This document shows, piece by piece, positions 1 through 30,792 of a DNA stretch of 30,792 nucleotides. The stretch comes from Acidimicrobiaceae bacterium. Lineage in GTDB: Bacteria > Actinomycetota > Acidimicrobiia > Acidimicrobiales > Ilumatobacteraceae. How positions within the stretch are numbered: the stretch's first letter is position 1; every line of letters begins with the position of its first letter. A program made the translations under genes and the position numbers. Location of the stretch: NCBI GenBank assembly GCA_947458565.1, contig CANGZK010000001.1, positions 1 through 30,792 on the forward strand, given 5' to 3'. The notes under the pieces are model-generated. The model saw only the letters and a program-made list of their open reading frames with translations. It was not told the origin of the DNA and searched no databases.

Positions 1-515
1 CCGATCGTGTCGAGTTGTACAACCCAGCAGCCGACGAACTTCCGTTGTTTGAGCAATACCGAGTGCACGAGCAGCTGCTCAAAGCACTTGACAAGAAAGT
101 GTGGCTACCTTCTGGTGGTTCGCTGATCATCGAGCACACAGAAGCACTGACGGTGATTGACGTCAACACGGGTAAAAACGTGGGTAAGTCAAACCTGGAA
201 GAGACTGTCTTCTATAACAACCTTGAAGCAGCAGAGGAGATCGCACGTCAATTGCGCCTGCGCGATATTGGCGGAATCATTGTCATTGACTTCATCGACA
301 TGGAGATCAGGGAAAATCGTCGAAAGGTGCTCGAATCATTCAAGGATGCACTTGCACGCGATAAGACTCGAACCCAGGTGTTTGAGATTTCGGAACTTGG
401 TCTTGTGGAGATGACCCGCAAACGCATTGGAGAAGGATTGCTGACGAGTTTCGCCGATGCCTGCGCAGTTTGTGACAGTCGCGGATTTACGCTCGATCTG
501 TCAATGCTGGACTGA
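1..515 (+). CDS. rne: Ribonuclease E/G family protein, 3' part only (5' end outside the window)
   Basis: The frame is open from the window edge (DRVELYNP...). It carries RNase E/G catalytic motifs (TEALTVIDVNTG, NLEAAEEIARQLRLRDIGGIIVIDFIDM, GLVEMTRKR) and the Zn-link CAVC. It sits upstream of rplU as in actinobacteria. Confidence 0.93.
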   Translation, partial: DRVELYNPAADELPLFEQYRVHEQLLKALDKKVWLPSGGSLIIEHTEALTVIDVNTGKNVGKSNLEETVFYNNLEAAEEIARQLRLRDIGGIIVIDFIDMEIRENRRKVLESFKDALARDKTRTQVFEISELGLVEMTRKRIGEGLLTSFADACAVCDSRGFTLDLSMLD

Positions 516-533
516 TAAAGCCTTAATGAATAA

Positions 534-567
534 AGCCCAACCGGTGGTTGGGTTACTAGTAACCAAA
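534..567. promoter_or_regulatory. Hairpin (534-554) overlapping a perfect 14-bp palindrome GGTTACTAGTAACC (551-564) in the rplU promoter region
   Basis: AGCCCAACC-GGT-GGTTGGGTT forms 9 pairs including one G-U. The palindrome lies upstream of a -10-like TAGAGT (572-577). Function is inferred. Confidence 0.4.
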
Positions 568-588
568 GGGATAGAGTAAGGACTTCTT

Positions 589-900
589 ATGTACGCAATT
601 ATCGCAACCGGAGGCAAGCAAGAGAAGGTCGCCAAGGGCCAACAGGTCCATGTCGAACTGCTCGATGCTCAAGAGGGCTCAGAGGTGAAGTTCACCCCAA
701 TCATGCTCGTGGACGGTTCGACCGTTCTTGCTACTCCTGCACAGCTCGCCAAGTCAACTGTGACTGCAAAGGTCATGGGCATTGCTGCTGGCCCAAAGAT
801 CGACGGCTTTACTTACAAGCGTCGTACCAACCAGCGTCGTCGTTTTGGTCATCGCCAAAAGTATTCGGTGATTGAAATCACCAACATTCAGAAAGGCTAA
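589..900 (+). CDS. rplU: 50S ribosomal protein L21
   Basis: [15 protein letters not shown]-terminus and [19 protein letters not shown]-terminus; 103 aa; followed by L27. Confidence 0.98.
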
Positions 901-905
901 TTCTC

Positions 906-1160
906 ATGTCGAAAACCAAGGGTGGCGGTTCAACCCGCAACGGTCGCGATTCGAACGCGCAACGACTCGGCGTCAAAGTATTTGACGGCACAAAGATCAC
1001 AGCAGGAACAATTTTGATTCGTCAACGCGGCACAAAAGTGCACCCAGGTAACAACGTGGGCATTGGCAAAGACGACACGCTGTTTGCACTTTCGCACGGC
1101 AGTGTCAAGTTTGGTGAGCGTCGTGGCCGCAAGGTCGTCGACGTCATTCCAAACATTTAA
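906..1160 (+). CDS. rpmA: 50S ribosomal protein L27
   Basis: [20 protein letters not shown] and [13 protein letters not shown] signatures; 84 aa. Confidence 0.99.
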
Positions 1161-1192
1161 TTAGTTCTACTAACTTTTGTAGCGAATTAATT
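1159..1192. terminator. Weak AT-rich hairpin between the convergent rpmA and dGTPase stops; possible bidirectional terminator
   Basis: AATTAGTTCTAC (1159-1170) pairs with 1179-1192: 12 bp, one G-U, a 2-nt bulge and an 8-nt loop. It is weak and has no clean U-tract. Confidence 0.25.
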
Positions 1193-2338
1193 CGTATCGA
1201 TTCCCTGAGGGAGTCTGCTCGCATCCCAACCCAGTAGTGCTGTGCCTTGTCGGCATGCAAACCTGTCTGTCATGCCGCCAACATATGCAACTGCGTTGTG
1301 TAATGCTTCGGTTGAATGTGCGGGTGCAATGTGAGTGGCAAGACTCGCATCTTGATCATTCTCGGTGAGCATCAAATGCGGATGACTGGCGTAGTGCTCG
1401 ACAAGTGCTTGCAGTAGATCGATCACTGATTTTGCTTGGTTGCGCGAGGCGTCACGCATGTAAATGTTGTCGTAGTTAAAGCGACGAAACTCTGCAAGAG
1501 CGTCGGCCTGAGCTGGCTCCATACCGATACGGCCAGTTGCAGCAGTCGCGGCGATCATTGAAGAGATAAATGATCGAAGTTGTTGTGAGCGAGCAGTGCC
1601 GCAATGGGTGCGCACTTGTTCTGGTAGTTGGTCGAAGGTGACAATGCCGGTCGCTGCGGCATCTTCAAAGTCGTGACACACGTATGCAATGCGATCGGCC
1701 CACGAGACAACTTCGCCTTCGGGTGTCATTGGTGCCGGGCGCGACCACGAGTGATTGCGAATTCCGTCGAGAGTTTCGACACACAAATTGAGTGGCACAA
1801 GAGTCACGTCGGCACCCCAAACAGCGTGATCAAAACCCTGAGGAACAAATGGGCTCAATGCGTCCTCCGAAGCGTGGCCGCCTGGTCCATGCCCGCAGTC
1901 ATGACCGAGCGCGATCGCTTCGGTGAGAGCAACGTTGAGTGCTAAAGCTCGCGCAACCGACGTTGCTACTTGGGCAACTTCGAGTGCGTGAGTGAGACGA
2001 GTGCGTTGATGATCTTGTGGAAAGACAAATACTTGTGTTTTGCCTGCAAGACGTCGAAATGCTGATGCATGCAAGATGCGGTCTCGGTCGCGCTCGAAAC
2101 ACGTGCGAAATGGGTCTGCTTCTTGGGCAATGGCACGATTGCCAGCACCAAATGCGCGAGTAGCAAGTGGGGCAAGAGCAGAGTCTTCGCGTGACTCACG
2201 CTCGGCACGATCAATGATTTGCCGAGCACCGGGGCCAGACCACGAGTCTTTGTGAGCAAAACGAATTTGATCGTCTGATGCAAAGCCGTCCATGGTTTGA
2301 GCCCATGCGACGCTGCGCGAAATTGGTTCGGATGTCAT
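1187..2338 (-). CDS. dgt: HD-domain deoxyguanosinetriphosphate triphosphohydrolase-like protein (short dGTPase)
   Basis: RTCFERDRDRILHASAFRRLAGKTQVF, RTRLTHALEVAQ, LGHDCGHGPGGH, DRIAYVCHD and YVGGMTDRFA motifs. The start is ATG 2338 (with -10-like TATCGT 8 nt upstream) or ATG 2293. Confidence 0.9.
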   Translation of the reverse strand: MTSEPISRSVAWAQTMDGFASDDQIRFAHKDSWSGPGARQIIDRAERESREDSALAPLATRAFGAGNRAIAQEADPFRTCFERDRDRILHASAFRRLAGKTQVFVFPQDHQRTRLTHALEVAQVATSVARALALNVALTEAIALGHDCGHGPGGHASEDALSPFVPQGFDHAVWGADVTLVPLNLCVETLDGIRNHSWSRPAPMTPEGEVVSWADRIAYVCHDFEDAAATGIVTFDQLPEQVRTHCGTARSQQLRSFISSMIAATAATGRIGMEPAQADALAEFRRFNYDNIYMRDASRNQAKSVIDLLQALVEHYASHPHLMLTENDQDASLATHIAPAHSTEALHNAVAYVGGMTDRFACRQGTALLGWDASRLPQGIDTN

Positions 2339-2386
2339 ATATCTACACGATACGTGGAGGGTGTACTAGTAGGATTGAAAGCCCCT

Positions 2387-3637
2387 ATGAGTGCCTTTGT
2401 CGATGAAGCCCAATTAAACGTCCGCGGTGGCGACGGTGGTGCTGGCTGCGTCAGTTTCAGGCGCGAAGGCCCTGTTGCATTTGGCGGTCCAAACGGCGGT
2501 GATGGTGGCGACGGCGGTTCGGTCTGGCTAGTTGCCGATCACAACGTTGCGTCGTTGTTGGCTTTTCGCGATCACCCCCACAGACGGGCGGGCGATGGCG
2601 TCCATGGAATGGGCAAGGACTTGCACGGTCGCCGTGGCGAGGACATGATCATCAAGGTTCCTGAAGGCACCGTTGTGCGCGATATGTACACGGGTGAGAT
2701 TCTGGCCGACTTGGCAGTGAACGGCACTCGCTGGCAATCCGCAAAAGGTGGCCAGGGCGGACGCGGGAACGCGCGCTTTTTGTCGAACCGCAGGCGCGCA
2801 CCAAAATTTGCTGAGCAAGGCGAGCACGGTAAAGACCGCTGGCTAAAACTTGAACTCAAATTGATGGCTGACGTAGCACTTGTTGGTTTTCCAAATGCAG
2901 GCAAGTCAACATTTATTAGTTCGGTCAGCGCAGCGAAACCAAAAATTGCCAACTATCCATTTACCACGCTTGAACCACACCTTGGAGTGGTGCGCATGGG
3001 TGGGTCGAGCGAATTCATCATTGCGGACATTCCAGGAATTATCGAAGGCGCGAGCGAGGGACGTGGACTTGGGCATCAATTTTTGCGCCACATCGAACGT
3101 GCTCGAGTGTTGTGCGTGCTTGTAGACCTTGCGCCAATGGACGAAGTATCTGCCGACGAACAAGAGCGAATTTTGTTACAAGAGTTGCAGGCCTATCAGC
3201 CTGAATTGCTCGAGCGACCACGCCTCGTTGTTGGCACCAAAACAGATGCCGCGACCGAAGAAGTGATGCTTGCATGGAAGGGTCAACGGATGTCGGCCGT
3301 GACTGGTGATGGAGTGCGGCCAATTTTGGGAGCACTTGCAGAACTGGTGCAACGCGCACGCACGCTTGTGCCTTCACAAGAATCTTCAGTAGTCATTCGT
3401 CCAGAGCCAGAAGGCACGCATATTGAGCGCATGGGCGACAACGAATTTAGATTGATTGGCCGTGACGTGGAGCGGTCGGTTGCACTGAGTGATGTGACGA
3501 CGCCTGACGCACTGAACTACATCGATGAACGACTCAAGCGACTTGGTGTTGCGCGTCTCTTGTCGCGCGCGGGCGCAAGCGATGGTGCAGTTGTGCATAT
3601 TGGGGCATTTAGTTTCGAGTACACACCGGAGACGTAG
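2387..3637 (+). CDS. obgE: GTPase ObgE/CgtA with C-terminal DUF1967-type domain
   Basis: FVDEAQL...GGDGGAG Gly-rich Obg fold, G1 GFPNAGKS, YPFTT, G3 DIPG. Start moved from 2297 to ATG 2387 to match the family N-terminus. Confidence 0.97.
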   Translation: MSAFVDEAQLNVRGGDGGAGCVSFRREGPVAFGGPNGGDGGDGGSVWLVADHNVASLLAFRDHPHRRAGDGVHGMGKDLHGRRGEDMIIKVPEGTVVRDMYTGEILADLAVNGTRWQSAKGGQGGRGNARFLSNRRRAPKFAEQGEHGKDRWLKLELKLMADVALVGFPNAGKSTFISSVSAAKPKIANYPFTTLEPHLGVVRMGGSSEFIIADIPGIIEGASEGRGLGHQFLRHIERARVLCVLVDLAPMDEVSADEQERILLQELQAYQPELLERPRLVVGTKTDAATEEVMLAWKGQRMSAVTGDGVRPILGALAELVQRARTLVPSQESSVVIRPEPEGTHIERMGDNEFRLIGRDVERSVALSDVTTPDALNYIDERLKRLGVARLLSRAGASDGAVVHIGAFSFEYTPET

Positions 3638-3639
3638 AG

Positions 3640-4734
3640 ATGCGAATCGTTGTCAAAATTGGAACATCATCAGTAACTGATGAACACGGCTCGATCAAGA
3701 ACGAAGCAATTCGTGCATTGTGCGAGCAGGTAGCGCGCGTACGTAGCGAAAGAAACGAAGTGATTGTCGTTACGTCTGGAGCCATAGCTGGTGGGGTGGG
3801 TGCGCTTGGTTTAACCCAGCGCCCAACTGACACGCAGACACTGCAAGCTCTTGCCGCGGTTGGGCAAAGCCAGTTGATGAACAAATACAACGAGCATTTG
3901 GCCTCGCATGGTTTGGTTGGCGCTCAGGTGTTGTTGGTGCCTAATGATTTCATCGACCGCACGCAGTACCTGCATGCACGACAGACGCTTGTGCGATTGC
4001 TTGAGTTGGGTTGCGTGCCAATCATTAATGAGAACGACGCGATTGCTAGTGACGAGATTCGTTTTGGCGACAATGATCGCATCGCTGCTTTGGTGGCGCA
4101 CAGCGTGAGTGCTGATGTGTTGGTGCTGCTGACCGACATTGCTGGCTTGTTTACTGCAGACCCAAGTATTGATGCTTCGGCAACATTTATTGAGCAAGTT
4201 GCAGCAGATGACCCGCTGTTGTCAGTGCGAGCCAGCGCAAGTAGCACCGCGCGTGGAAGCGGCGGCATGTCTTCTAAATTGTCGGCTGCTCGTATTGCTT
4301 CGTGGTCGGGTGTGCGAACAGTGATTGCTGATGCAACAAAGACGGACGTTGTGATTCATGCACTTGCACAAACACCAGGTGCGGGCACACAGTTTTTGCC
4401 ACACAATCGAAACCTATCCGCCCGCAAGTTGTGGATTGCTTTTGCTGCTCAGCAGAGTGGAGTGATTGTTGTTGACGCTGGCGCAAAGCAGGCGTTGATC
4501 GAGCGCAACACGTCGTTGTTGCATGCCGGTGTGGCTGAGGTGCACGGAGATTTTTCGGAAGGCGACACTGTCGAAATCCAGGACATGAGCGGTGCGGTAT
4601 TTGCTCGCGGCATGGTCAGTGTGAGTGCGGTGCACGCAAGTGCCGCAGCTGGTCGCAAAAGTGCTGAGCTACCTGAAGGCGTTGTGGCTGAGCTTGTTCA
4701 CCGCGACGATTTGGTAGTTCTCGTCGACCAATAA
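3640..4734 (+). CDS. proB: Glutamate 5-kinase with PUA domain
   Basis: VVKIGTSS, VTSGAI, PIINEND, FGDNDRIAALVA, GSGGMSSKL and a C-terminal PUA region; follows obgE as in actinobacteria. Confidence 0.96.
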   Translation: MRIVVKIGTSSVTDEHGSIKNEAIRALCEQVARVRSERNEVIVVTSGAIAGGVGALGLTQRPTDTQTLQALAAVGQSQLMNKYNEHLASHGLVGAQVLLVPNDFIDRTQYLHARQTLVRLLELGCVPIINENDAIASDEIRFGDNDRIAALVAHSVSADVLVLLTDIAGLFTADPSIDASATFIEQVAADDPLLSVRASASSTARGSGGMSSKLSAARIASWSGVRTVIADATKTDVVIHALAQTPGAGTQFLPHNRNLSARKLWIAFAAQQSGVIVVDAGAKQALIERNTSLLHAGVAEVHGDFSEGDTVEIQDMSGAVFARGMVSVSAVHASAAAGRKSAELPEGVVAELVHRDDLVVLVDQ

Positions 4735-6284
4735 TTGCGTACATTCGGTTCGCCAAGGAGTGCGAGCGCCGCAATGTACGTGACACCACCAATGATGACG
4801 CCGACGAGAACTCGGGCGAGTGCTCCTACTCCAGCGGTAGAGCCAACCGCATCGCAACCGAATTTCACGGCACCAGCCATAATGATGCCCGCAGCGGCGA
4901 TGCGCAGTACATCCTTAGCGAGCTTGCTCAATTGAAGCGATTGGTTCGTTGACGCAAGAGTCATCACGGCAATGACTGCGCTGATGACGTAGGCGATGGA
5001 AAAAGCAATACCGAGACCTAGTACGTCAAAGCGATCAACAAGAACAATGGCAAGAACGATGTTGATTGCGTTCTCGATGAGGTTGATAAAAAATGGAGTG
5101 CGTGTGTTGTGCTGGGCATAAAACCCGCGCAAGACAAACAGGTAAATAGAAAACCCAGTGAGACCGAGCGCGAGCCCGCTCAGCGCTCTCGCTGTATTCA
5201 CCGTGGCTTCGGATGAGAAATTTCCGTGCTGCAAAACAAGACCGATGATTGGTTTAGAAAGAACAAACAAGCCCAACGAGGCGGGGATTGTGAAAAGTGC
5301 GGTGAGTGTGATGCCACGGCTCATGCGATCTGCGAATGCTTTGTGATCGCTGTCGGCAGCAAGTCGTGCGAGATCGGGGAGAAACGTGGTTGCAATTGAC
5401 ACGGCGAGAAGACCGTGGGGAAGTTGAAACAAGACAAACGCTTTTGAGTAGGCATCAACAAGACCACTACCAGGGGATGCAAGATTTTTGATCACTACCA
5501 AGGCCATTTGGTTGGCAACAACGTAGCCAAAAGTCCACAAAGAAAGCTGGATTAATTTGCGTACTGCTGGATGAGAAAACTGCGGACTGAAGTGGAATGC
5601 AATGCCGCTGCGGCGCACCGCCACAATCTGAATAATGGCCATGACTGCAATGCCAACTGTTGTGCTGAGACCCAACTGCCACATCAATGTCGATCCGCTC
5701 AGTACGTCGGCGATATTTGGCTGCGTATCAGAACGAATTGATACGAGAAAAAAGATGGCGATGACATTGGCCGCTGCAGGTGACCAAGCTGCTGCAAAAA
5801 AACGGCGGCGAGCATTGAGCAGTGCAGAACAAAGCGCGCTTACACCGTAGAAAAAAATCTGCACGACAAAGATGCGTGTGAGTGCGGTGCCAGCACTGCG
5901 AAAGACTTCTACGTCGACGCCTGCTGCTGGGTGAATTGAAAACAGATGAAAGATTGCCGGTGAGGCAACAATTGCGGCGAGGGTGATCACGCCAAGCAAG
6001 ATGAGTGAGACACTGATAATGGCGTCAGTTCCTTGCTGCGACTCGGGCGTTTGTGGATTACTGCTGAGCAGTGAGGTGAACAACGGCACAAGGCTGGCTG
6101 CGAGCAAGCCGCCGATCAATAACTCGTAAATCGAGTTTGGTGCATTGTTGGCAGCATCAAAAGCGTCGGCGAGTGCTGTCTGGCCGATGATCACCCCAAA
6201 AACGATGATTCGGGCGAGGCCCGTGATTCGAGAGAGGGCTGTGCCAGTGGCGACAACGAGATTGGATCGACCAAGGCCAGGCAT
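4698..6284 (-). CDS. murJ: Lipid II flippase MurJ/MviN (stand-alone, no C-terminal pseudokinase extension)
   Basis: SRITGLAR, DAFDAANNAPNSIYELLIGGLL and FQLPHGLLAVSIATTFLP motifs; about 14 hydrophobic segments; 528 aa. Confidence 0.93.
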   Translation of the reverse strand: MPGLGRSNLVVATGTALSRITGLARIIVFGVIIGQTALADAFDAANNAPNSIYELLIGGLLAASLVPLFTSLLSSNPQTPESQQGTDAIISVSLILLGVITLAAIVASPAIFHLFSIHPAAGVDVEVFRSAGTALTRIFVVQIFFYGVSALCSALLNARRRFFAAAWSPAAANVIAIFFLVSIRSDTQPNIADVLSGSTLMWQLGLSTTVGIAVMAIIQIVAVRRSGIAFHFSPQFSHPAVRKLIQLSLWTFGYVVANQMALVVIKNLASPGSGLVDAYSKAFVLFQLPHGLLAVSIATTFLPDLARLAADSDHKAFADRMSRGITLTALFTIPASLGLFVLSKPIIGLVLQHGNFSSEATVNTARALSGLALGLTGFSIYLFVLRGFYAQHNTRTPFFINLIENAINIVLAIVLVDRFDVLGLGIAFSIAYVISAVIAVMTLASTNQSLQLSKLAKDVLRIAAAGIIMAGAVKFGCDAVGSTAGVGALARVLVGVIIGGVTYIAALALLGEPNVRNYWSTRTTKSSR

Positions 6285-6346
6285 GTGTATTCATCGTAGA
6301 TCGTCTAGCAGGATTGCGGTAGCGACCAAACGCTAGGGTTGCTCAA

Positions 6347-7213
6347 ATGGAAAATCGATTTGAATCAGTTGAACAAGTCCGCGAAGGACTAAAAAAGGTC
6401 CACTATTTGTCAGATGATGGCATTGCTGGCGTGGTCTTTCTTGCACAGCGATTGGGTAAGCCAATTTTGGTTGAAGGGCCAGCGGGTACGGGAAAAACCC
6501 AGTTGGCAAAGAGCGTTGCAGAGATGTTGAACGCACGACTCATTCGCTTGCAGTGCTACGAAGGCTTGGATGAATCGAAGGCTCTCTACGAGTGGAACTA
6601 CAAAAAACAATTGCTCCGCATCCAGGCTGACAAAAACAGCGACTCGTGGTCGCAGGTGCAAGATGACATCTTTAGTGAAGAGTTTTTGTTGACTCGTCCA
6701 TTGCTCGAGGCAATTAGCAGCCCAGATCCAGTGGTGCTCCTGATTGACGAAGTGGACCGTGTCGAAATCGAAACAGAGGCATTGCTACTTGAAATTCTTT
6801 CCGAGTACCAAGTCTCAATTCCAGAGTTGGGCACAATTACCGCGAAGCAAATTCCGATGGTATTTCTGACATCAAACAACACTCGCGAATTGTCGGAAGC
6901 ACTGAAGCGACGTTGTTTGTTCCTGCACATCGACTATCCGGACATGGAGCGAGAAAAAGAAATCGTGCTCACAAAGGTTCCGGATATCACGCAAAACTTG
7001 GCCGACCAGATTGCTCGTATTGTTCGCAGCATTCGTCAGCTTGACTTGAAGAAGGCTCCGTCAGTAAGCGAGACCCTGGACTGGGCGCGCACATTGATGC
7101 TGATGGGTATCGAGAACATTGATGCTCAAGAAGCAAAAGACACCTTGCACATCTTGCTCAAATACCAGACCGACATCACGAAGGCAGCCAAGGAACTGTC
7201 GGTCGACAAGTAA
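6347..7213 (+). CDS. MoxR-family AAA+ ATPase (CoxD-like)
   Basis: Walker A GPAGTGKT, RLQCYEGLDE..ALYEWNY, Walker B LLIDEVDR, TSNNTRELSEALKRRC; adjacent VWA gene. Confidence 0.92.
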   Translation: MENRFESVEQVREGLKKVHYLSDDGIAGVVFLAQRLGKPILVEGPAGTGKTQLAKSVAEMLNARLIRLQCYEGLDESKALYEWNYKKQLLRIQADKNSDSWSQVQDDIFSEEFLLTRPLLEAISSPDPVVLLIDEVDRVEIETEALLLEILSEYQVSIPELGTITAKQIPMVFLTSNNTRELSEALKRRCLFLHIDYPDMEREKEIVLTKVPDITQNLADQIARIVRSIRQLDLKKAPSVSETLDWARTLMLMGIENIDAQEAKDTLHILLKYQTDITKAAKELSVDK

Positions 7214-7224
7214 GGCAAAACAAT

Positions 7225-8670
7225 ATGACCGTGCTCGATTTAATGTCGGGTTTCATTGCTGAGTTACGAAAAGCTGGTTTGCCCGTCAGCCTGACGGAAA
7301 ACCTAGATGCGATGGAAGCCGTCAAAGAGATTCCTATTGAGGATCGCCAGGCATTTAAATATGCATTGGCCGCAACTCTTGTAAAGAGCAATTCGCACTG
7401 GCGCGCATTTGAAACCATCTTTGAGGTGTACTTCTCGCTACGCGGACCGGAACATCAAATTCCTGGAGAGATGACCGACGCCGAAGCAGAGCTGTGGCGC
7501 GAAGAGCAAGAAATGCAGCAGCAGGGTGAAGGCGCTGCCGGAAGTGGCGGCGGCATGGATTCGCTCACTCCTGAAGAAATTGCACAGATGTTGATGCAGG
7601 CATTGATGAACGGTGATCAGGCAATGATGCGAGCACTTGCGCGCCAGTCTGTGCAGCGATTTGCAGGAATGGAACCTGGACGTCCGGTTGGCGGAACGTA
7701 TTACTTGTATCGAACGCTGCGCAACCTTGATCTTGACAACATGCTCGACAAATTGATGGAAGCAAACCGCGAGCAGGCAGCACAAGACTTGACAAAACTT
7801 GAAGAGCGTCTTGAAAAGGATGAGTTTGAGAGCAGGATCGAGCAATTTAAGCAAGAGGTCGAAGCAGAAATTCGTAGACGACTTGTTGCTGACCGTGGTG
7901 CCGAGGCGATGGCTAAGACTCTGCGTAAACCACTGCCAGAAGACGTCGAATTCATGCATGCCAACAAAGAAGAGATGCAGAGTCTGAAGAAGGCGTTGCA
8001 GCCGCTCACTCGAAAGTTGGCCGCAAAACTGGCACGCAAACGCCGACATGGTCGACGTGGTCCACTCGATTTTCGCGCGACAGTTCGGAGTTCGCTGAGT
8101 TACGGAGGAGTTCCCGCTGACCCGAAGTTCAAGTATCCACGGCCGTCTAAGCCTGAACTGATGGTTGTCGCCGACATCTCGGGCAGTGTTGCTGCGTTCG
8201 CTCGATTTACCCTGATGTTGGTGTATGCGATTCAGGGACAGTTTTCTAAAGTGCGCTCATTCGTGTTCATTGACGGAATTGACGAAGTGACTGACTACTT
8301 CAAATCGAATGTCGACATCAGCGACGCGATTCACCGCGTGAACACCGAAGCTGACGTGGTGTGGGTTGATGGGCACAGTGACTACGGCCATGCGTTTGAA
8401 GTTTTTTGGGAGCGTTACGGGAAAGACATCAATCCGAAAACCACGATTTTGCTCTTGGGGGATGCCCGCAACAACTATCACGCTTCTTCGGCTTGGGTGA
8501 TCAAGGAAATGCAAAAGCGTGGGCGCCACGTGTATTGGCTCAACCCAGAGCCGAGAAGTTACTGGAATACGGGTGACTCGATTGTTGGGGAATACGGTAA
8601 TTTCACGGAGGGCGTGTACGAGTGTCGCAATCTGCGGCAACTTGAAGCGTTCGTTGAAAAACTAGCGTGA
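7225..8670 (+). CDS. VWA domain-containing protein (CoxE-like)
   Basis: MIDAS DISGS, GHSDYGH, LLGDARNN and WLNPEP motifs; directly downstream of the MoxR gene. Confidence 0.9.
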   Translation: MTVLDLMSGFIAELRKAGLPVSLTENLDAMEAVKEIPIEDRQAFKYALAATLVKSNSHWRAFETIFEVYFSLRGPEHQIPGEMTDAEAELWREEQEMQQQGEGAAGSGGGMDSLTPEEIAQMLMQALMNGDQAMMRALARQSVQRFAGMEPGRPVGGTYYLYRTLRNLDLDNMLDKLMEANREQAAQDLTKLEERLEKDEFESRIEQFKQEVEAEIRRRLVADRGAEAMAKTLRKPLPEDVEFMHANKEEMQSLKKALQPLTRKLAAKLARKRRHGRRGPLDFRATVRSSLSYGGVPADPKFKYPRPSKPELMVVADISGSVAAFARFTLMLVYAIQGQFSKVRSFVFIDGIDEVTDYFKSNVDISDAIHRVNTEADVVWVDGHSDYGHAFEVFWERYGKDINPKTTILLLGDARNNYHASSAWVIKEMQKRGRHVYWLNPEPRSYWNTGDSIVGEYGNFTEGVYECRNLRQLEAFVEKLA

Positions 8671-9320
8671 GTTTGACGAGAATTATCTTGGTTCGCCATG
8701 GCGAATCAGTGGTCACGGTAAATCGAGTATTGGGTGGTCCGCGCACGTGCACTGGGTTGTCACCGTTGGGTGAGCTTCAAGCAGCTGCGTTGCGCGAACG
8801 TCTTTCGCTGACCAAAGAAATTGAGCCCGATGTGTTGTATTCGAGTGCATACCCACGTGCACTAGAAACAGCGAAGATCATTGCGCCAGCATTTACGGGG
8901 CTCGAGATCAATGTCGAGCCTGGCTTTGGCGAACATGATCCTGGTCCGCAGTGCGACGGAATGACATATGTGGACTTCATGGCTAAGCATGGGAAGCCAG
9001 ACTGGGGCGGAGATCCAAACGCAGTGTTTTTTCCTGGTGGCGAGACGATCGCACAGTTTCATTCGCGAGTGGCTACTGCTTTGGACAAAGTTGTGAAAGA
9101 GCACTACGAAAAGACAATTGTTGTGGCGTGTCACGGCGGTGTGGTTGACGCGGTGATCCGGCGACACCTGAAGACACCGCAAACTGGGGCGTTTGAGATG
9201 CGCACAAAGAATTGTTCATTGACTGAGTTCGTTGAGATTCGGGCCGACCATTGGGCGTTACTGCGCTACAACGATCATGCTCATCTGCAAGGTTTACCAG
9301 TTGCAACAAATATTGACTAA
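8667..9320 (+). CDS. Histidine phosphatase family protein (phosphoglycerate mutase-like)
   Basis: RHGES motif, SSAYPRALETA, FPGGET and VACHGGV. The GTG start overlaps the upstream TGA (GTGA). Confidence 0.92.
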   Translation: MSLTRIILVRHGESVVTVNRVLGGPRTCTGLSPLGELQAAALRERLSLTKEIEPDVLYSSAYPRALETAKIIAPAFTGLEINVEPGFGEHDPGPQCDGMTYVDFMAKHGKPDWGGDPNAVFFPGGETIAQFHSRVATALDKVVKEHYEKTIVVACHGGVVDAVIRRHLKTPQTGAFEMRTKNCSLTEFVEIRADHWALLRYNDHAHLQGLPVATNID

Positions 9321-9350
9321 AAGTTTGCGCCAGCGATTAAGAATATAGAT

Positions 9351-10796
9351 GTGGCAATACTTCGCCAGAACAAACAGAAGACTAAACGACCAAGAGTTGT
9401 AGTCGTTGGTGCGGGTTCTGCTGGAGCCGTAATCGCCGCGCGTTTATCGCAGAACCAAGATGTTGATGTGCTGTTGCTGGAATCTGGACCAGAGATCGCG
9501 GTTGCGCTCGAGGCGAGTGGGACACGGAGCGCAAATTTCGTCGAAGCCCTAGAAGTCGAGAATCGAAACTTGCGCATCCCTGTACGTCGCGCTGCTAGTC
9601 AGGACATCAGTGAGTATGTGCGAGGCACGGGAACGGGTGGAAGCTCATCGGTCAATGCGATGGTTGGCATGTGGGGGATGGCGAGTGACTACGACAGGTG
9701 GGAGCGTGACTTGGGTTGCGACGGATGGTCGTGGCGAGATGTTGCACCTGTATTTGCAAACCTGCCGATACCACTACGCACCACGCTGTCGAGTGAGTGG
9801 GGGAATGTTGACCGTGCTCTCGTGGATGCTGCAACTGAATTGGGATTTGAAAGGCGTGACGATTTAAGTACGGCTCCACTCGCGGGTCATGGGGTTGGTG
9901 CAGTGTCGCTCACGATTAATGATGGTCGGCGTGCTTCGGTTAACGCCGTGTATCTCGAACCAGCGAGATCGAGGTTCAACTTGGAGATTCGTGGAAACTC
10001 GGCAGTTGACAGACTGAATATGAGTGGAAATGATGTAGTGGGAGTTCGCTTGGCAGATGGCAGCGACATTGATGCCGATGCTGTGGTGGTGTGTGCAGGG
10101 GCAATTGCGACTCCACAGATTTTATTGCGTACCAATATTCAGCGAAGCGGAATTGGGCAAGGTGTTAAAGATCATCCAGCCGTTGCATTTACTCTTGCGT
10201 TGAAAGAGCCGAGCGAGGCGCGCTACGCAATATCTGCGTTACTACGAACTACATCGACGACAACAAGTGAATACGCCGAGAACGACAGCGCCCAGCAAGG
10301 TGATATCCATTTGTTGCCTCTCAATCACACAACTGCACACGACAACATGCACGGAGCAATGTTTGCGGCGGTGATGCGTGTGTACTCAACGGGCAGTATC
10401 ACAGATACAAAGATTGACCTCAACCTGCTGAGCGACGAGCGTGATATGTGTGCGATGACAGAGGCGACGTCAATGCTTGCGACCATGATCGAGAGTCGAT
10501 CATTTACTGGCATCGCTGCCTCTGTGGGTGTTGGACCAACTACCGACAACATGCAGGAATGGTTGAGCGGCAACGTTGGCTCGTATTCGCACATTGGATG
10601 CTCGAGCAAGATGGGTGCTGTCACTGATGAAGATGCGGTTGTAGACACGAGCGGAAAAGTGATCGGATATAACCATGTGTGGGTCTGTGATGCATCAATT
10701 TTCCCCGACCTACCAACCGGCAACACACATCTCCCTGTGGTGATGATGGCTGAACGAATTTCGCAACGAATTAGTGAGAGTCTGAAGACCAATTGA
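9351..10796 (+). CDS. GMC-family flavoprotein oxidoreductase (choline dehydrogenase-like), substrate unknown
   Basis: GAGSAG FAD motif, GTGTGGSSSVNAM, LCAGAIATPQIL-type segment, G.GVKDHP and a C-terminal SH...KMG / DASIFP...GNTHLPVVMMAER. Confidence 0.9.
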   Translation: MAILRQNKQKTKRPRVVVVGAGSAGAVIAARLSQNQDVDVLLLESGPEIAVALEASGTRSANFVEALEVENRNLRIPVRRAASQDISEYVRGTGTGGSSSVNAMVGMWGMASDYDRWERDLGCDGWSWRDVAPVFANLPIPLRTTLSSEWGNVDRALVDAATELGFERRDDLSTAPLAGHGVGAVSLTINDGRRASVNAVYLEPARSRFNLEIRGNSAVDRLNMSGNDVVGVRLADGSDIDADAVVVCAGAIATPQILLRTNIQRSGIGQGVKDHPAVAFTLALKEPSEARYAISALLRTTSTTTSEYAENDSAQQGDIHLLPLNHTTAHDNMHGAMFAAVMRVYSTGSITDTKIDLNLLSDERDMCAMTEATSMLATMIESRSFTGIAASVGVGPTTDNMQEWLSGNVGSYSHIGCSSKMGAVTDEDAVVDTSGKVIGYNHVWVCDASIFPDLPTGNTHLPVVMMAERISQRISESLKTN

Positions 10797-12303
10797 GGCT
10801 GCGTTGCAGAGCGCGACTCCATAATGAATAATCGCTCGCAGTGGTAGCCGTTGGTTGTGGCGTAAATGTGCGATCGAGCTGCCACGACTCGGTGATCGAC
10901 TGCAACGTTGGCCAGATTCCTTCAGCCAAACCTGCCAGGTAGGCGGCACCCAGCGCTGTTGTCTCCAAATCTTTGGGCCGCACTACGGTGACTCCGAGTT
11001 GGTCAGCTTGCATTTGCAGCATCATGTCCATGACTGCCGCACCGCCGTCGACTCGCATGTCGATAAGTGGAACTCCCGTTGCCTTGACCATTGCCAAGAC
11101 AACATCGCGAGTTTGAAACGTCATTGACTGAATGACTGCACGAGCGATATGTGCGCGTGTAGTGCCACGAGTGATGCCGCAGATGATGCCGCGTGCATGT
11201 GGGTCCCACCACGGACTACCAAGACCGGTGAATGCGGGGACAACAACAACTCCGCCACTGTCGGCAACTGAATCGGCAAGAGGTGCAACTTGTGCGGCAT
11301 TGTCAATGATGTTGAGACCATCGCGCAGCCATTGGATTGCACTTCCTGTTACGAAGATCGAACCTTCAAGTGCATAAGTTGGCTTGCCAGATCCAAGATC
11401 CCAGGCAACGGTGGTGAGCATGCCGTCGGTTGGTGGCGGGCACTCCGTACCCACGTTCATGAGAACAAAACTGCCCGTGCCGTATGTGTTTTTACTGCTA
11501 CCGATATCGAAACATGCCTGACCGAACAGCGCCGCTTGTTGATCGCCGGCGATACCCGAGATCGGTATGCCTCCTGGAATAAATATGTCAGCATCGTCGT
11601 CTTTGTTGGCTGAACTTCTGAAACTCTGTGTGACACCGCATCGACCACTGGAGGGAACAACGGTTGGCAGGGAAGCGATCGGCACATCAAATGTGTTGCA
11701 CAACTGCTCACTCCACTGCATGCTGTTGATATCGAACAACATGGTGCGACTTGCATTTGACGGGTCGGTGACAAAAGATTTCGCTCCGGTGAGATTCCAG
11801 ATAATCCACGAGTCGATGGTTCCAACAGCAAGGTCGTTAGTTTGCGGAATCTGGCCGTTCTGGATCATCCATTGCACCTTGGATCCTGAAAAATACGGAT
11901 CCAGTACGAGACCGGTAGTTGCGCGAACAGTTGCGAGTATTGGCTGCAACTCGGCGCACCTATCGGCGGTGCGACGGTCTTGCCAAACGATTGCCCGACC
12001 AAAAGGAACTCCAGTTGTTTTGTCCCATGCCACGATGGTTTCACGTTGGTTGGTAATGCCGATTGTGACGACTTGGGCATTGGGCATGGTCGAGAGATTG
12101 GAAATCACTTCACTCAGTGTCTGGCGAACAGCCTGCATGATTTCAAGTGCGTCGTGTTCGACCCAGCCTGGTTGTGGAAAATACTGAGGAAATTCGCGGT
12201 AGCTCGAAACTGATGTTCGACCATCTGCAAATATGGCGCGTGAACGAACTCCTGTAGTGCCAGCATCAATGGCTACGACAGCGCTCATCTTGTTATTTGC
12301 CAT
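10771..12303 (-). CDS. glpK: Glycerol kinase
   Basis: DAGTTGVRS, GITNQRET, WQDRRT, DPYFSGSK, GDQQAALFGQ, KNTYGTG and YALEGS motifs. Confidence 0.96.
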   Translation of the reverse strand: MANNKMSAVVAIDAGTTGVRSRAIFADGRTSVSSYREFPQYFPQPGWVEHDALEIMQAVRQTLSEVISNLSTMPNAQVVTIGITNQRETIVAWDKTTGVPFGRAIVWQDRRTADRCAELQPILATVRATTGLVLDPYFSGSKVQWMIQNGQIPQTNDLAVGTIDSWIIWNLTGAKSFVTDPSNASRTMLFDINSMQWSEQLCNTFDVPIASLPTVVPSSGRCGVTQSFRSSANKDDDADIFIPGGIPISGIAGDQQAALFGQACFDIGSSKNTYGTGSFVLMNVGTECPPPTDGMLTTVAWDLGSGKPTYALEGSIFVTGSAIQWLRDGLNIIDNAAQVAPLADSVADSGGVVVVPAFTGLGSPWWDPHARGIICGITRGTTRAHIARAVIQSMTFQTRDVVLAMVKATGVPLIDMRVDGGAAVMDMMLQMQADQLGVTVVRPKDLETTALGAAYLAGLAEGIWPTLQSITESWQLDRTFTPQPTATTASDYSLWSRALQRSLNWSSDSH

Positions 12304-12427
12304 TCAACTCGGATTGACGCGATGGATCAATGTCGCGTGGAAACTGATCGGTACGAATACCGCAGGATGAAAGCATTGCCACAATCATCAAGATGATGCC
12401 AAAAGAGAGTTTGGACTTTGATTTCAT
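12293..12427 (-). CDS. Unannotated 44-aa putative lipoprotein MKSKSKLSFGIILMIVAMLSSCGIRTDQFPRDIDPSRQSELNGK
   Basis: Translated by hand. It has a Lys-rich n-region, a hydrophobic h-region and lipobox L-S-S-C22. The ATG overlaps the kinase TGA (ATGA) and the stop overlaps the glpK start by 11 nt, so it fills the whole gap. Confidence 0.78.
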   Translation of the reverse strand: MKSKSKLSFGIILMIVAMLSSCGIRTDQFPRDIDPSRQSELNGK

Positions 12428-13950
12428 GAGATGGTCTCGGTGCTGGAACGTGTAACGGTGGCTGGCTGATCTTGAGTGAAGACATCCAGATCAACAATAA
12501 ATCTTGCTCCACGAATTCCATCCTGCCTATTTTCGGCCCAGATACTTCCTGAGTGAAGCGCAACATGTTCTGCTGCAAGGGCAAGACCGAGTCCGGCGCC
12601 TTCCGACCCAGCACGTTGTCCTGCAGACCCACCTCGCGAAAAGCGTTCAAAGATCTTTTCTTCTTCGCCGTCTATCAAACCACTTCCATCATCTTCAACA
12701 ATCACCCACACGCGCGATTGGGTTGGATCGTCATCGGCAAATTGAATGATGATCTTCGGTTTGCCGCCGCTATGGATGCGCGCATTATCGATCAGGTTGG
12801 CGAATACGCGGGCAAGTCGACGTTTATCGCCTTGCACAAAAATCTGATCTGTTCCTGCGGCGAAGATGACATCGGTGCGAGGAAGTGAACTCACAGCAAT
12901 GGCCTGGCGAACGAATTCAAGTAGTGCGAGAGGTTCATTGATGAGTCGAATAGCACCGGCATCGAAGCGTGAGATCTCAAGCAAGTCTTCAACGAGTCCT
13001 TGAAAGCGAGTGACATCGCCAATGAGCAAGTCGAGGGCAGCCTGCGAACGCTCGGGAAGCTCATCGCGGCGCGAATGCATAACCTGAGCCGATGCTGCAA
13101 GTGTCATGAGTGGCGATCGCAATTCATGACTGACGTCAGATGTAAATCGCGCATCGCGTTCAACTCGAGTTTGCAGAGTTGCAACCATGTCATTGAAGGC
13201 TGTCGCAAGCATTTCTAGATCGCGATCTCGGGTCGTTTCAAGCCTGGTATCAAAACGCCCCTCGGCGATTGCACTAGCTGCTTGGGCTGCTTGTACGAGT
13301 GGGCGAACGGTTCGGCCAGATACAAGGAGTCCGAGGCCAATACCGACTGCAGTAGTGATAGCACCTGAAAGCATAAGGGCAATGAAAACGCTGCGCAATG
13401 CGCTTTGGGTCTCGCGAAGACTTTCAAGTTCGAAATAAAAAGCATCTGCTTTCTCCAGCGGAATACCAACTAGGAGAGCTGCGTTGACACCGTGATCAAT
13501 GATCATGTGCGCGGCCTTAAGGTCTGTGACCACTCGAGTTTTCAGTGCTGTCGGAATATCTGCTTGAGTGAAACCCTTGGATTTGCTTGTCCAAACTCCG
13601 CTGCTGAAGAGCAATCGCTGCGCAGAACCAAACTGTTCGAGCGCTCTAAGCATGTCGTCGGGGTTGACGAGTAGATCATTTTGTACACGCTTGGCGTTGG
13701 CGAATGCTTGATTGATTTCTGCTGTTTCGCGTTGTTGGACAAAGCTGCTACGCGTAAAACCGTAGGTAGTGATGGCCAGCACACCAGAAAGAATCATGGC
13801 TCCAGCACCGAATGAGATAAGGATGCGATGGCGCAAACCAATTCGGCGAGGGAGTAGCGCTCGTACGGTATTGCGGATGACTCGGCGAGCTCGTGTGCGC
13901 CGGTAGCGAGGTGGTCGCGACGGTTGGAGTGGTTGGGATGTGGCGGTCAC
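12424..13950 (-). CDS. Membrane sensor histidine kinase with HAMP domain (MtrB/AfsQ2-like)
   Basis: Two TM segments and a HAMP region; H-box RFTSDVSHELRSPL, N-box NLIDNA, G1 VEDDGSG, F-box IFERFSRG, G2 GAGLGL. The GTG start overlaps the regulator TGA. Confidence 0.95.
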   Translation of the reverse strand: MTATSQPLQPSRPPRYRRTRARRVIRNTVRALLPRRIGLRHRILISFGAGAMILSGVLAITTYGFTRSSFVQQRETAEINQAFANAKRVQNDLLVNPDDMLRALEQFGSAQRLLFSSGVWTSKSKGFTQADIPTALKTRVVTDLKAAHMIIDHGVNAALLVGIPLEKADAFYFELESLRETQSALRSVFIALMLSGAITTAVGIGLGLLVSGRTVRPLVQAAQAASAIAEGRFDTRLETTRDRDLEMLATAFNDMVATLQTRVERDARFTSDVSHELRSPLMTLAASAQVMHSRRDELPERSQAALDLLIGDVTRFQGLVEDLLEISRFDAGAIRLINEPLALLEFVRQAIAVSSLPRTDVIFAAGTDQIFVQGDKRRLARVFANLIDNARIHSGGKPKIIIQFADDDPTQSRVWVIVEDDGSGLIDGEEEKIFERFSRGGSAGQRAGSEGAGLGLALAAEHVALHSGSIWAENRQDGIRGARFIVDLDVFTQDQPATVTRSSTETIS

Positions 13951-14627
13951 GACTGCAAGCGATAGCCAAGACCGCGAACTGTCACAACGTGTGTTGGTTC
14001 TGCAGGATCTACTTCAACTTTCATTCGCAGTCGACGAATGTGAACATCGACCAGTCGTCCATCACCGAAGTACCCGTGACCCCAAACTTTGTCGAGCAAG
14101 ACCTCACGACTAAACACACCATTTGGATCGTGGGCTAATTCGCACAGTAAGCGAAACTCAGTTTTAGTGAGCAGAACATCCTTGCCAGCGAGAGTTACCT
14201 TGCCTTCATCAGGGATGATTTCTAGATTTCCAAACACAAGTTTCGAATGTCCAGGTGCAGATGGACGCACTCGTCTGAGCAGTGCACGAATACGAGCAGA
14301 GAGTTCCTTTGGTGCGAAAGGCTTGGTGAGATAATCGTCCGCACCAGCCTCGAGCCCGGCAACAACATCGTGAGTATCGATACGTGCAGTAACCATGACG
14401 ATGGGAACATCGCTCAATTTCCGAATCGTGCGACACAACTCAAAACCGTCGATACCAGGGAGCATGATGTCAATAAGCACGACATCGGAAGGAGTGCTCT
14501 GAAAAATCGCAATTGCATCTTCGCCGGTCGGAGCCTCATCGACGATCCAGCCTTCGTCCTCGAGGGCAAGTTTGACGGAGGCTCTGATGCGCTCGTCGTC
14601 CTCAACGGTTAAGACACGAATCGCCAT
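13947..14627 (-). CDS. OmpR/PhoB-family response regulator (MtrA/AfsQ1-like)
   Basis: VEDD, phospho-Asp LIDIMLPG, GADDYLTKPF and the winged helix RLVDVHIRRLRMK...TVRGLGY. Confidence 0.96.
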   Translation of the reverse strand: MAIRVLTVEDDERIRASVKLALEDEGWIVDEAPTGEDAIAIFQSTPSDVVLIDIMLPGIDGFELCRTIRKLSDVPIVMVTARIDTHDVVAGLEAGADDYLTKPFAPKELSARIRALLRRVRPSAPGHSKLVFGNLEIIPDEGKVTLAGKDVLLTKTEFRLLCELAHDPNGVFSREVLLDKVWGHGYFGDGRLVDVHIRRLRMKVEVDPAEPTHVVTVRGLGYRLQS

Positions 14628-14638
14628 GGGCCTAATAC

Positions 14639-15445
14639 TTACCGATCGGAGGTGCTGGAAGTCAAAATGAGGTCGCCGAGTTGGCTGAATATGTTGGGAT
14701 TGGAGACCAATACTTGGGCAGGTCGCAATGCGTTACCAGCAAAGTCTCCTGTTTGGCATCCTGCTTCGCGAGCGATCAGATCCCCAGCAGCGACGTCCCA
14801 GGAGTGGAGATTTTCTTCGAAGTATGCATCAAACCTGCCGCAGGCGACGAAACACATATCGATTGATGCTGCTCCGAAGCGTCGAATGTCGCGAACCTGG
14901 TGGATGAACTTTGAAACTCGTGTGGCCTGCACCGTTCGCTGTTCGGCTGAGTAACTGAACCCCGTGCAGACAAGCGCCTTGGAAACATCGTTGAGCGGAT
15001 TGCAATGGATGGGTTCGCCGTTGCAAAATGCGCCACCACTGCGAGTTGCCGTAAAGATTTCGTTCAAAGCGGGGATGTACACCGCACCTGCAAGCGAACC
15101 ATGCTCGTCAACGGCACCGATCGATACCGCCCAAGTCGGCAAGTCATAAAAGAAGTTGGTCGTGCCATCGATCGGGTCGATGTGCCACGTGATCCCACTC
15201 GTACCCGAAAGGCTTGCACCTTCTTCGCCGATAATTGCATCATCTGGGCGCATTGCACTCAGACCTTGCACGATCAATACTTCTGATGCCTTGTCGAACT
15301 CGGTGACCATGTCTGTCGCGGTTGACTTGGTCTGAACTTGTTTGAGACCTGATCGACGTCCATCAAGTGCCATATCTCCGGCTTGCTTGGCCAACGTGGT
15401 TGCAACTTGCAAAAGTTGGGACGCGAGTTGACTAGTTGTCGGCAA
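14639..15445 (-). CDS. suhB: Inositol monophosphatase family protein (SuhB-like)
   Basis: DMVTEFD, IIGEEG, IDPIDGTTNF, RRFGAASID and WDVAAG motifs. Start placed at TTG 15445 with GGAGAA upstream; the ORF-track start 15484 overlaps the upstream gene further. Confidence 0.9.
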   Translation of the reverse strand: MPTTSQLASQLLQVATTLAKQAGDMALDGRRSGLKQVQTKSTATDMVTEFDKASEVLIVQGLSAMRPDDAIIGEEGASLSGTSGITWHIDPIDGTTNFFYDLPTWAVSIGAVDEHGSLAGAVYIPALNEIFTATRSGGAFCNGEPIHCNPLNDVSKALVCTGFSYSAEQRTVQATRVSKFIHQVRDIRRFGAASIDMCFVACGRFDAYFEENLHSWDVAAGDLIAREAGCQTGDFAGNALRPAQVLVSNPNIFSQLGDLILTSSTSDR

Positions 15446-15701
15446 GTTCGCGCCATTCTCCGACTGCACGTAGCACCAAAACACTCACTACCGACATGCC
15501 AATAGCGCCAGTAATTGCACCGAGCAAGAGGCCAATGCCTGTACCCACTGAACATTCGCCAGCGCACTGCAAGTCAACAAGTGAGTATCCAATAGCGGCA
15601 CCTGCAGCACCTGCAATCAACACTCCAACGAATGCGATGACTCTTGCGCGAGGGGATGGAAGTGCGGACAAGGAGCGCTTGTCGTTCGGGGTTTGTGGCA
15701 C
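15432..15701 (-). CDS. Small two-TM membrane protein of unknown function (89 aa)
   Basis: The 3' half of ORF 15432..15983 has two Gly/Ala-rich hydrophobic helices joined by a CAGEC loop. GTG 15701 has -10-like TACGCT 6 nt upstream. The longer 5' part is antisense shadow of dinB. Confidence 0.75.
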   Translation of the reverse strand: MPQTPNDKRSLSALPSPRARVIAFVGVLIAGAAGAAIGYSLVDLQCAGECSVGTGIGLLLGAITGAIGMSVVSVLVLRAVGEWRELADN

Positions 15702-15706
15702 CCGAT

Positions 15707-15713
15707 TAGCGTA
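15707..15713. promoter_or_regulatory. Overlapping opposite-strand -10 boxes (TAGCGT plus, TACGCT minus): candidate bidirectional promoter
   Basis: Only 21 bp separate the two divergent GTG starts. Both hexamers fit the actinobacterial TAnnnT consensus. Confidence 0.45.
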
Positions 15714-15722
15714 GTTGTTGTC

Positions 15723-16979
15723 GTGAAACCAGCCCGAACAATTCTGCATGTCGATATGGACATGTTTTACGTAGCGGTGGAGTTGCGTCAGCGTCCTGAG
15801 CTGCGGGGCAAGCCGGTTGTCGTTGGGGGTGAAGGTAAGCGAGGTGTAGTAGCGGCCGCGTCGTACGAGGCACGCAGGTACGGAGTGTTTTCTGCAATGC
15901 CCTCGGTACGGGCTCGCAGGCTTTGCCCGGATGCAATTTTTCTGCCAGGCGATATGGATCTCTATGTGCGGGTGAGTTCCCAAGTGTTCGACATTTTTCG
16001 AGACTTCACACCCCTGGTCGAAGGGCTTTCTCTCGACGAAGCTTTTTTGGATGTGACCGGAGCGGAACGATTACTTGGTGATGGTGTAGCAATTGCTGAG
16101 GCAATTCGAAAACGGGTTTTGGATGAAGTGGGATTGGTGTGCAGTGTCGGTGTTGCAACAAGTAAATTTGTTGCAAAGTTGGCATCAAAGACCGCAAAGC
16201 CGATCGCCGATCACGTGAGTGTGCGACCTGGGCGAGGAGTTGTGCAGATCGAGAGTGGCAAGGAACGTGAATTTATCCACGGACTCAACGTCGAGGCTTT
16301 GTGGGGGGTTGGTCCCGCAACGCTTGCAAAACTGCAAAGCATCAGTATCAAGACCGTTGCAGAAATGGCTGTCATCGATCTGCAGATTTTGAAGCATCTA
16401 TTAGGAGATGCTCATGCAACCCATCTTCATCAACTTGCTAATGGCATCGATGATCGGGAAGTTGAGCCAAACTCAGACTCAAAATCGATCGGTCATGAAG
16501 AAACTTTCAGTAATGACATTTTCGAGATTGAGACTGTGCGAGGGCATCTTGTTCGATTGTCGGATCTGGTCGCAAGGAGATGTCGAGAGGAAGGGCTTGC
16601 GCCGCGAACCTGCACGGTCAAAATTAAGTATTCGGATTTTGTGTCGATCACTCGCTCGAATACAAGTGCAACACCAATAACAAGCGCGCAAGCAATGATG
16701 CAGATGATTGAAGGCTTATTGGTCGATATTGAAATGTCGCGTGGTGTACGACTGGTGGGTATTTCGACTCGCAACTTTGCAGTACCTGAAGCGCAATTAA
16801 GTTTGTTCGACGAAGGGACTCACAGCCAGGATGCAGCTTTGCTTGACGAGGTGTGGGCTCCGGCCACTGCGGCCATCGACGGCATTCGTGAGCGATTTGG
16901 CGACGACGCAATCGGCTTGGCCAGCACACTAAATTCGAAGCGCCGACCGGGTTCATCAAAATGGGGCCCCGAGCAATAA
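15723..16979 (+). CDS. dinB: DNA polymerase IV (Y family)
   Basis: ILHVDMDMFYVAVE, VVAAASYEARRYGV, SLDEAFLDV and LWGVGP motifs, plus the beta-clamp motif QLSLF. Start placed at GTG 15723. Confidence 0.95.
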   Translation: MKPARTILHVDMDMFYVAVELRQRPELRGKPVVVGGEGKRGVVAAASYEARRYGVFSAMPSVRARRLCPDAIFLPGDMDLYVRVSSQVFDIFRDFTPLVEGLSLDEAFLDVTGAERLLGDGVAIAEAIRKRVLDEVGLVCSVGVATSKFVAKLASKTAKPIADHVSVRPGRGVVQIESGKEREFIHGLNVEALWGVGPATLAKLQSISIKTVAEMAVIDLQILKHLLGDAHATHLHQLANGIDDREVEPNSDSKSIGHEETFSNDIFEIETVRGHLVRLSDLVARRCREEGLAPRTCTVKIKYSDFVSITRSNTSATPITSAQAMMQMIEGLLVDIEMSRGVRLVGISTRNFAVPEAQLSLFDEGTHSQDAALLDEVWAPATAAIDGIRERFGDDAIGLASTLNSKRRPGSSKWGPEQ

Positions 16980-16991
16980 GATGAGGTGACT

Positions 16992-17345
16992 ATGCCACTG
17001 TCAGCGGAAGAACTCAAAATATTGCAACAAATTGAGCAGTCGCTCGAAACTGATGAGCGATTTGCAAGTGCCGTAAAACCATCTGGGATTTATGCTCATT
17101 CGGCTCGTAAGGCTTGGTGGGCTGGTCTTGGCGCAATCGCTTCACTCGTGTTCACTGTTTTTGCCTTGCAGGTACATTTTCTAGTTGCGTTCGCCGGCTT
17201 TTTGGCAATGCTCGGTTGCGTGTTGATCATTGAGCAGCAATTGCGTGCGATGAGCAAAGTTGGTTTGAAAGACGTCGCTGCGTCGTTGCGCAAGGCGCGC
17301 ACTAATGCCGCTTCGAGTCGAATCAAATTTGGCAAAGACTTTTAA
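16992..17345 (+). CDS. DUF3040-like small membrane protein
   Basis: MPLSAEELKILQQIEQSLETDERFAS N-terminus followed by a two-TM hairpin. SD GAGGTG precedes ATG 16992. Position after dinB and near mraZ is typical of actinobacteria. Confidence 0.78.
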   Translation: MPLSAEELKILQQIEQSLETDERFASAVKPSGIYAHSARKAWWAGLGAIASLVFTVFALQVHFLVAFAGFLAMLGCVLIIEQQLRAMSKVGLKDVAASLRKARTNAASSRIKFGKDF

Positions 17346-18192
17346 TTCAACGGGTTTCCTCGCCATTGATATTGGCGGAACAAAGCTTGCTGTTGGCGTG
17401 GTGTCCACGAGCGGTGAACTGTTGTCGCGGATGCAAACCCAAACGCCTGTATCGGACGTATGGGGAGCACTCAAAAAACTGATTGATGCACAAATGTTGC
17501 AAACCGACGTGCGCATTGAGGCATGCGGTGTGGGATGCGGCGGACCAATGACACTGGGTGGGGAAAGCGTCTCTCCATTAAACATCCCCGATTGGAGAGG
17601 CTTCGGTTTGCTCGCGGCCGTTGAAAGTGCGACTGGATTAAAAACGTACATTGCAAATGATGCCCAAGCGTTGGTGCTTGGAGAAGTGTGGTGTGGGAGT
17701 GCCGTAGGAGTTTCGGATGTAATTGGAATGGTGGTATCGACTGGAGTCGGTGGAGGCATCGTTTTGAATAACAAGCTTGTGACGGGACGGCTTGGTAACG
17801 CTGGACATATCGGACACGTAATTGTTGAACCCGATGGCAGGTTGTGTGAGTGCGGGGCCCACGGATGTTTGGAAGCGCATGTTTCCGGCAGATCGATTGA
17901 AGCGATAACCGGAAAATCGAGTGAGCATGCCACGAATGAAGTCAAGACGGAGGCTGGGAAACTGGTTGGGCGAGCACTCGTGTCGGTGGGAGCGCTCATG
18001 GATTTGCAACTCTGCGTGATCGGAGGTTCGGTCGCCCTGGGATTCGGTGATCCATTCTTTAATGCCGTACAGCACGAGCTTGACCGCTCGGCGCGGCTTG
18101 AATTTATTCGTGGAATGAAGGTGCTGCCCGTTGGTCTGGGAGATGCAGCACCATTGATTGGCGCTGCGAGTCTGGCCAGGTCTTCGTACTAG
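17329..18192 (+). CDS. ROK-family sugar kinase (glucokinase/NagK-like)
   Basis: AIDIGGTK, NDA, STGVGGG, AGHIGH and the Zn motif CECGAHGCLE. No N-terminal HTH, so it is a kinase and not a repressor. Start uncertain (TTG 17329 or ATG 17305). Confidence 0.9.
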   Translation: MAKTFNSTGFLAIDIGGTKLAVGVVSTSGELLSRMQTQTPVSDVWGALKKLIDAQMLQTDVRIEACGVGCGGPMTLGGESVSPLNIPDWRGFGLLAAVESATGLKTYIANDAQALVLGEVWCGSAVGVSDVIGMVVSTGVGGGIVLNNKLVTGRLGNAGHIGHVIVEPDGRLCECGAHGCLEAHVSGRSIEAITGKSSEHATNEVKTEAGKLVGRALVSVGALMDLQLCVIGGSVALGFGDPFFNAVQHELDRSARLEFIRGMKVLPVGLGDAAPLIGAASLARSSY

Positions 18193-18203
18193 CGTAAAGA
18201 CTC

Positions 18204-19424
18204 ATGAACCCGACATACAGCGCAGCGGCGGAAGAGTATCGCGAAAAAGTACAGGCATTTTTGGCCGAGAAGTTGCCTCCAAATTGGAAGGGCATTGGCG
18301 CACTCACCGGCGATGCGCTTGAGCATTTCATCACCGAATGGCGCGCGACACTTTTTTCATCTGGATACCTTGCTCCTGGTTGGCCAGTCGAGTTTGGTGG
18401 TGGCGGTTTGTCGGAACTTGAGCAAGTCATCATCGCCGAAGAGTTTGCTCGCGCTGGTGTACCAACCGGAGGACATAACGACGTGTTCAGCATTCAAATG
18501 CTCGGCAACACGTTGTTGCTGTTTGGTACCGAAGAGCAAAAGCGTCATTACTTGCCTCGCTTGCTCGCTGGCGAAGATACGTGGTGTCAGGGTTACAGCG
18601 AACCAAACGCTGGAAGCGACTTATCAAATGTTGGTTTGCGTGCAGAGTTGGACGGCGATCAATGGGTATTGAATGGACAAAAGATTTGGACATCAGCGGG
18701 TCATCTAGCTGATCATATTTTTACGCTTGCACGAACAGATCCAGATGCGCCAAAACATAAGGGCATTTCATTTTTGCTCGTTGACATGAGGCAACCTGGT
18801 GTCGAAGTGCGACCCATCAAGATGTTGTCTGGTGAGAGCGAATTTAATGAAGTGTTCTACACAGACGCTGTCGTGCCAAAAGAAAATGTCGTTGGCGGAG
18901 TAAACAACGGTTGGGCAGTTGCCATGGGTCTGCTTGGCTTTGAACGCGGGGCTGCGGCTTCGATTGCACCGATTGCTTTTGAGGCTGAGTTTGATCGATT
19001 GCTACAACTTGCGAAAGATCGCGGTGTCAGCAATGACCCACGCATTCGCCAAAAACTGGCGTGGTGTTATTCCAAAGTCCAGGTGATGCGTTACTTGGGC
19101 ATGCGCACATTGACAAAGTTTCTGGCCGGACATCATCCTGGTCCGGACGGTGCAATCTTTAAGTTGTACTGGAGCGAATACCACAAGATCGTCACCGAGT
19201 TGGGTGTGGATCTTTTGGGAATGGATGCAATGGTTCCGACAGGTCGGAAACCTTCGAGCGCATTCTCGACAGACGATGCTGGCGCGCCAAATGATTCAAT
19301 GAGTTGGACAATGACGTTCTTGAACGCTCGCGCAGGAACTATCTATGCGGGTTCGTCTCAGGTACAACGCAACATCATTGGTGAAATGGTGTTGGGTCTA
19401 CCCAAGGAACCAAAGCCGGGCTGA
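18204..19424 (+). CDS. Acyl-CoA dehydrogenase family protein (FadE-like)
   Basis: WCQGYSEPNAGSDL, LNGQKIWTS, FNEVFY, LGFERG and GTIYAGSSQVQRNII motifs. Confidence 0.93.
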   Translation: MNPTYSAAAEEYREKVQAFLAEKLPPNWKGIGALTGDALEHFITEWRATLFSSGYLAPGWPVEFGGGGLSELEQVIIAEEFARAGVPTGGHNDVFSIQMLGNTLLLFGTEEQKRHYLPRLLAGEDTWCQGYSEPNAGSDLSNVGLRAELDGDQWVLNGQKIWTSAGHLADHIFTLARTDPDAPKHKGISFLLVDMRQPGVEVRPIKMLSGESEFNEVFYTDAVVPKENVVGGVNNGWAVAMGLLGFERGAAASIAPIAFEAEFDRLLQLAKDRGVSNDPRIRQKLAWCYSKVQVMRYLGMRTLTKFLAGHHPGPDGAIFKLYWSEYHKIVTELGVDLLGMDAMVPTGRKPSSAFSTDDAGAPNDSMSWTMTFLNARAGTIYAGSSQVQRNIIGEMVLGLPKEPKPG

Positions 19425-19428
19425 TCTG

Positions 19429-19716
19429 ATGCTGGTTCTCCGCACGTATCTGAAGCTGATTGGTGCCGTCGTGGTGCGGCCCGGTTTGTGGATATCGGCG
19501 TTGCGTTCAGCTAAGCGTTTGGTGCCACGACAGTGGTGGCGACATGGTTCGCACCTACCAGTGCCGTCGCGAGCATATGTAGATTTTCGGTTGACAACGC
19601 AATATGGGTATGGGGTTGACCAACCAGAGATTGCCGACATTATCGACTATTTAGAGTGGTCAAAAGATTGGCACAGTACCGGAACGTCGATGCGTCGACG
19701 ACTCTTCAAGGCATAA
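19429..19716 (+). CDS. Hypothetical protein (95 aa)
   Basis: Fills the gap between the acyl-CoA dehydrogenase (4-nt spacer) and the HNH gene (3-nt spacer). Protein-like sequence with a WWR...LPVPSRAYVDFRLTTQYG segment; start at ATG 19429. Confidence 0.7.
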   Translation: MLVLRTYLKLIGAVVVRPGLWISALRSAKRLVPRQWWRHGSHLPVPSRAYVDFRLTTQYGYGVDQPEIADIIDYLEWSKDWHSTGTSMRRRLFKA

Positions 19717-19719
19717 CTC

Positions 19720-20217
19720 ATGCGAAGCGCGCTTGTTTTAAATGCAACATACGAGCCGCTGAGTGTTGTTTCTGCGCGACGAGCTGTGTGTTTGGTGCTG
19801 TCAGACAAAGCCGAAATAATTGAAGATGATGGAACAGAGGTACATTCGGAAACGATGAGCATTCCTGGACCGCTCGTGATTCGACTGCGATACATGGTCA
19901 AGGTTCCGTATCACCGACGCACGGCACTCTCGCGTCGTGCAGTGTTTGCGCGAGATGATCACCGTTGTCAGTACTGCGGCGGAGTCGCCGACTCGATTGA
20001 CCATGTCATGCCGCGGTCGCGTGGCGGTATGCATATTTGGGAAAACGTGACAGCAGCATGTCGTCCTTGCAATTTGCGGAAGAGGGACAGAACGCCAGAA
20101 GAGGCTGGCATGTTGCTTGAGTCTCAGCCTCTTGCCCCACGTGAATTGGCCTGGATCACTGTGTCGGTTGGACGTGTGCCCGACGAGTGGAAGCAGTATC
20201 TTGCCGCTGCATCCTGA
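19720..20217 (+). CDS. HNH endonuclease (small actinobacterial LVLNAxYEPL type)
   Basis: LVLNATYEPL N-terminus, CQYCG, IDHVMPRSRGG, WENVTAAC..CNLRK. Confidence 0.92.
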   Translation: MRSALVLNATYEPLSVVSARRAVCLVLSDKAEIIEDDGTEVHSETMSIPGPLVIRLRYMVKVPYHRRTALSRRAVFARDDHRCQYCGGVADSIDHVMPRSRGGMHIWENVTAACRPCNLRKRDRTPEEAGMLLESQPLAPRELAWITVSVGRVPDEWKQYLAAAS

Positions 20218-20929
20218 GTCGACATGGCTTGTGCACGACGTGCATACAACTGCAACTGAGCAACATGGGCGAGATCTTCCTGCCGAGAGAAGTGTGTGGA
20301 ATGTAGACGTCACTGTTCCTGCGATTGTTTTGGGCTCGCGTCAAACAGAGACCGAACTCAATATCGAAGCATGTGAGAAAGCAAACGTAGAAATAGTGCG
20401 CCGAAGAAGTGGTGGAGGGATGGTCTTTCTGTCGCCCGGCAAGCAGGTGTGGTTGGACGTGGTGATTCCTAGAAATGATCTGCTCTGGATAGATGATGTT
20501 GGGCAAGCTTCATGGTGGTTGGGTGAAGTTTGGTTAGCTGCAATCAAATCGCTTGCACCTTCAATAACTTTGCAGGCACATGTGCATCGCGAAAATCTGA
20601 GTATTGGCGAGCATGGCGATCTCGTGTGTTTTTCTGGTGTCGGACCAGGTGAGGTGATAGGTGTCGACTCTGAAGGCAGGCACGCAAAAATTGTTGGTAT
20701 CAGCCAGCGGCGCACCAAAGACGCAGCACGATTTCAATGCACGGTGTATTTGCATTGGGAAGCAGAGTTGTCACTACGGTTTTGTCAATTGCTCAGCGAT
20801 CCAAATGCCACACGGGATGGGCTCGCAGCAAATCTTGAACACAGCGTGATGCCCTTGAGCCAAATCGTCGCCGGCTTGTCGGCATCTGATGTAGTGGCTG
20901 CCTTTATGGCGCAAATAGCCCGCGCGTAA
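20201..20929 (+). CDS. Biotin/lipoate A/B protein ligase family protein (LplA-like catalytic domain only)
   Basis: VLGSRQ, VRRRSGGGMV, CFSGVGPGEV and KIVGISQRR motifs. Start uncertain (TTG 20201 or GTG 20231). Confidence 0.85.
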   Translation: MPLHPESTWLVHDVHTTATEQHGRDLPAERSVWNVDVTVPAIVLGSRQTETELNIEACEKANVEIVRRRSGGGMVFLSPGKQVWLDVVIPRNDLLWIDDVGQASWWLGEVWLAAIKSLAPSITLQAHVHRENLSIGEHGDLVCFSGVGPGEVIGVDSEGRHAKIVGISQRRTKDAARFQCTVYLHWEAELSLRFCQLLSDPNATRDGLAANLEHSVMPLSQIVAGLSASDVVAAFMAQIARA

Positions 20930-21020
20930 CTCGCACTCAACAACATCCTCGAGCCGATGCTCGAGCAGATCTGTGATCCATGCCGTGGCTTCTGCATGCC
21001 TCAAACGAGAGTCCATAAAA

Positions 21021-21075
21021 AAGTGGAGAAAAGTGGGGGATAATGCTTGCAAGTGGGGGAAAGTGGGGATAATGT
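21021..21075 (+). promoter_or_regulatory. mraZ/dcw promoter with four AAGTGG MraZ-type boxes
   Basis: AAGTGG starts at 21021, 21031, 21051 and 21061 (10-nt phase). -35 TTGCAA (21047-21052), 17-nt spacer, -10 TAATGT (21070-21075). GTGG direct repeats at 10-nt spacing are the known MraZ operator. Confidence 0.85.
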
Positions 21076-21167
21076 AAAGCCACTTGGTGAGGGCGATGGC
21101 TCAAACCCAGTGGCAGCAAGGAAAAGAAGAGCAAAGCAGTAATGCAAAAACGGCAGCGGAGGCCACA

Positions 21168-21584
21168 GTGTTTGTAGGGGTGCATGAGCGTCAGTTGGAC
21201 CCAAAGGGTCGGCTTGGATTGCCTGCTTCGTTTCGTCCCCGTTTGGAACCCCGTTGTTACCTTTCGATTGGTCGCGATAAGTGCGTCGATATTTTGACGG
21301 CAGAGGCATTTGAGGCAGTTGCCAAAGATGCTGTTGAGAAGGTGCGATCTGGAGAGATGGATCGCAATCAGCAGCGTGCGCTTGCGAGCAACACATTTGA
21401 AGTTGTTGTTGATGCCCAAGGGCGCATCAACATCGATGAAATTTTGCGCGAATACGCGGGACTCACTTTGAATTCACGAGTCGTTGTCAGTGGCTCGTTC
21501 GATCGTGCAGAAATTTGGGACCCAACGCGCCATCAGCGCATCAGCGATGAAGGCCTGCAGCAAATTGCGGGCACTGGTCAATAG
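21168..21584 (+). CDS. mraZ: Division/cell wall cluster transcriptional repressor MraZ
   Basis: Two SpoVT-AbrB repeats (LDPKGRLGLP, VDAQGRINI). GTG 21168 with GGAGG SD gives the canonical MF.G N-terminus; an in-frame ATG at 21096 is also possible. Confidence 0.95.
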   Translation: MFVGVHERQLDPKGRLGLPASFRPRLEPRCYLSIGRDKCVDILTAEAFEAVAKDAVEKVRSGEMDRNQQRALASNTFEVVVDAQGRINIDEILREYAGLTLNSRVVVSGSFDRAEIWDPTRHQRISDEGLQQIAGTGQ

Positions 21585-21646
21585 AGAATCGGTCGAAGGG
21601 AGACAAGTCACGAACCAACGCAACGTGTAACAAGTTCGAGACCAAG

Positions 21647-21772
21647 GTTTCGCTCTTCAGCAGTCTTCCGGTGAGCAAGGTAGACAGCATCAACTCCGCC
21701 CGCTTCTATCTCGTACGCGCGGGGAGACATCCCGGCGGCACCGCGAGCCGGGGGACTGCTGAAGAGCGAAGC
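21647..21772 (+). ncRNA. Long hairpin in the mraZ-rsmH spacer; candidate divergent mraW RNA motif
   Basis: 21647-21672 pairs with 21747-21772: 26 contiguous pairs, 4 of them G-U, including 17 uninterrupted Watson-Crick pairs. An inner stem closes a CUUCUAUCUC-containing loop. It lies 50 nt upstream of rsmH (mraW). Confidence 0.6.
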
Positions 21773-21822
21773 ACAGGTGTCCTGAAGTTACGCAAAATTA
21801 TTGCGATCGTGAACAAATAATT

Positions 21823-22815
21823 ATGTCGAACTCGTTAAACAGTCGTGAAATTAGAACAGTGAATAGCTCGATTTCGTTTGGTCACGATCCAGTCATGGCT
21901 GCAGAGATCGTGGAAGTGTTTGCGCCAGTACCACACGGCGTCATCGTCGATGCAACGTTGGGCGGTGCTGGACACACGGTTCGATTGTTGAATGCTTATC
22001 CGTGGATGCGGGTGCTTGGCATTGATCAAGATCCAATTGCTATTGCGCATGGCCGCAAACTGGCTAGCGAACATGCCGAAATTGGCGATCGTTTGATGAT
22101 CGAGCAGGGACGTTTTGATGAGATGTCTTCGATGCTTGAGCGCAACAGCATCACCGAGATTTCTGGAGCGCTTTTTGATCTGGGAGTTTCGTCGCCTCAG
22201 CTCGACATGGCGGATCGAGGATTTTCATATCGCAATGCTGGACCACTTGATATGCGCATGGACACCACGCAACAGCTCAGTGCTTCAGACGTGGTGAACT
22301 CGTATGACCTCGAACAACTGACACATGTTCTGAGAAATAATGCAGATGAGCGATTTGCTTATCGCATCAGCAAGGCAATCATTGCCGCGCGACCAATCAC
22401 GGACACGGTGCAATTGGCCGAGATTATTGCAGGGGCGATACCTGCTCCAGCGCGGCGAACTGGTGGCCACCCTGCGAAGCGCAGCTTTCAAGCAATTCGT
22501 ATTGAAGTCAATAAGGAGCTTGACATCTTGCCAAGCGCTCTGAATGAAGCAATTCGTGCAACGAGTCCTGGTGGACGCATTGCTGTGTTGTCGTATCACT
22601 CTGGAGAAGATCGCATTGTCAAGCAAGCGTTTAAAGATGCAGAGGCCGACCCGAAGATGCAAATAGTTGCATCCCCGTATCACCACCATGCATCGCCACT
22701 GCACAAACTCGTTCGCAAAGTTCGAGTGAGCGAGCGTCCGAGTGCGAATGAGATCGAAATTAACCCACGAGCTGCCTCGGCACGTTTGCGGGTCATTGAG
22801 AAAGTGAGTAGTTGA
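21823..22815 (+). CDS. rsmH: 16S rRNA m4C1402 methyltransferase RsmH (MraW)
   Basis: HDPVM, DATLGGAGH, DLGVSSPQLD, RGFSY, PLDMRMD, FQAIRIEVN, SYHSGEDRIVK and NPRAASARLR motifs. The start may be GTG 21859. Confidence 0.97.
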   Translation: MSNSLNSREIRTVNSSISFGHDPVMAAEIVEVFAPVPHGVIVDATLGGAGHTVRLLNAYPWMRVLGIDQDPIAIAHGRKLASEHAEIGDRLMIEQGRFDEMSSMLERNSITEISGALFDLGVSSPQLDMADRGFSYRNAGPLDMRMDTTQQLSASDVVNSYDLEQLTHVLRNNADERFAYRISKAIIAARPITDTVQLAEIIAGAIPAPARRTGGHPAKRSFQAIRIEVNKELDILPSALNEAIRATSPGGRIAVLSYHSGEDRIVKQAFKDAEADPKMQIVASPYHHHASPLHKLVRKVRVSERPSANEIEINPRAASARLRVIEKVSS

Positions 22816-22816
22816 G

Positions 22817-23308
22817 ATGGCGCTAGCGATTGCAGTTGAACGGAGGCCACTAACTGGCCCACGTCGAGTTCAGTCGACACCCCCTGAGCGCCATCTCACT
22901 CTCGTTCCTCAGGCGACTCGTCGAACAATTCGATTGTTTGCTGCGGGTGCTGTTGGTTTGTTTTTACTGATGAGTATCGCGATCGGTTTCCAGGCTGTCA
23001 TTGCTGAACAGCAATTGAAACTGGACCATGTTTCAGGTGAATTGCGTTTGGCAAAGTTGTATCAGGACCAACTGCGTCAAGAGCGTGCAGGTTTGCTTGC
23101 ACCAGAATATTTGCGCACACAGGCTGGCTTGCAGGGTATGGCGCAAGGTCTCGGCTCGCGATTCGTAGAAGTTCCACAAGATGTTGTGGCACAAGTAGTT
23201 ATTGCAACTGCATTGATGGACCCGACGATCGCAGAACCTTCCGCCATGTCGAGTTTTAATCCGCTTGCACCTCTCACCGCATTGCAACAAAAGCAGGTAA
23301 CACCGTGA
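22817..23308 (+). CDS. ftsL: Cell division protein FtsL-like
   Basis: Lies between rsmH and ftsI; basic N-terminus, a single TM helix, then a coiled-coil-like heptad region. Confidence 0.75.
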   Translation: MALAIAVERRPLTGPRRVQSTPPERHLTLVPQATRRTIRLFAAGAVGLFLLMSIAIGFQAVIAEQQLKLDHVSGELRLAKLYQDQLRQERAGLLAPEYLRTQAGLQGMAQGLGSRFVEVPQDVVAQVVIATALMDPTIAEPSAMSSFNPLAPLTALQQKQVTP

Positions 23309-25206
23309 GCGTTGTAGCTGGAGGTCGTGGTGGTCGAGTACCTATTTCGCGCGCACAGCCGCGACAAAAACCCCGTCAAAATGCCGCTGACGTAGTCAGA
23401 GATCGTGCTCGTACTTCGGTCACGGATTTTTACAAAAACCTGCAGGGCGGCAAGATTCGTTTTCGACTTGTTGCCATGTATGTGTTGATCTCGTTGTTAT
23501 TGATGACGCTGCTTGTTCGGGTTTCGTATTTGCAGACAATTGGTGCGAGTGCTTATCGCGAGGCCAGCGTGAGTCAACGGACTCGAATTTCTACGGCATT
23601 TGCAGAGCGCGGATCGATTCTTGACCGCAACGGTCTGGAGCTGGCCTTGCCAGTGCCAACACGAACGGTATTTGCTGATCCGCGAGTCATTGTCGACCCG
23701 GTTGCCACCGCGCGCGCAATTGCAGGTGTCCTTGGCATGTTGCCGGAAGATGAGTTGGTGCTTGCAGGCAAGCTTCAAAATACTGGATCAAGTTTTGTCT
23801 ATATTGCTCGGCAAGCTACGACAGAAGTTTCTACTGCGCTAACGGCTCTTAACCTTCCAGGAATTTCTTCGTACGCAGAACAAAGTCGAACGTTGACTTC
23901 GGATGGGTTGCGTGCACTTGTTGGTCGCACCGACATAGACGGTGTTGGAATTTCAGGCCTAGAAGAGCAATTCAATGTGCTGCTAGCCGGCACCGATGGT
24001 CGAATAGTGCGTGAAGTCAATAGTAAGGGCCAATCAATACCTACTGGTGATGACTCGAGTCAAGTTGCAGTGCCAGGTCAAGATCTGGTGACGACGATTG
24101 ATCGAAATATTCAATTTCAAGTGGATGCAATTGTTACTCAGCAGATTACTCGACTCAACGCTCGTGGTGGCACAGCGATTGTGATGGATTCAACGACAGG
24201 TGAAATTTATGCGATGTCGACAATTCGAAAAAACACGGATGGAACCTACTCCGCAGACTCTGGCAACTTTGCAGCAGTGGACGCGTATGAACCTGGTTCG
24301 GTGGCAAAGGTGTTTAGCATCTCTGCCGCGCTAAACGAAGGAAAAGTGGAACCGAACTCGGTATTCAAGGTTGCAGGTAAGCAGGTGTTTAACGCAGGAA
24401 CAAAATGGGCGCAGACAATTACTGATGCGTACCCGCACGGACTTGAAGACATGACCGTTCGCAAGATCATTGTTGACTCATCGAACCTCGGAACAGTGCA
24501 GATCGCCCAGACAATGCCACCAGAGAAGTTGCACGAGTATTTCGAAAGGTATGGATTTGGTGCCAAGACTGACCTCAATTACCCGGGGGAGAGCAAGGGC
24601 CTTCTCAAGTCATTTAATGATTTACGTGGCACCGAAAAGTTTACGACTGCATATGGTTATGGATATTCATCAAGTGCATTGCAGTTGATCGCCGGAGTCA
24701 ATGTTGTTGCCAATAATGGTGTCTATGTTGCGCCACGGCTTGTCAATTCAGTGATCGACTTAGATGGCATTAATCAACCAAGTACGCCATCGGCTACTCA
24801 CACTGTGATCAAACCAGAAGTGGCTGCAACAATGCGTTCGATGATGAGTGATGTCGTCTGCTTTGGAACTGCTGCACTTGCAAAGGTGCCAGGCATGACT
24901 GTTGCTGGAAAGACAGGAACTGGTTACAAACGACAAGACAATGGCACGTACATCAAGGACGATGGATCCCGAGCATATTTTGCGTCGTTCGTTGGCTTCT
25001 TGCCTGCAGAAAAACCACGCTTCACCGTGCTTGTGTCAATTGACGAACCAGATCCAGCATCACGCGACCGTTTTGGTGGCACTGCTGCTGCACCAGTTTT
25101 TGCCAGCATCGCTCAAGTACTCATCAACGAACTTGATATTCGACCAGCTGCAACGGATATGGGTTGTCCAAAGGAGCGCCCTGCCGAGTTGGGTGCTGCG
25201 CACTAA
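23305..25206 (+). CDS. ftsI: Class B penicillin-binding protein FtsI (division transpeptidase)
   Basis: RGSILDRNG dimerisation domain, SxxK (EPGSVAK), SxN (SSN) and KTG (AGKTGT) motifs. Confidence 0.96.
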   Translation: MSVVAGGRGGRVPISRAQPRQKPRQNAADVVRDRARTSVTDFYKNLQGGKIRFRLVAMYVLISLLLMTLLVRVSYLQTIGASAYREASVSQRTRISTAFAERGSILDRNGLELALPVPTRTVFADPRVIVDPVATARAIAGVLGMLPEDELVLAGKLQNTGSSFVYIARQATTEVSTALTALNLPGISSYAEQSRTLTSDGLRALVGRTDIDGVGISGLEEQFNVLLAGTDGRIVREVNSKGQSIPTGDDSSQVAVPGQDLVTTIDRNIQFQVDAIVTQQITRLNARGGTAIVMDSTTGEIYAMSTIRKNTDGTYSADSGNFAAVDAYEPGSVAKVFSISAALNEGKVEPNSVFKVAGKQVFNAGTKWAQTITDAYPHGLEDMTVRKIIVDSSNLGTVQIAQTMPPEKLHEYFERYGFGAKTDLNYPGESKGLLKSFNDLRGTEKFTTAYGYGYSSSALQLIAGVNVVANNGVYVAPRLVNSVIDLDGINQPSTPSATHTVIKPEVAATMRSMMSDVVCFGTAALAKVPGMTVAGKTGTGYKRQDNGTYIKDDGSRAYFASFVGFLPAEKPRFTVLVSIDEPDPASRDRFGGTAAAPVFASIAQVLINELDIRPAATDMGCPKERPAELGAAH

Positions 25207-26666
25207 TGATGAAGGCGACGACGAACACAGTCGCGCCTGTAGCGCTAGGCAAACTTCTCGAAAAAACGTACGCAGGAAATTTGCCAGGTGTGATGTATGC
25301 CTCGCTTGGTGCACTCGATGTAATGATCGGCGACATCACTCATGATTCGACGAGGGTGAGTCGCGGTGCATTGTTCTGTTGCGTAGTGGGCGAAAGTACG
25401 GATGGACATGATTTTGCGCAAGATGCGCTGAGTGCGGGAGCATCTGCGCTGTTGGTCGAGCGAGGACTTCCTTTCGAATGTGCTCAGATCGTTGTAAGTG
25501 ATACTCGCCGAGCGATGGGTGAAATCGCTAGTGCTTTCTATGACCATCCAAGCCAAAAGATGCGTGTTGTTGGTATCACGGGCACGAACGGTAAAACAAC
25601 AACCGCACATTTATTGGGTGCGATTTTTCGCCAGCTGGGTTCGAAAACCGAAGTGTTTGGAACGTTGTCTGGAGTGAGGACAACTCCTGAGTCTTGCGAT
25701 TTGCAACGAAGTTTGTGGCAAGCAGCCAATGCTGGAGTTGAAGCAGTCGTGATGGAAGTGACATCACATGCACTCGTATTGCAACGCATTGTTGGGACGC
25801 ATTTTGATGCGGTGGTTTTTCTTAATCTCTCTCCAGAGCACCTAGATTTTCATAAAACGCAAGAGCAGTACTTTGCGGCGAAAGCAAGTTTGTTCGACAT
25901 TCAGTACTCAAATTTTGGAATCATTAATCGTGACGATGTACACGGTCAATTGTTGTTGGATGCAACAGAGATCAAAACTGTGAGCTTTGGGTTGGATGAT
26001 GTTAAAAACATTGAAGTCACTGCGAGCAGCCACTCATATGTTTGGCTAAAAAAGACAGTGCACGTTCCTGTTGGCGGAAAATTTAACGTTTCAAATTCGC
26101 TTGCTGCCGCCACTGTGGCAGCCAGTCTTGGGGTCGACACCGTCGACATAGTTTCCGGATTGGCTGCTGCAGGAACGGTTGCCGGCAGATTTCAATCAAT
26201 CTCAGACCTTGCAGCATTTGATGTGATTGTGGACTACGCGCATACTCCTGATGCACTGCAACGAGTACTTGAGACCACCCGAGAAATAATTACACCGGGT
26301 GGGAAAATCATTTTGGTGTTCGGTTGTGGTGGCGATCGGGATAAGTCGAAGCGTCCACAGATGGGGGAAATTGCATCAACGGGAGCAGATTGTGTGATCG
26401 TGACGTCAGATAATCCTCGCTCGGAAGAGCCGATGGATATTGCACATGAAATTGTTTCCGGCATAGAGGACGCCAATCGCAGAGCAACAGTAAGTGTCGA
26501 ACTGGATCGGCGATCTGCAATAGAATTGGCATTAGTGACAGCCAGAAAAGGTGATGTTGTGATCATTGCTGGCAAGGGTCATGAAAATACCCAAACCATT
26601 GGCAATCAGGTTCTGCCATTCAATGATGCTCAAGTTGCAACTGAATTGATAGGTGAGCTCTTATGA
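25206..26666 (+). CDS. murE: UDP-N-acetylmuramoyl-tripeptide synthetase MurE (DAP-adding type)
   Basis: GITGTNGKTT, HLDFH, VDYAHTPDAL, FGCGGDRD, DNPRSE (DAP-specific motif) and AGKGHE. ATG 25206 overlaps the ftsI TAA. Confidence 0.96.
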   Translation: MMKATTNTVAPVALGKLLEKTYAGNLPGVMYASLGALDVMIGDITHDSTRVSRGALFCCVVGESTDGHDFAQDALSAGASALLVERGLPFECAQIVVSDTRRAMGEIASAFYDHPSQKMRVVGITGTNGKTTTAHLLGAIFRQLGSKTEVFGTLSGVRTTPESCDLQRSLWQAANAGVEAVVMEVTSHALVLQRIVGTHFDAVVFLNLSPEHLDFHKTQEQYFAAKASLFDIQYSNFGIINRDDVHGQLLLDATEIKTVSFGLDDVKNIEVTASSHSYVWLKKTVHVPVGGKFNVSNSLAAATVAASLGVDTVDIVSGLAAAGTVAGRFQSISDLAAFDVIVDYAHTPDALQRVLETTREIITPGGKIILVFGCGGDRDKSKRPQMGEIASTGADCVIVTSDNPRSEEPMDIAHEIVSGIEDANRRATVSVELDRRSAIELALVTARKGDVVIIAGKGHENTQTIGNQVLPFNDAQVATELIGELL

Positions 26667-27712
26667 TTCCAATTTTTATTGCAGGTTCAATCGGCATGAT
26701 CTTGTCGCTCATTGGTACCCGTCTGTTGATGGTGTTCTTTACACGGCTTGGCAAAGGCCAGCCAATACTCGGAGCAGAAGATCATGGCCCTGCTCATCAA
26801 ATGGGCAAGCAGGGAACCCCCACAATGGGAGGCATTGCCATTCTGGTTGCTGGTGCAATTGGATGGACGGTTGCCCATGTGCGTGCCGGTCTTCCGTTTT
26901 CTGACCAAGCAGCGATTATTTGGATCACGGTTTTGGTACTCGGAATCATCGGCTTTCTTGATGACTACTTGAAAGTTCGCCGTCAGCACAACCGCGGAAT
27001 TTTCTGGAAGAAAAAGGGTTGGATCACCTTTGGTATCACGCTGTTGTTGCTGTGGCTGCTGTCGAGCACAACCGGTGTTGTCGAAACTATTTCGTTTACG
27101 CGAGCCACAAGTCCAGGGTGGGATATTTCTGGACCAATTTTTATTGTCTGGACTGCATTCATGGTGTGGAGTACTACTAACGCTGTCAACGTGACAGATG
27201 GTTTGGATGGTTTGGCTGCAGGTTCGGCGCTATTTGGATTCTTGGCTTTCACCGTGATCGCGTATTGGGCATTTCGTAATCCTCGTATATACGACATCGT
27301 GAATCCGCTCGACCTTGCTGTGTTGTCGGCATCTTTGGCGGGCGCGTGTGCAGGCTTCTTGTGGTGGAATGCTGCTCCGGCACGAATTTTTATGGGAGAC
27401 GTTGGTGCGCTCGGACTTGGCGCGGCACTGGGAATGCTTGCTGTCACGACCAATACTCATTTGCTCTTGCCGATCGTCTGCGGAATCAATGTTTTCGAAG
27501 CTGGTTCGGTTGCAGTGCAGATGGGCGTGTTTAAGGCGTCGGGTCGAAAGCGACGACTACTCAAGATGTCGCCGATCCATCATCATTTTGAATTGAGTGG
27601 GTGGCCAGAGACAACAGTAATTATTCGATTCTGGATTATCTCTGGAATTTGTGTTGCAACTGCTGTCGCACTTTTCATCGCAGATTTTACGCGTCAGGCT
27701 GGTCTTCGTTGA
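26663..27712 (+). CDS. mraY: Phospho-N-acetylmuramoyl-pentapeptide transferase MraY
   Basis: GTPTMGG, DDYLK, NAVNVTDGLDGL, IFMGDVG and PIHHHFEL motifs; ATGA overlap with murE. Confidence 0.97.
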   Translation: MIPIFIAGSIGMILSLIGTRLLMVFFTRLGKGQPILGAEDHGPAHQMGKQGTPTMGGIAILVAGAIGWTVAHVRAGLPFSDQAAIIWITVLVLGIIGFLDDYLKVRRQHNRGIFWKKKGWITFGITLLLLWLLSSTTGVVETISFTRATSPGWDISGPIFIVWTAFMVWSTTNAVNVTDGLDGLAAGSALFGFLAFTVIAYWAFRNPRIYDIVNPLDLAVLSASLAGACAGFLWWNAAPARIFMGDVGALGLGAALGMLAVTTNTHLLLPIVCGINVFEAGSVAVQMGVFKASGRKRRLLKMSPIHHHFELSGWPETTVIIRFWIISGICVATAVALFIADFTRQAGLR

Positions 27713-29067
27713 GCGCCAAGCAAACAACTTTGGTGTTTGGTCTTGGTGTGGCAGGGATGGCAGTCGCGAACGCTCTTCATCAGAGGGGGGAGAGTGTGAT
27801 TCTCGGTGATGATCAGGCTACGAAACAACACAATGAGTTTGCTCTCAGTTTGAACTGCGAATTTGTCGACACAACGAACGAGACAGCAGTGCTGGATGTT
27901 ATGAAACGTATTGGTCGTCTCGCCCCTGCACCCGGAATTTCCGAAAGCCATCCTGTGGTGTCTGCTGCCAGACAGATGGGTTTGCCTATTTCTTCTGAAA
28001 TTGAGCTGGCCTACAACTTCGAAGAAAAACGTGCAGGTGGACCGCGTCCAATGCTCGGCATCACTGGAACCGATGGCAAGACAACAACAACGCTGATGAC
28101 TGCTGCGATGTTGCAAGCAGCTGGTCACAAGAGCATGGCTGTAGGCAATACCGAAACGCCATTAATCGCTGCACTCGACACCGACACCCAAGTTTTTGCT
28201 ATTGAGTGCTCGAGTTTTCGATTGGCGAACTGTGAAAACTTCCGCACTCGTGCTTCGGTGTGGCTCAATCTCGCACCAGACCATCTCGACTGGCACACCA
28301 GTATGGAAAGTTACGCAGAGGCAAAGGCTCAATTGTGGGCACATACAAGAGCTGGGGATGTTGCAGTAGCGCCCATTGATGATGAGCTGATATTGCGAAT
28401 TGCGCAACAGAGCACCGCACGCACAGTCACGTTTGGGGCGATGAAGGGCGACTATCACGCGCAAGATGGATGCCTCAACACGCCACACGGATCGATCATG
28501 AAAATCTCGGACATGAAACGTGCGATGCCACACGACATCACCAACGCTCTCGCCGCCGCCGCGATCTCAATCGAGAGTGGTTTGGTTGAGCCGAGTCATG
28601 TTGCTCGAGCTCTTTCAGAGTTCGATAATGCTCCTCATCGAATTGAGTTTGTGGAAATGATCGAAGGAGTGAAGTGGTACAACGACTCGAAGGCCACAAG
28701 TCCTCATGCAGCTGCGGTTGCAATCAAGTCATTTCAAAATATTGTCCTGATTGCTGGAGGGCGCAATAAAGGTCTTGATTTGTCGGAGCTTGCTGGTCAA
28801 CCAGGGCATGTTAAAGCGGTGGTGGCAATTGGCGACGATGCTCAAGAAATTGAAAAAGCATTTGACGGTGTGTGTCGTGTGGTGCGCGGAGAATCAATGA
28901 AGGAAGCTGTTCGTCTTGCTCGCACACTTGCTGTCAGTGGGGACGTTGTGTTGCTATCACCTGCATGCACTAGCTACGACTGGTATAACAATTACATGGA
29001 ACGCGGCGAAGACTTCATGCAATGTGTGCACGATGAAGCAAAGTTAAAACCAAAACAAAGCAAATAA
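27709..29067 (+). CDS. murD: UDP-N-acetylmuramoyl-L-alanine:D-glutamate ligase MurD
   Basis: GLGVAG, GITGTDGKTTT, ECSSFRL, NLAPDHLDWH, HRIEFV, YNDSKAT and LLSPACTS motifs. TTG 27709 overlaps the mraY TGA. Confidence 0.96.
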   Translation: MSAKQTTLVFGLGVAGMAVANALHQRGESVILGDDQATKQHNEFALSLNCEFVDTTNETAVLDVMKRIGRLAPAPGISESHPVVSAARQMGLPISSEIELAYNFEEKRAGGPRPMLGITGTDGKTTTTLMTAAMLQAAGHKSMAVGNTETPLIAALDTDTQVFAIECSSFRLANCENFRTRASVWLNLAPDHLDWHTSMESYAEAKAQLWAHTRAGDVAVAPIDDELILRIAQQSTARTVTFGAMKGDYHAQDGCLNTPHGSIMKISDMKRAMPHDITNALAAAAISIESGLVEPSHVARALSEFDNAPHRIEFVEMIEGVKWYNDSKATSPHAAAVAIKSFQNIVLIAGGRNKGLDLSELAGQPGHVKAVVAIGDDAQEIEKAFDGVCRVVRGESMKEAVRLARTLAVSGDVVLLSPACTSYDWYNNYMERGEDFMQCVHDEAKLKPKQSK

Positions 29068-29091
29068 ACAAGACAAATAGACGAGGCACTT

Positions 29092-30279
29092 ATGGCAACG
29101 ATTTCTGCAGACAGTCAACTCACTCCGGCCGAGAGACGTCGTGCTGTATTGAACAAGAGTGGTAAGGCCCAAGCAAGCAGACTCGCAACTGATGTTCCGA
29201 GCAAGGTCTATTACGGCATTGTTGGTGTTATCACGGTGCTTGTTGTATTCGGACTCATCATGGTCTTGTCGTCTTCATCGATCGTGTCAATCAACAACGG
29301 TGGGTCGGCCTGGTACATGTTTCGTAAACAACTTGCCTGGTCGGTCTGTGGTTTCTTCGCCCTGCTTGTGACGTACCGAATGCCGTATCACATCTGGCAT
29401 AAATGGGTGAAGTATGTGCTCGGTGCCGGATTGGTTTTGATGGTGCTCCCGTTTTCTCCCATCGGTGTGACGATTAACGGTGCACGTGCATGGGCAGAAA
29501 TTGGGCCGGTGCGGTTTCAGCCATCCGAAATTTTGAAAGTTGCAGTGCTGTTGTATTGTGCGAGCGTTCTTGGTCGTCGTCGAAAAGAAATTGAAAATCT
29601 CCAGAGAACTTTTGTACCAATCGTGACGGTGTGGTTTCTGTCGGTTTCGTTGTGCATGATCCAAAAAGACTTTGGAGCTGCCATCGTTTTTACCTGCGTG
29701 ATTCTCTCAACCATGTTTGTTGCCGGTACGCCGCTGCGCCTTATTGGATCCATTGGTGCCCTCACGGTGTTGGGTTCTGTTGTTGCAATCTCGGCAAGTT
29801 CTCGAATGCAGCAACGCTTTCTATCTTTTCTTGATCTCCAAGAAAATAAAGGACACTCCGCTTATCAAGTTTGGCAGTCAATATTGAGTATTTCTAACGG
29901 TGGCATCACTGGCGTGGGTGCCGGTCGTGGCACTGGCAAGTGGGGATACGTGCCACTAGCTCATAGTGATTTTATTTTTGCAATTGTCGCCGAAGAATTT
30001 GGTCTTATCGGATCAACAATGGTGATCGGATTGTTTCTTGCACTTGCACTGCTTGGTGTTCAGGTTGCTCTCCGTGCACGAGATCCATTTGGAGCAGTGC
30101 TCGCGGGCGGCATCACAACTTGGTTGTGCATTCAAGCGACAATCAATATCGGTGGAGTAACTGGTGCACTTCCAGTCACAGGTTTGACCTTGCCGTTTAT
30201 TTCATACGGTGGAAGCTCGTTGTTTATGGTGATGGCAGCCTCTGGGCTTTTGCTCAACGTTGCGCGTAATATGAAGTAG
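29092..30279 (+). CDS. ftsW: SEDS peptidoglycan polymerase FtsW
   Basis: NGARAW, FQPSEILK, QKDFG, YQVWQS, PLAHSDFIFAIVAEEFG and PVTGLTLPFISYGGSS motifs. Confidence 0.96.
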   Translation: MATISADSQLTPAERRRAVLNKSGKAQASRLATDVPSKVYYGIVGVITVLVVFGLIMVLSSSSIVSINNGGSAWYMFRKQLAWSVCGFFALLVTYRMPYHIWHKWVKYVLGAGLVLMVLPFSPIGVTINGARAWAEIGPVRFQPSEILKVAVLLYCASVLGRRRKEIENLQRTFVPIVTVWFLSVSLCMIQKDFGAAIVFTCVILSTMFVAGTPLRLIGSIGALTVLGSVVAISASSRMQQRFLSFLDLQENKGHSAYQVWQSILSISNGGITGVGAGRGTGKWGYVPLAHSDFIFAIVAEEFGLIGSTMVIGLFLALALLGVQVALRARDPFGAVLAGGITTWLCIQATINIGGVTGALPVTGLTLPFISYGGSSLFMVMAASGLLLNVARNMK

Positions 30280-30283
30280 AGCC

Positions 30284-30792
30284 ATGGTTGCCCCTGCCCC
30301 TACGACATATGCCGTTATTACGGGGGGCGCGACAAGTGGGCACGTGGTGCCCGCGCTTGCGATTATTGAATTATTGGTAGAGGCCGGACACGCCCGAGAA
30401 ACTTTGGTGTACGTAGGTTCTGATCGAGGTATTGAGACAACACTTGTGCCGCAAACAGGTATCGCGTGCGTTTTTCTTGGTGTCGACGGACTTCAGCGTG
30501 GATTGAGCCTTGCCAAAATTAGGCGCAATCTGCGAATGTTGCCAACCATGATGCGTGCTACGCAATTAGCGACTCAAGTGTTGGTGCAGCACAGACCTCA
30601 GGTTGTGGTTTCGGTTGGTGGTTATGTGAGTGCGCCAATTTGTCGGGCGGCCCGCCATCTCAAGATCCCGGTTGTCACTTGTTCATACGACAGCAAACCA
30701 GGTCTCGCGACAAAAATGCAGGCCAGGTACGCATCCGCTGTTGCGGTTGCGCAGTTGCCGAGTGCATTGCGAAGAGCACAGCTCACAGGAGC
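30284..30792 (+). CDS. murG: MurG N-acetylglucosaminyltransferase, 5' part only (runs off the window)
   Basis: Hand translation MVAPAPTTYAVITGGATSGHVVPALAI...VVSVGGYVSAP...IPVV is open to the window end; lies directly after ftsW. Confidence 0.93.
   Translation, partial: MVAPAPTTYAVITGGATSGHVVPALAIIELLVEAGHARETLVYVGSDRGIETTLVPQTGIACVFLGVDGLQRGLSLAKIRRNLRMLPTMMRATQLATQVLVQHRPQVVVSVGGYVSAPICRAARHLKIPVVTCSYDSKPGLATKMQARYASAVAVAQLPSALRRAQLTG

Follow-up and report, generated by a model that had tools for sequence, protein, structure and literature searches.

The stretch of DNA analyzed here (the window, 30,792 nucleotides) contains a 44-codon open reading frame (ORF) that is very probably a real, selected micro-lipoprotein gene, present throughout the genus and derived from a GerMN accessory lipoprotein. 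Taking the comparative evidence as a whole, we favor, with moderate confidence, the reading that its product is a selected micro-lipoprotein of GerMN origin that would act on the sensor domain of the histidine kinase encoded immediately upstream.

The gene between the kinase and glpK

Four genes follow one another on the minus strand of the window: a response regulator gene (13947..14627), a histidine kinase gene (12424..13950), the 44-codon ORF taken from the ORF listing (12293..12427, prepeptide plus stop codon), and the glycerol kinase gene glpK (10771..12288; NCBIfam TIGR01311, 600 bits against a cut-off of 590). An earlier note on this DNA had claimed a 44-aa ORF between the kinase and glpK, and it is indeed present at that position. 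The stop of the regulator gene overlaps the start of the kinase gene, and the kinase stop codon TGA (12426-12424) shares the sequence ATGA with the ATG of the ORF (12427-12425), so that the coordinates confirm the overlap described earlier. The second overlap that had been claimed, of 11 nt with glpK, depends on the longest-ORF start for glpK at 12303. Because glpK in relatives begins at a Met that maps to 12288, the start is likely to lie there, 5 nt past the peptide stop, and the overlap is probably unreal.

The first 21 residues of the prepeptide (12365..12427, minus strand) form a predicted signal peptide, with a Lys-rich n-region (three Lys residues), a hydrophobic core, and LSS before the Cys, giving the lipobox LSSC. 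Cys22 (codon at 12362..12364, minus strand) is the predicted lipidation site and would be residue 1 of the mature lipopeptide (12296..12364, minus strand), for which the evidence is codon usage, dN/dS, and a gapless alignment to the N termini of full-length GerMN lipoproteins. The signal peptidase II-type signal had been recognized previously and can be seen in the sequence, and the mature length of 23 residues given at that time agrees with the position of the Cys. The core of the mature peptide in the window reads C-G-I-x-x-D-x-x-P-R-D-I-D-P-x-x-Q-x-x-L. Bacterial lipoprotein signals follow a PROSITE PS51257-type rule, which calls for a positive n-region, a hydrophobic h-region, and [LVI][ASTVI][GAS]C with the Cys at 15-35. 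The window peptide passes this rule, as do 17 of 22 genus members, the remaining five being near misses. The 44-aa product had no match in Pfam or NCBIfam, the GerMN family PF10646 included.

The source of the window is a metagenome-assembled genome (MAG) of 1.14 Mb, 60% complete and in 157 contigs. Genome sizes in its genus are about 1.5-2.1 Mb, compared with 2.4-6 Mb in most of the family. We scanned the GTDB species genomes for the peptide motif with a degenerate-codon pattern. The matches came solely from lake, river, and estuary MAGs, labelled Ilumatobacteraceae, Acidimicrobium sp., or acIV, and the organism is therefore a streamlined freshwater member of the Acidimicrobiia (acIV). All 20 matches were of the short form (lake MAGs), and glpK was the next gene in 18.

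Using the kinase as a query in 24 same-genus genomes, next in the family, and then in the order, we read the sequence that follows each orthologue. A small ORF lay directly after the kinase and before glpK at all 24 readable same-genus loci, where kinase identity ranged from 58 to 94%; the set includes one 100%-complete genome in 2 contigs. With in-frame conservation at every readable locus in the genus, the conservation of the 44-aa ORF is far above chance. One genome that had been a candidate for lacking the system (G008) was rejected as such, its kinase having been lost in a contig break with the peptide at the contig end. No claim is based on two genomes flagged as unpublished (G128 and G160). 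Across the genus, the mature part varies from 23 to 35 residues around the core CG[IV]xxDxxPRDIDPxxQxxL, the ATGA overlap with the kinase stop occurs in 14 of 22 members, and the distance from the ORF stop to the glpK start is 5-37 nt among relatives. The conservation of Cys22, on which the earlier note had made its reading depend, is complete: the residue is invariant in 23 of 23 genus sequences and in all full-length homologues.

A word-indexed search of 5.8 billion proteins matched only two unnamed 44-aa clusters. These clusters are the ORF itself, as called by some gene callers.

Short contigs of the locus occur in two metatranscriptomes, although they are few and DNA carry-over is possible. 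One of 151 nt, with 98% identity, runs from the end of the kinase gene 64 nt into the ORF and is compatible with co-transcription of the two.

Origin from GerMN lipoproteins and the proposed partner of the peptide

The earlier note had proposed a search downstream of orthologous kinases, and this search proved productive. The gene after the orthologous kinase encodes a single-GerMN lipoprotein in 25 further genera of the family, at kinase identities of about 50-56%, and also in 8 other families of the order, at 38-46%. These full-length lipoproteins have 172-215 mature residues. A few readings in the full-length set were longer or frame disturbed. Eight of the proteins (seven orthologues and one paralogue, on contig C90) were scanned with PF10646 and scored 28-79 bits against a cut-off of 23; six of the orthologues scored 54-79 bits, and the seventh, a distant order-level protein (L036), scored 28.

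The mature N termini of the full-length proteins align with the peptide without gaps, with the Cys, Asp6, Pro9, and Arg10 invariant and a consensus of CGIxxDxxPRDI. The likeness to a CGxxTDxxPRxI tether of GerMN lipoproteins, which the earlier note had put forward, is thus borne out by PF10646-positive orthologues. With canonical LpqB proteins, the likeness was loose. Three LpqB N termini shared just the Cys, a hydrophobic-Pro pair, and sometimes the Asp, which is too little for us to derive the motif from canonical LpqB. The single-GerMN lipoproteins of Ilumatobacteraceae and Acidimicrobiales resemble the peptide in position, signal peptide, lipobox, and first 12 mature residues but differ from it in having a linker and a 110-residue domain and in the poor conservation of residues 13-21. 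Beyond about 20 residues, the full-length forms run into a low-complexity linker and then the GerMN domain, and it is there that the peptides end. Because the peptide and the full-length N terminus share both position and motif, we read the 44-aa ORF as the signal peptide and conserved N-terminal module of a GerMN lipoprotein from which the linker and the domain have been deleted. In a kinase tree, the window's genus forms one clade (100/99) within the family, and the truncation is therefore older than the radiation of the genus.

The kinase is MtrB-like, with HAMP, HisKA, and HATPase_c domains in Pfam, and the regulator belongs to the OmpR family and is MtrA/CseB-like. The earlier note had described the pair as an MtrAB-like two-component system. 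This description holds insofar as MtrB (NF040691) and MtrA (NF040689) were the best NCBIfam matches; it does not extend to membership in those families, since both scores fall below the equivalog cut-offs (217 bits versus 450 for MtrB and 253.6 versus 300 for MtrA, with CseB at 241). Hydrophobic segments and an AlphaFold2 (AF2) model place an extracytoplasmic sensor domain of 126 residues at residues ~62-187 of the kinase (13390..13767, minus strand), flanked by hydrophobic segments at ~43-61 and 188-206 that are predicted transmembrane helices. The domain was modeled with a pLDDT of 90-96, and its predicted order of secondary structure, H-H-E-E-H-E-E-E, resembles that of PDC-type sensor domains.

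The genome of the window also encodes a paralogous kinase, with an NCBIfam MtrB score (214.6 bits) about equal to that of the window kinase. It is kept in the genus, is 35-38% identical, and has a gene for a 205-aa GerMN lipoprotein directly behind it; in the window's MAG, this kinase and lipoprotein are split across contigs C20 and C90. The paralogous lipoprotein has an N-terminal segment of its own, which is divergent. The gene order of regulator, kinase, and lipoprotein is conserved at the levels of genus, family, and order.

Two small-genome genera, g34 and g37, share the order of regulator, kinase, and glpK with the window's genus, with which they group in the kinase tree (99/96). Neither has the peptide at this orthologous locus, and in place of the sensor domain their kinases have a loop of 25-32 residues. 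At the loci that we read, a sensor domain was always accompanied by a lipoprotein or peptide, and the converse also held; at one locus (L051), kinase and lipoprotein lie in one open frame. This pattern fits the idea that the sensor domain and the lipoprotein N terminus form a functional unit. The free kinase tree nests g34 with the window's genus, which would suggest two independent co-losses. We dropped this scenario, since a single loss is allowed by the AU test: g34 and g37 as one clade were not rejected (P = 0.60), so that the joint loss of peptide and sensor domain may have been a single event.

We propose that a deletion in the ancestor of the freshwater genus removed the linker and the GerMN domain from the accessory lipoprotein and left exactly the conserved N-terminal motif. 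Translation of the ORF would be coupled to the stop of the kinase gene. For the prepeptide, we predict export, attachment of lipid to Cys22 by Lgt, and removal of the signal sequence by signal peptidase II. The resulting 23-residue lipopeptide would sit on the outside of the cytoplasmic membrane, where its motif may engage the sensor domain that the cognate, MtrB-like kinase has close to the membrane. In this way, the lipopeptide could still set or modulate the signalling state of the kinase, and whatever the GerMN domain bound would have been given up. The homology, the truncation, its spread through the genus, protein-level selection, and the presence of the maturation enzymes are shown by the data, and lipidation, contact with the kinase, and the sign of the effect are inferred. 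Of the maturation machinery, LspA (PF01252) is encoded in the window's MAG and in 4 relatives, and Lgt (PF01790) is encoded in 3 near-complete genus members; Lgt was not found in the 60%-complete MAG of the window. The comparisons suggest that the first ~20 residues of the GerMN lipoproteins can act on their own, probably on the kinase.

Could the lipopeptide be functional and yet have a partner other than the cognate kinase? When the natural kinase-X-peptide reading was modeled by AF2 with an alignment of kinase rows only, no docking on the kinase was seen, but the peptide had a pLDDT of 33-47, which is too low to speak for or against contact. For a full-length orthologue, the AF2 model had a mean pLDDT of 89, with 77 for residues 1-10, 69 for residues 11-20, which formed a short helix, and less than 50 for the linker. 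The value for residues 1-10 is compatible with packing on the GerMN domain, and the motif may pack on its own domain in this way in the full-length proteins; because of this hint, motif conservation in those proteins need not reflect contact with the kinase. With the paralogous kinase and its 205-aa GerMN lipoprotein retained in the genus, the partner might be the GerMN domain of that lipoprotein, acting in trans, or some other envelope component. We consider a different partner unlikely, if still worth weighing, since the peptide is linked to the window kinase by its place in the gene order and by the ATGA overlap, it is missing exactly where the orthologous kinase has lost the sensor domain, and the paralogous lipoprotein has a divergent N-terminal segment of its own. 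The cognate kinase is the partner that we prefer.

Selection on the peptide

To describe selection on the ORF, we compiled codon statistics from 23 distinct genus sequences. The invariant residues C1, D6, P9, and P14 use all of their synonymous codons: Cys22 (C1) is encoded by TGT in 10 sequences and TGC in 13, and Pro9 is encoded by CCC in 6, CCT in 7, CCG in 5, and CCA in 5. Four codons each were found for Pro14, Leu20, and Arg10, and both codons were found for Asp6 as for the Cys. Column entropies at codon positions 1, 2, and 3 were 0.82, 0.60, and 1.53 bits. Between subclades, pS was about 0.8 (saturated) versus a pN of 0.29-0.35, and in six phylogenetically independent close pairs, pS was 0.66, pN was 0.084, and dN/dS was about 0.06. 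The signal peptides diverge widely in sequence and retain the charge, the hydrophobic core, and the lipobox. Given saturated synonymous change, invariant residues, and preserved signal features, selection acts at the protein level, and conservation at the level of DNA or RNA can, to judge from these codons, be ruled out.

The same data bear on the idea that the product is irrelevant and that only the act of translation matters, whether by coupling ribosomes from the kinase to glpK or by tuning glpK. The position of the ORF fits such a role: it fills the space from the kinase stop to the glpK start, overlapping the former in ATGA and ending 5-37 nt before the latter. We nevertheless regard this explanation as improbable: C, D, P, R, P, and L are invariant through saturated synonymous change, the signal peptide and lipobox are kept, and g34 and g37 have glpK straight after the kinase without any ORF. 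Even less probable is that the ORF is a functionless, decaying relic, open by chance or for a short time. A deletion in a streamlined genome could have left such a remnant, and the sister genera have lost the ORF entirely; against this, the frame has stayed open in at least 30 species, with kinases up to 42% different, nonsynonymous change lags far behind saturated synonymous change, and the diversity of codons excludes the recent transfer of one allele. Purifying selection of this strength upholds the preference of the earlier note for a functional gene over a truncated relic. That note had also named a private deletion or an assembly artefact as the finding that would overturn it, and a 60%-complete MAG in 157 contigs might raise this concern (as might binning), but we give it almost no credence, since the short form is genus-wide and the arrangement recurs in dozens of MAGs that were assembled independently and come from different lakes, among them one in 2 contigs that is 100% complete.

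We also compared short and full-length forms at matched kinase divergence (cytoplasmic parts 70-80% identical). Over mature residues 1-12, conservation was similar, with an identity of 0.60 in the short forms versus 0.55 in the full-length forms. Residues 13-21 had an identity of 0.55 in the peptides versus 0.16 in the full-length proteins, the pairs in these comparisons not being independent. The tail of the peptide has thus come under tighter constraint since the domain was lost. A bolder proposal, which we put forward only tentatively and with more doubt than belief, is that the ~20 residues next to the lipobox are an autonomous, sufficient kinase-docking module of GerMN/LpqB-type lipoproteins, with the tail newly constrained after the loss of the domain. 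If this were true, the peptide would be a lipopeptide of 23 residues that serves by itself as a cofactor of a histidine kinase, which would be a regulator class undescribed so far.

Significance and comparison with known systems

Ever since the three-component system was proposed, it has been an open question how lipoproteins of the LpqB type pass signals to MtrB-type kinases. A natural deletion series is found in the family of the window's genus: a kinase with a full GerMN lipoprotein, a kinase with 23 residues, and a kinase with neither sensor domain nor peptide. This series singles out a short, easily synthesized motif of about 20 residues as a candidate for the element through which lipoproteins of this class signal, and would turn a vague "modulator" into a concrete hypothesis about a peptide and a domain. 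It also shows that, where the genomes of abundant lake bacterioplankton are streamlined, an accessory protein of a signalling system can be reduced to a lipopeptide instead of being deleted. Genes this short escape gene callers with length cut-offs. Our search of the literature found no description of such a reduced peptide or of LpqB-like proteins in Acidimicrobiia.

Small membrane proteins that modulate a histidine kinase are known from PhoQ, which has MgrB and SafA as modulators. Like these, the window peptide is a membrane product of fewer than 50 residues that is proposed to act on a kinase, at its periplasmic or membrane portion. MgrB and SafA differ from it in being transmembrane proteins rather than lipoproteins, in their unrelated sequences, in usually being regulated by the system itself, and in not being derived from a larger accessory protein.

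Lipoproteins that serve as a third component and contact the extracytoplasmic domain of the kinase include CseA in the CseA-CseBC system and NlpE in NlpE-CpxA. Likewise, in QseG-QseE, an accessory lipoprotein is the third component and touches the extracytoplasmic domain of the kinase (PMC12691602). In contrast to the window peptide, QseG, CseA, and NlpE are folded proteins of more than 130 residues. None of them is known to have been reduced to a lipopeptide.

The named neighbors of the peptide in a protein language model were colicin lysis proteins and Rz1 (scores of 0.87-0.91), which we treat as a lead only. Entericidins are further examples of very small bacterial lipoproteins. All of these resemble the peptide in size and signal-peptide features but have no sequence homology to it, have functions of a lytic or toxin type, have no link to a kinase, and come from other phyla.

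The nearest described system is MtrAB-LpqB, known as a three-component system in Actinobacteria (Hoskisson and Hutchings 2006 and Nguyen et al. 2010, as cited in PMC12818412). The gene behind mtrB in Actinobacteria encodes LpqB, a lipoprotein that combines GerMN with GMAD1, and a domain analysis from 2008 guessed that its GMAD1 propeller mediates the contact with the kinase (PMC2732212). LpqB is considered a likely extracytoplasmic or periplasmic modulator of MtrB, by a mechanism still called unknown in 2026 (PMC12818412). The two systems are alike in the order of regulator, kinase, and lipoprotein, in the translational linkage of the lipoprotein to the kinase, and in the GerMN domain, which occurs in LpqB and in the full-length relatives of the peptide. 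They differ in that LpqB has about 580 aa, comprising GerMN and the GMAD1 propeller, whereas the window system keeps 23 residues alone. A search for GMAD1 (PF10647) detected it in the control, Corynebacterium glutamicum, but neither in the window's genome nor in 5 family members with near-complete genomes. Because both NCBIfam scores are below their cut-offs, GMAD1 was not found, and the N termini of LpqB are only loosely alike, we assign neither the peptide to LpqB nor the system to MtrAB. The window system would instead be of the same three-component type, with its third part reduced to a lipopeptide.

Boundaries of glpK

The longest ORF of glpK begins at window position 12303, a start that adds five residues (MANNK) absent from relatives. 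Comparison with these relatives instead identified the Met at window position 12288 as the conserved glpK start, which makes an overlap with the 44-codon micro-lipoprotein gene (12293..12427, minus strand) improbable. The 11-nt overlap claimed in the earlier note rested on the 12303 start and is probably absent. At its 3' end, glpK is convergent with a plus-strand gene for a GMC-family oxidoreductase (9351-10796), and the 3' ends of these two ORFs overlap by 26 nt (window positions 10771-10796).

The kinase locus across the family

The glpK gene also lies 467 nt 3' of the lipoprotein gene at L060, a locus from one genus that has the full-length lipoprotein. Given this proximity, the kinase-glpK neighborhood may be older than the truncation of the lipoprotein. 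The deletion that gave rise to the micro-lipoprotein gene may have taken out only the GerMN domain plus a spacer.

The orthologous kinases of genera g37 and g34 (L079:547-1743, L081:75-1283, and L088) are about 400 aa long and have a 25- to 32-residue loop in place of the 126-residue sensor domain. Here, glpK follows the kinase directly, with neither a lipoprotein nor a peptide between them. The genomes carrying these sensor-less kinases are 1.5 to 1.7 Mb.

A family-wide search at an E value of ≤1e-80 found no match to the kinase in genera g19, g24, g27, and g72. These are small-genome genera of the family (1.5 to 2.4 Mb, >90% complete), and the entire system may have been lost in them.

At L051:1444-3720, a locus from one member of the family, no stop separates the kinase from the full-length GerMN lipoprotein, and both are read in a single open frame of 759 codons. 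A natural fusion, loss of the stop, or a misassembly could each account for this joint frame.

A second, paralogous system

The window's own MAG is also home to a second, paralogous regulator/kinase/lipoprotein system. Contig C20 carries the regulator and the kinase (L003:593-2871), the regulator being divergently transcribed and the kinase truncated by the contig end. A 205-aa GerMN lipoprotein is encoded at the beginning of contig C90 (L001:7-624). Since the paralogous kinase and lipoprotein genes are neighbors in complete relatives, C20 and C90 probably abut.
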